64,000 nt of DNA. It comes from a virus. Made by a program: the position numbers and the translations under genes. The notes below the pieces were generated by a model that made no database searches, was not told the DNA's origin, and saw nothing but the letters and a program-made list of their open reading frames with translations. Position 1 is the stretch's first letter. The number at the start of each line of letters is the position of its first letter. The DNA is taken from positions 32,001-96,000 of the IMG/VR virus record IMGVR_UViG_3300048914_000231; one strand, 5' to 3'. Positions 1 through 64,000 of this stretch are shown here, piece by piece.

Positions 1-161
1 AGGTGCCGGCCGAAGCCGACCCTCTGGCTGATGATCTTTTCCCACAGGTGACGTCTGGCACCGCGTTCGCCCGCCCGACGCTCGACCCGGCGCACCCGCC
101 CGAACGAAGAGGCTTCGTAAAGCCCTTCAAGGCCCGGTACGGCGCGCCATTGCTCCCACAC
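1..161 (-). CDS. NUMOD4-domain protein, probably HNH homing endonuclease (3' part outside window)
   Basis: Not in ORF track; my translation from GTG 161: WEQWRAVPGLEGLYEASSFGRVRR, matching the NUMOD4 pattern EiWkdIpGyEGlYqVSnlGRVRs. Confidence 0.7.
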   Translation of the reverse strand, partial: MWEQWRAVPGLEGLYEASSFGRVRRVERRAGERGARRHLWEKIISQRVGFGRH

Positions 162-162
162 C

Positions 163-588
163 TCAGTATCCCCGCACCAGCATGCGCAGCGCGCGCAGAA
201 CGCGGTTACGCGGCTTGTAGGCGGCAACGACAATGTCGCGCGCCTCTTCGGCGGACGGGAACCCGAAGCCCGGACGCGCACGCTGCAGCGCCATCATGAT
301 GTCGAGCATGCGGTTGTCCTGCTGGTGCCGGGCGTCCAGCTCCCGTGCGTGCATCTTGCGTTCGAATTGCAGATCATCCAGCAGCTCCGTCTTCTCGCGC
401 GCCAGCGTCTCGGCCTGTCTCAGTGCGCCGGCCAGCTGTTCTTCCAGACGGCGAATGTAGACTTCGACGTCCTGACGCAACACCAGTTCCTTGTGCTGCA
501 GCGCCGGAATCGGCTCCTTGAAAATCGGCCCGATTTCTTCGCCGCTGCTGGAATGGACCGGGATATATGCACGCGTTTGCAGTTCCAT
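163..588 (-). CDS. Hypothetical coiled-coil protein
   Basis: 141-aa ORF abutting the helicase stop codon. Confidence 0.6.
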   Translation of the reverse strand: MELQTRAYIPVHSSSGEEIGPIFKEPIPALQHKELVLRQDVEVYIRRLEEQLAGALRQAETLAREKTELLDDLQFERKMHARELDARHQQDNRMLDIMMALQRARPGFGFPSAEEARDIVVAAYKPRNRVLRALRMLVRGY

Positions 589-2070
589 TTATTCAATCCT
601 TACAATGCTGGCGATGAACTTCATCTTGGCCAGTTCCTGTTTGATGAAGATGGTAAAACCACCCTCCTGATTTCGGGACGCCGCGAAGTACAGCCGCGCC
701 TCGCCGTTTGCCCGTTCTTCGTCGGTAACGTTGATTGAAATCATAATGTCAACCGTGCGGACCTTGTTGTAATCGTCCGCGACGTGCTCGCCCTTGAGCA
801 CAACCGCCTTGCTGCCTTCCCGGTTGCCCTGCGTCGCGGTGAGCATTGCCACATTCTCTTCGGCCGCCAGCGCGCGCAGCGCCAGGTAGATGCTCTTGCT
901 GTTCTCGATCGTGTCCTGGGTACGAAAGTCCGGCGCCATGATGTCGGCGTAGTCGACGACGATCAGGTCGAACTGGATCGGCGGCGCTACCGTGCCGTCA
1001 GGCATCATGCGCGGGCTCTTGTAACGCTCGATGCGCGCCTTCAGCTGGGATGGCGTCAGGGTGCCGGACGGGTACTCGTGAATCTTGATCACGCCCGCGC
1101 GCGGCATGGTCGCCTTGATCTTGCCGGCGACGTCGTGCATGCGGTCCACCAGAAGCTTGACCTCGGTGTCCGACATGGTCGCGTCCATACGTTCGGCGAT
1201 GATGCGGCTGGAGACCTCGCAGGTGGCGTACAGAACGTTGTAGCCGGCCAGACTGGCCGCTTTGGCAAAGTTGATCAGCGCCGTCGTCTTGCCCGATTTC
1301 GGCCCACCCAGCAGCACGGCCAGTTCCTTGCGGCCCCAGCCCATGTGGTAGAGCAGCGCGTCAATGTCCTTGAACCCGGTCGTGATGCCGGTTGGCGGCA
1401 GCTTGCCGGCCTTCTTGTCCGCACGTTCGGCGGTACGGCTTTCGATCTCGGTAAAGTAATCGTATTCGTCGCCGTCGTTGTTCAGGCCAACCTCGCATGC
1501 CGCCCTGACGCGTTTTTCGATCTTGTCAAAGTCACGCTTCTCCAGCAGTTCGACCGCTTCGAGAATCGTGGCCTGCATGGCCTGGTGACGTACGAATTCG
1601 GCCACGCGCTCGGCGATCGGGTCGCCGTCGGACAGGTCCGCGCCGGGGTTGAAGCATGCCCTGAAGGCGTCGACCGCGACCGGCTTGATGTCCGAACGGA
1701 TCACCTTGTCGCGAATGTCGTCCGCGAACATGGTCTTGGCCAGTACCATCGTCGGCACCGTACCGTAGCGCTCGTAATAGCGCAGGGCGATGTTGACCAT
1801 GGCGGCTTCGCCCGCGTTCTCGAAATAGTCCGGTCTGAGCAGGTGCGCCGCCTTGCGCATGAAGGCCAGGTTGCGCATCGCGTGGATCGCAATCTTGGTC
1901 TGAAATTCCTCGTCGAATTCGAACTTGGAGGTGGATATCGCGGCCGGGCCCGCTGCCGCAATCGCCGCCGGCGACGAGGCCGCGCTGTGGGTCGGGTCGT
2001 AGCGTTCGGCGATCATGCCGACGACGGCCCGCTGCGCCGCTTCAATGTCGGTGATTGCCGCTTCGCTCAT
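589..2070 (-). CDS. dnaB: Replicative DNA helicase, DnaB/T4 gp41-like (SF4)
   Basis: ITTGF, Walker A GGPKSGKTT, LIVVDYADIM, TATQGNR motifs. Confidence 0.9.
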   Translation of the reverse strand: MSEAAITDIEAAQRAVVGMIAERYDPTHSAASSPAAIAAAGPAAISTSKFEFDEEFQTKIAIHAMRNLAFMRKAAHLLRPDYFENAGEAAMVNIALRYYERYGTVPTMVLAKTMFADDIRDKVIRSDIKPVAVDAFRACFNPGADLSDGDPIAERVAEFVRHQAMQATILEAVELLEKRDFDKIEKRVRAACEVGLNNDGDEYDYFTEIESRTAERADKKAGKLPPTGITTGFKDIDALLYHMGWGRKELAVLLGGPKSGKTTALINFAKAASLAGYNVLYATCEVSSRIIAERMDATMSDTEVKLLVDRMHDVAGKIKATMPRAGVIKIHEYPSGTLTPSQLKARIERYKSPRMMPDGTVAPPIQFDLIVVDYADIMAPDFRTQDTIENSKSIYLALRALAAEENVAMLTATQGNREGSKAVVLKGEHVADDYNKVRTVDIMISINVTDEERANGEARLYFAASRNQEGGFTIFIKQELAKMKFIASIVRIE

Positions 2071-2531
2071 ACGCGGGTTCCTGCTGCCGCGCGCGAACTG
2101 GCCGGCGCCGCGGTTGTCGTATAGAATTCGCTGATGTCATGCTTGAACAGCACGCGGTCATAGGGTTCCCTGATCGTATCGACAGCATCGCTGCCGGCAC
2201 GCTGGATACAGGCCACGTTCACGGTCAGGGTGTATTTGTCGCTGTGCTTGAGCTTGCCCATGTAAATGTCGCCCGACATTTTCTCGATCACGATGTCGGC
2301 GCCGGACAGCTGCAATGCCTTCAGAAAGGCTTCGTGACCCTTGGTCTTGGATACGGGCGCCGCGCCCGTGCCGCGGTTGACCGGTGCCGGCGTACGCACC
2401 GTGGTCTTGGTACTGCCTGGCAGCGAAATGACCCGGCGCTCTCCCTCTGCCAGGCGACGGCCTTCTTCGATCTGTTGACGACGCAATTCGGCAGCGTCCA
2501 GTTCACGCTGCATATCGGTGGGGTGATTCAT
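2067..2531 (-). CDS. Hfq/Sm-like RNA chaperone homologue
   Basis: AFLKAL...GDIYMGKLKHSDKYTLTV...VLFKHDISEF parallels Hfq PFLNAL...GIKLQGQIESFDQFVILL...MVYKHAISTV. Confidence 0.75.
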   Translation of the reverse strand: MNHPTDMQRELDAAELRRQQIEEGRRLAEGERRVISLPGSTKTTVRTPAPVNRGTGAAPVSKTKGHEAFLKALQLSGADIVIEKMSGDIYMGKLKHSDKYTLTVNVACIQRAGSDAVDTIREPYDRVLFKHDISEFYTTTAAPASSRAAAGTRV

Positions 2532-2588
2532 TTGAAAACTCTCCGTGTTGGGTGGGGTGCGAACTTCTCGCTTGACCCGTTCATTATA

Positions 2589-2602
2589 GTTCAGTGCTGA
2601 CT
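2589..2602. promoter_or_regulatory. Palindromic operator copy 1 (Hfq-like/dnaB promoter)
   Basis: GTTCA-GTGC-TGACT between TTGACA and TATAAT on minus strand. Confidence 0.8.
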
Positions 2603-3324
2603 TATCCTGTCAAGGACATGTCGATCGCCTCTTTAACCGCCGCCCCAGGCAGCAGGGCCAGGGCGGCCTCGATGCGCATGGCGTCGTACTGGTACAACGC
2701 TGTTCGAATTGCAAATTTCGGATGCGCGCGCTGCATGATGCGCTCGGCCAGGTGGCGCTCGTAGGCGATCTGGTCGTCGGCGCCGACAAACTGCGCAACC
2801 GTGTAACGCGGCAGCTTGGCCCACTGAATCCTGCCGCGCTGTTCCATTTCCCACAGGTTGGCCACCTGGATGATCAGGTCCGGGTTGTTCAGCACGTGTG
2901 ACGGGCGCGGCGGCTGGCGCCAGCCATTTTCGGCGCACCAGGCCATCGCGTGCCGGCAAAAGAAATCGTAGCGCATGCCAAGTTCGTCGACTTTCTGACG
3001 CAGCCGCCAGAACGACTTGACTTCCCGGCAATTCATCACGTCCTTGCCCTTGAATGCCACCATGAAACGCTTCTTGCGGTCGAAACATTCACCCATGTGG
3101 TCGCCATAGGCGCGGTTGTAGCAGTGCGCCAGCAGGTAGGTTGCCACCGTGGGGTGCAGGGGCCGGTAGTCGAACCATTTGCTTTTATATAATGCGGGCT
3201 CGTGCGCGAGAATCTTGCGGTCGATCCGGGCGATGGCCAGCGCGTCCCGCGTGCGCTCATCGATCTTCATGCCGAAAAAAGGACCATGCAGGGTTTCCAT
3301 TTCCGCATCGCTTGGGTGTTGCAT
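2602..3324 (-). CDS. Hypothetical phage protein in replication module
   Basis: 240-aa ORF with GGAGG RBS; no motif recognised. Confidence 0.7.
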   Translation of the reverse strand: MQHPSDAEMETLHGPFFGMKIDERTRDALAIARIDRKILAHEPALYKSKWFDYRPLHPTVATYLLAHCYNRAYGDHMGECFDRKKRFMVAFKGKDVMNCREVKSFWRLRQKVDELGMRYDFFCRHAMAWCAENGWRQPPRPSHVLNNPDLIIQVANLWEMEQRGRIQWAKLPRYTVAQFVGADDQIAYERHLAERIMQRAHPKFAIRTALYQYDAMRIEAALALLPGAAVKEAIDMSLTG

Positions 3325-3456
3325 GGGGCTTGCCTCCGTTTTCGAAAATACTTTAATATTTCATTACTTACATATTGAATATAGAAAGAACTTATCGAAA
3401 AAGGGTGGAGACCCCAAGCTCCACCCCAAGCTCTTTCGAACAGATTGTCGCGGCGT

Positions 3457-4218
3457 TCAGTACGTTGCGATAGAGGGAGAGAACTCGCGGGCCTCGAATG
3501 CCTCGATCACTTCCTGGACGAACCCGGAGCGTACGATGTCCTGCTTGCGGAAAGCAACCACTTTCACGACCGGAATGTGCTGCAGCCGGGCCGCTGTTTC
3601 CATCAGGCCTGACTTCTTGATATCGGCCTGGGTCTCGTCGCCGTTGATGACGACGGTGGCGCCTTCGCCCATGCGGGTCAGGAACAGCTTGAACTGCTCC
3701 ACGGTCGCGTTCTGGGCCTCGTCCAGGATCACGAATGCGTTTCTGAAGGTCTTGCCGCGCATGTAGGCGAACGGTTCGCACTTGATGCGGCCATCCTTGA
3801 TCAGGTATTCGACGAACGAGCGGCCGAGGCGCTCCTCCAGCACGTCGCGGAACGGATCGAAATAGGGGTCGAACTTCTGTTCCTTTTCGCCAGGCAGAAA
3901 GCCCAGATTCTCGCCGCCGGCTTCGACCGCCGGGCGCGTCAGGATGATCTTCTCGACCCGATTGTCCAGCAGGGCTTCGGCCGCCAGGCAGCCCGCGACA
4001 TAGGTCTTGCCGGTGCCGGCCGGGCCGAGGCCAAACACCACACTGCCGGCGCGGCGCATGGACGACGCGTACACGCGCTGGTGTTCGGTCTTCGGTTCGA
4101 AAGGCTGTGCCCTGGGACGCGCCGGTGGCGGCAGTGAGCCCGCCATTTGCTGCTCCGGGAGCATTCCCGCATGTTTGGCTGCACGGCGGGATTTGTCGTT
4201 GGATTGCTTGTTGCGCAT
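3457..4218 (-). CDS. phoH: PhoH-family ATPase
   Basis: GPAGTGKT, ILTRPAVE, LGFLPG, AYMRGKTF, ILDEAQN, GDETQAD, DIVRS motifs. Confidence 0.95.
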   Translation of the reverse strand: MRNKQSNDKSRRAAKHAGMLPEQQMAGSLPPPARPRAQPFEPKTEHQRVYASSMRRAGSVVFGLGPAGTGKTYVAGCLAAEALLDNRVEKIILTRPAVEAGGENLGFLPGEKEQKFDPYFDPFRDVLEERLGRSFVEYLIKDGRIKCEPFAYMRGKTFRNAFVILDEAQNATVEQFKLFLTRMGEGATVVINGDETQADIKKSGLMETAARLQHIPVVKVVAFRKQDIVRSGFVQEVIEAFEAREFSPSIATY

Positions 4219-4255
4219 GAGGCATTCCTGGTCGGTGATCGGAGCCCCAACTATA

Positions 4256-4269
4256 ACTCAGCGATGACT
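4256..4269. promoter_or_regulatory. Operator copy 2 (phoH)
   Basis: ACTCA-GCGA-TGACT next to TATAGT. Confidence 0.65.
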
Positions 4270-4284
4270 GATCGAACAGTAAGA

Positions 4285-4310
4285 AAAAGCCGCTCATGGC
4301 GGCTTTCTTT
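4285..4310 (-). terminator. Intrinsic terminator after lysis cassette
   Basis: AAAAAGCCGC-tcatg-GCGGCTTT hairpin with T tract. Confidence 0.7.
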
Positions 4311-4656
4311 ATCTGGCTTGCTGTTTCAACCAGTCATTTACGGCGTCGACCAGCTCGTCATGCCGGCGCGCCAGTTCCCGGTACATTCTGGTGACGGTGA
4401 TGCTGTCGTCAGCCAGTTCCTTCAGGCCGATACTGCTCGGCGCACTGTCGGCGGCGGCCGGGTCAACCGGCAGGACCGGCAGCGGGCGGCTCCTGGTCAT
4501 CGCGGCCGCCGGCGGCACGAAGCTCGGCCCCGGTACGGGCGGCGTTGAGCAGCCGGACAGTGCCAGCATCAAGCACAGGATAATCCAGGTCGCGATGATC
4601 AGCCTGAACAGGGTTGGCGGCTTCGGCGCCGGGTCGCTGGTCGTTGACAGGGGCAT
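4309..4656 (-). CDS. o-spanin (Rz1-like lipoprotein)
   Basis: Signal peptide with lipobox LSGC, Pro-rich; overlaps 3' end of i-spanin. Confidence 0.75.
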   Translation of the reverse strand: MPLSTTSDPAPKPPTLFRLIIATWIILCLMLALSGCSTPPVPGPSFVPPAAAMTRSRPLPVLPVDPAAADSAPSSIGLKELADDSITVTRMYRELARRHDELVDAVNDWLKQQAR

Positions 4657-4924
4657 GGTGATTCTCCTTGTAGGTGGGCTTGTTCAGGCGTGTGCTGACC
4701 TGCGCGCGTATGTCTTCGATGCGCGCGCCATCCGCACGTACGTCGCTGTCGACCTTCTCGCTTGTCTGGACCGCGTGTTCGATATTCAGGCTGGTCGCGT
4801 GCCTGTCGATCCGCAGCTGCATGACCTTCTTGTGCTCGTCGAAATAGCCGCGGTAGGCCCAGCCGGCGCCGAACACCGTCAGCACCAGCGCGAACCAGAT
4901 CAGGAGTCGCTCTGGCAGGCCCAT
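4463..4924 (-). CDS. i-spanin (Rz-like)
   Basis: N-terminal TM helix, coiled periplasmic region, VRLLNAAR motif; downstream of holin and endolysin. Confidence 0.75.
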   Translation of the reverse strand: MGLPERLLIWFALVLTVFGAGWAYRGYFDEHKKVMQLRIDRHATSLNIEHAVQTSEKVDSDVRADGARIEDIRAQVSTRLNKPTYKENHHAPVNDQRPGAEAANPVQADHRDLDYPVLDAGTVRLLNAARTGAELRAAGGRDDQEPPAAGPAG

Positions 4925-5148
4925 TACTTCGCCTCCAGCGGGTGGCTGGTCACGAAGCGCAGCACGACGTTGGCGATCGTGATGGCCATCAGCGTGTTCT
5001 GGTAGTGGGTCGGGCCGAGCACCGGCTGCAGCTGCGGGATGAGTTGCAGAATCTGGTCCGAGTAGGCAAGGCCCAGGGCGGCGGCGGTGTTGAACCAGAC
5101 GGTCTTCGAACGCCAGATGTTCTTCAGCTTGTCGATGAATTTTTGCAT
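4924..5148 (-). CDS. Holin-like membrane protein
   Basis: 74 aa, two hydrophobic segments, WRSKTVWFN motif, lysis context. Confidence 0.7.
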   Translation of the reverse strand: MQKFIDKLKNIWRSKTVWFNTAAALGLAYSDQILQLIPQLQPVLGPTHYQNTLMAITIANVVLRFVTSHPLEAK

Positions 5149-5151
5149 GTG

Positions 5152-5787
5152 CTACTCCTTGATGATGGCCTGGATCGCACGCAGGCGCACCAGACGGTTG
5201 ATAAAGCCGATCGCGTCACCGTAGGCGGTGGTTTTCCTGCCGATGTTGACGATGTCGCACACGCCGTCGAAATCGTTGTGATCGGCGTAGTCGTTGCAGC
5301 CGCGGGTTTTCCAGAACCAGGCGGCCGACATCAGCGCACCTTCCGGCGAACGCAGCCAGGCGTACATGTCCTCGTCGCGCTTGCCGAAAAAGGCCGCGCA
5401 GGCGTGCTGGTTGGCCTTGAAGGTCAGCTGGATGGCGCCGGCGCCGCGGTAGCGCCATCCATCGCCCGATTTTTCATCGCCATTACCGCCGCGCAGGGCA
5501 TACACCCTGTTGGCGATTCTCTCGGGCTGGCGCGCGTACTGCGCCGCGGTGGCGGCGTCGAACCGTTTGGGCCAGGTGCGCATCAGGCCTTCGGCGCTGT
5601 AGTTGAGGTTTTCCTCCAGGTGGCGCAGATCGTCCGATTCATAGGCGACCGTGGCCATGAACATTGTCAGGCGGTTGCGCGTGGTGGCGCCGGCCAGGTT
5701 GATGGCCATGGGGAGGTAGGGGAGAAAATCTTGCGCGCGCGTGCCCAACATCGGCATGCACGCCTGCAGTTGGGCGAGCGTGAGCAT
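5152..5787 (-). CDS. Endolysin, glycoside hydrolase family 19 (chitinase-like)
   Basis: ENLNYSAEGL, IANRVY, GDGWRYRGAGAIQLT, SAAWFW; start re-called at MLTLAQ. Confidence 0.9.
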   Translation of the reverse strand: MLTLAQLQACMPMLGTRAQDFLPYLPMAINLAGATTRNRLTMFMATVAYESDDLRHLEENLNYSAEGLMRTWPKRFDAATAAQYARQPERIANRVYALRGGNGDEKSGDGWRYRGAGAIQLTFKANQHACAAFFGKRDEDMYAWLRSPEGALMSAAWFWKTRGCNDYADHNDFDGVCDIVNIGRKTTAYGDAIGFINRLVRLRAIQAIIKE

Positions 5788-5789
5788 GA

Positions 5790-6104
5790 TCAGTTGGCGT
5801 AGTGTTTGATGACCTGGCCGCCGATGTAGATGACGCCGGAACCGAAAGCGGCCCACATCCATTTCATGGCGGTCGAGATACCGGCGATGTTTGCCTCGAA
5901 CTTGGCGTGGTCGAGTACCACGGCGGTCAGGCGTTCGTCCAGCTTGTCCTGACGCGTGATCATCTTTTCGATGGCCGTGTTGGCGGTCAGGTTGCGTTCT
6001 TCGAGGACGGAGAGTTTGGTCAGGGCGTCCGCCATCTTGCTCATTGCCGAGCGGATGTCGCGCATTTCCTCCTGCAGGATGTGCAGGCTGTCTTGGTCAG
6101 GCAT
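5790..6104 (-). CDS. Coiled-coil protein with C-terminal TM helix (XhlA/holin-like)
   Basis: Coiled coil plus hydrophobic C-terminus immediately upstream of endolysin. Confidence 0.55.
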   Translation of the reverse strand: MPDQDSLHILQEEMRDIRSAMSKMADALTKLSVLEERNLTANTAIEKMITRQDKLDERLTAVVLDHAKFEANIAGISTAMKWMWAAFGSGVIYIGGQVIKHYAN

Positions 6105-6195
6105 TATTTGTCCTTGTGAGGTTGGAATGTCGACCTTTGACGTTCGCTCGCAAAGAAGTCTGCCGGCGATTCTAACAGAAAAGCCGGCAGTTGTA

Positions 6196-6209
6196 AGTCA
6201 GCGCTGACT
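6196..6209. promoter_or_regulatory. Operator copy 3 (lysis operon)
   Basis: AGTCA-GCGC-TGACT. Confidence 0.8.
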
Positions 6210-6213
6210 AAAT

Positions 6214-6654
6214 TCAGGACAAACCAAGGAACTTTTTTACGGTCAGCAGCGTACTGGCGAAAGGGTGACTCCAGACGGCGTTGGCGACATCGTCCGCACT
6301 GGGTGCGCTGCCCGTTCCGCCTCCCGACCCGGCGGCGCTGGTCGTGGCGAACGCAAGCGACTTGGTCTGGAAAACGAACACGCCGGCCACGCCCACCACT
6401 TCGGCATTGATATTGCCCGTGATGGTGTAGTTGCCGGCTACCGGGAAGCGCAGCTTCCAGCCGTTGATGAAGTCCACCGAGTAGAAGTAGCCACCCCCGC
6501 CCACGTCCAGCGCGCGGAACGTGTGAATTGGCGGAAACAACATGCCGGTCGTCGATGCCTCCAGCGCGCGCAAGTCCTGGTGAAAGGTTACCAGGTCCGT
6601 AATGCTGGAGGACGAATCGATGATTCTGTTGTCCCAGTCGGGGGTAAGGGCCAT
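6214..6654 (-). CDS. Putative virion accessory protein
   Basis: 146 aa, beta-rich, last gene of the 6.2-11.7 kb operon. Confidence 0.55.
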   Translation of the reverse strand: MALTPDWDNRIIDSSSSITDLVTFHQDLRALEASTTGMLFPPIHTFRALDVGGGGYFYSVDFINGWKLRFPVAGNYTITGNINAEVVGVAGVFVFQTKSLAFATTSAAGSGGGTGSAPSADDVANAVWSHPFASTLLTVKKFLGLS

Positions 6655-6656
6655 GA

Positions 6657-8087
6657 TTACTGGTCGCTGCTACGGATCACGTTCAGGGAGCCGCCATTGC
6701 TACCGACGGCGAAGGTGGCTTCGAACGGCTGGATCACGGCGTTGTTGTTGCGTACCACCACGCGCGCGGTGAACGGGGCGTTATACAGGAACGTCACCGA
6801 CTCCGACGTGCCTGTGGCCGTCTTGAACAGGAACGGTACGAACGCGACCGCGTTGGCGGAAAGGGCGGTGCCGGTCTGGGCGCCGAGCGTGAACACCTTG
6901 CCGGCCCAGGACATGTAGGCGAACGACCTGGTGCCGACCACAATGGTGCCCGCGGCCGGCGTGTCCGGCGAGACGGTCTCGTTGACGGTGATGGTCGTGG
7001 CGGTCGATCCGTGGGCGCCATTCAGGGTGTACTCGTCCTGCTTGATGCCGCTGCCGGTATCGCGCCCGACCACGATGGCGTCGCCCGCCGTCAGGTTCGA
7101 AATCGTGATGCCAACGATGTTCGGCGGCACCTGGCTGGTGCCGTCGGCGGCCGTCAGCTGGTAGTTTTGCGATTCGGCCGGCAGCACGCCGGCGATCTTC
7201 CAGCCACGCGCGAGAATCCATTTGCCGGCCGAGAACGTGCCCATCGGCGCCGCGTCGTTCGGCGTGTAGCCGCCCAGCGCGCGAAAGCGCCAGCCCTCGA
7301 TGCCATTGATCGAGACGGTCGACGTCTCCGAGCAGATCGCCTGGCAGTACTGGTAGGCTTCCTGCAGCGTGCAGCCGTTTTGCAGCGTGATGGTGGCGTC
7401 GTAGTTCTTGCTGCCATTGCCATTGCCAAGGTCGAGCGTGGTGGCGCCGACCGTGATCACGACCTTGGGCGTGCCGCCGGTGCCCAGCGCGAGCGCGTTG
7501 GCCAGGGTCAGGGTGGCCGCGTTGTCGACCGACACCGACAGTGCCGCCGAGTTCTCGCCGCCGGCGGAGAGGTCGACGTCGAAGGTCGAGAAGGTGTTGC
7601 CCCACTGGCGCGAGAACACGGTTGCGGTGCCGCCGCCGATGAACGCGCCCGCGTCCTTGGCCTTGACCATGATCTGGATATGACCATTGGCCCAGTACTT
7701 GGTCAGCTTGGCGTTGTTCTGCACGACGTAGATCGACGAGCCGGCGACGATCGTGCCGATCGACTTGATGCCGGCGTACATCGTGTTGCCGCCGCTTTGC
7801 TTGATCGAACCCTTGTTGATGAACTGCGCCACCGAATCATCGATGTTGAAGCCATTGATCAGGTTCAGGCGCGATGCCACAAGCGTGTCGCGCGGGCCGT
7901 CCAGCTTGGACGGGTTGGAGGACAGGATCGACAGCTGGTCGTCGCCAGACTGGGCAAGATTGTCGGCCAGGTCCTGCAGCCAGGTGTGCAGGTCGAGGAC
8001 CGGATAGACGTTGGTGGTAGCCGGCGACGCAGCCCGGCGGATATTGCCAGATGCATCGATCTGGAAGTCTGCTGCATTGATGGTCAT
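6657..8087 (-). CDS. Putative virion fibre/structural protein
   Basis: 476 aa, G/T/A/S-rich beta-type sequence. Confidence 0.6.
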   Translation of the reverse strand: MTINAADFQIDASGNIRRAASPATTNVYPVLDLHTWLQDLADNLAQSGDDQLSILSSNPSKLDGPRDTLVASRLNLINGFNIDDSVAQFINKGSIKQSGGNTMYAGIKSIGTIVAGSSIYVVQNNAKLTKYWANGHIQIMVKAKDAGAFIGGGTATVFSRQWGNTFSTFDVDLSAGGENSAALSVSVDNAATLTLANALALGTGGTPKVVITVGATTLDLGNGNGSKNYDATITLQNGCTLQEAYQYCQAICSETSTVSINGIEGWRFRALGGYTPNDAAPMGTFSAGKWILARGWKIAGVLPAESQNYQLTAADGTSQVPPNIVGITISNLTAGDAIVVGRDTGSGIKQDEYTLNGAHGSTATTITVNETVSPDTPAAGTIVVGTRSFAYMSWAGKVFTLGAQTGTALSANAVAFVPFLFKTATGTSESVTFLYNAPFTARVVVRNNNAVIQPFEATFAVGSNGGSLNVIRSSDQ

Positions 8088-8090
8088 TGC

Positions 8091-8492
8091 TTACTCGTCC
8101 GAGAGCTGGTTGATAAAGATGGATTGCGTACCAAGCGCTGCGACAGCCTGCGTCTCGTACGGCTGGTAATACGGTGCGCCGCTTGCCTTGCGTACCTTGA
8201 TCCTGAGGTTGTTGCGGGCGCTGCCGGACAGGTACACCGGCACCAGCATCGACACCACGACGTCCGTTGTCGTGCCCGAGACCGCCATTTCACCGGCGCC
8301 GTTTTCTACGTCGTAGGTTGATCCGACCACCACGTTGGTCAGGACCAGGGTCATCGACCCGACCGGATCGGTGGCCAGCAGCTGGCGTTCGATGACGTGG
8401 CCGAAATTGACATTCATCCTGCCGTTATCGGACGGGAGCTCCATCGTTCCGCCGCCGGTCCCGCGCATATTGATAAACATGGCGTTTGACAT
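8091..8492 (-). CDS. Hypothetical structural protein
   Basis: 133 aa, translationally coupled to neighbours. Confidence 0.55.
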   Translation of the reverse strand: MSNAMFINMRGTGGGTMELPSDNGRMNVNFGHVIERQLLATDPVGSMTLVLTNVVVGSTYDVENGAGEMAVSGTTTDVVVSMLVPVYLSGSARNNLRIKVRKASGAPYYQPYETQAVAALGTQSIFINQLSDE

Positions 8493-10480
8493 CAGACCAC
8501 CTTCAGTTCCGGATCGATGAACGTACCCAGCGTGGCATTGGCCACCGAGGCGTGCAGCCTGATGTAGATCGACACTTCGCAGCCGTTGGCCATGTCCGGG
8601 CAGAACAGGCTGATCTGCTTCTTGGCGAACGTCTGACCGCTGTAGGACACGGCACCGCCAGCTTCACTCGACCAGACGGTCGTGGTGTCCGGGGTGAGGG
8701 CGGTATTGCCCGTGACGTCCAGCGAATCGACATAACGGATACCGCCCGTGCTGTCGAGGTAGGTCGCCATGAAGCTGATGTCGGCCATCGTCCACGACAG
8801 GGTTGATTCCACCGCAAAATTCAGCGTGACCGTACGGTCACCGGTGGCCAGCGTGTTCACCTTGTTGATGGTGGGGAGCTCGAAAGGCGAGGCCCGGCTC
8901 AGCATGAGGTTGTACGTGGCGGGGATCGCGTAAATGACCCATGGCGTCACGCCATCCAGCAGGCGGGCCGATGCGGTCGGGTAACCCTTGGCCGAATTCC
9001 ATTCGCAAAAGCCGTTGCGGCGGTCGATCAGAAAATCGCGATAACCGTACTTCGATTCGGCCGTATAGCTGTCGGCTGCCATCGTCGTATTACCGGCGCC
9101 ACCCAGGGCCACGTTGGGTCCGCGATCCTTGATGGCGCCGAAATCGCAATTACGGAACGACACGTCGCCGCCCGAGGAGATGTTACCGCTTGTCATCAGG
9201 CGGCAGGTGCTGATGAAGCCGATGAACTTGCAGTCCGTGTAACGTGCCAACACCGGATTGCCGCCACTGGAAGGGGCAAGAATCGGGCTGATCGCATTGG
9301 TGCAGTCGTTGACGACGAATTCGTGCGCTTCCAGGCTGTAGTTACACGATCCGTTAATGGACGAGGTGACAAAGCCACCCATGCTGTTGTTGTCTTTTGC
9401 CCATACCTGGCGACAGCCGATCATGCGGGTGCGAACCTGGAGGGAGCCCGAGGTTGCCAGCTTGAGGGCGTTGATTGCCGTCGAGGTCTGGGAGTTGCCA
9501 GGGGCATCCATCAAAAGATTTTCCCATGTCATTGGGGTATTACCGATGGCGATGACAAATCCGGCAAGGCTGGTGGATGTGGCGGATGCTTCCATGACCA
9601 GATTGCGCTGGCTGGAACTGTAGCGTTTGGACTTGATGTGGCAGAAAGTGGTGCCCAGCCCCTGGAAAGTGATGTTGCTATTGCTGGTCCAGGTACAGGC
9701 GATTTTGAAAACCGGACTGCTGCCGTCGGCGGGCCAGGTTGTGCCATCATCGATTTCAAAGAGGACCGGCTGCGTGGCCGAACCCATGGCGGCGAACGTG
9801 ATGGTGGTGTTGCTGTTGGTGGCGAACTGAAGCGTCTTGCTGGCGCGGACCCTGATGCGGTCGCCCAGATCCATCACGCCGGCGATGGGCTTGTTGGTGC
9901 CCCAGCAGCCGTACTGGCCAATACTCCAGTTGGATTTGCCAAACGTGGCCAGGTGGTTCACGAGGTAGCCCCATGCGCCACCGGCACCGCCGGAAAACTG
10001 CGCATTGAGCTGGCTGCCACCGGTGAGGCCAGTAGAGGTCACGGCAAAGAACGACGTGCCGTTGAAGGCTGCCGACCCTGCGCGCGTCTGGATGTTCAGC
10101 GTGGCGCCGCTGGAAGTCGCATACAGGATGTCCTGCAGTTTGCAGGCGGTCCAGCCCAGCAACGGGTTGGATGCCCCGATTACCGTGATCAGGTTGGTAT
10201 TCGCCGTCTGAATGATGGCAGCGGCCAGGTTGGCCGCAAGGGTTGAGCCGCTGCCCGCGTTGAACTGGTTGGCGCCGGCGCCGGAAGCCACGCAGGTCAG
10301 CTGGGCGCCGGCGATCGTGACGGTATTGCCAGCGGCAGCCGTGTAACCGGTCAGGTCGATGGAGCAGGTGGCGATGGTCGCCGCGCCGCTGGAGGTGCCG
10401 TCACCATCCTGGCACACGCCGGCGCCAGGTGTAGCGCTCCAGGCCGCATACAGGCCGTGATCGAGATATTTAGTAGCCAT
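8492..10480 (-). CDS. Putative tailspike/fibre receptor-binding protein
   Basis: 662 aa, beta-helix-like central part with visibly lower GC. Confidence 0.55.
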   Translation of the reverse strand: MATKYLDHGLYAAWSATPGAGVCQDGDGTSSGAATIATCSIDLTGYTAAAGNTVTIAGAQLTCVASGAGANQFNAGSGSTLAANLAAAIIQTANTNLITVIGASNPLLGWTACKLQDILYATSSGATLNIQTRAGSAAFNGTSFFAVTSTGLTGGSQLNAQFSGGAGGAWGYLVNHLATFGKSNWSIGQYGCWGTNKPIAGVMDLGDRIRVRASKTLQFATNSNTTITFAAMGSATQPVLFEIDDGTTWPADGSSPVFKIACTWTSNSNITFQGLGTTFCHIKSKRYSSSQRNLVMEASATSTSLAGFVIAIGNTPMTWENLLMDAPGNSQTSTAINALKLATSGSLQVRTRMIGCRQVWAKDNNSMGGFVTSSINGSCNYSLEAHEFVVNDCTNAISPILAPSSGGNPVLARYTDCKFIGFISTCRLMTSGNISSGGDVSFRNCDFGAIKDRGPNVALGGAGNTTMAADSYTAESKYGYRDFLIDRRNGFCEWNSAKGYPTASARLLDGVTPWVIYAIPATYNLMLSRASPFELPTINKVNTLATGDRTVTLNFAVESTLSWTMADISFMATYLDSTGGIRYVDSLDVTGNTALTPDTTTVWSSEAGGAVSYSGQTFAKKQISLFCPDMANGCEVSIYIRLHASVANATLGTFIDPELKVV

Positions 10481-10916
10481 TGTTGATTGCCGCTCCGTAG
10501 TTGACCATCAGGGCGACCTGTTCCATGTGTGCCGCTGGGGTTTCGAGAATGCCCGCCTTCAGTTCGGGCGTGCACAGTCCTTTGGAAATCAGCAGGTCGA
10601 TCGCACTGGCCACGTCGGCCCGGCGCAGGTCGACCCACTTCCTGGATTGCACATCACGGACCACGGCCACCACCAGTGGATCGGTGGAGGCCAGAATCCC
10701 GATTTTCCTGGTGTCGAAGCGATCAAAGAATGGCCCGATGTCCATCAGCCACTTGGTTGCCAGGTCTCCCGGCTGCGGCAGTGTCGGATTCAGCTGGTCC
10801 TGCGCGACATGGTCATACTGGTCGAGCGGATAGAGTTCGGTATTGGACACATGCAGGGCGCCATAGGCATACACGTCCCTGCCGGTGGCTTTGTCGAAAA
10901 CAAGGTAGGTGGTCAT
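10470..10916 (-). CDS. Hypothetical protein (fibre chaperone-like)
   Basis: Start re-called at MTTYLVF; coupled to fibre gene. Confidence 0.5.
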   Translation of the reverse strand: MTTYLVFDKATGRDVYAYGALHVSNTELYPLDQYDHVAQDQLNPTLPQPGDLATKWLMDIGPFFDRFDTRKIGILASTDPLVVAVVRDVQSRKWVDLRRADVASAIDLLISKGLCTPELKAGILETPAAHMEQVALMVNYGAAINNGY

Positions 10917-10918
10917 GC

Positions 10919-11302
10919 TTACTCGTAGGTATAGGTGACACGGTCGGTCCAGGCGTACGCGAACGCACCGCCGCCGACCCATGTGGTTACGACGTCGACG
11001 GCGCCGATAATGGTTTTGCTGATGCGCCAGACCGGGCTGGCGTCGTCGCTGCCCGACGCGGCCCAGCCCTTGTAGACCGAGACGTCACCGGACATGTCGA
11101 CGCGGCGCGCATACACGGTGTCGGCTGCCGGGGGACCGGGCGGGCCCTGCGTGCCCACTTCGATGATGTCGACGTCGACGTTCTCGACCACCAGTGTGGC
11201 ACTCTCTACCGTGTCGGTAATCGTGTCTGCGCCCGTGCCTTCCACCAGTACCGACGTCTCGTTTTGCACTTCGAGAAGGATGATTTGCGGCTCCGGCATC
11301 AC
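10919..11302 (-). CDS. Hypothetical structural protein
   Basis: GTQGPPGPP collagen-like stub; WRISK...WTDR C-terminal motif. Confidence 0.55.
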   Translation of the reverse strand: MMPEPQIILLEVQNETSVLVEGTGADTITDTVESATLVVENVDVDIIEVGTQGPPGPPAADTVYARRVDMSGDVSVYKGWAASGSDDASPVWRISKTIIGAVDVVTTWVGGGAFAYAWTDRVTYTYE

Positions 11303-11655
11303 GCTGCCTTTCTGGTGACGGCCGGCGACAGCTTGACGGCGCCTTCGATCAGACGGATCGCGGATTCGTCACCCACGTACAGGTACATGTCGTAGACGGC
11401 CGACTGGAACGTCAGCGCGGCGGTCTGCGCCGGCGTGAGCTTCAGCTGGATGGTGCCGGCCTTGCCGCCCAGCGTGATGCCGCCGTTTTCAGTCGACATT
11501 TCCACCAGGACCGTGCCGCCAACCTTGTCGCGCACCTGCAAAAGCGCGGTGTAGCCGGTCAGGTCGACCGCGCGCTTGTTCTTGTCACGCCACACAAGAC
11601 GCTTCGAATACTCGGCGCCTTGTTCGAACGTAAGATTGAGTTTCAAAGCTGACAT
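11299..11655 (-). CDS. Fibre-attachment/baseplate adaptor-like protein
   Basis: LTFEQGA...VDLTGYTALLQVR...YDMYL...LIEGAVKLSPAVTR pattern typical of fibre adaptor proteins; start re-called. Confidence 0.6.
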   Translation of the reverse strand: MSALKLNLTFEQGAEYSKRLVWRDKNKRAVDLTGYTALLQVRDKVGGTVLVEMSTENGGITLGGKAGTIQLKLTPAQTAALTFQSAVYDMYLYVGDESAIRLIEGAVKLSPAVTRKAA

Positions 11656-11688
11656 CGGACTGACCCTTATAGGAATCGCCCGATTATA

Positions 11689-11702
11689 TGTCAGTGCTGA
11701 CT
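11689..11702. promoter_or_regulatory. Operator copy 4
   Basis: TGTCA-GTGC-TGACT within TTGAAA-17-TATAAT. Confidence 0.8.
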
Positions 11703-11707
11703 TAGTT

Positions 11708-12247
11708 TCAAGGACGCACTTGTAGCCGAGGCGGGCCAAGTTCCTCGACCAGTTCGCCTGGCGAGAGCATGCGGTTGTGATCCAGCCAGGCCGGCGGCAC
11801 ATTCATGTTCATGCTTTTCATGTACAGGGCCGCGATTTCGTAGATGGACACGCTGCCACCCGAGCACACCACGATCTTGCGCCAGTGGATGAAGGTTTTC
11901 AGGCCCAGAAAGCAGCGCAACCCGATCACAAAGAAGGCCAGAAAGCCATAATTGATCGGATTGGCCAGCCAGTCGAAGACGGCGCGCTCGATGCAGGTGC
12001 GGTCGTCGGCGCCGGCCGGCGGGCTGCACACGTCGAAGGACTTGAACTGCGACAGCGGATGCAGCGCGTTACGGCCCGAGTTCAGGTCGGCCATGAAAAG
12101 ACGATTTGCGCACCAGACGGCCACGCCGGTATGCGTGTAAGGCTTGCGGGTAAAGAATATCGTCAGCCTGCCCAGCCAGTTGTGCACGTCGCGCACGCCG
12201 ATCAAATCGCCGGTCCGGATCTGGCTGCGCGCTTCATCGTATTTCAT
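11708..12247 (-). CDS. Permuted papain-like (NlpC/P60, YiiX/C92-type) enzyme
   Basis: GDLI...YTHTGV...Y...VVCSG...SPGEL: His precedes catalytic Cys. Confidence 0.7.
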   Translation of the reverse strand: MKYDEARSQIRTGDLIGVRDVHNWLGRLTIFFTRKPYTHTGVAVWCANRLFMADLNSGRNALHPLSQFKSFDVCSPPAGADDRTCIERAVFDWLANPINYGFLAFFVIGLRCFLGLKTFIHWRKIVVCSGGSVSIYEIAALYMKSMNMNVPPAWLDHNRMLSPGELVEELGPPRLQVRP

Positions 12248-12256
12248 GGCTTGTCC

Positions 12257-12934
12257 TTATGCGTAGGCCCGAATGAAAAACTTCCAGTTGGCGTTCGTCA
12301 GCGTGACCGCGGCGCCGGTGGTCTTGTTCAGGGCGGCCAGCGGGGTCGCCGCCGAGGTCATGCGCACCGACAGGTTGGTGGCGTCCGACGTGAGCGACAT
12401 GTCGGTGAAGATGTCGGCCGGGATCATGTCGCCCACGGCATAGCCGAATTCGGCCGTCATGCACTTGAGGTAAGCCTGCACCAGCTTGGGCGCGGCGCCC
12501 AGGCCGTGCGCCAGCGTGTACAGGGCGGCCGGCGTAACCGTCTGGTCGGCGCTCTGAAAGTACTTGGTGATCGGCAGTACGCTGTTGTCAGCAGCCGTGA
12601 GCAGGGTCTGGATGCGGTTCATGGCGGCGGTGAATACCGCGGCCGTGCCGACGTCACCCTGTGCAATGGTCGGGATCATGCCCGGGTAGGTGGCGTCGAC
12701 CGCGAACACGCCGGTCGCGGTCGGGTTCGTGGCGCCCTGGTAGTTGCCCGTCAGCGTGACCGTGGTCAGGCCGGTGCCGGCGTTGTAGGTCGAATTGATG
12801 GAGACGAAATAGGGCACCAGTTCGGTATCCACCATGAAAATGGTATTCGCCTTGATGCGCGCCGTCTGGTCGCCCGCAACCGTCACGGTCTGGGAGCCAT
12901 TCGTCACCGAACAGGTTTTCTTGATTTGTGCCAT
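12257..12934 (-). CDS. Tail fibre-related protein
   Basis: CSVTNGSQTVTVAG N-terminus; HGLGAAPKLVQ motif; start re-called. Confidence 0.6.
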   Translation of the reverse strand: MAQIKKTCSVTNGSQTVTVAGDQTARIKANTIFMVDTELVPYFVSINSTYNAGTGLTTVTLTGNYQGATNPTATGVFAVDATYPGMIPTIAQGDVGTAAVFTAAMNRIQTLLTAADNSVLPITKYFQSADQTVTPAALYTLAHGLGAAPKLVQAYLKCMTAEFGYAVGDMIPADIFTDMSLTSDATNLSVRMTSAATPLAALNKTTGAAVTLTNANWKFFIRAYA

Positions 12935-12971
12935 GTCATTACCCTGATAATGTGGCGGCCAGTCTATCATA

Positions 12972-12985
12972 AGTCATTCATGACT
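12972..12985. promoter_or_regulatory. Operator copy 5
   Basis: AGTCA-TTCA-TGACT next to TATGAT. Confidence 0.75.
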
Positions 12986-13010
12986 TATGAACTGGCGGCC
13001 GCAAAAAGAT

Positions 13011-13529
13011 TCACGCCGCCAGGATCGCCGACCTGTTCGTGACCAGAATCCACTGGCGGTGCGCCTCCCAGCTGTCCTCCCTGATCAGGCCGGCCTTGAG
13101 CAGGTTGGCGCGGTACAGCGCGGACATCACGAGACCCTCCTGGATCACCTGCGGGAAATCCGGATGTGAAGCCAGCGCCGCGGCATTCCACGCGTCGCGC
13201 GCCTGTTCCTCGCTGCAGTCCGGATTGGCCTTGACAAAATCGACCGCGGCGGCCTTGGCAGCGAAACGTTCGGTTTCCACCAGCTGCGTCACGGTCGACT
13301 TCGGTCCGAAGTCGGCGGTGATCCCGGCGCCGGAACCGGACTCCAGCGACGTGATCATGGCCTGCACTTCCGTCAGGGCGATCTGGGCGTCGCTGTTGAC
13401 GCTGTTGAGCTTTTGCACGGCCGACGCGGTGGCGTCGATCTGGCCCTGCAGATTGGATTTTTTGAGACGCGCCGCCTGCAGGCGCGCTTCGTTGGCGAGA
13501 GCTTCTTGAATTTCGGTGGTCGTGGCCAT
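13011..13529 (-). CDS. Hypothetical protein
   Basis: 172 aa, N-terminal coiled coil, AAGGA RBS. Confidence 0.6.
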   Translation of the reverse strand: MATTTEIQEALANEARLQAARLKKSNLQGQIDATASAVQKLNSVNSDAQIALTEVQAMITSLESGSGAGITADFGPKSTVTQLVETERFAAKAAAVDFVKANPDCSEEQARDAWNAAALASHPDFPQVIQEGLVMSALYRANLLKAGLIREDSWEAHRQWILVTNRSAILAA

Positions 13530-13544
13530 TGCGATTCCTTTCGG

Positions 13545-16500
13545 TTAGGGGAGCATCTTGAAGTTGTGGCAGAGCAGGCCGCCGGCAAAATAGGTGCCGG
13601 CGCCTTCAACGCGGAACGATACCACCTGACCTTGTCCGACGGCAAGGACGCTGGTCACGATCGATTCCTGCATGCCGAGAATGTGGTCGCCCGCGCGCAG
13701 GTTCTGCACGTGGACCCAGCCGCGGTCCTCGACGGCGAAGCGGTGGTTTTCGCTCCATTCGGTTGCGCGACCGTCCGCCAGCGTGACGCGGTAGCGCTGC
13801 GCCCAGATCGTGCAGCAGTCACGGATGATGCCGCCCCTGGCGATCGGCTCAAGCGTCGTGTCATTGACCGCCTGTACGACAGCGCCGTCGTGCAGGTCGC
13901 TGGCGTTGACCTCCCTGCCGCTGGCCAGGCGTACCTTGACCCACGGCGCCGGGCAGGCGCCACCACCGCCTGCGGACGTGCCGCCCGAGCCGCCGCCGGA
14001 TGAGCCCGACGTGCCGGTGATCGTCGTCGTCGACAGGTTGGCATTGACACTGGCGTTGCCGGCGAAGTCCTTGGTTGCTGACCAGCCGTACGAGTTGGCC
14101 AGGCGCACGCGCATGCAGCCGGTGAACAGGCCGTTGCTTTCCAGCTGGGTGCTGATGGTGCTGAGCGAGCCCGATCCGCTGAAGCGCCAGCCCCACGACC
14201 ACGAGCCCTGCACGATGCCACTGTCGCCGTCGTAGGTGCGCGACGGACACGGCCAGTAGAACTCGGTGAACGGGAACGTCGACGAGGTCGACTGAAACAG
14301 CTGGACGTGAATTTGCTGCATCGCGTCGAGGTTGTCGGTATAGGTGCTGTACGAGGTCGGCACCAGCTTGAAGCTGTGGTAAATCTGCTGGAAGTTGGAG
14401 TTGATCACCTGCGACGAGATAAACGAAATCGTCAGGCGGTTGATGTCCGGCGCACCGCCGCGCGTGGTGGCGTCATTGTTGCCGCGCCAGATCACCCGGC
14501 CATTGGCCTGGTTGCCGTCGATTGCCTGCACCAGGCGGAACCAGTAGTCGGAAAACGTCACGCTGCCGACCTGGAACGAGTTGTTGGCCACCTTCAGCGC
14601 CGTACCGGTCGAGGCCAGCTTGGCGCCCGCGGTCGGGTTGCCGGAACCGTCCTCGGCGTAGTTGGTGGTGCGCAGATCGGAAATCATCGCCGACTGGATT
14701 GCCGCGGACCGGATATAGGTGGAGGCATTGGCCGTGGTGATCACCGAGTCGCACCATGGCGTGACCTTGTTGCCCAGCTCCACCTTGATATTGGCAATCA
14801 CGATGTTGCCGCCGCCGGCGGCCGTCGTGAACATGCGCAGGCGGCACAGCGGCGCATTGGCGTTGGCCAGCGCCGTCTCCGTGAAGGAGTAGCGGGTCAT
14901 TGTTGTGGTAAGCGCAACCGAAATGCCGGTGCTGTCGTAATCGATGCTGTTGACGACGTCCACGTTCAGAATACGGCCGGCGGTGGTGCAGTAGGCGTCA
15001 AAACTAACGGTGTATTGAGATCCCCAGGGAATCCCCAGCGCCTGCGATTCGGCGCCGCTATAGCTCGAATCCGCGGTGGTGGCGATCCACACATACTGCC
15101 CGTCACCGAATCGCACGTCGCCGTTGCGGTTGCCGGTGGCAGTGTTGTACATCGTCATGCCGGTCGGGGCCGGGCACAGGTTCGGGTTGGTCGAAGTCTG
15201 CTGGGCCAGGCTGCTGCCGGAGGCCAGCAGCACAGTGCCATCGTCGGCCAGAATCGTGGCCGAACGCATGCTGATGGCACCAGAGGTGCCATCAATGGTG
15301 ATGGTATTCACGCCGCTGCTGTTGTAGGCGACGACGCCGTTCTTGTTCATCATCATGCCGTAGCCGCCAGTGCGTACGCCAGTCGAACTGTTGTACGTCA
15401 ACGTGCCCGCCGTGAAGCCAGCGCCGCCAGTCAGCACGTTGACCGTATTGTTGCGCATGCGCTGGGCCAGGCCGGTGGTGGGGTCATTGACGGCGCTATA
15501 CGCCTGCACACCATTCCAGTTGCTCGACAGGGGGCCAAAGCGGATGCTCTTCATCACGGCGCCAACACTGAAGAACGAACTGTCGAAGAACAGCACCTGG
15601 TTCGCCGTGGTGGAAGCGGCATCCAGGGATGTATAAAATACAACCCCGTTTTTCAGATACTTGACACTGGAGCCATCATAAACCACGGCGAAGACGTCAT
15701 TTGCCGCCCAGGTTCCACGACTGCCGCCAATCTGAGTCCCAGATTCAATGACCTTAATGGAGATTGGGTTCGTAGTGGCATCAAGGCAGAGAGACCAGTC
15801 GATCCCAGTAAAATCGACGCCCGTCAGGTCACCGGAACTATTAAGGCCGAAGGATATCGTGCTCGTGATGTCGGCTGCAACAATGGAAGCGTACGCGCCT
15901 CCCGTAAAACTGTCCCGGCTGTACACCTGTCCGTCCCAACCCGACCCGGTGCCCGTACCTTTGGTGGCGGTATTGCCGCTGACGGTAACCGAACCGGTCG
16001 CCACCAGGGCAATGTCTGCGGTCGCATTGTCGACGGGCTTGCCGGTGCCGGTGATTGCCGACCACACGTTGACGTTTGCAACCGGGATGCCGTTGATCGT
16101 GCCGGTAATGTTGCCAGTGAATGCCACACTTGTACTTGGCTGGTAGGGGTTCTCGGCCGCGAGGGACGGAACCGCGATTGTTGACATGATGACGCCCGCC
16201 GCATTGACGTCCTTGTCGACCGAGCGGTACGCGCGCACGCCGAACTTTGTGAACAGGGTGGCGCCGACGCCATACATGATGAACGCACGTTTCGCCGCAG
16301 GCAGGGTGAACACGGTTTCGGCTGCCGGCGTGGTGCCGAAGGTGTATGCGGCATTCGTAGATGCCTGATACACGTAGACCAGGAAGCCGTCGATGTCTCC
16401 CTCATTGCCCGACCATGCCCATTCGAACGAAATGTCGGCCGAGCCATCGGTGCGGATCGTGTGATCGACCGCCGTGCCATCGGCCAGGATGGTTGGCGCG

Positions 16501-19181
16501 GCAATGGCAGTGCTGTTGCGGTCGTTGGAGGCGTTGAAATTGGTGGTCGCAGTGGCCACTGTGGAAGCCGCCACACCGGCCACAAAGGTTCCGGCCGGAG
16601 CGCCCACGGTAGCGCCGTCCTCGGGTTTGCCGGTGCCGCCGATGTTCGCCCAGTTGTTCGACGTCAGCGGGCCGAAGCGGACGCCATTCAGCTTGCCGCC
16701 CGAAGTGGCGAACGAGCTGTCGAAGAACAGTACCTGTCCGGCCACCTTCGATGCGGCAGATACCGAAGTGTAAAAGACAACTCCATTTTTCAGGTAGTCC
16801 ACGCCGGAGCCGTCGTACGCTACCGCAAACACATCGCCGCCCACGTACGAGCCGTAGGTGCCGCCAACCTGCGCGCCACTCTCATAGACGAGGATTGCAC
16901 CGTCGCTGCGCAGATAGATCGCGTAATCCAGCGTGGTGTAGCTGGTGTCGGTCAGGTCGCCTGCCGAATTCAGGCCGAACATCAGCGAGTGCGTGGCGTC
17001 CTGCGGCGATGCCGATGCGTAGGCGCCGCCAGTGAAAGAATCCCTGCTGTAGGCACCGGCATCCCATGCTTCCGCAATCGACACGTTGTCGACGCCATAG
17101 GTGCCAGCCGCCGCGCGGAGGAACATGAGGTATGAAGTCGTGGTTGTCGCGGTGAACGTGAAGTTGCGACCAGTGCCAGGTTGCGTCAGGGCACTTGTGG
17201 GGTTGTACAGGTCGTTAACGCCGTTGGCCGTACCCACGACAACAATGACTGGCCCGGTCAGGATGTCGAACGTGACAGAGTAGGTCCGCCCCGGCACAGT
17301 GGCGATCGACTGGCTCACGGATGCAGTACCGTTGGAGCCGTTCGGTGTCAGCTGCGCAATGCCCGAAGACCACGCCACCGAACCAGTGGTAGTCCAACCA
17401 TTCAAATTGGACGCGAACGTGCCGTTTGTGATGGAGGGCGCGGTCGCCGCCGGCTTGCTGGCGAGATTGCCGGCGACCGCGCCCACGCCGGTGGCCACCA
17501 GCGTGACATCGGCCACCGCGTTGATTGCACCCGATACCGTGTCATCCACCACGATGCTTTGCGTGTCGATCTGGCTGGCAGTCAGCTTGCCCACCGTGAT
17601 CTGGTTGGCATTCAGCGTGCCCGTGTACACGTAGCCGGACCAGATTTGCGCTGCAGTAATCGTGTTCGCGGCGATTTCGTTGGCCGTAATCGCGCCGGCG
17701 GCGATCTGTCCCGCTGTGATCGTGCGCGCGGCGATCTGGGTGGCCGTGATGGCGCCATCCACGATCAGTTCGCCCTTGTTGCGGCGCATGACCTTGAGAT
17801 TGCGATAGCGCCAGGTCGACAACACGCCATTGGTGACCGGGTGCTGGATCCAGACGCGCGCATAGGCGGCGCCAGCGGGCGCCACACTCTTTGCGCTGCC
17901 AGTCAGCCAGGTGGAGGTGCCGCCCGCAACCGTGGCCGGGCCATTCCACGTCTGACCCGCAATGGTCGGGTAGCCCGTGCTGTAGCTCAGGCCCACGTTG
18001 GCCTGGCTGGTGTCGCCCGACATCCATTTGCCATCGAAACTGATCCAGAACTCGTCACCGGGCACCACCGGGAACCAGTTGTCCAGGTACATATCGCGCG
18101 AGCCGCCGGCCACCTCGATGGCGGGCGCGCTGGTGTCCGTGACCGAAGCTACGCTGCCATATGTGACGGAGAACCAGCCCTCGGCGTTGAGCGTGCCGTT
18201 CGGGTTGCGCACGAGGTTTTCAAAGTCGCCAACGGCGATCTTGCCGGCCGTGACCGCACCTGCTGCCAGTTCGGTGGCGCCGATGGCGCCGGCGGCAATC
18301 TGCCCTGCCGTGATGGTGTCGGCGGCGATCTGCGCGGCAGTGATCGTGTTGGCGGCAATCTGGCCCGCCGTGATGGTATTGGCGGCGATCTCGTTGCCGG
18401 TGATGGTGCCCGCCAGAATCTTGGCGGCCGTGACGGCACCGGCGCCGATCTTGGCCGTGGTGATCGAGTTGTCCGTGATCTGCGTGCTGGTGATCTGGCC
18501 AACCAGCTTGGTGACGTCGATCGAGGCAATCTGCGCGCTGGTCAGGGCGCCAACCAGTTTGGACGAGTCCACGGAGGCGATCTGGCTGCTGGTAAGCGTA
18601 CCTGTGATGTCGATCGCCGGCGTGGCCGAAGTCCAGGCTGATCCGGTGTAGCGGTACAGCTTGCTGTCGGTCGACAGCATCACCACCTTTGGCCCCGTGT
18701 AGCCGGACACGGCCGGCAGGGCCGACACGATCGACACCGGCTGGATGCCGCTGGCAAAGGATGCCGTGGATACCACACCGGAAGCCAGGTTGCCCGTCAC
18801 CGGATCGATCGCTGCCACATTCAGGTTCGACGCCTGCACGGCGCCGGCGGCGATGTCCAGGTTGGTCGCCAGCAGCGACTTGGCCACGGCCGAGTTGGAC
18901 CAGGTTCCATCCGTGCGGCCGTAGATGTTGATCGCGCGCACCCAGTAATAGCGGTTCGTCACCGGATTGACGCTGGTGGACGAGTCCGTGAAGGTGTTCG
19001 TCGTCACGGTGCCGATCTTGGTCGCGCTCGCCACGCTGTTGGTCGAGTTGCTCCAGATTTCGGCGCCGGCGTAGGTCGTGTCGGTAGGCATGTCCCACAA
19101 CAGGACCACGGCGCGCAGGCTTGGCGTGGCCGTCAGGTTGTTCAGGGTCGGTGCCGGTACGGGACGGATATTAAGCAGCAT
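13545..19181 (-). CDS. Giant tail fibre/adhesin with 10-aa repeats, carbohydrate-binding-like domains and C-terminal Hint domain
   Basis: 1878 aa; FN3-like N-terminus, ITAxxIAAxT repeats, duplicated ~140-aa domain, GGGA/CPAPW...ENHRF...GLLCHN end. Confidence 0.85.
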   Translation of the reverse strand: MLLNIRPVPAPTLNNLTATPSLRAVVLLWDMPTDTTYAGAEIWSNSTNSVASATKIGTVTTNTFTDSSTSVNPVTNRYYWVRAINIYGRTDGTWSNSAVAKSLLATNLDIAAGAVQASNLNVAAIDPVTGNLASGVVSTASFASGIQPVSIVSALPAVSGYTGPKVVMLSTDSKLYRYTGSAWTSATPAIDITGTLTSSQIASVDSSKLVGALTSAQIASIDVTKLVGQITSTQITDNSITTAKIGAGAVTAAKILAGTITGNEIAANTITAGQIAANTITAAQIAADTITAGQIAAGAIGATELAAGAVTAGKIAVGDFENLVRNPNGTLNAEGWFSVTYGSVASVTDTSAPAIEVAGGSRDMYLDNWFPVVPGDEFWISFDGKWMSGDTSQANVGLSYSTGYPTIAGQTWNGPATVAGGTSTWLTGSAKSVAPAGAAYARVWIQHPVTNGVLSTWRYRNLKVMRRNKGELIVDGAITATQIAARTITAGQIAAGAITANEIAANTITAAQIWSGYVYTGTLNANQITVGKLTASQIDTQSIVVDDTVSGAINAVADVTLVATGVGAVAGNLASKPAATAPSITNGTFASNLNGWTTTGSVAWSSGIAQLTPNGSNGTASVSQSIATVPGRTYSVTFDILTGPVIVVVGTANGVNDLYNPTSALTQPGTGRNFTFTATTTTSYLMFLRAAAGTYGVDNVSIAEAWDAGAYSRDSFTGGAYASASPQDATHSLMFGLNSAGDLTDTSYTTLDYAIYLRSDGAILVYESGAQVGGTYGSYVGGDVFAVAYDGSGVDYLKNGVVFYTSVSAASKVAGQVLFFDSSFATSGGKLNGVRFGPLTSNNWANIGGTGKPEDGATVGAPAGTFVAGVAASTVATATTNFNASNDRNSTAIAAPTILADGTAVDHTIRTDGSADISFEWAWSGNEGDIDGFLVYVYQASTNAAYTFGTTPAAETVFTLPAAKRAFIMYGVGATLFTKFGVRAYRSVDKDVNAAGVIMSTIAVPSLAAENPYQPSTSVAFTGNITGTINGIPVANVNVWSAITGTGKPVDNATADIALVATGSVTVSGNTATKGTGTGSGWDGQVYSRDSFTGGAYASIVAADITSTISFGLNSSGDLTGVDFTGIDWSLCLDATTNPISIKVIESGTQIGGSRGTWAANDVFAVVYDGSSVKYLKNGVVFYTSLDAASTTANQVLFFDSSFFSVGAVMKSIRFGPLSSNWNGVQAYSAVNDPTTGLAQRMRNNTVNVLTGGAGFTAGTLTYNSSTGVRTGGYGMMMNKNGVVAYNSSGVNTITIDGTSGAISMRSATILADDGTVLLASGSSLAQQTSTNPNLCPAPTGMTMYNTATGNRNGDVRFGDGQYVWIATTADSSYSGAESQALGIPWGSQYTVSFDAYCTTAGRILNVDVVNSIDYDSTGISVALTTTMTRYSFTETALANANAPLCRLRMFTTAAGGGNIVIANIKVELGNKVTPWCDSVITTANASTYIRSAAIQSAMISDLRTTNYAEDGSGNPTAGAKLASTGTALKVANNSFQVGSVTFSDYWFRLVQAIDGNQANGRVIWRGNNDATTRGGAPDINRLTISFISSQVINSNFQQIYHSFKLVPTSYSTYTDNLDAMQQIHVQLFQSTSSTFPFTEFYWPCPSRTYDGDSGIVQGSWSWGWRFSGSGSLSTISTQLESNGLFTGCMRVRLANSYGWSATKDFAGNASVNANLSTTTITGTSGSSGGGSGGTSAGGGGACPAPWVKVRLASGREVNASDLHDGAVVQAVNDTTLEPIARGGIIRDCCTIWAQRYRVTLADGRATEWSENHRFAVEDRGWVHVQNLRAGDHILGMQESIVTSVLAVGQGQVVSFRVEGAGTYFAGGLLCHNFKMLP

Positions 19182-19635
19182 TGAAGTTCACCACGAAGTC
19201 AAGGTTGGTGCTGTATTTGATGGTGGCGGTGTAGGCGCCCGCCACCGTCGTCGTAAGGGTCAGCGAGCCGTCGCTGATGGTGCCGTTGGCGATCGGGTTG
19301 ATGCCAACGCCAATCGGCACATCGATCTGGTACGTCGCGCCATTCGGAATCGGGCTGATCGTGATCGAATCGGTGCCGTTGGCAACGATCGAAGTCTTGT
19401 TGGCCGCGATCTGGGTGCCGCTGACGGCAATTGGCGGGCGCGCCTTGGTTGGCAGGTCGCCGCCGATCGGGATCGCATTCACGTCCACCACCTGCGTGAC
19501 CGGGTCGGAACCGGTGATGATCACGTTGGTGCCGGGCGAACTGCCCTGCAGGCGCGCGGACGCCTCCGTCATCGCGGTGCCGGTGCGCAGAATGGCGCCG
19601 GTGGTGGTGTCGTACACCGTGTACTGGATTGTCAT
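19171..19635 (-). CDS. Tail-associated protein
   Basis: YTVYDTTTGAILRTG N-terminus; lies between tip protein and fibre. Confidence 0.65.
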   Translation of the reverse strand: MTIQYTVYDTTTGAILRTGTAMTEASARLQGSSPGTNVIITGSDPVTQVVDVNAIPIGGDLPTKARPPIAVSGTQIAANKTSIVANGTDSITISPIPNGATYQIDVPIGVGINPIANGTISDGSLTLTTTVAGAYTATIKYSTNLDFVVNFNAA

Positions 19636-22600
19636 TTCTTAACGCCCATCATGAAGATTTCGTTGTAGCCAAGGATGACGTCGGGGTGCGCCGACCACTC
19701 CACCTCGACCTTGGTCGTGCCGGCCGGCAGCTTGACTGACGCCGAGCACACCGGAGCATCGTTGGCGACGCGGCCCATGATTCCGCGCACCACGGTGCCG
19801 GCAACCTTGATGCGGATCGACCAGTAGCGGCTGTTGTTGGCAAAGCCCTGCGCGCTGGTGACCAGGATGTAGACCATGCCGTCCTGCGGCATTGCCATGT
19901 AGCCCTCGTTGACGACGGTCCAGGTGCCTTCACCCACGCCCTTGCGCTGGCGGTCCGGCGCGGTGACAACGATCGGCACCGTGACGGCTTCGCCAGCCAG
20001 CTTCAGCGTGTTGATCTGGGCATCGCCAATCATGGCCGACGAGATCGAGGCGTCGCCGATCAGGGCGTTGGACAGAATCACGCGCGGCACGCCGTTCACG
20101 GTGCCGACAGTGAATGGCTGCACACCCGGGTAGCTCGGCATGATCAGGCCGAACTTGTCGGCGTAGATCACGAACTCGGACGTGCCCACGCCGGCCAGGC
20201 TGGAGGTCGAAGACAGGCCAAAGCCGGCGATGTAGCCGTTGTTGTCGATCTTGAGGCTGTACTGGCCGGACAGGCCGCTGATCGTATTGGCGTTGGTCGA
20301 GAACGCCTGCTCCATCGTCACGCCGCCAACGTTGTTCAGACGGCTGGTGATCTGGTAAATCGCCTGGGCCGCGGCGGACGTCGACGTGGCTGACACGTTG
20401 TTGAGCTGCGTGATCGCCGCGGTGGCGGCCGGCAGGCCGGTGGTGGCGTCGTTGACCTGTGCCTTGAGCTGGTACAGCGTCCTGGCGTTGGTCGAGGCCG
20501 ACGTGGCCGACACGTCTTCCAGCGCGGTGATCTTGGCCGTCGCCGCCGGCAGGCCGGTGACCGGGTCGTTGAGAACGTCGCTGACGGCCTTCACGCGCGC
20601 GTTGACGCTGCCGGCCACGGTGTCCGCGGCGTCGATCAGGTCGATCCTGGTCTTGAGCGCCGGCAGCAGCTTGGAGTCCGCGATGACGCCATCGGCGATT
20701 GCCGCCACGTTCAGGTTGGTGGTGGTGAACGTCTGCATCGACGACACGTTCAGTTCCGTGCGGCCGAAGGCGTCGTAGGCCGCCAGTTTGTAGTAGTAGA
20801 CGGCGTTGAACATCAGGCCGGGCACCGCGAACGACGTGTCCGGGCCGCTGTAGACCAGATAGGTGTCGCTGGGCGTGCCATTCAGGTTCGAAGCGTTCTG
20901 CGACATCCACATGCACACGCCGGCGAAATCCGGATCGTCCGTATGCTGGTAGCTGACGCTGACCGAATCGAACGACGGCAGCGCGCTGAAGCTGGTCAGG
21001 CCCGGCGACGGGTTGAAGGCGTCGAGCAGGGCCGGCGTGCCGAGATTGTTGAACGTGTCGCGCTGGCGAACCTGAAACACCAGATGGCGGGTCAGGCCGT
21101 CCGAGAAGTTCTTGTCGTAGATGTAGACGTAGCTGTTGTCCGTCGTGTACTCGGTGCGGCGCAGTGTCGTGCCGTCGGCTTCGAACACCTTGATTTCGTA
21201 ATCCTTGAAATGCGGATCGAGCGCACCGGCATCAGCGCCGTTCGGTTCGCTGCCGAACTCGTAGGAGTGCGTGACCGAGTTGTAGCGCCAGTTGATCTTG
21301 CAGTCACGGCCGGACCAGACATAGTCCACGCCGGTAGGCATGCCGACATCAATACCCTGCGTCTCGCCAATCACGGTATAGGTCGCGGTTGGCGCGTCCT
21401 CGTACTGGCTGCGCTTGTCGAACAGGTCGAACGCCACCACGCGCACGCCCAGGACGTCACCGCGCGCGGCGCTGATGACGACGCTGGTGACGCTCTTTAC
21501 GGTATTGATCTTTTCTTCCGTGCGTCCGTTTCTGGTGACGTACACGTCGGCGCCGCCGTACATGCCCACGGTCGACGCCGTCCAGCTGGCCACCACGCTG
21601 GTGACGACATTGTCACCGGCAATGTAGGTCTCTTCGTAGACGGCCAGGTTGGCAACCGGTCCAATCGGAGTGTTCGGGTTGGTCGGTACGGCCACGTTGC
21701 TGCCGTAGCGGCTGTAGTCATACACTTCGGGGCGGTATTCGATGGCGGTAATGTCGCGCCGGTATTCGGAGTCGCCCGTGATCGACTTGATGCGAAACGC
21801 CTTCTTGACGCGCGCGGCCTCGCCGAACATCCATTTCGTGAACTGGGCCGGTGCGGCGCTCATGGGCGTTTGCAGCGTGACGGTATCGCTGGTGCCAGGC
21901 GTGACCACGACCGGGAATTCCTCGATCACGTCGGTATCCCACAGCACATAGGTCTGGCCCGGAACGACCCCGGCGACGCTTGACAGAATGACGCCATTGC
22001 TGAAGGTGCCGTCGACGCCGATATCCTTGCCGCCCACGACAATGCGCCTGACAGTCAGGCCGGGCGTGAAGCCGGTCAGCGTCACGCTGTTGCCGGTTAC
22101 GCTGACCACGCTGCCGCTGGCGCGCTGCACGCTGTCACGCATCGCCAGCAGATTGTAGGTCTTGCCCGAGGCCATGGTCACGGGGCGGTCAAGCTGCATG
22201 ACCGACGTGGTGGAGCCCGCGTTGAAGCGCCCGGCCTGCGCCCAGTTGGTCAGGTCGGTCTGTACATAGATCAGGTCGCCCACGCGGCAGGCGATCGCCT
22301 CCAGCGGTGCCCCGAACGTGATGGTCTTGAGGATGTAGCGGTTCAGGTTCAGCTGGAACTGCGCTTCCTTGTAGGCGCGGTCATAATCGACCACGCCATA
22401 CAGCGTGACGGCGCTGTTGCGCTGCGGTGCGCCTGAAGTGAATGCCACCGGATCATAGACCTTGATGGTGCGCTGCTTGTACCTGTCGGTCCTGTCGAAA
22501 AAGGTGACGTCGATCTCGTTGGCGCGGTCGGCGGTGCCCAGCCAGGTTTCCTTGTACGAGCCCTGGATCATGTTCGCGACCGAGAACATCATCACCGGCG

Positions 22601-24317
22601 TATCGGGCTTTTCCGTAATGACGGTAAAGCGCGTGCCGGATGGCACCAGCTGGCTGTGCCCGACGCGCAGCACCAGCTGGCAGGCGTCCCAGACATTCGT
22701 TTCGGTCTCGATGGGGCCATTCCAGGTCATGCCCTGCGCGTCGCAGTAATCGGCAAAACTCTTGAATGCCACCAGATCCAGCCGTGCGGTCGGCATGGCG
22801 CCGCCATAGCGCGTGTGCGTGAGAATGTCCCAGACGATCCAGGCCGGATTGGTCGACGCGGCGACGCTCCAGTCGGTGCCGTCGTACACGCTGATCATGC
22901 GCCCGCCATTGACGAACGTGACGTTGGGCAGGCCGGACAGCTGGTCGGTCATCTTGATCTTGAGCGCGACCAGCGCCGTGTTCGGATAGCTCACGTCATC
23001 CAGCGTGATTTCGTTCACGTCCGACAGGTACACGTCGTCCAGGATGTTGTCCTTGGTCGACTTGGGCGTGACGCGGCGCACGCGAATTTCATAGGCGCCG
23101 TTGGTCAGTACATTGGTCGTGTACGAGCGACGCACGGCGCTGCGCTTGTCCGAGCCGATCGTCACACCGGCCGAGTAGACCGGATAGCGCGCGGCACGCA
23201 CGCCATCCACGGTGCTGATCACCGCGCCCGATTGCTCCACGTAGGCGAGCGTAAACAGGTCATCGACCGGATCGCCGGACGGGCCGGTCCAGGTGTGGCC
23301 GTCATAGGTCGCGTATTCCCACGCGGCGATATCGGTCAGCAGCGGCAGCGTTGCCCAGTTGGTGTCGCCCACGCGGCGATATTCGACATCGATGTCGACC
23401 GAGTAGTGTTTGGACGAACCATTGCCGGTGTCGATCTCGCACATGCCGGTCGGCGCCACGAAATCCAGGCGCATCTTGTCGACGTTGGCCGTGGTGGTCG
23501 AATAGAACCAGTCGGTCGTAAGTTTCTGGCTCTTGTTGATCGGCGTGATGTTATCGTTGAACCAGTCGATCATCGTCTGGTTCGACGTGCCAAGACGCGT
23601 CTGAACTTCGACGTCGTGATAATCCGTCAGCGGATTTTCGTTGATCTCGATGTCCGTGATCGAATTGACCGGTCCCTCGCCGGCCGAGACCAGCATGAAC
23701 AGGGTCTGGTTGTCGTCTTCGTCGGTGGTGGTGTACATGCCGACGATGTTGCCGCCGGTGCGAAACTGGCCGTAGCAGACCGGAACCGGGATACCTTCGA
23801 TCGATGTGTTCTTGGCGCCATCAACACCATAGGACGACCTGGTGTCGCTCGCGGTCGTGGTCGGTTTCGGCGGCGCGAAGATCGTATTGACCAGCATCGA
23901 GCCGGCAATCGTGATGCCGGCCTGAATTACAGCACCGCCGATGGTGAGTCCGGTGCCGGTCATGCCCATAGCGCCAGCGATGGCCGCGCCGGTGCCCGCC
24001 GTCATGACCGAAACGGCGATCAGTGCCACGATCGCCAGAATCTGCTTGGTGCCACCGCCGCCGGCCGGCACCGGGCAGATCACGACGTTGTCGGTCTTGT
24101 CCAGGTACGTGACGGCAAACTGTTCGGGCTGCACGATGCGGCCTGACACCGAAACCACAATCGGATCGGCTTCGACCAGCGGAAAGTAGTCGGCCAGGGT
24201 CTTTTTGCTGCGCCAGACCAGTTCGGTACGCTCCTGCTCGCGCGGATTGAACGGATTGAGAATCCGAATTACCGGAATCAGGTGCTTTTTACCTTGGCGC
24301 TTCTTCGTTTCCGACAT
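19632..24317 (-). CDS. Central tail tip / host-specificity protein (lambda J-like, with N-terminal gpI-like part)
   Basis: PVPVCYG, AGEGPV, YPNTALV, STNPAWIVWD, VGDLIYV, YSLKIDNNGYIAGFGL motifs. Confidence 0.9.
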   Translation of the reverse strand: MSETKKRQGKKHLIPVIRILNPFNPREQERTELVWRSKKTLADYFPLVEADPIVVSVSGRIVQPEQFAVTYLDKTDNVVICPVPAGGGGTKQILAIVALIAVSVMTAGTGAAIAGAMGMTGTGLTIGGAVIQAGITIAGSMLVNTIFAPPKPTTTASDTRSSYGVDGAKNTSIEGIPVPVCYGQFRTGGNIVGMYTTTDEDDNQTLFMLVSAGEGPVNSITDIEINENPLTDYHDVEVQTRLGTSNQTMIDWFNDNITPINKSQKLTTDWFYSTTTANVDKMRLDFVAPTGMCEIDTGNGSSKHYSVDIDVEYRRVGDTNWATLPLLTDIAAWEYATYDGHTWTGPSGDPVDDLFTLAYVEQSGAVISTVDGVRAARYPVYSAGVTIGSDKRSAVRRSYTTNVLTNGAYEIRVRRVTPKSTKDNILDDVYLSDVNEITLDDVSYPNTALVALKIKMTDQLSGLPNVTFVNGGRMISVYDGTDWSVAASTNPAWIVWDILTHTRYGGAMPTARLDLVAFKSFADYCDAQGMTWNGPIETETNVWDACQLVLRVGHSQLVPSGTRFTVITEKPDTPVMMFSVANMIQGSYKETWLGTADRANEIDVTFFDRTDRYKQRTIKVYDPVAFTSGAPQRNSAVTLYGVVDYDRAYKEAQFQLNLNRYILKTITFGAPLEAIACRVGDLIYVQTDLTNWAQAGRFNAGSTTSVMQLDRPVTMASGKTYNLLAMRDSVQRASGSVVSVTGNSVTLTGFTPGLTVRRIVVGGKDIGVDGTFSNGVILSSVAGVVPGQTYVLWDTDVIEEFPVVVTPGTSDTVTLQTPMSAAPAQFTKWMFGEAARVKKAFRIKSITGDSEYRRDITAIEYRPEVYDYSRYGSNVAVPTNPNTPIGPVANLAVYEETYIAGDNVVTSVVASWTASTVGMYGGADVYVTRNGRTEEKINTVKSVTSVVISAARGDVLGVRVVAFDLFDKRSQYEDAPTATYTVIGETQGIDVGMPTGVDYVWSGRDCKINWRYNSVTHSYEFGSEPNGADAGALDPHFKDYEIKVFEADGTTLRRTEYTTDNSYVYIYDKNFSDGLTRHLVFQVRQRDTFNNLGTPALLDAFNPSPGLTSFSALPSFDSVSVSYQHTDDPDFAGVCMWMSQNASNLNGTPSDTYLVYSGPDTSFAVPGLMFNAVYYYKLAAYDAFGRTELNVSSMQTFTTTNLNVAAIADGVIADSKLLPALKTRIDLIDAADTVAGSVNARVKAVSDVLNDPVTGLPAATAKITALEDVSATSASTNARTLYQLKAQVNDATTGLPAATAAITQLNNVSATSTSAAAQAIYQITSRLNNVGGVTMEQAFSTNANTISGLSGQYSLKIDNNGYIAGFGLSSTSSLAGVGTSEFVIYADKFGLIMPSYPGVQPFTVGTVNGVPRVILSNALIGDASISSAMIGDAQINTLKLAGEAVTVPIVVTAPDRQRKGVGEGTWTVVNEGYMAMPQDGMVYILVTSAQGFANNSRYWSIRIKVAGTVVRGIMGRVANDAPVCSASVKLPAGTTKVEVEWSAHPDVILGYNEIFMMGVKK

Positions 24318-24678
24318 ACTCGAAATATCCTACGATGCGGTGCTGCCAGTCCGCCAGGCGGACAATCGTCACGCCACCGGAGGGTTCCCAGGCGTGAATC
24401 ATGTGGTGTGGACCGAATACATAGCCCACGTGCGCGGCATACCTGCCGACCCGGATGAATGCCACGGCGCCGTGACGTGGTTCGATCTGGCGCCACTGGG
24501 GCAGACTGGCCGTCATCATGGCCATGATGGTCGGCTGGTCGGTCGCGCTGCCGAAGTCCGGCAGCACCACGCCGTCGCGGCGCGCGCATTCCATCACCAG
24601 GCCATAGCAGTCCAGCGCGTCGGGTCCGCGCGCGCCGTATTCGAACGGCACGCCGATCAGGTCGGCGAAATCAGCCAT
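24289..24678 (-). CDS. NlpC/P60 tail protein (gpK-like)
   Basis: GVPFEYGARGPDALDCYGLV, HVG, MIHA; start re-called at MADF. Confidence 0.85.
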   Translation of the reverse strand: MADFADLIGVPFEYGARGPDALDCYGLVMECARRDGVVLPDFGSATDQPTIMAMMTASLPQWRQIEPRHGAVAFIRVGRYAAHVGYVFGPHHMIHAWEPSGGVTIVRLADWQHRIVGYFEYVGNEEAPR

Positions 24679-25303
24679 AGCGGGTGTCGCGCGAATTGAT
24701 GCCCGGGAAAGCGCCGAAATGAATGACGTTCTGATGCGCGCGGCAGCCATTGGCGCCTTCAAGCGACAGGTCGCACGACGACATCGAGCCGGTATAGCCA
24801 CATTCCTGACTCTTGTAGCGCCACTGGCAGTAATCCTTGGTCTGGCGCCGGCGCGGGAAGGTCTTGGTAATGTTGTTCTCGGCGCCCAGCGTGAAGGCGC
24901 AGACGTAGTTGGCCGTCTCGGCGGCCGTGACCTGGAAGTACTCGATCACCTCGGGGCTTTGCGTCAGGTTGCCGGCGTTGACGACGGTGACCGTGACGGC
25001 GAACCCTACGCCGCCGCCATAATCCTGCATGCGCTGCTGTACCGTCAGCGTGTAATCCTTGATCGACAGGTTGATCTCGGACTGCGTGCCGGCCTCGGAC
25101 TTGAGCGTGATGTCGAATGCGGCCGGCGAGTACGTAAAACCGTTGTACGTGACCGGGTCCGGGTTGCGGGCCAGATGCAGCGTCTCGACGGTGACCAGCG
25201 TCGCCGGATCGATCACGGCGACGTCCAGAAGAATGATCCAGGGTACTTCGGAAGAAATCCGGTTCTTCTCGATGATGCTGGCGACGGAAAGGGAGGTGGT
25301 CAT
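24671..25303 (-). CDS. Minor tail protein L-like
   Basis: CQWRYKSQECGY...C...GC...FGAFPGI Cys cluster. Confidence 0.85.
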   Translation of the reverse strand: MTTSLSVASIIEKNRISSEVPWIILLDVAVIDPATLVTVETLHLARNPDPVTYNGFTYSPAAFDITLKSEAGTQSEINLSIKDYTLTVQQRMQDYGGGVGFAVTVTVVNAGNLTQSPEVIEYFQVTAAETANYVCAFTLGAENNITKTFPRRRQTKDYCQWRYKSQECGYTGSMSSCDLSLEGANGCRAHQNVIHFGAFPGINSRDTRYG

Positions 25304-25319
25304 GCGGCGATTATACATC

Positions 25320-25333
25320 AGTCACCGCTGACC
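25320..25333. promoter_or_regulatory. Operator copy 6
   Basis: AGTCA-CCGC-TGACC within TTGATA-18-TATAAT. Confidence 0.7.
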
Positions 25334-25346
25334 TATCAATCGGGCA

Positions 25347-25718
25347 TCAGGCCTGCGCCAGTTTGAAGGCGACGTCCCACAGTTTGGTTGGTCCGATACC
25401 GGAGTACCTGAACGTCATGTCGCCATCGAAACGCACCTGCCAGGTGGTCAGATTGACCGGATCGGTCCAGTCGAAGATTACCGCGCCGCCACCCACCGTG
25501 GCGTAGAAGTTCATCAGGGTGGTGCGGTCCGCGTCCGTGATGCCCTTGTAGCCGGTGGTGAAGGTCTTACGCGGCGTGCGGGTGTGGCGCGCGCGCGAGA
25601 CGACATAGCCACCTTCCATTTCGGACTTGATGGCCACGTCCTCGATCGCGATCGAGTACTGGGTGGAATCCTGGCCGCCTTTACCCAGGGCCAGGGTGGG
25701 GAATACCGGATTTGTCAT
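25347..25718 (-). CDS. Distal tail protein (gpM-like)
   Basis: Follows tape measure; EGGYVVSR, FDWTDP motifs. Confidence 0.75.
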   Translation of the reverse strand: MTNPVFPTLALGKGGQDSTQYSIAIEDVAIKSEMEGGYVVSRARHTRTPRKTFTTGYKGITDADRTTLMNFYATVGGGAVIFDWTDPVNLTTWQVRFDGDMTFRYSGIGPTKLWDVAFKLAQA

Positions 25719-25721
25719 AAA

Positions 25722-28700
25722 TTAACCTTTCAATGCGTCCTTCATGCCCGAGCGAAACGGACCCGGGGTGGTTACGGCCGACAGCACCACGTCCAGAACC
25801 ATCTGCTTGCCATCAAAGCGGGCGTTGCCCTGCTGGGCGTTGACCGGCGTGGACGTCTGGTTGATCACGTTGACCTGAACGTTGGCGCCGGCGGCCTGTG
25901 TGCTACCCTTCATCGTCACCGGAATCGAACGTCCGTCCGGCAGCGGGACGTAGGCTTCCGTGCCGGCTTCACCGTAGATCGCGACCTGCGGGCTGTTGGC
26001 CACGCCGCCGTTGGCGTACTTGCGCAACTGCAGCGGCCCCATACTCGTCATGATGCCGCCGTTGGCAAACATGAACTCGGCGACCGAGCCTGCCCCAACG
26101 CTGTTTTCCGCTGCCGTGGCACCGGCGGCCATGTCACCGCCGCCAAACAGGGAGCCCAAAAATCCACCGCCACTCACGCCAGACCCGCTTGTCATCAGCC
26201 GTTCGGCGAACATCTGCAGTGCCGGAATGGCCTGGCTGTAGATCGTGGTGCCCATCTGCATGGAGGCGCTGGCCGTGGTCTCGTCGGCGGTCACACGCTG
26301 GGCCGCCGCGGCCGTGGCCGCAACATCGCTGGCGCCCGTTTTGGCCATGCCGAACACGTTGGTCTTGAGCCAGTCGCCGCCGGCATCGGACAATTGTCTG
26401 AGCGGCTCGGCCAGCGCCTGTTTCAGTTTGGCCGAAGCGATCTCCATCAGCATTTTCTTGATGAAGTCCTTGACCGCCAGATGACCGGTATTGAGCGAGT
26501 CCACGATCATGCTGACAAAGCTGTCGGCCGCGTTGGCGCCAATCTGGTCGACCGCTCTGCCGACGTCCTGCCATTCGCGCGCCATTCTGGCGGTCGCGGA
26601 CTCCATCTGGCGCGCTTCCTGTTCCGCGCGCAGCCGGCGGCGCTCGTTATAGATGCGGTCGGTGTTGTCGCGGTCGCGCTGGTAATCCTCGTCGATGGCC
26701 AGCAGCATTTCGGTGCGCTGCTCCTCGGTCTCGATGCCGGATTCCTTGCCCAGTGTGGCGCCCGCGATCAGGCTGCGCTCCCTGGCGTACGTATCGTCCA
26801 GCGTCTTTTTGCGCATGTTCAGCTGCGCATCCTCGGCCGCGCGCTCGGCTTCCAGACGCAGGCGAATGCGCTCGCGCTCGGTATCGGCCAGTTCGGCCTT
26901 CGACTGGCGGTTCTTGTCCAGGTAGCCCAGCGCGAACGTATTGTTGTCGGCGCGCGCCTGGTTGAACAGGGCCATCCCCTTGGCGATATTCCACTTTTCG
27001 AACGCACTGGTGCCGGCGCCAAGACGCTGTTCGGCACGCTGCAGCTCCTTGTTCAATGCCTTGAATGCGTCGGTCTGCTTGGCGAGACCGCCATTTTCCA
27101 GCGTATTCATCGCTGAATTGGCTTCGTAGAGGGACGCAGCGACACGCTCGTTGGCAAACGTCACGGCCTTGATCTGCTCGTTGTAGAGCATGGCCTGATA
27201 GGTCTCATCCTTCAGCTGCCTGATTTTCGGATCGTCCGCGGCCGGATTCTTCGTCTTGTCGTGGTTGACCGAATAGTCGCCCGCCTTGCGCTTGCCCTCG
27301 ACCAGATCGATCGCCTCCTGGCGCAGGGTCTCCAGCGTCTCGCCGCCGGCCACCAGCGCATCCAGCTTGGTCTTGGCGGCGTTCATCTTGCCCTGTTCCT
27401 CATACAGGGCTTCGTTCAGCGGATCGCGGTCGCCGCGGCGCTTGCCGCTGGTGGCCGCGGCATTGTCGATGCGCGCGGTCAGTTTGTCGTTCGGCTTGTC
27501 CTTGGGTTCGGCGACTTTTTGCTCGACGCGCTTGTCCGGGGTCAGCCTGACCGGCTGGCGCTTCTTGCTCTCTTCCGTGATCAGGGTTGCATCGTAGCGA
27601 TGCTCGTTGATTGCCGAACGCCTGTCGATGTCGGCTTTCTTGCCGGCGTACTCCTCGTCGCTGTCCAGGTGTACCAGATGGCGTGCCCAGGCCATCAGAC
27701 CTTCGCCGCCCAGCGTCAGGCGACGCCAGTTCGCGATGATGTGGGTGATGGCGTTATCGATGCGCTCGCCGATCGTCAGCGTCATCGTACCGAACAGGTC
27801 GAACGAATCGAGCCAGTTGCCGATCACCGTGCCGATGTCAAACGCCAGCACGACGAGGCCAAACACCTTGAACACCTTGGTCAGCGCGGCAAAGGCGCTA
27901 CCGATGAGGCCGACACTACCGGCCGCGGCCGGGCCGACGCCAATCAGCGAGCGCAGCACACCCATCAGGCCGGTGGCACCGAACATCGACATGAAGCCCT
28001 TGACCGACAGCACGACACCGGCGAAGCCGGCACCGATCACGGACAGGGTCGCGGCCACCTGGTTGTTCTGGCCAAACTCGCGAAACATCATCACGACACG
28101 GCTGCCGAACTCCAGCAGCTTGGTCAGGGCCGGCAGGATCGTATCGCCGACGATGACCTTGAAATTGGTCAGCTGGGCGTTGAACTTCTGCATGTTGGCC
28201 GCGTAGCTGCCACCCAGGCGCTCGGCGGTCTTGTTGACGCCGTCGGCGCTGTTGATGGTTTGCGACTGGTGTTCAAGGCGCTCGCGCGCGGCTGGCGTGC
28301 CCACGGCGGTGACGGCGGTGACGGCCGACTGCGTGATGCCCAGGCGCTGCAGATACTGCTGGACCGCCAGCATCTGGTCCTGAACATTGTTCGGATCCAT
28401 GCCGTTCTTGTAGAAGCGCGCGCGGTTCTTCTGCGTGTAGGCGACGATCTGCGGCACCATGTCCTGAATCGCACGCACCGGGTCGCGCAGCCACAGATCG
28501 ACGTTCTTGAAGCTGCCGTTCTTGGCGTCCTTGAGCACGCCGGCGTCATCCTTCGACAGGTCCAGGCCGCTCTCGTCGAGAATGCCGGCGCCGATCGTTT
28601 CCTGAACCGCCTTGTTCGACTTGGTCTTGCCGGTGGCATAGGCCTGCATCATCTTGATGATGGTGCCGACGGTCGACACGCCGCCGCCCGAGCCGCCATC

Positions 28701-30275
28701 GCCGCCCGAGACCTTGAACTGGTCGATCAGGCCGACGAGATTGACCAGGCCTGCATCCGACAGCATGTTGGCGCCCGAGCCGACGCGACGCAGTGCGTTT
28801 TCCATGTCGGCCAGGTTGACCTTGCCGGCGGTGCCGATCATCGACTTGTTGAGCACGTCGAAGGTCTTGAGCATCGCGTCCGGATCGGCCGTCTGCTGGC
28901 GCATTTCGGTCACGCCGTAGATGTTGCGCAGCGTGGACTGCAGGTCGCCGTGGCCGGCGCCGAGCAGCTCCATGTTGTTGGCGGCCGAGATCGCGGCCGG
29001 CAGGGTCGCGTCGATCACGCTTTCGTGGTTGTAGCCGAGCGACGAGATCGCCGACATCTTCGACTTGATCGCGTCCTTGGTCGAAACGACCCCCAGCTGG
29101 TCGCTGATCCTTTGCGCGTCCGCAAACAGCTTGTCTTCCTGAACCTTGGGCAGGTTCAGCGCCTGCACCATGATGCGCGCGCGCTGGTCATCGTCGGCCT
29201 CGCCGACCGACCTGCCGATACCCTGCTCGATCTTGGCGCCGGCATACATCTGCGCCATGCCGCGCCACATGTCGGCGATCATCTTGGCCTGGGCACGCTG
29301 TTCTTCCAGTTCCTGACGCTGGATGCGACGACGTTCTGCCGACGCCTCGCGCGCGGCGCGCAGGCGTTCTGCCTCCGCCTGACGGGCGGCGCGGACCTTT
29401 TCGGCCTCCGCCGTGCGCACGTCGCGCGCCTCTTCTTCGGCGTAGACCTTTTTCTGGCGCGCGAAGTCGGCAGCATTCTTGGCGGCGTCGCGCGCGGCCT
29501 GGGCTTCGCGCCGCGCGGCCATTTCACGAATGCGCGCGATTTCCGCGTCGTTACCCTTGCCGACGGCTTTCGACACCCGGTCCATCTGCAGTTTGGCTTC
29601 AACGTTGCGCAGAATCGCCTGACGCTCGGCATCCAGCGACGAGATCGAGGAAATGCGCGCGGCCTGGGCCGTGCGGGTGCTGGCGATCAGGGCGTCGGTG
29701 GCGGCGATTTCGCGCCGTACCAGTTCGGCGTTCGCGTTCAGGCGTGCAGCCTCGCCCTCGTAGCCGGTAGCGGTGGCGCCGGAACCAGCCTTCTTGCTGC
29801 GACGCGCCTTTTCGGCGGCCAGTTCCGCGGCCATTGCCTCGGCGCGCATCTGCGACTCCAGCTTGCGCAGTTCGGCATGGGTCTTGATGCGCGAATCGAG
29901 CAGCTTCTTGTTGGAGTCGATTTCGTTTTCGAGCACCTTGAGCTTGGCGTCAATCTGCGCGGTCGCGGCAGCCTTGGCCTGGGTCGCGGCGTCCTTGACG
30001 CCCTTGCTGATGCTGGACATGCCACCCAGCAGATTTTTCTGCAACGACTCGACGGTCGTTGCCAGCGATTTGGACAGCGAGGCGAAGCCGTTGGCGAAGC
30101 CGGACATGCCGCTGGACATATCCTTCAGGCCGCCTTCAACCTTGCTGGTGGATTTGGTAAGGCCGTCCAGCTGACCGGACAGGCCTTTCACCTCTTCCTG
30201 ATTCTTGCGGACCTTGACGCTGAATCCGCTGTCGTCCATCGAGAGAACGACCTTGATTTCCTTACCGATCGGCAT
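25722..30275 (-). CDS. Tail tape measure protein
   Basis: 1517 aa, helical, TM region, FANGG...GEAGTEAYVPL C-terminus. Confidence 0.9.
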   Translation of the reverse strand: MPIGKEIKVVLSMDDSGFSVKVRKNQEEVKGLSGQLDGLTKSTSKVEGGLKDMSSGMSGFANGFASLSKSLATTVESLQKNLLGGMSSISKGVKDAATQAKAAATAQIDAKLKVLENEIDSNKKLLDSRIKTHAELRKLESQMRAEAMAAELAAEKARRSKKAGSGATATGYEGEAARLNANAELVRREIAATDALIASTRTAQAARISSISSLDAERQAILRNVEAKLQMDRVSKAVGKGNDAEIARIREMAARREAQAARDAAKNAADFARQKKVYAEEEARDVRTAEAEKVRAARQAEAERLRAAREASAERRRIQRQELEEQRAQAKMIADMWRGMAQMYAGAKIEQGIGRSVGEADDDQRARIMVQALNLPKVQEDKLFADAQRISDQLGVVSTKDAIKSKMSAISSLGYNHESVIDATLPAAISAANNMELLGAGHGDLQSTLRNIYGVTEMRQQTADPDAMLKTFDVLNKSMIGTAGKVNLADMENALRRVGSGANMLSDAGLVNLVGLIDQFKVSGGDGGSGGGVSTVGTIIKMMQAYATGKTKSNKAVQETIGAGILDESGLDLSKDDAGVLKDAKNGSFKNVDLWLRDPVRAIQDMVPQIVAYTQKNRARFYKNGMDPNNVQDQMLAVQQYLQRLGITQSAVTAVTAVGTPAARERLEHQSQTINSADGVNKTAERLGGSYAANMQKFNAQLTNFKVIVGDTILPALTKLLEFGSRVVMMFREFGQNNQVAATLSVIGAGFAGVVLSVKGFMSMFGATGLMGVLRSLIGVGPAAAGSVGLIGSAFAALTKVFKVFGLVVLAFDIGTVIGNWLDSFDLFGTMTLTIGERIDNAITHIIANWRRLTLGGEGLMAWARHLVHLDSDEEYAGKKADIDRRSAINEHRYDATLITEESKKRQPVRLTPDKRVEQKVAEPKDKPNDKLTARIDNAAATSGKRRGDRDPLNEALYEEQGKMNAAKTKLDALVAGGETLETLRQEAIDLVEGKRKAGDYSVNHDKTKNPAADDPKIRQLKDETYQAMLYNEQIKAVTFANERVAASLYEANSAMNTLENGGLAKQTDAFKALNKELQRAEQRLGAGTSAFEKWNIAKGMALFNQARADNNTFALGYLDKNRQSKAELADTERERIRLRLEAERAAEDAQLNMRKKTLDDTYARERSLIAGATLGKESGIETEEQRTEMLLAIDEDYQRDRDNTDRIYNERRRLRAEQEARQMESATARMAREWQDVGRAVDQIGANAADSFVSMIVDSLNTGHLAVKDFIKKMLMEIASAKLKQALAEPLRQLSDAGGDWLKTNVFGMAKTGASDVAATAAAAQRVTADETTASASMQMGTTIYSQAIPALQMFAERLMTSGSGVSGGGFLGSLFGGGDMAAGATAAENSVGAGSVAEFMFANGGIMTSMGPLQLRKYANGGVANSPQVAIYGEAGTEAYVPLPDGRSIPVTMKGSTQAAGANVQVNVINQTSTPVNAQQGNARFDGKQMVLDVVLSAVTTPGPFRSGMKDALKG

Positions 30276-30290
30276 GCCTACCTCAAAAAG

Positions 30291-30637
30291 TTACTGGCCT
30301 GTGTTCTGGCCCGCCATCCTCTTGAGTTCGGCGAACCCATCTTCGTCGCGACGTGCGAGCATTGGATTGACCTCGTCATCCATGCGCACGATGGTGCCGG
30401 CTTCCAGCACCAGAGCCTGCCTGAGAGTCGCAACATTCTCCGGCGTGCCTTGTGAAACCATACTGAGCGTCAGACGCCGCTGATCGTCCCTGGCTTCGAT
30501 TCGGTCGATGTTCCGGTTCATGGCCCAGAACGTTTTCAGGGGCAGTGCGCGGATTGCGTCAAACCCCATGCCGTAGTAACCCATCACCCGACAGAAGAAG
30601 AACCCGAAATCGAGCTCCTCTACCTGCCGGTCTTCTA
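30291..30637 (-). CDS. Tail assembly chaperone, C-terminal (gpT-like) frame reached by -1 frameshift
   Basis: Open -1 frame from slippery site: VEDRQVEELDFGFFFCRVMGYYG... Confidence 0.75.
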
Positions 30638-30949
30638 CTTTCCCGCTTCGTCGGCGACTTCCTCGGCGCCCTCGACATCGGCACCGCGCACGAATTCGGC
30701 GATCTGGTTGAGTTGCTCCAGCGTATATTTCCTCAGCTTCTCTTCCTTGAGCGTCGGCACCAGGCGCAGGATGGTCTTGACCGTGAAGCGCACCTGCGCT
30801 TCGACATCCTCGTGATCCATGGCCTTGACCGCCATCGTGGTCTCGATGAACGCATCGACGTCGATGCTGTTGATGGCGTGATCGACGCCGTCGACCTTCA
30901 GGAAGCGGCCCGTGGCGGGAGTGAATTTGTCCAGGTCGAGAAATTTCAT
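30635..30949 (-). CDS. Tail assembly chaperone (gpG-like)
   Basis: Between major tail and tape measure genes; ends GCG GGA AAG TAG. Confidence 0.8.
   Translation of the reverse strand: MKFLDLDKFTPATGRFLKVDGVDHAINSIDVDAFIETTMAVKAMDHEDVEAQVRFTVKTILRLVPTLKEEKLRKYTLEQLNQIAEFVRGADVEGAEEVADEAGK
30638..30644 (-). other. Programmed -1 ribosomal frameshift site GGGAAAG
   Basis: Same heptamer as lambda G/GT, just before the stop; -1 frame is open into the downstream ORF. Confidence 0.85.
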
Positions 30950-31007
30950 GATGTCTCCTTGGGAGGATCAGCCCCGCCAGGGAGGCGGGGCTTGGGTTGC
31001 CGGCCGG

Positions 31008-31850
31008 TTACTGGCCGATGTAGAACAGCTTGTTGGTGGTCGGGTCCGGGTAGGCCTTGAACTCGGCGTTGAACACGCGCTCGTCTTCCAGCTTGTACGC
31101 GAACGTCAGTGCGCCCGACGAAGCGGCCAGCGGAATGACAAAGTCGTCCGACTTGTCGTTGTCGGCCTTGCCCAGCGGGTGCAGGCGCAGTTCCTTGGCG
31201 ATCGACAGCAGGTCGATGCCGATACCGGTCGACACGTCCACGCGCGCGGCGGTGACGGCAGTGCCGCCCGACAGGGTGGCGCCAGACACGGTGACCGATG
31301 CGCCGGCGGTGCCGGTTGCGATCGTGAAGGCGTTGCCGGCGGTGCCGCGCAGGTCGTAGGTCACGGTGACGATGTTGGCTGCAGCGACGTAGTTGGCCAG
31401 GGCGATGGCCGGCACGCTCGACGCGTTCAGCACGGTGGCCAGGTTGGCTGCGGTGACGGCGGTGGTGCCGCCGATGGTGACGTCCAGCGGGCCGGCGGCG
31501 GCGGTCTTGAACGTGACCGTCTGGCCGTTGATCGTGATCGTCTGGCCGTTGGTCGGCTGGGTCGCGATGGTGACGGTGCCGGTTGCGAACACGCCGTCCG
31601 AGGTCAGGGTTGCGCCCGGCATCGTGGCCACGAGGTTGTCCAGCGTGGTTTCAGCCAGCGGGGCCTTCACGGTGCACTGGCGGCCCATGATGTATTCGTT
31701 GATCGGGGTCTTGCCGAACTGGTCGACGTTGACCTCGTGGGTGTCGGTTTTCACCTCCACCTCGACGCCACCCTTGGTGTAGCCGAGATCCGTTCCGTTG
31801 AACAGAACGCGGCACACGCCAAGCTTGACGTTTTTAGTATCGCTTGCCAT
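31008..31850 (-). CDS. Major tail tube protein with inserted accessory domain
   Basis: DLGYTKGGVEVEV, VDQFGKTP, PLAETTL motifs; position. Confidence 0.85.
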   Translation of the reverse strand: MASDTKNVKLGVCRVLFNGTDLGYTKGGVEVEVKTDTHEVNVDQFGKTPINEYIMGRQCTVKAPLAETTLDNLVATMPGATLTSDGVFATGTVTIATQPTNGQTITINGQTVTFKTAAAGPLDVTIGGTTAVTAANLATVLNASSVPAIALANYVAAANIVTVTYDLRGTAGNAFTIATGTAGASVTVSGATLSGGTAVTAARVDVSTGIGIDLLSIAKELRLHPLGKADNDKSDDFVIPLAASSGALTFAYKLEDERVFNAEFKAYPDPTTNKLFYIGQ

Positions 31851-31874
31851 CTAAAACTCCTTTGCAAAGGTATA

Positions 31875-31888
31875 AGTCAGTACTGACT
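31875..31888. promoter_or_regulatory. Operator copy 7 (major tail)
   Basis: AGTCA-GTAC-TGACT. Confidence 0.8.
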
Positions 31889-31919
31889 GACGGAATATAT
31901 CACAAAAGTGGACAGTTTC

Positions 31920-32396
31920 CTACATGAAGTCACGCAGAATGTCCACCAGTTCCGCATCAATGGTGGCGTCGATTTCCGCTTCCACCGCACGGTCCATGAA
32001 AGCACCACCAACCTGCACGTCGACGGTTTCCTGCTTCAGGCGCGACCGGTCGCCCAGCTGCATCAGGCCGGCCGGCTCCAGGTGCTCGTGAATCTCGTAG
32101 GCGTAGTCGCCCACGGTATGGCCGGGCCGCTCCGGCACTTCCATGTCGGTGTCGATGTAGACCTCGACTTCGGAGCGCTGAAAACGACCAAAGGCGTCGC
32201 GCTCGCGCCCGCCGTCGCCGCGCACCTTGATCGCCGCTTCCAGGTTGCCGTGTTCTTCCGGCGCCATCTTGCGCGCGGTGTCGCGAATCCTGTAGGCGCG
32301 CCTGATCAGGACATTCATCACGCGGCGCTTGGCGGTGGTGTCCAGGCGGATGAACATCTGCCCGGCCGATACGAGGCCTTCGATCTTCACCGGCAT
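31920..32396 (-). CDS. Tail completion protein (HK97 gp10-like)
   Basis: MAPEEHGNLE, YAYEIHE, GAFMDRA; start re-called. Confidence 0.7.
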   Translation of the reverse strand: MPVKIEGLVSAGQMFIRLDTTAKRRVMNVLIRRAYRIRDTARKMAPEEHGNLEAAIKVRGDGGRERDAFGRFQRSEVEVYIDTDMEVPERPGHTVGDYAYEIHEHLEPAGLMQLGDRSRLKQETVDVQVGGAFMDRAVEAEIDATIDAELVDILRDFM

Positions 32397-32398
32397 GG

Positions 32399-32785
32399 TC
32401 ACTCCTTCACGAAGCAGCAATCGAACATCAGGTTGAATTCGATCAGGTTGCCTTTCGAGAGCGGGAATGGCGTCGGCTCGGTACGCGGGCGGCAATAGTT
32501 GAAGAAATGGTTTTCGACCTGCGTTTCCATCATGGTCAGGGCGCTCATGATGTCGCGCGTCAGTTCCTCGCCGGTGTCGAAGCTGGCCGCCGGCACGCGC
32601 ACGATCAGCTGGAATTCGGTCTTGAAGAAGCCCGGCAGTTCGTAGTTGATCGCGGTGCCGGTCAGCGGCGTGCGCAGCAGGACGGCTTTCTCCGCCTCGG
32701 CCGGCATCATGTGCACGAACAGGTCGGTGCCCTGCGTGCCCAGGCCCCTGTCCTGCAGCAGGTTAGCAAGCGGCATCAGGTTCAT
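32399..32785 (-). CDS. Tail terminator / neck protein
   Basis: GTDLFVHMMP, FQLIVR; position. Confidence 0.65.
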   Translation of the reverse strand: MNLMPLANLLQDRGLGTQGTDLFVHMMPAEAEKAVLLRTPLTGTAINYELPGFFKTEFQLIVRVPAASFDTGEELTRDIMSALTMMETQVENHFFNYCRPRTEPTPFPLSKGNLIEFNLMFDCCFVKE

Positions 32786-33132
32786 TCTTTACCCCACATG
32801 GTGGCGTTGATCTCGTAATGATCCAGGCGCATGTCGACATCGAAACGCGGCTGCCGGCCGGTGATGCGCAGCTTGTAACCGGCCACGATGATGATGTCGT
32901 CGATCTGCGCGCGCGTGCTGGCGCCCAGCAGGATCACCGACTGCGCCTCCATTTCCTGCGCGGTGCCGCGCGAGGCAGACGAGTCGGCGCGCACGCTGGA
33001 CTTTTCATTGCTGATGACAAGCTTGACCACGGCGCACTTCTCGCCCACCAGCGGGCCCGGGATGGGCTGGCCGCGCACGTCGTTCTTGCCGGAGGCCAGC
33101 TGGATCTTACAGGGTAGGGTTGGTCGGAACAT
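32782..33132 (-). CDS. Head-tail adaptor/stopper
   Basis: DVRGQP...LDHYEI; start re-called at MFRPT. Confidence 0.65.
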   Translation of the reverse strand: MFRPTLPCKIQLASGKNDVRGQPIPGPLVGEKCAVVKLVISNEKSSVRADSSASRGTAQEMEAQSVILLGASTRAQIDDIIIVAGYKLRITGRQPRFDVDMRLDHYEINATMWGKE

Positions 33133-33769
33133 GGGTCTGAATCCTTGCACTGCCATTGACGTGGAAAATCTGCCTGCGGCCGGCAACCGCTTCGGCCAGG
33201 TCGAGCACCGTATTGCGCGCCGGATCGGCGTACACGACGGCGACCCTGTCAGCCCCGAGCGCCGCAGCGCGCGCCAGCATGACATCGACATAGGTCTGGT
33301 AGGCGAAGTCGCGTGCCAGCAGCGACACCAGCTTGGCGGCATCCCATGCGCGGCCGGCGCTGTCGCGCGCGGTGAAGTGCGGCCGGCTCATCTTCTGCTG
33401 CAGCAGCAGGCCGACGGCGCCGGCCGGCTGGGTGAGCAAATCGGCGGGACGCTGCAGCCCGAGGCCCATCATGCGCACGATCAGGTCGTTCAGGTTCTTG
33501 ACCGCGATACGCTGCAAATCAGCCCGCCAGTACGTCTCACGCTCGCCCACGCCCGATCCATCGGGCAGTTCGTTGAGGTAGCGCCCGGTCATCGCATGGA
33601 CGCTGTTCATGAGCGTGTCGAGCAGCCCCAGACCGCGCTGGCGCAGTTCGGTAACGGCGTCAGGGCCGCGGCCGGCGGCCTTGAATCCAAGGTACGTGCC
33701 GGTCAGCGCCAGCACGTACACGTCATAGGCGGCGCGCACTTCGGCGCCGTACTGGTCATGGTTCATCAT
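33107..33769 (-). CDS. Putative minor capsid/morphogenesis protein
   Basis: DSAGRAW and IFHVN motifs; position in neck cluster. Confidence 0.5.
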   Translation of the reverse strand: MMNHDQYGAEVRAAYDVYVLALTGTYLGFKAAGRGPDAVTELRQRGLGLLDTLMNSVHAMTGRYLNELPDGSGVGERETYWRADLQRIAVKNLNDLIVRMMGLGLQRPADLLTQPAGAVGLLLQQKMSRPHFTARDSAGRAWDAAKLVSLLARDFAYQTYVDVMLARAAALGADRVAVVYADPARNTVLDLAEAVAGRRQIFHVNGSARIQTHVPTNPTL

Positions 33770-34593
33770 GCGCGCGCGATCATCAGGGCAAACGAGACGT
33801 AGCCGGACAGGTAGCGCAGCGCCGCGCGCGACACCGGCAGGTCGAGCGGCTTGCCTTGACGGAACATCTGGCGTGATTCGCCGATATTGTCCTGAATCAG
33901 GCCGTCGCGACGTTTCTGGTCGATGGTCGAGCCGCCGAGGATTTCGTTGGCTTCGCACAGCTGGGCGTTGCGCAGCGCCGCCATGAACTCGACCGGCAGG
34001 TTCTGGTACTGGTCCGGACGCAGCAGTGACAGGTCGCCGGCGATCCCGTTACCGCCGATCCAGCTGGTGTCGCGCGACCCCTCGAAGCCATAAAACAGGC
34101 TGGACTGGTCGCGGTAACGGTCGATGTCGGTAAAGCGCAGGCGCAACACGCGGCGCCAGGCTTCGACCAGCGCCCGAATGCGGCCCTGCTCGTCGGCGCC
34201 ATCCCAGCCGTCCAGACCAGGCATGGTCAGGGCGACGAACTGGGCCTGCACATAGCTCATGAACGAATTGACGCCCATGAGCAGGGCCTCGTTCGCCTGG
34301 ATCGCGTAGAACGCCGTCTTGCGCACCGTATTGCCGCCGACTTCGCAGTCGAGCATGACCTGACGCATGTCCTGGGTCTGGCCGGCGGCCAGGGCGTTCT
34401 TTTCCGCCGGCACGACGACGACGGCCGTCTCGGAGTCCGGCACGAAGTCCGCGAGCGGGGTCGGCGGAATGATCTCGACGCCATTGACGTCGATGACGCT
34501 GTAGCTGATGGAAGTGACCGCCAGGGCGTTGCCGTCCTTGTCGGTCAGCGGCACCTCCAGCGATACGTCTGTGTTGGCGGAAAAGATGTCCAT
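33766..34593 (-). CDS. Head-tail connector protein
   Basis: VNSFMSY, RALVEA, AQLCEA, IGES motifs. Confidence 0.65.
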   Translation of the reverse strand: MDIFSANTDVSLEVPLTDKDGNALAVTSISYSVIDVNGVEIIPPTPLADFVPDSETAVVVVPAEKNALAAGQTQDMRQVMLDCEVGGNTVRKTAFYAIQANEALLMGVNSFMSYVQAQFVALTMPGLDGWDGADEQGRIRALVEAWRRVLRLRFTDIDRYRDQSSLFYGFEGSRDTSWIGGNGIAGDLSLLRPDQYQNLPVEFMAALRNAQLCEANEILGGSTIDQKRRDGLIQDNIGESRQMFRQGKPLDLPVSRAALRYLSGYVSFALMIARA

Positions 34594-34596
34594 CGA

Positions 34597-35031
34597 TTAA
34601 CCCTGTTTGGCGAGGATGTCGTCGATCAGGCCGGTGACGGAATTGTTCTTGACGCCGATGGCGTCACCGATGGCGCGCAACCCCTTGATGCCCTGCTTGT
34701 CGGCGATGTCTTCCAGTTCGGCGCGGCCGTACTTCTTGGCCGCCATCGCGAATGCGCTTTCCTGCGCCTGGTTGGCATTGATGATCATGGCCAGCGCCTC
34801 GTCGGCGTTGATCTCGCGCGGCATGTTGGACAGGTTGCTGTGCGAATGGTCCAGCAGCGACTGGGCCACAGACGCGGTTGTGCCGTCTTCCCACTCGCAC
34901 AGAAACTGCGCGGCCAGACGTACGGCATCCTGCGGGCGCACGTCGGCGGTGGACAGACCGTCGACGAAGAACGTCGTGCCCATCTGGCCGGTGTAGGTAT
35001 CGAAGCCCGGCTGGGTGAGGCGAATTTTCAT
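34597..35031 (-). CDS. Capsid-associated protein (paralogue A)
   Basis: Starts MKIRLTQPGF; helical LEM/HeH-like C-terminus. Confidence 0.6.
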   Translation of the reverse strand: MKIRLTQPGFDTYTGQMGTTFFVDGLSTADVRPQDAVRLAAQFLCEWEDGTTASVAQSLLDHSHSNLSNMPREINADEALAMIINANQAQESAFAMAAKKYGRAELEDIADKQGIKGLRAIGDAIGVKNNSVTGLIDDILAKQG

Positions 35032-35040
35032 GACTGCTCC

Positions 35041-35355
35041 TTATACGGGGTCGGCTTCCGGCGTGCCTGGCGGCTGGTCGACCGGTTCGACGTCGGTGTT
35101 GTCGGTGTTGGCGGGTGCGGGTTCATTGGCCACGTCCGGGTCGCCGGTGGTGTCGCGCACCACGATGGAAGGGTCGGTAACGTCGAACTGACCCACGTCG
35201 ATATCGTCCTCGACACGGTCGCACTGGATCAGGTTGGCGATGCCGGCGGCGGTTTCGATACTCACTTCGTCATCGGACAGTCCGTTGGTGAAGGTCAGGC
35301 TGCCAAAGAGGCCGGTGAAGCTTTCGTAGCCGGGCTGGGTAAGGCGAATTTTCAT
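35041..35355 (-). CDS. Capsid-associated protein (paralogue B)
   Basis: Starts MKIRLTQPGY; acidic C-terminus. Confidence 0.6.
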   Translation of the reverse strand: MKIRLTQPGYESFTGLFGSLTFTNGLSDDEVSIETAAGIANLIQCDRVEDDIDVGQFDVTDPSIVVRDTTGDPDVANEPAPANTDNTDVEPVDQPPGTPEADPV

Positions 35356-35372
35356 CTTGTCCTCTGGATGTG

Positions 35373-35398
35373 AAAAAGGCGGGCCGAAGCCCGCCTTT
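35373..35398 (-). terminator. Intrinsic terminator after major capsid gene
   Basis: AAAGGCGGGC-ttcg-GCCCGCCTTTTT on minus strand. Confidence 0.85.
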
Positions 35399-35405
35399 CA
35401 TTCTA

Positions 35406-35419
35406 AATCAGTGCTGACT
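35406..35419. promoter_or_regulatory. Operator copy 8
   Basis: AATCA-GTGC-TGACT within TTGCTG-17-TAGAAT. Confidence 0.75.
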
Positions 35420-35433
35420 TAGCAGCAACCGCG

Positions 35434-36369
35434 TTAGATGTTGGTGACGCCCTGCAGGCCGGCGATCGAACGGGTCGATTTCAGGGCCAGGCCGGTGTAC
35501 CACTTCAGACGGATGCGGGTAGCATCCTTGTTCTGCACCGTGCCGATGTTCTCGACCACGATACCGGCGTTGTCGCCGCCGTACAGACCGTGCAGACCGT
35601 CGTGCTCGTTCAGGCGCAGCGCGTACACCGTCGTGGTGTTGCCGACCGACGTACCCTTGGTCTCGGCGCCGGACAGGAACTCGTTCATGATGATCGGGAT
35701 GCCGTTGTGGGTCAGCATCGGACGACCGAAGTTTTCCATCATCTGCATGACGGCATCGGTGCCGTACGTGGCGCGCAGCAGGGCGCGGTACGCACGGATG
35801 GTGCCGCGACGCATCACGATGACGTCGGCGCCATTCGGCACGGCGTCGCACAGTTCGTCCAGCATCGACAGCGTCAGGGCGTTGCCGTTGGTGCCGGCCG
35901 ACACGACCTGCGAACCGCCGGCGGTAGCGGCATAAGCCTGGGCCTGGGTCAGCAGAACCGGCAGACCGTCGAAGATTTTCGAGTTGGTGCCCGAGTTACC
36001 GGTGGCCAGGGCGCGATGGAACTCGCGGCCGACCGTCTTGGCCTTCTTCTGGATCTGGATCGCCATCTGGGCGTTCTGGTCGCTCATGGTGCCCGACAGG
36101 AATTTGTCGACGTCCACGTCGCCTGCCAGGATGCGCAGTTTGGTCGTGACTTCCTGGAAGGTCGCTGCCGACTCGTTCACAGGATCGTTCGGATCGAGCC
36201 AGTCGGCGCTGCCGATGGTCGCTTCACGGTTGTACAGGTAGGCCTTGCCGTCGGTTTTCACGAACGGCAGGACGGAGAAAAGGTCATCGCGGTCGATGAT
36301 TTCGTCGATGACGCCCGAGACCATGTCATTTTGGCTCAGACGCTCGGCTTCTACGCGCAGCAAAGGCAT
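35434..36369 (-). CDS. Major capsid protein (HK97 fold)
   Basis: 311 aa; LPF, YLYNRE, GDVDVDKFL, FDGL, RLKWYTGLAL; own promoter and terminator. Confidence 0.9.
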   Translation of the reverse strand: MPLLRVEAERLSQNDMVSGVIDEIIDRDDLFSVLPFVKTDGKAYLYNREATIGSADWLDPNDPVNESAATFQEVTTKLRILAGDVDVDKFLSGTMSDQNAQMAIQIQKKAKTVGREFHRALATGNSGTNSKIFDGLPVLLTQAQAYAATAGGSQVVSAGTNGNALTLSMLDELCDAVPNGADVIVMRRGTIRAYRALLRATYGTDAVMQMMENFGRPMLTHNGIPIIMNEFLSGAETKGTSVGNTTTVYALRLNEHDGLHGLYGGDNAGIVVENIGTVQNKDATRIRLKWYTGLALKSTRSIAGLQGVTNI

Positions 36370-36476
36370 TTCATATCCTCAAAAGGAGTTGAACGGAACA
36401 ATTTGGGTAGTTCGGGCCTAAGTCGCTCTAGTCACCGATTGGGAGGCAACAATAGCTTATGTTGCCTCCTTTGTCA

Positions 36477-36490
36477 AGTCAGTGCTGACT
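36477..36490. promoter_or_regulatory. Operator copy 9 (major capsid)
   Basis: AGTCA-GTGC-TGACT abutting TTGACA-17-TATTGT. Confidence 0.85.
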
Positions 36491-36510
36491 TATCTACGGG
36501 CCCGAACGAA

Positions 36511-37404
36511 TTACATGGGCTTTTGTGCCAGCAGATTCAGGTTCGCCAGGCCGGCAGCGATCTTGCTGGCCGGGTCGGTCGGCTTGGCCTGGGTTGCGGG
36601 CTGGGCGGTGCGCTGGCTGATCGAACCGGCGCCGGCCTTCATCTTCGAGCGCAGCAGCGAATCCTTGTCCGGGTCGGCGTCGATGATCTTGCGCAGCGCG
36701 TCCTCGAAACCGACGTTGTTGCCGAACTGGTCGACCAGCGGCGTGCGGCCGGCGGCGCCGCGCGGCTTGTCGTATGCGACGACCTGGCCGTCGACCGTGT
36801 CGAAGTGGGCGCCATAGATCGTACGCGCCTTGGTCGGGGTCAGGGTCAGTTCCTCGCCGATGAACTTGGACTGGGCAAACTGGGAACCGATCGCCAGTTC
36901 CTCGATCTGGCGCTGGGCCGCGGCCAGCTGCTCGGCCAGGGTCTGCTTTTCGGTCTGGATCGTCGACATCGCCTTGGTGTGTTCCTCGGCCATGCGCGCC
37001 TTCAGCGTTTCGAAATCACCCTTGGCGGCCAGCTGCGCTTCTTCCGCACTCTTGCGTTCGGCGATCAGCTTTCTGATCTCGGCCGGGTCAACGCCGTCGA
37101 ATTCAGCCAGACGCGCCTTTGCGGCGGCGGCATCTTCCTCGGCCTTCTTCAGGGCTTCCTTCTTCTGCATCACTTCCTTGAGCAGCTTGGCTTCGGCGTC
37201 GGTGGGCTGGTTGCCCTTCCTGGCCGCTTCCTCGGCGGCGGCTTTATCTGCGGCAGCCTTGTCGGCGGCGGCTTTTTCGGCCGCGGCTTTTTCTTCCGCC
37301 GTCGGTTCAGCGCCGCCCGAGCCGCCGGACGAACCGCCGGTGCCATCGTTGGCCTGATCCATGAAGCGGCGACCGCCTGGGAATTTCCAGTATTTCGGGT
37401 GCAT
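36511..37404 (-). CDS. Capsid scaffolding protein
   Basis: Ala/Lys/Glu-rich coiled coil between portal and capsid genes. Confidence 0.8.
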   Translation of the reverse strand: MHPKYWKFPGGRRFMDQANDGTGGSSGGSGGAEPTAEEKAAAEKAAADKAAADKAAAEEAARKGNQPTDAEAKLLKEVMQKKEALKKAEEDAAAAKARLAEFDGVDPAEIRKLIAERKSAEEAQLAAKGDFETLKARMAEEHTKAMSTIQTEKQTLAEQLAAAQRQIEELAIGSQFAQSKFIGEELTLTPTKARTIYGAHFDTVDGQVVAYDKPRGAAGRTPLVDQFGNNVGFEDALRKIIDADPDKDSLLRSKMKAGAGSISQRTAQPATQAKPTDPASKIAAGLANLNLLAQKPM

Positions 37405-37483
37405 CGTTTGCCTTTCTGACCTATCTCTCGGTCATCGGTGAGTAATGCGGCGCCTGTTCTCTCAGACGGCCGCGGTTGATGAA

Positions 37484-39133
37484 TTACTTCGTGTCCTTGC
37501 TTACGCTGCCCTGGCCGGGCCTGGCGTTCGCGGTGGCGGGCGCCTTGGCTCCGCCGGTGGTTGCGGTCAGCTTGCCGGCGCCGGTAGCCTCGGCCAGCTG
37601 GCCCGCAAGTTCAACCGGGTCGACCGGCCATTCCTTGAGCGAGGCGATCATTTTCTCTTTGATCGCTTTGGCCACTTGCGGAAACAGCTTGTCGATCACG
37701 GCGTTCATCTGCTCGCGACGCACCTCGTCAGGTGCCTCGATGAGCATCAGGCGGGCGGCGATATCGAACTCGTCGTACAGGCCACGCGTGTCGAAGTTGT
37801 CCGGGTAGGACACCAGCTTCATACCTTCCGGGATGGTTTCGCCATGCCAGAGTGCGACCAGTTCTGCGATCCGGTTCTCGGTCACTTCCAGGCTGTCGGC
37901 TTTCGCCTGCAGCAGGGCGTTGACGCGTTCGAAGTCGTACGCCTTCGCCACGCCCGAACTGTTGTCGATGCCCACGGAGTTGTCCTCCTTGGTGCGCTCG
38001 CCAGCCAGGCCGGACGTGTGGTAAATCTCGTTGATGATCTTGTTGACCATGGCCAGCACCATCTGTGCCTGCTTCGGGTCCGGCGAAATGTAGCCCGGCG
38101 TGCCGCCGCCTTCGCCGTCGTACAGAAACACGCGCTTGGTGCCCATGTCTTCCAGCACACGCGCGGTGTCCGAACCGGGCAGCACGTTCTGGGCCGGCAT
38201 CACCAGCTGGCTGAAGGTCTGGTCCTGGATGATGGCGTCCAGGTTCGACAGGTAGTTGGCCACGGCGCGGTCGAGGTAGGCGATCTCGTCGATGAACGAC
38301 GGCGCCACGTAATCCTCGTCCGTGATGATGTGGTCGCACAGCACCACCGGCACCTTGTTCAGGTTGTGGCTGCCTTCGTCAACGACGACGATTCTGGTCT
38401 TTTTCGTGTTGCCGACCTGGCGTTCCTCCAGCAGGTGCCAGGACTGGCGCGTCCACAGACGCCAGCGGGTTTTCTGCGCGCCGCTGGAAGTCAGCGGATC
38501 CTGGTCGTCACGCGCGACTTCCAGCAGCAAAATCCAGTTCAGTTCGCCGTCATCGTCATTCCACGAGAAGTCGAGAATCTGGGTCGGGCCGACCGCGTAC
38601 GCATACGTGCGCACGCCGGCGCGACGCTCGTCCGCCTTGGACAGAACGACGTCGGCCGGCGCGTTGTTGTCGACCACGATCGCCACGCGACCGGAAATCG
38701 AGCTCTTGCGCGCGGCCTGACGCATGAAGTCGCGGATACCCAGGTTGTTCTTGGTGGACGACTCCCAGAAGCGTTTGATGCATTCCGGGGCGTCGTCGGT
38801 GTTGCGGGTGATGTTCTGCTTGAACAGGTATTTGTTCAGCAGGTCAACCACTTCCTTGGTGTGGTTGAAGCGGTACGCGCGCTTGACGCGGTCGCCGTAT
38901 TCGCCATCACCTTCCTTGATATAGCGGAAGACGTTCCCTTCCAGGAACCACTCGCGCCCGCCCTCATAGGTCGATTCCAGGAATTTCCAGTGCTGGGTGT
39001 GTTCCTCGTACTCCGGGTGCCGGCGGTTGACCAGATGGCGCAGGACTTTCTGGTCATCGCTCATGATGGGCGACGACGCCTCGTCTTTTTGCAGATCGAT
39101 CGTGGCTGTGGCGCCTGGTTTTGTGATATTCAT
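37484..39133 (-). CDS. Portal protein
   Basis: HPEY, YEGG, YGDRVKRA, SGVAKAYDF; follows terminase. Confidence 0.85.
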   Translation of the reverse strand: MNITKPGATATIDLQKDEASSPIMSDDQKVLRHLVNRRHPEYEEHTQHWKFLESTYEGGREWFLEGNVFRYIKEGDGEYGDRVKRAYRFNHTKEVVDLLNKYLFKQNITRNTDDAPECIKRFWESSTKNNLGIRDFMRQAARKSSISGRVAIVVDNNAPADVVLSKADERRAGVRTYAYAVGPTQILDFSWNDDDGELNWILLLEVARDDQDPLTSSGAQKTRWRLWTRQSWHLLEERQVGNTKKTRIVVVDEGSHNLNKVPVVLCDHIITDEDYVAPSFIDEIAYLDRAVANYLSNLDAIIQDQTFSQLVMPAQNVLPGSDTARVLEDMGTKRVFLYDGEGGGTPGYISPDPKQAQMVLAMVNKIINEIYHTSGLAGERTKEDNSVGIDNSSGVAKAYDFERVNALLQAKADSLEVTENRIAELVALWHGETIPEGMKLVSYPDNFDTRGLYDEFDIAARLMLIEAPDEVRREQMNAVIDKLFPQVAKAIKEKMIASLKEWPVDPVELAGQLAEATGAGKLTATTGGAKAPATANARPGQGSVSKDTK

Positions 39134-39147
39134 GGTGGCGAATCCTA

Positions 39148-39161
39148 ACTCAGTGGTGACT
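39148..39161. promoter_or_regulatory. Operator copy 10 (portal)
   Basis: ACTCA-GTGG-TGACT within TTGACC-17-TAGGAT. Confidence 0.75.
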
Positions 39162-39173
39162 TACGGTCAAGCG

Positions 39174-40421
39174 TCAGCGAGACTTGCCGCCGATCTCGAT
39201 CTTCCGCAGCGGGAATTCCAGTTCGATGCAGTAGCCGCCAGCGTCGGCGCTGTGTTCAACCCCGGCCGCCTTGTCGACGTCGCGCGAACCCGGCTTGTAG
39301 ATGGTCTGCTCCAGTGCATTGATGAAATGCTTGCAGCGGATGTCCACGCGCAGCCGGATCGTGCCGTCGGCCGTGCGCAGCATGCGGTTGACCGCGTTGA
39401 CGCGGTCGGCCACGGCCGGGTGCTTGCGCCGGAACTTGATGCGCTTGAAGCCCTTCTCGCGCAGGATGTCCAGGTCAGTCTCGCCGCGCGCGTGCTGGCG
39501 CTGGCCGCCGGCCGGGTCGGGGTAGATGATGATCTGCAGCATATGGCGCCAGTAGCGCTTTTCCAGCTCCTCGCACACCTCTTCGGTATTGGATGAGAAC
39601 AGCACGATCTCGTCGACCGCCCACACCTCACCGTTGGGCTGTGGCTGAAAGATCACGGTCGACATCGGGTCGATGTTGAAGTCCATGCCGACCCAGATTG
39701 GCAGCTTCGGGTTGAACGGGTACTGGCCCACGTGTTCGTTGCGGTCAAACGGATAGTAGACGCGGCCGGACATGGTCTCGAAACTGGCTTCGAATTCCTG
39801 CTTGAACGATTTTTCGTCCATGTCCTGCTTGGCCGCCTCGATCTCCGAGATCGGGATGAACGGCGACGTGATGGTCGGGAACTGCCAGGATTCCCATGCG
39901 TGCTTGGCCACGTTGGCCGGATCCTGGCCGCGCTTGTACAGTTCGTACAGGTAGTTGTAGGCCTTGGGCGTGCCGATGAAAATCGCGTCGCCGCGACGGT
40001 CGGCCAGAACCGGGCGCAGAACCTTGACCCAGGTATCGGCATCGATGTCCTGAAATTCGTCGAGCACCAGGAAGTCGACACCGACACCGCGCAGGGAATC
40101 ACCCTTGTCGGCGCCCTTGAGCTCGATGACGGTGCCATTCAGTAGCGTGACTTCGAGGCGTGTCTCGTTGACCTTCTTGACCCAGCGGCGCGGGATTGCG
40201 TCGAGCAGGTCGGACCACATGATCTGCTTGGCCATCTTGTAGGTTGGGGCGACGTACCAGATTTTGCGCTTCTTGACGCGTGCGCGCGTGATCATCAGCG
40301 TCTTGGCCAGCTGGGTCTTGCCCCACCGGCGGCCAGCCACCACGACGCGAAAACGCGCCTGCGACTTGTAGACGACCATCTGCTTCGGATGCAGGGTCAG
40401 GCTGGCAATCTTGGCGGCCAT
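39174..40421 (-). CDS. terL: Terminase large subunit
   Basis: AGRRWGKT, YVAPT, LRG, VLDEF, GTPK, GMDFNIDP, HSADAGGY. Confidence 0.95.
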   Translation of the reverse strand: MAAKIASLTLHPKQMVVYKSQARFRVVVAGRRWGKTQLAKTLMITRARVKKRKIWYVAPTYKMAKQIMWSDLLDAIPRRWVKKVNETRLEVTLLNGTVIELKGADKGDSLRGVGVDFLVLDEFQDIDADTWVKVLRPVLADRRGDAIFIGTPKAYNYLYELYKRGQDPANVAKHAWESWQFPTITSPFIPISEIEAAKQDMDEKSFKQEFEASFETMSGRVYYPFDRNEHVGQYPFNPKLPIWVGMDFNIDPMSTVIFQPQPNGEVWAVDEIVLFSSNTEEVCEELEKRYWRHMLQIIIYPDPAGGQRQHARGETDLDILREKGFKRIKFRRKHPAVADRVNAVNRMLRTADGTIRLRVDIRCKHFINALEQTIYKPGSRDVDKAAGVEHSADAGGYCIELEFPLRKIEIGGKSR

Positions 40422-41050
40422 CAGCCTTCCTCGACCACATTGTTGCCGTCTTCTTCGTCGGGCGGGTCGCCGTCATCCCCGTCATCGTCCTTCTGTGGCG
40501 CCACATCGTCCATTTCGTCATGGTCGCGGTCGCGCAGCGCCTGAATCTGGTCGGCGGTCAGTTCGGTGATCTGCAGCTCCGGCACCTCGTCCGGATCGAC
40601 CGCATCCGGGCGGTCCAGACCCAGCACGGCCCAGCGCTCCTCGCGCACCTTCTTCAGGCCGGTGGCGGCCAGGTCCAGCGCCTTCAGGTTGTTGATCACG
40701 CTGGAGACCGGGTTACCGGCCTTTTTCGCTTCCAGCAGTTCGTTCCAGATCAGCTTGCCAAGGTTCGACGACATCACGTAGTGCTGTTCCTTGGTCTCCT
40801 TGATGCGCGCCGCCAGAATGGTCGCCTCGTCGACGGAAGCCGCAACCAGCCTGTCTTCCACCGCCTTGCGGGTGGCGGCTGCGGCCGAACCCTTGACAAT
40901 GTGGTGTTTTTTGAAATGTCGTTCGAAGGTCGACATGGCGCAGCCGTACTTGGCGACCAGGTCGTCGTAGGTAACGGTGCCGGCCGCCCACTGGGCTTCA
41001 GCTTCTGCCCACTGGGCCGGCGTCAGGCGGCGTTTCGGGTTCTCGGACAC
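40421..41050 (-). CDS. terS: Terminase small subunit (putative)
   Basis: N-terminal HTH, acidic tail, coupled to terL; GTG start re-called. Confidence 0.75.
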   Translation of the reverse strand: MSENPKRRLTPAQWAEAEAQWAAGTVTYDDLVAKYGCAMSTFERHFKKHHIVKGSAAAATRKAVEDRLVAASVDEATILAARIKETKEQHYVMSSNLGKLIWNELLEAKKAGNPVSSVINNLKALDLAATGLKKVREERWAVLGLDRPDAVDPDEVPELQITELTADQIQALRDRDHDEMDDVAPQKDDDGDDGDPPDEEDGNNVVEEG

Positions 41051-41067
41051 GTGCAAACCTTTCAAGC

Positions 41068-41096
41068 AAAAAAAACGGGCGCAGGGAAGGCGCCCG
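41068..41096 (-). terminator. Intrinsic terminator in terS leader
   Basis: CGGGCGC-cttccct-GCGCCCG followed by T8. Confidence 0.75.
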
Positions 41097-41157
41097 AGGA
41101 GAACAATGGAAAAGCTGTTCAGGCCCCAACTGTAAAACATATTTCCTCAGGATGTCA

Positions 41158-41171
41158 AGTCAGTGCTGACT
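41158..41171. promoter_or_regulatory. Operator copy 11 (terminase)
   Basis: AGTCA-GTGC-TGACT abutting TTGACA. Confidence 0.85.
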
Positions 41172-41231
41172 TAACCCCGGGCCTCGGACCATCACTCCGG
41201 GGATTTCTGTCTTTCCGCGACTTCAGTTACC

Positions 41232-41379
41232 CGACTTGGCGGACCAGTTGGTAGTTGTCTGGATTACAACGCGTTTCCGAAATACTTTTATACTTCTTGT
41301 TTACTACTTCTTCTTTATATATATAAGTACTTATAGAAAAGGGGTGTAATACCCAACTACCAACTGGTCCGCCAAGTCG
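41232..41379. repeat. Perfect 26-bp inverted repeat enclosing an AT-rich core
   Basis: CGACTTGGCGGACCAGTTGGTAGTTG (41232-41257) and its reverse complement (41354-41379). Confidence 0.95.
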
Positions 41380-41391
41380 TATAACCAGAAG

Positions 41392-41763
41392 TTACAAAAT
41401 GTCCGGAATGATGGATTCCAGCACCGGTTCCAGGTCCGCGGAGAGGATGTCCGCCCCCAGTTCGATGATGTTGTCCACCTCCTGCGGGCGTGCCCGTGCG
41501 CTGGCCTGGCCGTACCCGCGGCCCTCGTCCGTGACCGTGATCAGGCGCCGGGCCGCGCCGCGGCGCTTCTCGATGCCCAGTTTCTTGACCAGGCCACGGT
41601 CGATCAGCACGCGCAGCGAGAACTGCAGGCTGTCCTTGGTGGTGTGATAGCGGATCCGCTCCAGAATCTGGTCCATGTCGCACGGCGTGCCGTCGTCGTT
41701 GGCGGCGGTGATCACGCGCATCAGTTCCAGCTGTTTGGCGGTCAGGTGCGGGGTTTTCGTCAT
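41392..41763 (-). CDS. Winged-helix DNA-binding protein
   Basis: LTAKQLELMRVI...SLQFSLRVLIDRGLVKK...VTDEGR; start re-called. Confidence 0.75.
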   Translation of the reverse strand: MTKTPHLTAKQLELMRVITAANDDGTPCDMDQILERIRYHTTKDSLQFSLRVLIDRGLVKKLGIEKRRGAARRLITVTDEGRGYGQASARARPQEVDNIIELGADILSADLEPVLESIIPDIL

Positions 41764-41777
41764 TTTGTAACTGCCGG

Positions 41778-42668
41778 TTAAGCGGGGTTGAGCGGCTCGG
41801 TTACAGCCTGGTTGTCGAACGCCAGTACGTTGATGCGCTCGGGCAGGCTGCGGCCAAAGTCCGGGTTGGTATAAATGCCATACAGCGGGCTGGCCAGCAC
41901 CAGCTGCTGCAGGCTCTTGAGCAGGTAACCGACTTCCATCGCGTCGACCCGGGACGTGCCGTTGGCGCGGTTGTCGCCCGATTTCTCCATCGACGAGCAG
42001 CGATAGTAGAACTTGCGCATTTCGTCGACGCATTTGGCGCGCACCGCCGGCGGGAATGCGTCGAGCTCGGCCCTGATGCCCACATAGTCCATCGGCACCG
42101 AGCGGAACCAGCGCCCGAAGAACGCCAGACCCTTTTCGTAATGGCTGCTGCGCTTGGGTTTTGTGAAGCGCATGCCGGCTTTTGCCGCGAACGGGTTGAA
42201 TTTGCTCATCGACGACTGGAATTCGACGAAGCGGCAGCCGGTCATGCGCATCATGAGGTTCTGCATGCGGTAGGCGATGCCGGCGCCGCGGAACATCGTG
42301 TCCAGCACCAGACGCGAGTTCGTGCAGCTGTGCTCGTTCAACCACATCGCGCGGGTTCGGTTGATCAGCTTCGTGTCGCGTCCATTCTGGTTCGGGCGCA
42401 TGTGGGGCATCGCTTCGTTACGGCCCGACAGCAGCATCTTGGGCACGGTCATGACGCCCACGCCGATCACCTGACCATCGAGCACGCAGCGGTAGATTTT
42501 CGGCCCGATGCCGAGGTTTTCCGCCTTGTAGTGCAGCTCGTGCAGCAAGTTCCAGTCTTCCTTGGTACCGCGCTCGACGTAGACGCGGTCCAGCAGCGAC
42601 AGGCGGTGGTTGGCCGGCACCGGCCGGCGCTCGACCAGCAGGTTGTCGTTGTCGATCAGGACGGTCAT
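41778..42668 (-). CDS. GNAT/Mom-like acetyltransferase-fold protein
   Basis: LHELHY, SRLVLDTMFRGAGIA (acetyl-CoA motif A), MSKFNPFAAKAGM. Confidence 0.7.
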   Translation of the reverse strand: MTVLIDNDNLLVERRPVPANHRLSLLDRVYVERGTKEDWNLLHELHYKAENLGIGPKIYRCVLDGQVIGVGVMTVPKMLLSGRNEAMPHMRPNQNGRDTKLINRTRAMWLNEHSCTNSRLVLDTMFRGAGIAYRMQNLMMRMTGCRFVEFQSSMSKFNPFAAKAGMRFTKPKRSSHYEKGLAFFGRWFRSVPMDYVGIRAELDAFPPAVRAKCVDEMRKFYYRCSSMEKSGDNRANGTSRVDAMEVGYLLKSLQQLVLASPLYGIYTNPDFGRSLPERINVLAFDNQAVTEPLNPA

Positions 42669-42785
42669 TTCTTCACCCCGCCGCCGAAGATGATCAGAAT
42701 GATGGCGAGCCAGCTCATGTCGGCCACTTCCAGATGAGAATGACGCCCACGGCAATCATGCCGAGACCAAAACAGTCAAACGTGC

Positions 42786-43097
42786 TCATGCCGGCACTCC
42801 CGCCGCGGCCAGGAATGAACGCAGCCTGGCGTCGGTCTGGCCGCCCGAGACCGATGCCTGGGCAGCGCCATCCCTGAACACGGTCAGGGTCGGTACGCCG
42901 CGCACGCCGTGCACGCTGGCGAGAGTGCGGTGTTCGCCGGCGTCGACGCCGATCAGCCTGAAACCCAGTTCCGCGGCGAGCGCCTCAACCAGCGGCTTCA
43001 TGCCCTTGCAGGGGCCGCACCAGCTGGCGTGGAACATGACGACGGTGGTGCCGGCGCCGACGTCTGCGGCGAAGTTTTCGGGGGTGGTGTTGTGCAT
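42786..43097 (-). CDS. Thioredoxin
   Basis: WCGPC and VRGVPT motifs; start re-called. Confidence 0.9.
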   Translation of the reverse strand: MHNTTPENFAADVGAGTTVVMFHASWCGPCKGMKPLVEALAAELGFRLIGVDAGEHRTLASVHGVRGVPTLTVFRDGAAQASVSGGQTDARLRSFLAAAGVPA

Positions 43098-43099
43098 GT

Positions 43100-43792
43100 T
43101 CAGTCCTTGATGGGGTCGGTCGGGTGCGGCGGCTCCCTGAAGCCGTCGGCGCTGGCGCCGGGGCGCAGAATGCGCACCTTTTCCCGGTAGCGTTTTTCGA
43201 TATAGAGGCTGGGCGCCAGGTCGTCGACCATGTCGCCGTGAGTGGTGGCGACAATCACGGTGGCGCCCACCTTGCGCGCGATCTTCTGCAGGTTGAAGGC
43301 GAGCACCTTCGCGGTCACGCGGTCGAGCACGGCCAGAAATTCGTCGGCGACCCATACCTGCGCGCCGGATTCGATGATCTTGGCCAGGCGGAAGCGGTAG
43401 CGTTGGCCGTCCGACAGTTCGGCGGGTTTCCGGATGAACAGGTAGGCGTCGTTCAGGCCGGCGATCGACAGGAAGTTCAGTGCCTCGGTCGTGTTCTTGC
43501 CGATCTGGTCGATCAGCGGGCAGTCCAGCAGCGGCACCTCGTCGATGGTAACAACATTCAGGCCGCCCTCGACCATGCGTTCTGCCAGTTCGCGCAGCAC
43601 GGTCGACTTGCCGGCGCCGGACTGGCCCGTGACGTACACAATGTCGCCCTGTTCGATGTCGATCGGCTGGTTGTCAAAGACGACGAATTCCTTGTCATCC
43701 AGGCCCAGGCCGAAGGCTTCGGCGATCTCCAGCACGCGGTCGGTGCGCTCGACGGTTGTATGAAACCGCTTGTCGATTTTGTATGTTGTCAT
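43100..43792 (-). CDS. Stand-alone ABC-type ATPase
   Basis: GQSGAGKS, LSDGQRYR, ADEF, ATTH; no permease nearby. Confidence 0.85.
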   Translation of the reverse strand: MTTYKIDKRFHTTVERTDRVLEIAEAFGLGLDDKEFVVFDNQPIDIEQGDIVYVTGQSGAGKSTVLRELAERMVEGGLNVVTIDEVPLLDCPLIDQIGKNTTEALNFLSIAGLNDAYLFIRKPAELSDGQRYRFRLAKIIESGAQVWVADEFLAVLDRVTAKVLAFNLQKIARKVGATVIVATTHGDMVDDLAPSLYIEKRYREKVRILRPGASADGFREPPHPTDPIKD

Positions 43793-43971
43793 TGCTGTCT
43801 CCAGGCTTTCAGGCACTGCGCCGGCGACAGCGCATCCATTTCGGTTTTCGGGTTGACGCAGCTGGCATGTACCAGCACGCGTACGGTCGCCCAGTACACG
43901 ACGCGGCGCGGCAGACAGTACGCGATCGCGCCGCACAGGTGGTCCAGGATGTCGCTGATCAGTTCTTTCAT
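43789..43971 (-). CDS. Small hypothetical protein
   Basis: 60 aa, 4-nt overlaps on both sides. Confidence 0.55.
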   Translation of the reverse strand: MKELISDILDHLCGAIAYCLPRRVVYWATVRVLVHASCVNPKTEMDALSPAQCLKAWRQQ

Positions 43972-44612
43972 GCGATCCCCGCGAACTGGCTGACGAATTC
44001 GACGAAGGCGTCAGCACCCTTCTTGCCGGTATCGGCCTCGATCTGTGCCATGAACATCGCGATGGCGCGCTGGTCTGCGCCCCTGACGGTCTTGAAGCCC
44101 AGCGCCTGCGCGATCGGCACGCCCTTTTCGGTCGCGGCCGCGATTTGCCCCTTGGTTTCGACGGCCTGCGCGGCGATTTCGGCGTCCAGGTCGGTGACGA
44201 AGGCGGCATCATTGACCTCGCCCAGATCGGCGGTCATGAAGTCCAGTTCCTTCCTGTCGAAGAACAGGTCCATCGAGAAGTCCAGCGTGGCCAGTTCCTG
44301 CTGCAGCAGGTCGGTGTCGATGTTGCCGATGGCGACGCGGTTGTCGGCCAGGCGCAGCGCGCGCACCTGCGCCGGCGTCAGGTCGTCGCGCACCCACACC
44401 GGCACCTTTCTGTCGCCGCGCGACAGGCCGGCCAGGCGCCGGCCGTGGCCGGCAATGATCACGCCATCCTTGTCGACGACGATCGGCTGGGTCCAGCCGA
44501 ATTCGTCGATGGACTTTCTGATCTTCGCCACCTGGGCGTCGTCGTGGATTTTCGAGTTGAGCTCGTAGGGCACCAGGCGGGCGATGTCCCAGACTTGAAT
44601 ATTCGGTTTCAT
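43968..44612 (-). CDS. ParB/Srx N-terminal domain protein 1
   Basis: SIDEFGWTQPIVVD, IIAGHGRRLA, LADNR. Confidence 0.9.
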   Translation of the reverse strand: MKPNIQVWDIARLVPYELNSKIHDDAQVAKIRKSIDEFGWTQPIVVDKDGVIIAGHGRRLAGLSRGDRKVPVWVRDDLTPAQVRALRLADNRVAIGNIDTDLLQQELATLDFSMDLFFDRKELDFMTADLGEVNDAAFVTDLDAEIAAQAVETKGQIAAATEKGVPIAQALGFKTVRGADQRAIAMFMAQIEADTGKKGADAFVEFVSQFAGIA

Positions 44613-44788
44613 GGAATGAATGAGAGCAGATAAAAGATGCACCACAAGAAGATCAGGACCGGCGTGCAGAAAATCAGGAAAGTTGCGGCCAGAAGTTCGC
44701 AATGCGCCTCGCGCGTGGTGGCGATCCAGAATGTGACCATCAGGACCAGGACGACCAGGACGAACGGGACGACATACCAGTGGATCAT
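44609..44788 (-). CDS. Small two-TM membrane protein
   Basis: 59 aa, hydrophobic, coupled to neighbours. Confidence 0.5.
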   Translation of the reverse strand: MIHWYVVPFVLVVLVLMVTFWIATTREAHCELLAATFLIFCTPVLIFLWCIFYLLSFIP

Positions 44789-44906
44789 CGCTTGATCTCC
44801 TTCATGAGCGCGTGGTAGCCGGCGACCATGAGGGCCGCGGTGCCGGCAGCGATGGTCGTGCACGCGCAGACCGTACAGGTCCAGACGAAAACGTCCGGCG
44901 GGGTCA

Positions 44907-45194
44907 TCACAGGGCCTCCGGCTGGGCCAGCGCGCGCACGAGCGCCATCACGCCCTCCTGAAAGTGCGTGCGGCCGATGGAGGCCCAGCGCTCCGGTTCG
45001 GCGGCGTTCATGCGCATGGATTCGCGCACCTGATGCTCGTCCTCCATGCTGCGGCACTTGTCGCGCTGGGCGGCGATATGCTCACGCACCTCGCGCACCA
45101 GTTCCAGCAGCACCTTTTCATGCAGCTTGACCTTGTTGATCAGGTCCAGCGTATCCTGATCGAGCTGGCGATAACCTTTGATCGGGTTGCTCAT
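44907..45194 (-). CDS. acb2: Anti-CBASS cyclic-nucleotide sponge Acb2 homologue
   Basis: IKGYRQL...AEPERWASIGRTHFQEGVMALVRALAQP matches Acb2 IKGYRDL...[28 protein letters not shown] as recalled. Confidence 0.88.
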   Translation of the reverse strand: MSNPIKGYRQLDQDTLDLINKVKLHEKVLLELVREVREHIAAQRDKCRSMEDEHQVRESMRMNAAEPERWASIGRTHFQEGVMALVRALAQPEAL

Positions 45195-45203
45195 GTGGTT
45201 CTC

Positions 45204-45368
45204 CTATGCTGCTTCCGGCAGACGCCGGAAGCGGATGGGGTGTTCGGTGAGGGTGTCTTCCGCGAGTGGCTCGAACATGTCGCCGTCATCGCATTCGTCG
45301 CACATGTAGGAGAGCTCCTGGTTGGAGCAGTCCTCGCAAAATTCGTAGCCCTTGTTGCAGCGCGCCAT
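45204..45368 (-). CDS. Small Cys-rich (zinc-binding) protein
   Basis: C...CEDC...CDEC; start re-called. Confidence 0.55.
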   Translation of the reverse strand: MARCNKGYEFCEDCSNQELSYMCDECDDGDMFEPLAEDTLTEHPIRFRRLPEAA

Positions 45369-45369
45369 G

Positions 45370-46029
45370 TCAGACCCCGATGTCCTTGAAGATGTGCACC
45401 AGCGCATTGCCGGCGTTGGTGAGGCTGTCCTCGTCGTCGAAGCGCTGGCGCTTTTTGACGGCGTTGATCTTGGCGGTGATGGTGTCGACGTCCTCGACCG
45501 GCACCTTGAAGCGCATGATGGCGTGGGTCTGTGCGGCGCGAACGGTCGGCGCGCCCGGGGCCGGGCCGGCGGTATCGTCCAGATCGAGCGCGTCAAGCTC
45601 GTCGAGCGCTATATTGCTGGTATTGAAGATCGATTCGAAATCGACGTCCGTATAGGGCAGGAAGACGCCCAGCTCGCCGGGCGTGCCCAGTTCGTCGAGC
45701 AGCTTGGACAGGGCGATGCTGTCGTCGTTGCCGTAGCGGCCATTGTCGACCAGACCGATCTCCTTGGCCTGCCTGTCGCTGATGCTGCCGAGGTTGATGA
45801 CCGGCACCTTGTCGATTTTCAGGCGGATCGCCGAGTCCCGGCGGTGTGCGCCACCCAGGATTTGCAGCGTGCCGTCGGCAAGGGTGCGCACGATGATCGG
45901 CTTGAACATGCCGAAGCGCTTGACCGAGGCGTCGATTTTCGCCTCGTTCTCCGGGGAGACCACGTTGGTGTTCCAGGGGTTGGGCTGGAGCGTGTGGGGG
46001 TCGGCGTAATGCTGGGTGGTAGTTGACAT
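45370..46029 (-). CDS. ParB/Srx N-terminal domain protein 2
   Basis: PNPWNTN, FGMFKPIIVR, ILGGAHRRD, DNGRYG. Confidence 0.88.
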   Translation of the reverse strand: MSTTTQHYADPHTLQPNPWNTNVVSPENEAKIDASVKRFGMFKPIIVRTLADGTLQILGGAHRRDSAIRLKIDKVPVINLGSISDRQAKEIGLVDNGRYGNDDSIALSKLLDELGTPGELGVFLPYTDVDFESIFNTSNIALDELDALDLDDTAGPAPGAPTVRAAQTHAIMRFKVPVEDVDTITAKINAVKKRQRFDDEDSLTNAGNALVHIFKDIGV

Positions 46030-46050
46030 CTGCGGGATGAATTGATAGTC

Positions 46051-46064
46051 AGTCAGTGATGACT
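46051..46064. promoter_or_regulatory. Operator copy 12 (divergent ParB/helicase)
   Basis: AGTCA-GTGA-TGACT within plus-strand TTGATA-17-TATACT. Confidence 0.8.
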
Positions 46065-46100
46065 TATACTTTAGCATCCAACTTTTGAATTGGCAACCAA

Positions 46101-47828
46101 ATGGAAAAAGTAACGATCGCGCGTAACGCCGTGACAGCCATGCTGCACAAGCCCAGTCGCGATGTAAAACTGGAAGTGCAGGCGATTCTGTCGTACGCGG
46201 TCGCCGGCGCCGAGCATGCGATCGCCTTCAAAAAGGGGGTGTGGGACGGGCGCTCGTCGTTCCTGGACTTCAGGAACGGCACCTTCCCGGCCGGCTTTAC
46301 GCACTACGTCACGGCGCACCTGCGGCGCAAGGGGTACGAGGTGCAGATCGCCCAGAAGGCCCTGCCCGAGCCGCTCGGCCCGGAAAACCCGGTGGTCGAC
46401 GCCTTTCCGGAAGACCCGCGCTACGACTACCAGATGGAAACCGTGCGGCGTCTGGTCAAGCACGGCCAGATCATCGCCCAGATCGCCACCGGCGGCGGCA
46501 AGAGCCGTACCGCGCGCCTGGCGTACGCGCGCATCAACCGCATGACCCTGTTCATCACGACGCGCTCGATCCTCATGTACCAGATGAAGGACAGTTTCGA
46601 GCGCGACCTTGGCGTGCCGGTATCGGTGCTGGGCGATGGCCAGTTCGGTCACACCACGTCGGACGGGCGCCAGGCGGTGCGCAAGATGTGCGTCGGCATG
46701 GTGCAGACCCTGGCGGCCAAGCTGAAGGAAAAGACGGTCGAGGGCGAAGTCGAGGCCGTGATCGACGCGCTGGTGGCCAGGGAGCTCAAGGCGGTCAAGG
46801 CGCTGGAGAAGAAGCTGGTCGACGCCGGTGCCACGCCGGCGCAGGTCAGGGCCCGGGTCAGGCAGCTGGAAGAACAGCAGCTGGCCGCGCGCTCGGACTC
46901 GAAAAAGATCCAGGCCGATTGCGCCGTCAAGGTGCATGAGCACATGGCGATGCGCGCGCGGGTGATTGAATTGCTGGGCCGGTTCGAATTCGTGATCATC
47001 GAAGAGGCGCACGAGGCATCGGCCGAGGATTTCTACAACGTCATGCAGCACTGCAAGAGCGCGCACTACCGCATGGCGCTGACGGCGACGCCGTTCATGA
47101 AGGCCGACGAAGAGGCGAACATGCGCCTGATGGCGGTGTCCGGCCCGATCGCGATCAAGGTGTCCGAGCAGACCCTGATCGACCGCGGCATTCTGGCCCA
47201 GCCGCATTTTCGCTTCATCCCGTGGGCCGGCAAGCCGCCCAAGCTGTTCAAGCACACCGGCTGGGCGTCGGCGTACCGGCTTGGCATCACCGAGCACGAA
47301 TGGCGCAACCAGACCGCGACCGCCGTGTGCCGGCGCTTTGCCGAGTATGGTCTGACGTCGATGGTGCTGGTACAGCACACCGCGCACGGTGAGACCGTCA
47401 GGCGCCTGATGCTGGCCGCCGGCCTGCGCGTGGATTTCATCCAGGGCGAGGATGACCAGGACGGGCGCAAGGCAGCACTGCAGCGCCTGGCGCGCGGCGA
47501 ACTCGACATCCTGATCGGCACCACGATCCTCGACGTCGGCGTGGACGTGCCGGCCGTCGGTCACATCTGCCTGCTGGGTGGTGGCAAGGCCGAGGTGCAG
47601 CTGCGTCAGCGTATCGGGCGCGGCCTGCGCGAGAAGAAGAACGGCATGCCGAACCTGTGCTTTGTGACCGACTTCGCCGACACGCTCAACGAGCACCTGC
47701 ACAACCATGCCAGACAGCGTCAGGCGATCATCAGGGACACGCCGGGATTCGACCGCTTCATCCTCTCCGACGGGCGCGACTTCGACCTGGAGGCGCTCGG
47801 CTTCAGGCGGCTGGCGGCAGCGGCGTGA
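46101..47828 (+). CDS. Superfamily 2 helicase
   Basis: YDYQ, ATGGGKS, EEAH, LTATP, VGVDVP, QRIGRGLR. Confidence 0.92.
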   Translation: MEKVTIARNAVTAMLHKPSRDVKLEVQAILSYAVAGAEHAIAFKKGVWDGRSSFLDFRNGTFPAGFTHYVTAHLRRKGYEVQIAQKALPEPLGPENPVVDAFPEDPRYDYQMETVRRLVKHGQIIAQIATGGGKSRTARLAYARINRMTLFITTRSILMYQMKDSFERDLGVPVSVLGDGQFGHTTSDGRQAVRKMCVGMVQTLAAKLKEKTVEGEVEAVIDALVARELKAVKALEKKLVDAGATPAQVRARVRQLEEQQLAARSDSKKIQADCAVKVHEHMAMRARVIELLGRFEFVIIEEAHEASAEDFYNVMQHCKSAHYRMALTATPFMKADEEANMRLMAVSGPIAIKVSEQTLIDRGILAQPHFRFIPWAGKPPKLFKHTGWASAYRLGITEHEWRNQTATAVCRRFAEYGLTSMVLVQHTAHGETVRRLMLAAGLRVDFIQGEDDQDGRKAALQRLARGELDILIGTTILDVGVDVPAVGHICLLGGGKAEVQLRQRIGRGLREKKNGMPNLCFVTDFADTLNEHLHNHARQRQAIIRDTPGFDRFILSDGRDFDLEALGFRRLAAAA

Positions 47829-47894
47829 CGCTTGCGTAGCGTTATCACGTCATGCTACGCTGGGAATACCTCACTACTGACTGAAGGATGCCTC

Positions 47895-48119
47895 ATGAAC
47901 CACACCCTGATTATGAACCTGTTCATCGGCATTCTCGTTGCCGGCGTCGCGTTCGTCACCAACGATCCGCTGGCGCTGCTGGGCCTGTTCTTCATGCACG
48001 ACCTGCCGCTGCACGTTGTCACGAACGAGCAGCAGATTCGCGCCGCCGCGATGGACAAGATGGATGACGATGATGACGCCGATGGCGGCGGCATCGGATT
48101 TACCGCGCCGATCAAATAA
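47895..48119 (+). CDS. Small membrane protein
   Basis: Hydrophobic N-half, acidic tail ending IGFTAPIK; AAGGA RBS. Confidence 0.6.
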   Translation: MNHTLIMNLFIGILVAGVAFVTNDPLALLGLFFMHDLPLHVVTNEQQIRAAAMDKMDDDDDADGGGIGFTAPIK

Positions 48120-48142
48120 TTTCGCTGTCAATCGTGCCATTT

Positions 48143-48170
48143 CAGCGCCCCACGGGGCGCTTTTTTTATT
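48143..48170 (+). terminator. Intrinsic terminator
   Basis: AGCGCCCC-ac-GGGGCGCT followed by T tract. Confidence 0.75.
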
Positions 48171-48235
48171 TGCGTTCACAAGATGAACGCACGCTATAAT
48201 GAATGCACAGAATCACAAATGAACCGGAGAATTAA

Positions 48236-48520
48236 ATGAGCAATATTGACAAGCGCAACCGCTTTTCCATCGATCTGCCACCCGACTGGCAGGATTACCT
48301 GGCGCACACCGCCCGAATTCACCGGCTGACGCAGGGCGAGGTGGTGCAAACCCTGCTGGCCAACATGCACAGCTGCGCCGGCATCGAGCAGGCTCTTGCC
48401 GCGCGGCGCGAGGAAAAGGTGGCAGCAAGGCGCAGCAAGGCGTCGATGACCGCGGCATTCAAGCAGTTGACACCCGAGCAACAGCGGCGCGCGCTGGAGG
48501 CGCTCGGAGCCGAATCGTGA
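48236..48520 (+). CDS. Ribbon-helix-helix-like DNA-binding protein
   Basis: RFSIDLP...LTQGEVV pattern; first gene of array operon. Confidence 0.5.
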   Translation: MSNIDKRNRFSIDLPPDWQDYLAHTARIHRLTQGEVVQTLLANMHSCAGIEQALAARREEKVAARRSKASMTAAFKQLTPEQQRRALEALGAES

Positions 48521-48816
48521 AAGACAGGGCACCCGGGCCGAAGCCGGTTGAGGTGTGCCGGCATGTATTCCGGCACGCGACGCTGAAGACGATCAATGCC
48601 AGGGTTGACCACATCGAATGGATCTTCTTCGAAGGTGAGAAATGGCCGCGCCAGCTGGTGTATTTCACGAATGGATCGACCACGTTTGACGCCGCCGCAC
48701 AGTGGACGCTGGCCCAGGCCAATGCGCTGGCCGAAACGGGCAACTGGACCAGGGAAATCTTCATGACCGTGGAAAACGACAGGCCGGATGCATCGTACGG
48801 TACGGAGGTATGGTGA
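48517..48816 (+). CDS. Array ORF 1 (ends TEVW)
   Basis: ATGGTGA overlap with next gene. Confidence 0.7.
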   Translation: MKDRAPGPKPVEVCRHVFRHATLKTINARVDHIEWIFFEGEKWPRQLVYFTNGSTTFDAAAQWTLAQANALAETGNWTREIFMTVENDRPDASYGTEVW

Positions 48817-49091
48817 ACCTGCTGTTTATTGAACTGCATTCTGAAAAACTCAGGGATACCGCGCCGTTTGTGACGGCGTACGACCTGGATTATCCCGGGC
48901 CGAACAAGCGTCAGTGGCGCGTCGACAGGGCGCGCGGTGTCGAGTCCGGGGTCAATCGCGATGGGAGTGGCATGCGGGGTGTATGGGCGTATCTGGCGGC
49001 CGGCACCTGGCTGCAGCTGACGCAGCAGGAAGCCTATACCAAATTTCCTGAACTGCAGACGGCGATCGAAAACTGGGTGGAGCCATGGTAA
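48810..49091 (+). CDS. Array ORF 2 (MVN...VEPW)
   Basis: Start re-called to overlap ATG. Confidence 0.7.
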   Translation: MVNLLFIELHSEKLRDTAPFVTAYDLDYPGPNKRQWRVDRARGVESGVNRDGSGMRGVWAYLAAGTWLQLTQQEAYTKFPELQTAIENWVEPW

Positions 49092-49441
49092 ATCTGAGCA
49101 ACAGCATAACGTACGAGAACTACCTGTACCTGCGCCGGCAGCTGGGTGAACAGGAAAACGGCGACTGGCCGTCGTCATCATGGAACATCATGTCGGCATC
49201 AGGCACGCAAAACGTGATCAACACCATGCTTGCCAAATGCGAAAACCTGATGCGCGAGCGTGATCTGTCATGGGAGGCGTACAAGAAAGTGTGGAGCAAG
49301 GGGTCGGTGCCTGCGTATTTAAATCCGACCGCCTGGGAGGAAGCGCCGCTGTTCATCAAGGCGGCCATCATCAAGCCGCGTGAGGTGGGTATCGTTGACG
49401 TGCGCGAGGACGTGCCGCAAAGCGAGGTGACGCCATGGTGA
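49085..49441 (+). CDS. Array ORF 3 (two tandem core domains, ends DVPQSEVTPW)
   Basis: TYENY and SWEAY repeats. Confidence 0.75.
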   Translation: MVNLSNSITYENYLYLRRQLGEQENGDWPSSSWNIMSASGTQNVINTMLAKCENLMRERDLSWEAYKKVWSKGSVPAYLNPTAWEEAPLFIKAAIIKPREVGIVDVREDVPQSEVTPW

Positions 49442-49650
49442 GATACCGGCCCGACGGACGCAAAATTGACACGAGCTACGCCAACTATCTGCGTCTGGCC
49501 GGTTTGAACCTGATCAGCGCCGACAACCAGCTGACGTCGAACGACTGGAACTGGCTTGATATGGACGGCAAGGCTGGTGAAATCGAGCGCCTGATGAACC
49601 TGGCCGAAGTGCGCGACCGGCCGGAAAGCGGCGGGGTGGTGGCATGGTAG
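49435..49650 (+). CDS. Array ORF 4
   Basis: SYANY core, ends DRPESGGVVAW. Confidence 0.75.
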   Translation: MVRYRPDGRKIDTSYANYLRLAGLNLISADNQLTSNDWNWLDMDGKAGEIERLMNLAEVRDRPESGGVVAW

Positions 49651-49847
49651 AGCGTCTGTCCTACCGTCATTACAAGTCGCTTCATTTTGCCGCCGGTTAT
49701 GGAGAAGGTGAACTGGCCGACATCGTCATGTGGATGGATACGCCCGACCAGCTGAAACTCGCCGAGATTGAAATGCTGGAAGAACGCCTGCGCGAGATTC
49801 GTGACGAGGTGTCCGATATACCAACCAGCATGGTGACGCCATGGTAA
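49644..49847 (+). CDS. Array ORF 5
   Basis: SYRHY core, ends DIPTSMVTPW. Confidence 0.75.
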   Translation: MVERLSYRHYKSLHFAAGYGEGELADIVMWMDTPDQLKLAEIEMLEERLREIRDEVSDIPTSMVTPW

Positions 49848-50044
49848 AAGATTCAGCCTACCCTTACGAACGTTATGTGGAGTATTTCAAGATCGTCTGG
49901 CCAGGCATGCACCCGATGGATGAATATGAATGGTATGTGCGGCATGGACGCACGGCGCGCGCGAGGACGATCAAGATACTCGTTCGGCAGATTCCAGATC
50001 ATCAGCGCAAAGCGCCATTCTTGAAGGAGAGGGTCACATGGTAG
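49841..50044 (+). CDS. Array ORF 6
   Basis: PYERY core, ends ERVTW. Confidence 0.75.
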   Translation: MVKDSAYPYERYVEYFKIVWPGMHPMDEYEWYVRHGRTARARTIKILVRQIPDHQRKAPFLKERVTW

Positions 50045-50244
50045 ACGTGAGCTATGACCGTTTTTACGCTTTGCGCAGGGCGCTGGATATGCCAGAAGAG
50101 GGGGAGGTGGCGCGCAGCAGGTGGGAGATTCTGCCGGAGGCGCATCGGCAAAGCGTCATCGCCATGATGACCGGCACGCTCAACGGGCGCAACACCGTCC
50201 TGTTCCCGTGCGACGCGCCTGAAAGTGAGGTGGTGCCATGGTAG
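50038..50244 (+). CDS. Array ORF 7
   Basis: Start re-called at MVDV; SYDRF core, ends DAPESEVVPW. Confidence 0.75.
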   Translation: MVDVSYDRFYALRRALDMPEEGEVARSRWEILPEAHRQSVIAMMTGTLNGRNTVLFPCDAPESEVVPW

Positions 50245-50447
50245 AGGATTGCACTTACGAGCAATACAAGGCGGCCTGCGTATCGATCAACGAAAAAGCA
50301 TGTTGGACGCGAGGAGGATGGCTGGGCTTGGTCAAAGACGCGCGGATCGCGGTCATGGCAAACCTGTTGAATGCCGGGGCCTGGTGGCCCGATAGGGAGC
50401 TTGGCGAGGGTGAGGATGTTCCAGAAACTGAGGTGACGCCATGGTAG
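50238..50447 (+). CDS. Array ORF 8
   Basis: TYEQY core, ends DVPETEVTPW. Confidence 0.75.
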   Translation: MVEDCTYEQYKAACVSINEKACWTRGGWLGLVKDARIAVMANLLNAGAWWPDRELGEGEDVPETEVTPW

Positions 50448-50635
50448 AGGAATTGTCGTACGAAGCATATCTGCGTCTTCGGCGCGCCGCCAGGCGCGAG
50501 GAAGCGCATGACGTCTCGCGCGAATCCTGGGAAGGCGGCAAGGTGGCGCGACGCTTCGTCATCAGCTGGCTCACGCGGGAGATCGGGCAGCGCGTCGATG
50601 CGCAGGAACTGCCCGAATGGGGAACATGGGGATAG
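50441..50635 (+). CDS. Array ORF 9 (last)
   Basis: SYEAY core, ends ELPEWGTWG. Confidence 0.75.
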   Translation: MVEELSYEAYLRLRRAARREEAHDVSRESWEGGKVARRFVISWLTREIGQRVDAQELPEWGTWG

Positions 50636-51003
50636 GGAAATTGGGAGCCTGACCTGGCGGTCTCTGTCGATGGGAAATTGGTATAAGGATCGCGTATCCG
50701 AGGACCGGGGCCATGTATAAGGATCGATCGTTTTCGGGCCGGCCCGGAAATATAAGGAAGGGTTATTGGAGACCGGAAGTTGAGGAAGGCTGGGCCATCA
50801 AAGGGCGAAATCCGCCCTAAGACATCGGTCTCGCGCGCACGCGTCGCGCGTCGCTTACAACCCGCACATTGACAGAATCTGCGAGACCGAACCAACAAGC
50901 AAGACCGCGACAAAGACCGCAACCGCAGCGGTACGGGTCAGCGCGGTATCGATGACGCTACGCGCATGCAGGTCTGCGCAGTAGTCAGCAGTACTGCGCG
51001 CGC

Positions 51004-51177
51004 TCACGCTTGCACCTGATACGACACACTGATATGCAACCCGATAAATTCATGCGGTTCATCGTGCATGTTAAGCAGGTTTGCAAGCGAACCCGCATCG
51101 ACGGGAAACGATTCGCCCGTCGTTTCATTCTCGACGATGAACGCATCGTTCTGTTCGTCATATTCTTTAACAATCAT
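51004..51177 (-). CDS. Small acidic protein (57 aa, MIVKEYDEQNDAF...)
   Basis: Below ORF-track cutoff; my translation, AGGGGG RBS. Confidence 0.55.
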   Translation of the reverse strand: MIVKEYDEQNDAFIVENETTGESFPVDAGSLANLLNMHDEPHEFIGLHISVSYQVQA

Positions 51178-51188
51178 GGTTTTCCCCC

Positions 51189-51204
51189 TGTTTCACGTGA
51201 AACG
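51189..51204. promoter_or_regulatory. parS: parS site, chromosomal consensus type
   Basis: TGTTTCACGTGAAACG; 15/16 match to TGTTTCACGTGAAACA, perfect 14-bp palindrome, intergenic. Confidence 0.7.
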
Positions 51205-51236
51205 GTGCACCGTAGTGCACCGTGCAGACTGATCAG

Positions 51237-51953
51237 TTATGCGTCGAGCGAATCAAGTTCATCATTTTCTTCATGCTGCGTTTCGGGTACGTCAGCATTA
51301 ATCGGTGCGATACCAGCACGCTTTGCAAGCGGTTCGAAATACTGCGTCATGTTCGTGACCACTTCGGGCAACAGTTCGATATTCGCTTGACGTGCGCCCT
51401 TTACACCGTCAGTCATGCGCAGAATACGCAGCATTTCGCGCGTACTGCTAACCTGCGTGCTACCCGTACCGGGCGTATGGTTGCGACGCTCACGCAGAAT
51501 CTGCTGTTCGTCGAGCGCGTCAAATTCGATCTTAACCAGCGTTGCGAACGCGTTCTTTGCGGTAATCACACCGTTACCTACAAGGGTATTGACGATGATC
51601 GCACGCGAGTAACCGTCAAGCTTGCGCGGGTCTTTGAACCCGAACGCTTGAATGCATTTCAGCACCTTGACGACCGTCTTGCACTGAATGTAATCGGCGT
51701 CATTCGCGCCCTTCTGCTTGTCGTTACCGATCACGCTTGCGAAGTAGCTGTAATCGATAAACGAGCGCGTTTCGTTCACCGCATGTAGAAACGGGCGATA
51801 GTTTTTCCCGTTCGGGTCAAGATGGTCAAGAATGCCCTTGATCTCTGCTGCGACATGCTTGCCGTCGTCGATCAGCGCTTGCTTGCGGTTCGTGACCGCT
51901 TCGAACATTTTAGCGATGATCGTTTCGGTTTTGGTTTTAGCGTTGATTTTCAT
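51237..51953 (-). CDS. Hypothetical early protein
   Basis: 238 aa, strong RBS, atypical composition; C-terminal TPGTGSTQ...MLRIL motif. Confidence 0.8.
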   Translation of the reverse strand: MKINAKTKTETIIAKMFEAVTNRKQALIDDGKHVAAEIKGILDHLDPNGKNYRPFLHAVNETRSFIDYSYFASVIGNDKQKGANDADYIQCKTVVKVLKCIQAFGFKDPRKLDGYSRAIIVNTLVGNGVITAKNAFATLVKIEFDALDEQQILRERRNHTPGTGSTQVSSTREMLRILRMTDGVKGARQANIELLPEVVTNMTQYFEPLAKRAGIAPINADVPETQHEENDELDSLDA

Positions 51954-52049
51954 GATATTACCTTTCGTGTTTGATTAAGTTTATTTTGTGTTTTATGAGC
52001 TCTTGCAGTTGCGGGTAACTAGCCCGGTTCGTGCATGCTCACGCTTGAA

Positions 52050-52061
52050 TTGTGAAAGAGC
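52050..52061 (-). promoter_or_regulatory. boxA-like antitermination element
   Basis: GCTCTTTCACAA in leader of the 51953 gene (consensus GCTCTTTAACA). Confidence 0.45.
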
Positions 52062-52844
52062 TTTTTACCGCTTTTCGACGCAGCGCTGTGTGCGTCGATG
52101 TAGTGATATTAAAACCTGGCGAGTTTGCGTGCAAGTAGTTTTTGCACGTTTTGAACAAAATATTTTTGCACGCAAAAGATGTGGTATTTTCGCGGATCGC
52201 TTGACGCCGGGTTGTGTTGCTGCTATTCGCGTCATGCGGGCGCGCTCTTGTTCCAGGCGGGGTGGCGCGGTCGGGCAGGCGCAGCCGAGGCATTGCCGAG
52301 GCGGGTGAACCCGGCGCAGCCGGTCCGGGCAGGCGGGTCCATGGCTGCCGGCGCCAGCTGGAAGGGCGGCGGGCCGAAACCCCGGAAATACCGTTGTCGT
52401 GGCTGCGGATGCTTCCGGGAATAGACGTCGCCGCGGCTACGGACCATCACCTGTTCATGGCACTGCCACGGCGCGTCCTGGGTGGGTTTACAGGCCCGTG
52501 GCGGGCCTTTGTGTCACTTGTACTGGCGCATCTTTCTGAGCGGCTGGTTGACGCGCTGGCGGGCCTGACGCTGACGCTCCTGCTCGTGCTGACGCTCCAG
52601 CAGGCGGGTCAGGTCATGCTCAGGCTCGTAACGCTCGTGTTCGGCTTGCTGCGGCTCGTCGCGGTATTGGTGGCGCATGCTCAGTGCTCCTGACGTGCGT
52701 AATGATTAATGCCGCAATGCGCCACTTTGACCAAATTGCCAAAATCATCGGTAACATAGGCGCGCGGAATGGCGCTCTCCATGTTCGCGCGTACGTACCA
52801 GGCGCCATAGCGGTGCAATTGACGCACAGTGAATGTCAAACCTT

Positions 52845-53027
52845 TCATCTGGCACCTCCGAGCATGATCAGGGTGTCGGCGGTGCGCACGACGGGAACGG
52901 CAACGCCGGCTGCGTCGCGCAGAATGCTGATCTGGGTGGTCCGCAGGGCAAGGTGCAGCTGCGGGCGGGCGGTGATGTCATGGCGTGGTTGCAGGGCGAC
53001 CAGGCGGGCTTGAATATGGGTTTGCAT
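52845..53027 (-). CDS. Small hypothetical early protein
   Basis: 60 aa behind promoter/hairpin leader. Confidence 0.45.
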   Translation of the reverse strand: MQTHIQARLVALQPRHDITARPQLHLALRTTQISILRDAAGVAVPVVRTADTLIMLGGAR

Positions 53028-53216
53028 GTCTCTCTTTCGGTTGATCGCTGCAACGTTGCAGCAGAACCATTATGCGGGTGGGTGTGTGGCGCATGGCCGG
53101 CGAATTCACTGGCCTGGCATTCTGGCCTGCGATCGCGGCCTGTGCCTGGCCTGATGCCATGAAAAAGCCGAGGCGATGCCTGACGGCCGGTACAGGCGCC
53201 GCGTGGGCGCCTGGGC

Positions 53217-53507
53217 CTAGCAGGTGTGCTGGAACAGCCGGCCCGCGCTGACTTCCTTGTGGCACCAGGGGCATTGCGCGCGGACACGGTGTACCTTGCG
53301 GCCGGCCTTCAACGGCGCGATCCACACCTTGACCTTCACGTACTGTTCGATCGGCTTGTCGTTGTAAGCCACCGCTGCATTCAGGAACTGCGGCTCCAGC
53401 CCCGCGTTCGGCAGCTTCTGTTCGACCGTCAGGCCCAGCAGCGGCTTCAGATGGTGGCTCTGTGCGTTGCGGCCGTACTTGTTCAGAATCACGGTGGTGC
53501 GTTTCAT
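53217..53507 (-). CDS. Early protein with C-terminal zinc finger
   Basis: CPWC...HTC; start re-called at MKRTT. Confidence 0.6.
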   Translation of the reverse strand: MKRTTVILNKYGRNAQSHHLKPLLGLTVEQKLPNAGLEPQFLNAAVAYNDKPIEQYVKVKVWIAPLKAGRKVHRVRAQCPWCHKEVSAGRLFQHTC

Positions 53508-53794
53508 GGTGTGGTTCCCTCGGTGTGTTGTTGACGAGTTCTCAGTATCGAGGGCCATGTGCGGCACCGGTGTGGCGAGGTTCAGTCTGCCTAAAAATTG
53601 GGCAAAAAGAAGGAATATTCCATGGAATTGAGGATTTTGAGCATGAATCCTCGGCTACGCCTCGGAGCAAACCATACTTTGGCCGAAGCAAATTGAGGAT
53701 TTTGAGCATAAACATGCTTCGAGGATGGGCCAAGGAAGGGCCTGGGAGGGCGTTTCGCGTGAAAATCCGGACCTTTCGTCGCCGTGGCCGGGGC

Positions 53795-53882
53795 TTGGGT
53801 GAGGTTGGGTGTCTTCTCTCCGCAGCTTGGGTGTTTGACCCCTTTCCGTAAGGAGCTTGGGTTACTTGGGTGTTTGACCCCT
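53795..53882. repeat. Iteron-like direct repeats
   Basis: CTTGGGTGTTTGACCCCT at 53826-53843 and 53865-53882; five TTGGGT hexamers. Confidence 0.8.
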
Positions 53883-54147
53883 CCGCTATAAGTACTTATA
53901 TATCTATACTAAAGTAAGAAGTACTTAAGTATTTTCGGAAACGCCTTGGATACCCAGGCCTGGGTATACCGGGATGGAGAAGCCGCGGCACAGAGGGAAG
54001 GCGGCCCGGGAAGGCTGCTTCCTCTATGGGAGAAGACTGGCGGGCGCGGGAGGAAGCGGGTCGGCGGGCGATTTTTCGGGTGTTCGGTTACTTGGTGGCG
54101 GGAGGGAGGTGATGTTGATGATTAGGCATTACCTCCACCCTCAATCC

Positions 54148-54260
54148 TTATACACGCTCCGTACACGTCTTATACACACCCTACGCACGTTCTTCCACGC
54201 ACTCCATACACGCCTCACACACCCTACGCACAGCCCTGTACGCGTCCTATGCGTGTACGT
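54148..54260. repeat. Degenerate ~11-bp tandem repeat (TAYACRC core)
   Basis: tatacacgctc cgtacacgtct tatacacaccc tacgcacgttc ...; CACACCCTACGCAC occurs twice. Confidence 0.7.
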
Positions 54261-54344
54261 TGAGCCTTCTTCACATACATGCCTGACGTTCTATGTGTGC
54301 ATGTATTCTTCCCATTCCGGTATGGTTTGCTTGTGGTCCTTCTT

Positions 54345-54842
54345 CTATGCGTTGCTCCAGCGGTCTCTGCCGTCGATGTTCTTCTGTTGCGGTTGGTCGT
54401 TTTCGTTTTTTGAGCTACTGTCGCCGAAGGTTGCCCAGCCTGTGTACGCCATAGAGGCCTGCTCTTCTTTTTGCCCTGCGTGGCCTGGGTTTGCCGGTTG
54501 AGCGGCTGCCCTGTCGTTGAGGCTTTTTGGCATGTCTTTCCGGGTTTGTCTTTCCATCTTTTCGATTTCTTTTCTGATGGCGTCTGCGTTCTGCCTGAGT
54601 TCCCATCTTGCCTGCTTTTCCGGGTTGATGAAGGTTTGCGTTTTGCTTTCGAAGCCGGTTTCGTGCCTTGCGTTGTAGTAGTCGGCCATCTTGTGTGCCG
54701 TGCTTTCCGCTACGTATTTGAAGCCGAGACTTTGCAGGTTGCCGGGCTTGTCCTCGCCCATGACGAGCCAGACCTGCCTGTCGAAGCGATTTTTGTCCTC
54801 TTCCGCGTAGTAGCGTTCGAATTCATACTTTGGCGTGCTCAT
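54345..54842 (-). CDS. Hypothetical early protein
   Basis: 165 aa, GGAG RBS. Confidence 0.65.
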   Translation of the reverse strand: MSTPKYEFERYYAEEDKNRFDRQVWLVMGEDKPGNLQSLGFKYVAESTAHKMADYYNARHETGFESKTQTFINPEKQARWELRQNADAIRKEIEKMERQTRKDMPKSLNDRAAAQPANPGHAGQKEEQASMAYTGWATFGDSSSKNENDQPQQKNIDGRDRWSNA

Positions 54843-54854
54843 ATGCGCAAACTC

Positions 54855-55508
54855 CTACCAGTTGGCCCACGTGTCGTAGGCGTCGATGCGAATTTCGTGT
54901 TCCAGCCTGATTTCGCTGCGCATCTGCCCGATCATGTCGATGCGCCAGTTGATCCGGATGGCGCGGTTTTCGATACGGTCCTGGCTGCAGTTGTCGATGA
55001 CGACCTGATCCCTGAAGCCGTTGTGAAAATACAGAACCATGCAGCCGCTTTTTGCCTCGACGCTTGCGATATTTTCCCTTTGAACGATGGCCCAGTCGTG
55101 CCGGTCATCCTTCAGAAGCAGATTCATCTTTTCGGCCCGGTGTCTGGCCACGAGATTGCTTGAGCAGGTTTCGATCACGTCCCGCCGGTCGTGGTTCGTC
55201 GTTCTGATTCTGTACGTCAGGTTGAAGCCGTCGGCGCCGAATTCGGCATGGTAATCGCCGTTCGTGTCGCGCTCGATCAGCAGCCGGTTGATCCGGTCGA
55301 TGCGCTCGTGCGTCAGGATATTGTCTCTGCTGCCGTCCGTGATCGCATACAGAATATCGGACTGGTTCAGACGCTCCTGATAAATGTTGCCGGCGTCGTT
55401 GATGTAGACCCGCACCATCAGCGGATCGATTGTCACATTCGTGGCGTCGTTTTCCAGGCGCTCCTGCTGCGCGTGCGCTTCCTGTTGTTCCCGCCGATTC
55501 ATTTTCAC
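54855..55508 (-). CDS. Hypothetical early protein
   Basis: 217 aa, GGAGG RBS; ends WANW. Confidence 0.65.
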   Translation of the reverse strand: MKMNRREQQEAHAQQERLENDATNVTIDPLMVRVYINDAGNIYQERLNQSDILYAITDGSRDNILTHERIDRINRLLIERDTNGDYHAEFGADGFNLTYRIRTTNHDRRDVIETCSSNLVARHRAEKMNLLLKDDRHDWAIVQRENIASVEAKSGCMVLYFHNGFRDQVVIDNCSQDRIENRAIRINWRIDMIGQMRSEIRLEHEIRIDAYDTWANW

Positions 55509-55646
55509 CCCTCCTGCGCTATACTGCCTTCGACACGCTCGTGTCCCTTCTGCTTAGGCGCCCTGACCCCTGCACTCTGCGCCGGTGCACTGTTCGCTGC
55601 CATCCCAGCATTGCCGGTGACGTTCTTCCCAGCGTCACCGGCATTT

Positions 55647-55964
55647 TTATTGGGCCGGGCCGAACTTCATCGCGTGCATGATCCGGCCGAGATCGAGCGC
55701 GACGGCATCGAAGAACGCGCCGTCGTGATCCTGATCCAGAATGTCCGGTTCGTCCTTCACGAACAGCCCGTCCTGATTCACGACGTAGCCGATGTTGTTG
55801 AGCAGCTGGTAGGTCTGCTCCTTGATGTCGTAATAGCGGCGGATCAGGCGGGTATCCTTGCTCGTCATCGCGTAGGCCTGCAGGTCGGTCATTTCGTCGA
55901 CCTTGTTCCAGTACAGCCTGGCTTCCAGTTCGCTGGCTTCGCGCCAGGTCAGTTGCAGATTCAT
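55647..55964 (-). CDS. Hypothetical early protein
   Basis: Start re-called at MNLQL behind AGGAG. Confidence 0.6.
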   Translation of the reverse strand: MNLQLTWREASELEARLYWNKVDEMTDLQAYAMTSKDTRLIRRYYDIKEQTYQLLNNIGYVVNQDGLFVKDEPDILDQDHDGAFFDAVALDLGRIMHAMKFGPAQ

Positions 55965-56342
55965 GGACTCTCCTGTTATGCGCATGTGCGCTTTGCAATA
56001 CGTCATTGTCGCCCCGGTGATTCGGCATTGCAATCTGGACACGCGGCGGGCTGGTCGATCGGTCCGACCGTTTAAACGCGTTTTGAGCGCTCGGATGCGT
56101 GCGACGTCATCAGGTGACAACCGATTGTAGAAAACGTCTTGTACGCCCGTTTTGACCCGTTTGCGGGCGGGCTGATCCCGTATCGGTCGATTTGCGCAAA
56201 TGACGCTGGAAAAGTTCGGCACTGCTTGCGCGTTGGGTCCGCATTGTCTTGGCTAAGTTGTTGATTTTTAAGGCATTTGCCAAGGCGGTGAAATATTGCA
56301 TAAATAGCAGGCATAAGCCTGCTATTGTTGTATTTCATGCAA

Positions 56343-56531
56343 TTACCTGGTGGAACCGCCAGGTCCGGGCGCCAGCACGTAGCCGCAGGTGCGCAGTGCG
56401 TCCTCCCTTGCCTCTTCTGCCGTGCTCCAGCGCGCGACGGAGACCGGCCTGCCATAGCCTTCCGTCACCACGGTCCATTTGCTGACGTGCCAGAGCGGGC
56501 GCGGATTTTGGTCTTGATGCCAGGTACTCAT
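56343..56531 (-). CDS. Small hypothetical protein
   Basis: 62 aa, AAGGA RBS. Confidence 0.5.
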   Translation of the reverse strand: MSTWHQDQNPRPLWHVSKWTVVTEGYGRPVSVARWSTAEEAREDALRTCGYVLAPGPGGSTR

Positions 56532-56540
56532 GATGTCCTT

Positions 56541-56741
56541 TCAGGGCAGCTCGGGCGTAATGTGCCGATGTTCACGATGGCCGCACGCCTTGCACTGGTA
56601 GGCGTCGGGTTCGTCCGTGTGGCGCATTTCACCGCCGCAGTCCGGGCAGGGCGGGCGCAGGTTTGGATCGCGAAAGTCCAGGCCGGTCAGCAGGGTGGCA
56701 ATCATGACGATCAGGATGATGGTTAAAAGAATGGCGAGCAT
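56541..56741 (-). CDS. Small TM + zinc-ribbon protein
   Basis: N-terminal TM, CPDC...CKAC. Confidence 0.55.
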   Translation of the reverse strand: MLAILLTIILIVMIATLLTGLDFRDPNLRPPCPDCGGEMRHTDEPDAYQCKACGHREHRHITPELP

Positions 56742-56822
56742 GACTGGTCTCCGTTTAGCGCTGGTTGGCTTCGGGCATGCTGGCATACAGCGCGAGTGCG
56801 GCCGCCGCACGGGTGGTTTTCA

Positions 56823-57110
56823 TCACAGTTCTCCGATCAGGGTCATGAACAGTTCGGTGCTGGCAACCGCGGCGGCAAATTCTGCGCTGCTGAAGTCGCC
56901 CGAATTCATCAGAACGGCGCGCGTCAGGTTCAGGATCGTCTGCTCGACGTCCACCTGGACTTCTTCATCGCTCCGGTAGGTCAGCACACCGAGCTCGGGA
57001 TCGGCACTGGTGGCGCTGTCGGCACCATTCTTCACTACAACTTCCCCACCCGGCGTGATGATCAGGGTGCCCACCGGGCAGGCGGAGAAGTTCAGGTTAC
57101 GTTGGCTCAT
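56823..57110 (-). CDS. Hypothetical early protein
   Basis: Start re-called behind AAGGAG. Confidence 0.6.
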   Translation of the reverse strand: MSQRNLNFSACPVGTLIITPGGEVVVKNGADSATSADPELGVLTYRSDEEVQVDVEQTILNLTRAVLMNSGDFSSAEFAAAVASTELFMTLIGEL

Positions 57111-57258
57111 CGTTTTCTCCTTCATGCGCTGTTGCGCTGTTTCGATAGAGTCATTATCGCGACCGGTATGCGGCGATCGTGTGGCTGGTACATGCGCCGG
57201 GCCACTTTTCCATGGCATGTTTTGCGTGGAGCAAAAGCGGGCGCTCGGCCCGCTCGTG

Positions 57259-58161
57259 TTACGGCTGTTCGCCGATCGCCTTGTAGCCGGCGTCGACCGC
57301 GGCGTTGGCCCTTTCCCATGCCGGGTCTTCGTTGCCGCCCTGTTCGTGCAAGTCTTCGGCGCGCGAACGGGCGTACGGCAGCAGATCGCGAATGACCGCC
57401 TTCGACGTCACGGTCGTGTCCGTGCGGTTGATACGCTCGCACAGACTGTCAATGTTTTCGGCCAACTGTGCGCGGTCATCGGCCGTTTCTACGCCGATAT
57501 TATCTTCGGCCAGGATATCGATGATGCCTTCGCTCAACTGATGGCGCTGTTCCTGCAGGCAGCGCAGGCCAGCCAGAATCAGCGTGACATCGAGATTTTG
57601 CGGCGACGGCGGTGCGTAATCCAGGTTCGCCTGTTCTTCCAGATGCCGCCAACCTTCCAGCGCGGCCACTTTCATCGCTGGCGCCATGACATTCCAGGTG
57701 GGGCGCAAATCACCCAGCGCTTGATCGGCAAGGCCACCATCCGTAATGCCAGCGATTTCCTGTACGTGCAAGACAGCGGCTTCGATGTCGTTCAGCTTGG
57801 CGGCGTCCAGCAGCGCCTCATCGGTCATGCGCCGCCATGCCCGCGCCGGCTTGGCATCGGCTTCGACGAAGATGAAGATCGGCCAGCCGTACTGACGATG
57901 CAATTCTTCGGCGTACTCGATGGCGTCGGTGCGCATCGAGAAATCGCCGGCGCATTGCACACCTTCGCAGAGTTGGCTGTTGCCGGGTTTGTAGTGCAGG
58001 TAGACGGAAAAGAAATCCGGGTATTCGTTGTCGCGCTCAATAACTTCCTGATCCATCCTGCCCACCCGTCGTACGCCATACACTTCGATGCCGTTGAAGT
58101 CTTCTGGCTGGCCGCCGATCACGGAATCGGCATAACGGTCAAACATTTTTTCCTGACTCAT
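57259..58161 (-). CDS. Hypothetical acidic multidomain early protein
   Basis: 300 aa, AGGAG RBS. Confidence 0.7.
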   Translation of the reverse strand: MSQEKMFDRYADSVIGGQPEDFNGIEVYGVRRVGRMDQEVIERDNEYPDFFSVYLHYKPGNSQLCEGVQCAGDFSMRTDAIEYAEELHRQYGWPIFIFVEADAKPARAWRRMTDEALLDAAKLNDIEAAVLHVQEIAGITDGGLADQALGDLRPTWNVMAPAMKVAALEGWRHLEEQANLDYAPPSPQNLDVTLILAGLRCLQEQRHQLSEGIIDILAEDNIGVETADDRAQLAENIDSLCERINRTDTTVTSKAVIRDLLPYARSRAEDLHEQGGNEDPAWERANAAVDAGYKAIGEQP

Positions 58162-58204
58162 GGTTTCTCCTGATGTGGGCCGGCATTGTGCCAGCCCGAT
58201 TGTG

Positions 58205-58519
58205 TTAAATCTTTTCCCAGCCGACCGCTGCGCACAGCCAGGCGTTGCCGCCGGTCACGACAATGTCGCCGCACGAGACAGAGCGGATGCGCCCGTACTT
58301 CTGCTCGCGCTCTTCCTGCCGGCCTGGATGGTTGGTCAGGTCGAAGCATTCTTCGGCGGCCGCTTCACCCACACGCGCGCCAACCTTGACAGTGGCCGCG
58401 GTCTTGTAGCGCCCATCCTGATACGCCGCGATCAGTTGCGGCTTGGACGATGAAAACCAGGCGTCGCGTTGCAGGTAATCAGGCGGGAACATCACGAAGG
58501 CGGTGTTATTGATGGTCAT
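58205..58519 (-). CDS. YodL-like domain protein
   Basis: RSVSCGDIVV...VGW motif. Confidence 0.6.
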   Translation of the reverse strand: MTINNTAFVMFPPDYLQRDAWFSSSKPQLIAAYQDGRYKTAATVKVGARVGEAAAEECFDLTNHPGRQEEREQKYGRIRSVSCGDIVVTGGNAWLCAAVGWEKI

Positions 58520-58606
58520 TTCGTTTCTCTCGGTTGTCGCTGCACGTCGCAGCAAAACCAGTATGACGCCCGCAATATGGCAGCGGGCGTCGGCATGGTG
58601 GCTGGT

Positions 58607-59086
58607 TTAGTGCAGCGTTACGCCGGTCGGCGCGCCTTCGCGCCACAGCATGTCCTGATGATGTGCGACGACGTGGTCGAAGCCCTCCTGCCAGGGCATC
58701 AGGCCCGCCAGGTCGGCAATCACCAGCTGGACGAACTGCTCCGGCTGCAGCGCCGGGTTGTCATGAAATGCCACCGATGCCAGCTCCCTGACCATGTCCG
58801 GCTGGGCCGAGGTCTTGATGGCAAAATTGTTACCCTGCATGTCGAATACCTCGCCATCGGCGGGTGGGCCATTGTCGATCATGCGATGACCGGCGGCGTG
58901 CACGATGGCGCCGCAGGAAACGACATTCGGGCCGATGACCATGAGCTCCGGCAGACCGCGCCTGGCCAGGCCCAGTGTGTAGGCGTAGGGCGTGCCGTCC
59001 TGCAATTCTCCACCCATCACCGCAAAGCCGCATTGGCCCTTTTGCTTTGCGATCAGTGCGGACTCTACCTTGTTCAACATTTCCAT
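58607..59086 (-). CDS. DUF4262-like protein
   Basis: YAYTLGL...GLPELMVIG...QLVIAD..G.MPW. Confidence 0.7.
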   Translation of the reverse strand: MEMLNKVESALIAKQKGQCGFAVMGGELQDGTPYAYTLGLARRGLPELMVIGPNVVSCGAIVHAAGHRMIDNGPPADGEVFDMQGNNFAIKTSAQPDMVRELASVAFHDNPALQPEQFVQLVIADLAGLMPWQEGFDHVVAHHQDMLWREGAPTGVTLH

Positions 59087-59162
59087 TCTCTCCTTCGTGA
59101 TGTGCGTCGCACCGTGCGACTGGTATATTGTGCCCGCGCATGCATGGCGTGGGTACGGCGGG

Positions 59163-59390
59163 CTAGAAGCTGCCGAAACCCGGGTATGGGCTTGGCTTCA
59201 CACCGAACAGGTGGTCGAGGTCTTCCCGGCTTGCCGTTGGCAGAATGCGGCGGTATTCCTGACAGCAGGACAGACACAGGAAACTGTTAGCCCAGCGTGC
59301 GGAAGGAACGGTGACTGTTCCACTGCGACATGTGTGGCAGTCAAACTGATCGCCCGGTTCGAATTCACCGCTGATCGGATCGGGACTCAC
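59163..59390 (-). CDS. Small zinc-finger protein
   Basis: CHTC...CLSC. Confidence 0.5.
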   Translation of the reverse strand: MSPDPISGEFEPGDQFDCHTCRSGTVTVPSARWANSFLCLSCCQEYRRILPTASREDLDHLFGVKPSPYPGFGSF

Positions 59391-59554
59391 GCCACCTCCG
59401 GTAGTTGGGCGATCAGCTGCGGCAGGCTGCCGAGAATGCGCCGCACCGTCGATGGCGAAGTGCCGACATGCTGGGCGATATCGGCCGCCGTCATGGTGCG
59501 CGCCAGTTCGATCACGCGTGGCAGAATCTCTTCGATTCTCGGCGTGAGCTTCAT
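59387..59554 (-). CDS. Small HTH protein
   Basis: TAADIAQHVGTSPSTVRRIL. Confidence 0.65.
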   Translation of the reverse strand: MKLTPRIEEILPRVIELARTMTAADIAQHVGTSPSTVRRILGSLPQLIAQLPEVA

Positions 59555-60264
59555 GCGTATTCCTCCGGATAGACCTCGGACAGGTCGCGCTTGCACACGT
59601 CTACACGCATGCGTGCCTCATTGATCTCCACGACCAGCTCCTCGCCTTCTTCATGGCGGGTGCCAATCCTTTCGACGCGGCGCGCCAGGTCTTCCATGAT
59701 CATGGCGGCATCGTAATGCGAGCCGGCCGGGCTGTTCCAGCGCTGCATGGCGGCGCGCACGCCAACCCGCATCCAGTCGGCCAGGTTCTTGGCCAGTTCG
59801 CCGTCCGGGTCGATTAAATCAAGAGTTCGCAATTCGTATTCGTCATGTCCGAACTCCTCGTTGAACTTCTCGACGCCTTTGCGTACCGACTCGGCAATGA
59901 TCAGCTCCATTTCCTCGCCGATTTCGTCTTCGGTCGGCACGCTGCGCACCGGTCCCGGCTGGGTGGTACCGTTAAAGAGGATGTATTCCAGCTGGCGCAT
60001 TACCTCGCCGGTCCATGTCTGCGTTGGCGTGACGAAAAAGTTCTGCGCATACCACCAGCCGGATTCGACCCGCAGGTACAGGCGCGCGCCCAGCGCCAGC
60101 ATTTCATCGGCGATGGCGCCGTGTTTCAGGCCACCGGGCAGGTGTTCCATGCAGTCGTGTCCGATCGTGTCGCCAAACGACGCGTCGAAGTGCGGCATGT
60201 TCTTGAGAACCCAGCCGGTTGCGCCTTCCTGGTCACGGCCCCACACGAACACGTGCCGGCTCAT
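59551..60264 (-). CDS. Hypothetical protein (HDxxEH possible metal site)
   Basis: Start re-called; IGHDCMEH...DEMLALG. Confidence 0.6.
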   Translation of the reverse strand: MSRHVFVWGRDQEGATGWVLKNMPHFDASFGDTIGHDCMEHLPGGLKHGAIADEMLALGARLYLRVESGWWYAQNFFVTPTQTWTGEVMRQLEYILFNGTTQPGPVRSVPTEDEIGEEMELIIAESVRKGVEKFNEEFGHDEYELRTLDLIDPDGELAKNLADWMRVGVRAAMQRWNSPAGSHYDAAMIMEDLARRVERIGTRHEEGEELVVEINEARMRVDVCKRDLSEVYPEEYA

Positions 60265-60557
60265 TTCGGCAGCTCCATGTGCCCGATGTAGTTGCCGACC
60301 CAGGCGGTGAACACGGCGCGCGCCTTGTCGTATTCGAACATCGAGGTGCCGAACACCTCGCATTTGTGCTCGACGTCGGCGACGCCGCTGCCGGTGATCA
60401 GGCGATAGTCGACCACGTTGGCGACGTGGTTGTCGCCTTCGAACTTGGCGGTCAGACGAAAGCGCACGTGCGAATCCTGAAACAGGCGGTGCACGAACGT
60501 GGTCGGGTCGACCTGGCCGACGACGCCGGCATTAAAGTGGTCCAGAGGCATTTTCAT
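60261..60557 (-). CDS. Hypothetical early protein
   Basis: 98 aa. Confidence 0.55.
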   Translation of the reverse strand: MKMPLDHFNAGVVGQVDPTTFVHRLFQDSHVRFRLTAKFEGDNHVANVVDYRLITGSGVADVEHKCEVFGTSMFEYDKARAVFTAWVGNYIGHMELPK

Positions 60558-60637
60558 TTTGTTTCTCTTCGTGTTGTTGCGATGTAGTAATTATGATGTC
60601 CGGTATGCGGCACCGGGGTGGCGCATTGATGCCCGCC

Positions 60638-60937
60638 TTACCAGCTGCCGGCCAGCGTATGGGTTGGCAGGTCGGCTTTGGCCAGTTCGTGCGCCTTGAG
60701 CCAAATCGCCTGTTCCCATTGCAGGTCGTGCCACAGTTTGTCGAAGCCACGGGTGCGTTTTTCAAGCCATTTGCCCTGTTCCAGTTGCAGGTCGCGCCAG
60801 GCCTGCTCCCACGCCTGGCGTTCCAGCTCGACGCGAACGCGCTCGCGCACGACCCTGTTGGCTTTCTCGCGCTCACGCAGCGCGGCGGCCTTCTGGATCT
60901 GATCGCGCTGCCTGACGCGTTTCTGCTTCTTGTTCAC
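60638..60937 (-). CDS. Basic coiled-coil protein
   Basis: 99 aa with internal repeat WRDLQLEQ / WHDLQWEQ. Confidence 0.5.
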   Translation of the reverse strand: MNKKQKRVRQRDQIQKAAALREREKANRVVRERVRVELERQAWEQAWRDLQLEQGKWLEKRTRGFDKLWHDLQWEQAIWLKAHELAKADLPTHTLAGSW

Positions 60938-61251
60938 ACCGCATCCTCAAGCAGTTCGTAGCGTGCATTGTGCTCGATGGTGGTTTCGGTGATCAGACCT
61001 TCCTTCTTGCCGGCGATGCCGCGCAGAATGGCGACCGAGCAGCAGATTTCAGGATACTTGCCGGTGTACGGCATGATCTTCTCGACGCGCATGCCATCGT
61101 TGCCGTTGGTCCAGAACCTGATCACGTCGCCAACCTGCAGTTCCGGCCCCATCCTGAAGCCGCGCTTTGCGTTCTGTTCGGCCGCCCAACTGCCGGCGCG
61201 CGGGGTGATCGGCTGGTGCCGGCCATTCCTGAATTGTCCGTAGCCCATCAT
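60934..61251 (-). CDS. Hypothetical early protein
   Basis: 105 aa, coupled to neighbours. Confidence 0.55.
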   Translation of the reverse strand: MMGYGQFRNGRHQPITPRAGSWAAEQNAKRGFRMGPELQVGDVIRFWTNGNDGMRVEKIMPYTGKYPEICCSVAILRGIAGKKEGLITETTIEHNARYELLEDAV

Positions 61252-61559
61252 GCCTCCCGCTGCAGCGTGGATTGACTGTCGAGCCAGGCGACGACGCCTT
61301 CGAACGACGCTTCCGGTGCGCCCTCGCTGGCCAGCAGGCGGTAGTTGACCTCGTTGGCGTAGTAGTTCTGCTGGCGCTCGCTGGTCAGGAACACGGCGGT
61401 GGCGAACGCGTCGGTGGTCTGGATCACGACGATCTTGCCGGCGCCGCTGCCGTCGCGCCTGATGTGGAAACTGACATGCACGTCATCGTTGAAGATGGTC
61501 AGGCGCGTGCGCCATGCATTGTCATACTCCGGGACAATCGGTTTCATGTTTCTCTCCAT
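61248..61559 (-). CDS. Hypothetical early protein
   Basis: ~100 aa behind TTGCGA-17-GATAAT promoter. Confidence 0.55.
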   Translation of the reverse strand: MERNMKPIVPEYDNAWRTRLTIFNDDVHVSFHIRRDGSGAGKIVVIQTTDAFATAVFLTSERQQNYYANEVNYRLLASEGAPEASFEGVVAWLDSQSTLQREA

Positions 61560-61760
61560 TAATGTCGTACATCACGACTGACTGATAGCGATTATCGCGC
61601 GCGCTGCCCGGCGTCGCAACCGGACGCGCACTCTTCGCCACCGTGTTTCAGGTCCGACGATTTAAACGCGTTTTAAGACATTTTCGCGCAAACTGGTGCG
61701 CTGGTATCAACCGGGTCGTTCCAACGCCCTGTAGCGCGTTCTGCGGGCAGGAAAACCGGT

Positions 61761-62429
61761 TTATGCTGCGTTATCTGGTTGAGACGATGACTCAGCTTTT
61801 CTTTTGGCGATCCCGGCCTGGCGCGAAGCACGTATTTTGGCGATTGTTTCAGCTGATTTCGGCTTGCCTTTCAAAGCAGCACTTCGCTTGGCGTTGGACT
61901 CAGGCTTCGACTGGCGTGAAGACGAAGCCGCGGACATTTTTGCACGTGCCTCTTCCGTGATTGGCTTGCGATTTCGTTGCGCTGCGCGCATTCGCTCCAA
62001 AGTCTCGGGTGATTTTGATTTTCCCTTGAGCGCCTCGGAAATTAGACGACGCGCATCTTTCGTTACTGATACGCGACCTTTCTTTGCCAGACTCATGCGG
62101 GCCTTGGACTCTTCGCTGCATTTGGTTCCGAGACGAGATTTGGAAACGCCACAGACATTGTAGCCATAACTGCCATCGGCGGCCTTGTGTGCATCGATAA
62201 ATAGTTGCTCCTGAGCAGTCATATTCGCGACGCCGCACTCGCATAAGACAGTCAAAAGAAATGCGCTCTCTCCATCAATGTCCCAGGCTCGTTGAAGGTG
62301 AGGCGAATGATGAGCGCCTTTCCTAAGAGCCCACTTGTGTTGCTTCCACCTACGCTCAATGTTGATTGAACTTCCGATGTAAATTTTGCCATTGGTGGTG
62401 TTGATGATGGAATAAATGCCAGTCGTCAT
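61761..62429 (-). CDS. GIY-YIG homing endonuclease with NUMOD3 repeats
   Basis: GIYSIINTTNGKIYIGSS, R..QH; repeated SEESKARMS/SPETLERMR motifs; lower GC. Confidence 0.92.
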   Translation of the reverse strand: MTTGIYSIINTTNGKIYIGSSINIERRWKQHKWALRKGAHHSPHLQRAWDIDGESAFLLTVLCECGVANMTAQEQLFIDAHKAADGSYGYNVCGVSKSRLGTKCSEESKARMSLAKKGRVSVTKDARRLISEALKGKSKSPETLERMRAAQRNRKPITEEARAKMSAASSSRQSKPESNAKRSAALKGKPKSAETIAKIRASRQAGIAKRKAESSSQPDNAA

Positions 62430-62480
62430 GCTGTTTCCAAAAAGAAAAGACCAGTCTAGGATGACTGGTCTTTGTCGTCA

Positions 62481-62494
62481 AGTCAGTTTTGACT
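62481..62494. promoter_or_regulatory. Operator copy 13 (GIY-YIG gene)
   Basis: AGTCA-GTTT-TGACT abutting TTGACG-17-TAGACT. Confidence 0.75.
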
Positions 62495-63522
62495 TATTTG
62501 AGACCCAGACCTGCGTAGGCCATTTGGAGCAGCGGGCTGTGCGGATTCGGAGTCATTTCGCCTTTACTCTTGAGGGTCATACCGAGAATCGGCAGCATCA
62601 TTTGCATCTGATTCGACTGGCTCGCCGCAGTCCCTGTGCTATAGGGTTTCGAAAGGAGGTTCGTGTACAGGTTTCCTTTGGCGCCGGTTGTGATTTTCCC
62701 ATCCTGGTGCAACACGGTGATGGCGCGTTTCATCACCTCGTTCAGCTGACCGCCGTTCTTGAGCCACACAAAGAACATCAGAATTTTGTCGCGCACCTTG
62801 TCGGCGATGTAGCCCTCGGCGTTGCTGCTCGTGATGTTCATCTTGTGGATGAACTCGGCGTGCTCGGCCTGAATCTGCTCACCATCATGACGGTCGTCGA
62901 ACACCAGCAGCGCGGCGGCATTGTCGGTGCCCAGCTTGGCGATCAGCAGGTCGCCCGGCTTGTGCGTGATACTCGACACGCGTGGCGCTTTCGGCTCGGC
63001 TGCCGCAGGCGGCGCTGCGTCTTCGGGCCCGGCATCGGGCGCGTCTTCGCCTTTCGCTTCGATCGCGCCGGCATCGGGCTGCTTGGCTTCTTCACCGTCG
63101 CTGCCGTAGCCCGCCGGAACCGTCGTCTTTTTCTTGCCGCCTTTTTTGGCGCCGCCCTTCTTCGCCTTCACCGGCGTTTCGGGTTCGGCGGGGGCGGCAG
63201 CGACGGCGTCGATCGCGCCTTCGATGATCTCGTCGACCGGGTCGACGCTGACATCGGCGCCCTTCGCCTCGATCGTGCCGGCGTTGTCGCCCTCGATCGT
63301 TTCGAGAATCGAGTCGTCGAGACCGGCGAGTGGGTCGTTACCGGCCAGGGCCGCGATGTCGTTGACCAGATTGACCATGCCCGGCACACCGGCCGCTGCA
63401 TCGGTGGCGATCACGCTCTCGATGCTTGCGCCGCCCGCGTCGAGCGAGGACAGCAGGTCGTCGAGCATGGCGTCGCCCGCGTTGACGTCGGTGGCGACGA
63501 TGGTGTTTTCGGCTGCGTTCAT
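62494..63522 (-). CDS. Hypothetical protein with acidic disordered N-terminus and conserved-looking C-terminal domain
   Basis: 342 aa, AAGGAG RBS; YSTGTAASQ...MLPILG motif. Confidence 0.8.
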   Translation of the reverse strand: MNAAENTIVATDVNAGDAMLDDLLSSLDAGGASIESVIATDAAAGVPGMVNLVNDIAALAGNDPLAGLDDSILETIEGDNAGTIEAKGADVSVDPVDEIIEGAIDAVAAAPAEPETPVKAKKGGAKKGGKKKTTVPAGYGSDGEEAKQPDAGAIEAKGEDAPDAGPEDAAPPAAAEPKAPRVSSITHKPGDLLIAKLGTDNAAALLVFDDRHDGEQIQAEHAEFIHKMNITSSNAEGYIADKVRDKILMFFVWLKNGGQLNEVMKRAITVLHQDGKITTGAKGNLYTNLLSKPYSTGTAASQSNQMQMMLPILGMTLKSKGEMTPNPHSPLLQMAYAGLGLK

Positions 63523-63792
63523 GTGCTACTCCTTCGTGTTTGGTTTGATTGATCGCTTTGTGCGATGACCGTATTGTCAGACCCGGGATTTGGCACCGCA
63601 ACTGCTGAACCTGGCGACTTTTCCCGCTTCGCTGCTACGCTGTTTTGCTGCGCGCTGCATCGATGTATTGAAGTTTGAAGCGCGCGGACAGGCGCGACAA
63701 GCGCGCGGCATGGAAGGTTTCGACTTGATGAATGTGAGCCCGCGCGCGTAGCAGCGCATGCCCGGCGCAGGTCAGGAAGAGTGCGGGCCAAG

Positions 63793-63817
63793 AAAAAGGC
63801 GCCGTGTGGGCGCCTTT
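63793..63817 (-). terminator. Intrinsic terminator
   Basis: AAAGGCGCC-cacac-GGCGCCTTTTT on minus strand. Confidence 0.75.
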
Positions 63818-63821
63818 GCTA

Positions 63822-64000
63822 TCACAGTCCTGCGAACACGTCAGCCGGCACGCCCTGTCGCCTGATCTGGCTGATCCAGTTTTTGGTCGCGCGCGGATCG
63901 GACGGCGTGATCGACAGGGTCAGTTTCATCCCGCCATCCGGCGCCACGATGCGCTTGTGCCGGCCGCCAGTATGAATGGTCCAGCCGCGGTCCAGCAGCC
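63822..64000 (-). CDS. HicA-like (dsRBD-fold) protein, 5' end outside window
   Basis: My translation: RGWTIHTGGRHKRIVAPDG...ITPSDPRATKNWISQIRR. Confidence 0.6.
   Translation of the reverse strand, partial: LLDRGWTIHTGGRHKRIVAPDGGMKLTLSITPSDPRATKNWISQIRRQGVPADVFAGL

Follow-up and report, generated by a model that had tools for sequence, protein, structure and literature searches.

In phage and bacterial operons, coupled genes on the same strand overlap at junctions such as ATGA or TAATG, with the Shine-Dalgarno sequence of the downstream gene lying within the upstream one. The gene array described here shares these properties, but all eight of its junctions are of a rare 7-nt form, which permits a terminal Trp in the upstream protein. 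The protein tails ending at these junctions resemble a second group of described systems. The C-termini of T7 gp2.5 and gp4 and the tip of SSB (D-D-D-I-P-F) are short, disordered and acidic, often contain Pro, and end in an aromatic carboxylate; such tips are common to several proteins and are read by a pocket of the partner. The tag found here is a peptide of this type, but its tip is a Trp (or Phe) preceded by Gly or another small residue, and it is carried by approximately 10% of the proteome, mainly tiny orphan proteins, and not by SSB. The carriers in the array are three-helix or beta-rich mini-proteins without an OB-fold, PF00436 is absent from the genome, and the phage's own gp32-like SSB (PF08804) ends in a different acidic tail. 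Hydrophobic or aromatic C-termini on unrelated proteins are also known from clamp-binding tails (T4 gp43, gp33 and gp55 on gp45; bacterial QL[SD]LF on the beta clamp), and E. coli Pol II ends in Q-L-G-L-F, which is loosely like polar-aromatic-G-x-aromatic. The tag differs from the clamp motif in having no conserved Gln and no hydrophobic residue at position 4; the array tails contain no Gln, their position 4 is polar or Pro, and none matches QL[SD]LF. No phage clamp gene was seen in these phages. A further textbook C-terminal docking peptide is the tail of the ribonucleotide reductase (RNR) subunit R2, which has its own partner, R1; in these phages, too, R2 ends in an aromatic tip, preceded by a conserved Tyr. 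R1 was set aside as a general reader, as nothing suggests that other tagged proteins use it. In a literature search neither the tag nor the array was found to have been described.

The window analysed here is a 64-kb stretch (G000:C1:32001-96000) of a virus record that is 114,062 bp long and has direct terminal repeats. The record derives from root metagenomes and represents an uncultured 114-kb root-soil phage, whose gene repertoire matches those of two cultured phages, Pseudomonas phage nickie and Rhizobium phage RHEph10. None of the sequencing runs listed as holding the phage is RNA. Below, G000 denotes this phage's record, G001-G004 the genomes of relatives, and L008 and L010 two array loci, the latter belonging to G001.

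The array lies in the non-structural (accessory) region. As the sequence-only reading had described, nine plus-strand ORFs occupy 48517-50635 and are linked by eight 7-nt overlaps of the same type. The start of ORF1 additionally overlaps a 94-aa gene by 4 nt (GTGA), which would couple the two, so that the chain comprises ten genes:

48144..48161, + strand, GC hairpin plus T run resembling a terminator, 5' of the chained operon
48236..48520, + strand, 94-aa gene heading the chain; no Pfam match; PHROG 3203 (unknown function), E 4e-4
48517..48816, + strand, ORF1, 99 aa, family A, GTG start, disordered tail with final W
48810..49091, + strand, ORF2, 93 aa, divergent family-A-like, tail ending in P-W
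49085..49441, + strand, ORF3, 118 aa, family-B domain (residues 1-62), conserved C-terminal extension, then tail
49435..49650, + strand, ORF4, 71 aa, family B
49644..49847, + strand, ORF5, 67 aa, family B, AF2 model
49841..50044, + strand, ORF6, 67 aa, weakest family-B member, tail without Asp
50038..50244, + strand, ORF7, 68 aa, family B
50238..50447, + strand, ORF8, 69 aa, family B
50441..50635, + strand, ORF9, 64 aa, family B, final gene

Homologues of the 94-aa gene lie directly 5' of the arrays in L008, L010, G002 and G003, and the protein is possibly a ribbon-helix-helix regulator. A search of Rfam gave no match.

The junctions were located by scanning for ATGGTAA, ATGGTAG or ATGGTGA flanked on either side by 40 or more open codons, and start at 48810, 49085, 49435, 49644, 49841, 50038, 50238 and 50441. 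Elsewhere in the window such a junction occurs only once, at 55248 on the plus strand, and not at all on the minus strand; overlaps of 4 nt and 1 nt dominate the rest of this genome. The consensus proposed for the junction, GAGGTGACGCCATGGT, is present exactly at 49435 and 50441 and nearly so at 49841 and 50238. A Shine-Dalgarno sequence, GAGGTG or a close variant, is found at -11 to -6 inside the upstream gene, and each start codon overlaps the upstream stop on the same strand. From this arrangement we infer that translation is coupled along the array. Programmed frameshifting across the junctions was set aside, as there is no slippery site and every ORF has its own Shine-Dalgarno sequence and ATG. 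ORFs 1-8 end in W and ORFs 2-9 start with MV, as had been read; ORF9 ends in W-G. Where genes overlap by 7 nt and the start is ATG, the upstream gene can only have TGN (W or C) before its stop, and the downstream gene can only have GTR (V) after its start. The MV start is therefore a by-product. Since the overlap itself forces W or C, the array alone cannot separate cause from effect, and the argument for a peptide tag thus builds on carriers outside the array and on ORF9.

The sequence-only reading had also proposed that the tail is selected as a peptide, and this holds for D-x-P and the terminal W, but not for E-V and MV, which are forced at the nucleotide level. G occupies the third codon position at -9 in 7/8 junctions, at -6 in 8/8 and at -3 in 7/8, and the E-V stretch is thus the ribosome-binding site (RBS). 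Further upstream, the Pro codons of the tails are CCG, CCA, CCT or CCC and the Asp codons GAC or GAT; this synonymous variation indicates selection on the peptide and contradicts a conservation confined to RBS nucleotides. The tail of ORF9, P-E-W-G-T-W-G, has the canonical form of the clade without any RBS duty, and its retention in a gene with no gene downstream indicates that the tail is partly selected as a peptide. The motif [DE]-x-P is present in seven of the nine tails (ORFs 1, 3, 4, 5, 7, 8 and 9); ORF6 has K-A-P without an acidic residue, and ORF2 lacks such a Pro, its sole nearby Pro being at -1. Only ORF9 has aromatic-Gly-x before the terminal aromatic residue (W-G-T-W), whereas ORFs 1-8 carry E-V-x-[PA]-W or similar, overlying the RBS. 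Because the RBS occupies the position of aromatic-Gly-x, we read the tails of ORFs 1-8 as degenerate variants of the tag; lacking the aromatic-Gly pair, they might work only weakly or not at all.

The gene bodies belong to two families. The shared core noted in ORFs 3-9 is borne out by HMM scores, which define a single family (B) of ~65-aa three-helix mini-proteins. After trimming of MV and of 12 residues from the C-terminus, and with each query and its own orthologues left out of the model, the scores were 36.2 bits for the N-terminal half of ORF3, 21.4 for ORF4, 14.4 for ORF8, 13.4 for ORF5 and 7.0 for ORF6, in each case reached by 0 of 1000 shuffled sequences; ORF7 and ORF9 scored 25.6 and 24.0 bits in a smaller HMM test. 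A second copy of the core in ORF3 had been suggested as well, but scored 1.3 bits, with 23 of 1000 shuffles (480 of 1000 in another test) doing as well. In the HMM test ORFs 1 and 2 fall outside family B, and they form a second, beta-rich family (A), of which ORF2 is a divergent, family-A-like member. The AF2 model of ORF1 has a beta-beta-beta-beta-alpha-beta fold, and that of ORF5 has helices at residues 7-16, 27-32 and 35-57 followed by a low-confidence tail (58-67); in both models the tail is of low confidence and predicted to be disordered.

Family B comprises 26 clusters among 1.8 billion representatives. Among compiled members, 25/30 start xV and 26/30 end in W, counts that are not independent because members from relatives share ancestry. 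ORFs 3-9 are old paralogues, since other phages contain, for each of them, an orthologue that is closer than its siblings in the window. In ORF4-type orthologues D-x-P-E and [AS]-W are conserved, and the spacer between them varies in sequence and length. Fused forms exist: P0012 is a 388-aa fusion of an ORF2-like domain and four family-B repeats, recorded on two contigs, and P0018 and P0022 each contain two fused repeats. All three keep a single tag, at the very end, which fits a label that is needed once per polypeptide. Comparison of loci showed that gene content varies among relatives. The order of an ORF3-like gene followed by an ORF4-like gene is kept in L008, where the order is visible; L008 also contains an extra family-A gene, bounded exactly by two junctions (7744 and 8001), and the array at the same locus of the more distant relative G001 consists of family A only.

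Searches of Pfam, PHROGs, NCBIfam and a PDB sequence profile gave no match to any array family below E 0.01. Foldseek searches of PDB and BFVD with the ORF5 and ORF1 models returned nothing specific, and VIA-align gave generic matches only (best Z 5.3 and 5.7); among these models' comparisons the three-helix Red-beta C-terminal domain was considered and dropped, its Z of 4.0-4.4 not exceeding background. The ESM Atlas yielded no lead. There was no match in tblastn searches of cultured phages with ORF8 and the WGR-family protein described below, or in scans of viral or metagenome contigs with A2, P0009, P0012 and P0021.

The tail is not private to the array but is a local variant of an aromatic tag found on about 10% of the proteins of the clade; this and the other tag percentages are approximate because the genes were called with a home-made caller. 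A terminal W is found on 15/156 predicted proteins of G000 (2.1 expected; P 5e-9), and with the array removed the count is 9/149 (1.9 expected; P 1.6e-4). The next start codons after non-array carriers lie at +12, +16, +17, +77 and +80 nt, so that their terminal W is not dictated by an overlap. Two of these carriers are proteins unrelated to the array families:

54855..55502, - strand, 215-aa protein ending in W-A-N-W, next start 12 nt downstream without overlap
60638..60937, - strand, 99-aa protein ending in D-L-P-T-H-T-L-A-G-S-W, next start 80 nt downstream

Relatives show the same pattern. In G001, 16/165 proteins end in W, and in G003 several larger ORFs in a row, with mixed junction types, end in G-[STA]-W. 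Ends of the form aromatic-G-x-aromatic occur nine times in nickie (0.12 expected) and seven times in RHEph10 (0.15 expected), in the latter as F-G-R-F; the junctions of nickie are xCATGA, with W at the next-to-last position. Altogether, the tag is present on ~20 proteins that are unrelated by BLAST. Four orthologous families retain the tip across G000-G004. In such families, which include a protein with a WGR domain (PF05406, 1.5e-8), the tip is kept and the preceding residues drift. Pro is present at -14 to -4 in 13/17 tagged proteins of G000, versus 63/156 of all its proteins. The general form of the tag is approximately Pro-acidic, 0-6 residues, and then (aromatic-Gly-x-)aromatic as the final or penultimate residue; the Pro was looked for 4-12 residues from the C-terminus, beside an acidic residue or Asn. 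It is confined to small non-structural proteins, with none in the structural module of G000 (36-72 kb), and it is missing from polymerase, ligase and exonuclease in these phages. Capsid targeting was set aside as a function, because all tagged proteins are non-structural and encoded in the early region; the known capsid-targeting signal of T4 is N-terminal.

We consider it probable that the array is one coupled operon, that its disordered tails are the local form of a tag of the whole clade, and that the junction reflects the tag, translational coupling and duplication together. The operon would consist of the 94-aa gene and nine mini-genes, encoding two families of tiny folded domains with a disordered tail each, and the tag would most likely plug each polypeptide into one shared, putative reader protein. 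The stereotyped junction could then arise because the proteins need a terminal Trp tag while the same DNA starts the next gene. The tag would require a terminal TGG; the next ATG, starting one base before this TGG, would impose an xxA codon before W and a Val after Met; and the Shine-Dalgarno sequence of the next gene, GAGGTG, would sit in the spacer of the tag and read E-V. Tandem duplication would have copied the junction, and this triple constraint on the same 18 nt would have frozen its sequence.

That a constant tail docks onto one hub, as the sequence-only reading had it, is the most economical interpretation by likeness to SSB and T7, and we infer docking on a single putative reader, but the hub itself was not found. 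A presence/absence comparison gave no candidate, RHEph10 carrying the tag in its Phe form, and a Pfam search of conserved unknown proteins revealed no peptide-binding domain. Complex prediction for ORF7, ORF9 and ORF8 scored 0.12 against a mark of 0.32, a value that speaks neither for nor against an interaction. A more specific version, in which the array proteins are adaptors whose paralogous bodies bind different targets and whose Trp tip delivers them to one reader that would also receive the remaining tagged proteins of the proteome, we put forward only tentatively and consider doubtful.

One alternative is ordinary coupling alone: a duplicated ATGGTRR junction, together with its Shine-Dalgarno sequence, would produce the terminal W, MV and EVTPW incidentally, and the peptide would have no role. 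The forced TGN and GTR codons, the fixed third positions in the GAGGTG stretch and the family-wide inheritance of the junction, visible in the xV starts, all agree with this. Yet W or F tips are found on unrelated proteins whose next start lies 12-80 nt downstream and in phages with other junctions (xCATGA in nickie, F-G-R-F ends in RHEph10), ORF9 has a canonical tip with no downstream gene, Pro and Asp codons vary synonymously, and the enrichment persists outside the array. The non-overlapping carriers thus appear largely to refute an explanation by coupling alone, and we regard it as highly improbable. A peptide signal need not be a docking signal, and the aromatic tip might instead mark early or accessory proteins for timed proteolysis of the Lon or ClpXP type, by an enzyme of the host or the phage. 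C-terminal degrons are established in bacteria (ssrA), and the restriction of the tag to small non-structural proteins, its disordered context and the single copy per fused polypeptide would suit such a function. We know of no ClpX or Lon C-degron that resembles the aromatic tip, however, which counts against it, and the presence of the tag on the WGR protein and other conserved replication-module proteins in every lineage checked suits recruitment equally well or better. Proteolytic marking is therefore, in our view, unlikely.

Two further proposals concern the gene bodies. ORF2 and family B could be parts of a split multi-domain protein, a hetero-oligomer made in equal amounts through coupling, with the tails being secondary. 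P0012, with its ORF2-like domain joined to four family-B repeats, the two-repeat proteins P0018 and P0022, and the ORF3-like to ORF4-like order kept in L008 point in this direction, but fusion indicates joint function rather than contact, and the family-A-only array of G001 implies that no fixed set of subunits is required. We judge a split protein rather unlikely as the main explanation, although it is compatible with the tag-bearing operon that we favour, and the two are not mutually exclusive. The sequence-only reading had preferred an anti-defence or host-takeover adaptor library, with cassettes shuffled by recombination at the junction. The location of the array in the accessory region, the differences in content among relatives and the extra family-A gene of L008, delimited precisely by junctions, are in line with a library. 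Against it, the paralogues are ancient, each with orthologues elsewhere that are closer than the other members in the window, and hence there is no sign of rapid shuffling. Contigs from three other root metagenomes carry identical pieces without joints, and in contigs from four root-metagenome runs neither joints nor variants were found over the array, contig-level comparison being weak evidence in this respect. There is no match to a named family and no defence-related evidence of any kind, and nothing links the array to host takeover. The shuffled library is accordingly unsupported, and we consider it improbable.

The tag-bearing operon would be an example of how a junction can become frozen when a peptide signal, an RBS and a start codon share 18 nt, even as the gene bodies drift beyond recognition: in the array the tag is apparently built into a duplicated chain of overlapping genes, its middle overwritten by the RBS. 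It also serves as a caution for readers of 'conserved tails' beside overlapping genes. The adaptor version, if true, would amount to a protein-addressing system that is private to the phage and has an operon of its own for the adaptors, of which the literature searched contains no description. More generally, should the tip prove to be a docking label, these ~110-kb DnaE-polymerase phages run a private addressing code that directs a tenth of their proteins, by the approximate gene calls, to one partner. As nickie and RHEph10 are in culture, this could be tested directly, and the identity of the reader would give a first functional handle on dozens of orphan genes.

Nine small plus-strand ORFs follow one another at 48517-50635, and all eight overlaps between them read ATGGT followed by AA, AG or GA. 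If each side must be open for 40 codons or more, the rest of the 64 kb has just one further junction of this kind and the opposite strand has none, which confirms the stereotyped chain described in the sequence-only reading. The start of ORF1 overlaps the stop of a 94-aa gene (48236) via GTGA, and we therefore count the chain as a ten-gene operon. Its surroundings, and one distant gene of the same genome, are as follows:

46101-47828: 575-aa helicase, directly upstream of the chain
48144-48161: terminator-like hairpin preceding the 94-aa gene
20611-21297 of the whole record (L020:614-1297), minus strand: GIY-YIG/NUMOD3 homing endonuclease between the CobS and DnaE genes, missing in the relatives compared

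The virus record is 114,062 bp long with direct terminal repeats, and the window is its bases 32001-96000. Matches to the phage come from root metagenomes, and one sequencing run contains it in full. The helicase resembles those of Rhizobium phage RHEph10, Pseudomonas phage nickie and Klebsiella phage-plasmid-like phages, and the helicase-matched records have a common replication set of DnaB, primase, ligase, CobS/CobT, DnaE, DnaQ, RecA, SbcCD, RNR and ParB-like proteins.

ORFs 3-9 form one family (family B). After trimming of the dictated 'MV' start and the 12 C-terminal residues, and with each protein and its own orthologues left out, a family HMM still recognised ORF3 (N-terminal half), ORF4, ORF5, ORF6 and ORF8 (0/1000 shuffles reach any score), and in a smaller test also ORF7 and ORF9; ORF6 is the weakest member (7.0 bits). 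The shared core proposed earlier is thereby upheld for all seven, but not its duplication in ORF3, where the HMM detects no second copy in the C-terminal half. Searched exhaustively with the profile, 1.8 billion representatives gave only 26 family-B clusters, whose proteins are all small and metagenomic, nearly all with an MV start and a W end. The closest match of each window paralogue is an orthologue elsewhere (37-75% identity), above any paralogue in the window, so the expansion of family B is old.

ORFs 1 and 2 fall outside family B. They belong to a second small family (family A), marked by a conserved G-x-W-x-E-[VI] motif and comprising 10 proteins among 5.8 billion searched. The predicted cores differ as well: in its AF2 model ORF5 folds into a domain of three helices (pLDDT 80.5) and its tail has low confidence, and ORF1 is modelled as beta-beta-beta-beta-alpha-beta (pLDDT 76) with a disordered tail. 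Neither model matched solved or predicted viral structures above background.

As the sequence-only reading anticipated, array content varies among relatives. L008/L009, a 21-kb piece of a phage whose helicase is 81% identical, repeats the window's arrangement with two differences: an additional family-A gene, with a junction at each side, separates the ORF2-like gene directly from the ORF3-like one, and the ORF2-like gene contains a duplication. In this contig the duplication, a direct one (~100 nt, L008 7381-7750), breaks the frame; it may be a genuine variant or an artefact of assembly, and the database entry P0037 has the protein intact. In G001, a complete relative (110.8 kb, helicase 66% identical), the locus lacks family B and holds five family-A genes; each of these ends in W, and their overlaps are a mixture of 7, 4 and 1 nt. 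In G003, another relative, larger ORFs in a row end in G-[STA]-W. Fusions also occur: in P0012 (388 aa, two contigs on record) an ORF2-like domain is fused with four family-B repeats and the protein has a single tail, at its end, and P0018 and P0022 each contain two fused family-B repeats.

The intergenic stretch after ORF9 (50640-50810) carries short repeats, three TATAAGGA and two GGGAAATTGG units, and a 49-nt block with an 86%-identical counterpart behind G001's otherwise unrelated array (L010 15860-15960). The region may represent an iteron-like site, an origin or a partition site. By eye, a small DUF2493/SLOG (YspA-like)-looking gene follows the G001 array (L010 15432-15803) and precedes the W-tailed run of G003 (26841-27251); the window has none after ORF9.

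The tail had been taken for the array's own constant feature, a view that does not hold. Counted with a simple codon-usage gene caller, 15/156 proteins of the whole record end in Trp (2.1 expected), and 9/149 do so without the array (1.9 expected, P 1.6e-4). These non-array carriers are mutually unrelated, and in several the next start lies 12-80 nt downstream, so that the Trp is not produced by overlap there. Two lie in the window:

54855-55502, minus strand: non-array tag carrier
60638-60937, minus strand: non-array tag carrier

The tip is kept across four genomes in orthologous families, among them that of a WGR-domain protein, while the residues before it drift. In nickie, nine proteins have aromatic-G-x-aromatic ends (0.12 expected), for the most part F-G-G-W with an A or S after it, a consequence of the xCATGA junction in that phage; RHEph10 has seven (0.15 expected), every one of them [FY]-G-[RM]-F. 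At 4-12 residues before the tip there is usually a Pro next to an acidic residue or Asn. These sequences indicate a clade-wide C-terminal tag; a literature search found no published description of it.

Aligned on the ATG, the eight junctions carry GAGGTG or a near variant at -11 to -6, with G at third codon positions -9, -6 and -3 in 7/8, 8/8 and 7/8. This stretch is the Shine-Dalgarno sequence of the following gene and is translated as 'E-V'. Upstream of it, Pro is encoded by CCG, CCA, CCT and CCC and Asp by GAC and GAT, a pattern pointing to conservation at the amino-acid level, so the proposed selection on the peptide applies to the Pro/Asp part and not to 'E-V'. The 7-nt overlap dictates a last sense codon TGN and a second codon GTR. 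If the terminal Trp is required, an ATG set one base earlier costs no more than an xxA codon, which puts P, A, T or V at -1, and makes the next protein start with 'MV'. ORF9, with no gene downstream, and its orthologues have the canonical tip P-E-W-G-T-W-G, and orthologues of the ORF4 type keep D-x-P-E and [AS]-W unchanged around a spacer differing in sequence and length. The junction thus combines the tag, probable coupling and inheritance by duplication, and three superimposed constraints have frozen it.

Translational coupling would yield the ten products in comparable amounts, each polypeptide bearing one disordered tag; the fused versions with only one tag fit such a per-polypeptide label. 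SSB, T7 gp2.5/gp4 and clamp-binding proteins have C-terminal docking tails, and by analogy the tag would most likely plug into a pocket on one reader, common to the other tagged non-structural proteins. The tag might instead be a degron, or the array proteins might assemble into one complex; we regard both as less likely than a reader pocket. The phage's own SSB belongs to the T4 gp32 type (PF08804, E 1.6e-22; whole record 13160-14062, minus strand, L019:13163-14062), and the genome has no bacterial-type SSB. In contrast to the aromatic tag, the tail of the gp32-type SSB is acidic-hydrophobic, E-L-D-D-L-L-x-x-L, and kept in all relatives. In RHEph10 (L046), the RNR small subunit and adjacent glutaredoxin (42412-43374 and 45074-45322) both have an acidic D-D-[ED]-F tip, suggesting that the two proteins use one and the same groove of the RNR large subunit for docking.

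The first interpretation of the array thus finds partial support. Taken alone, the array is of an ordinary kind, namely a coupled tandem family. It separates peptide parts from RBS parts within a 'conserved tail', and it is built around a clade-wide C-terminal tag that is undescribed in the literature searched and testable.
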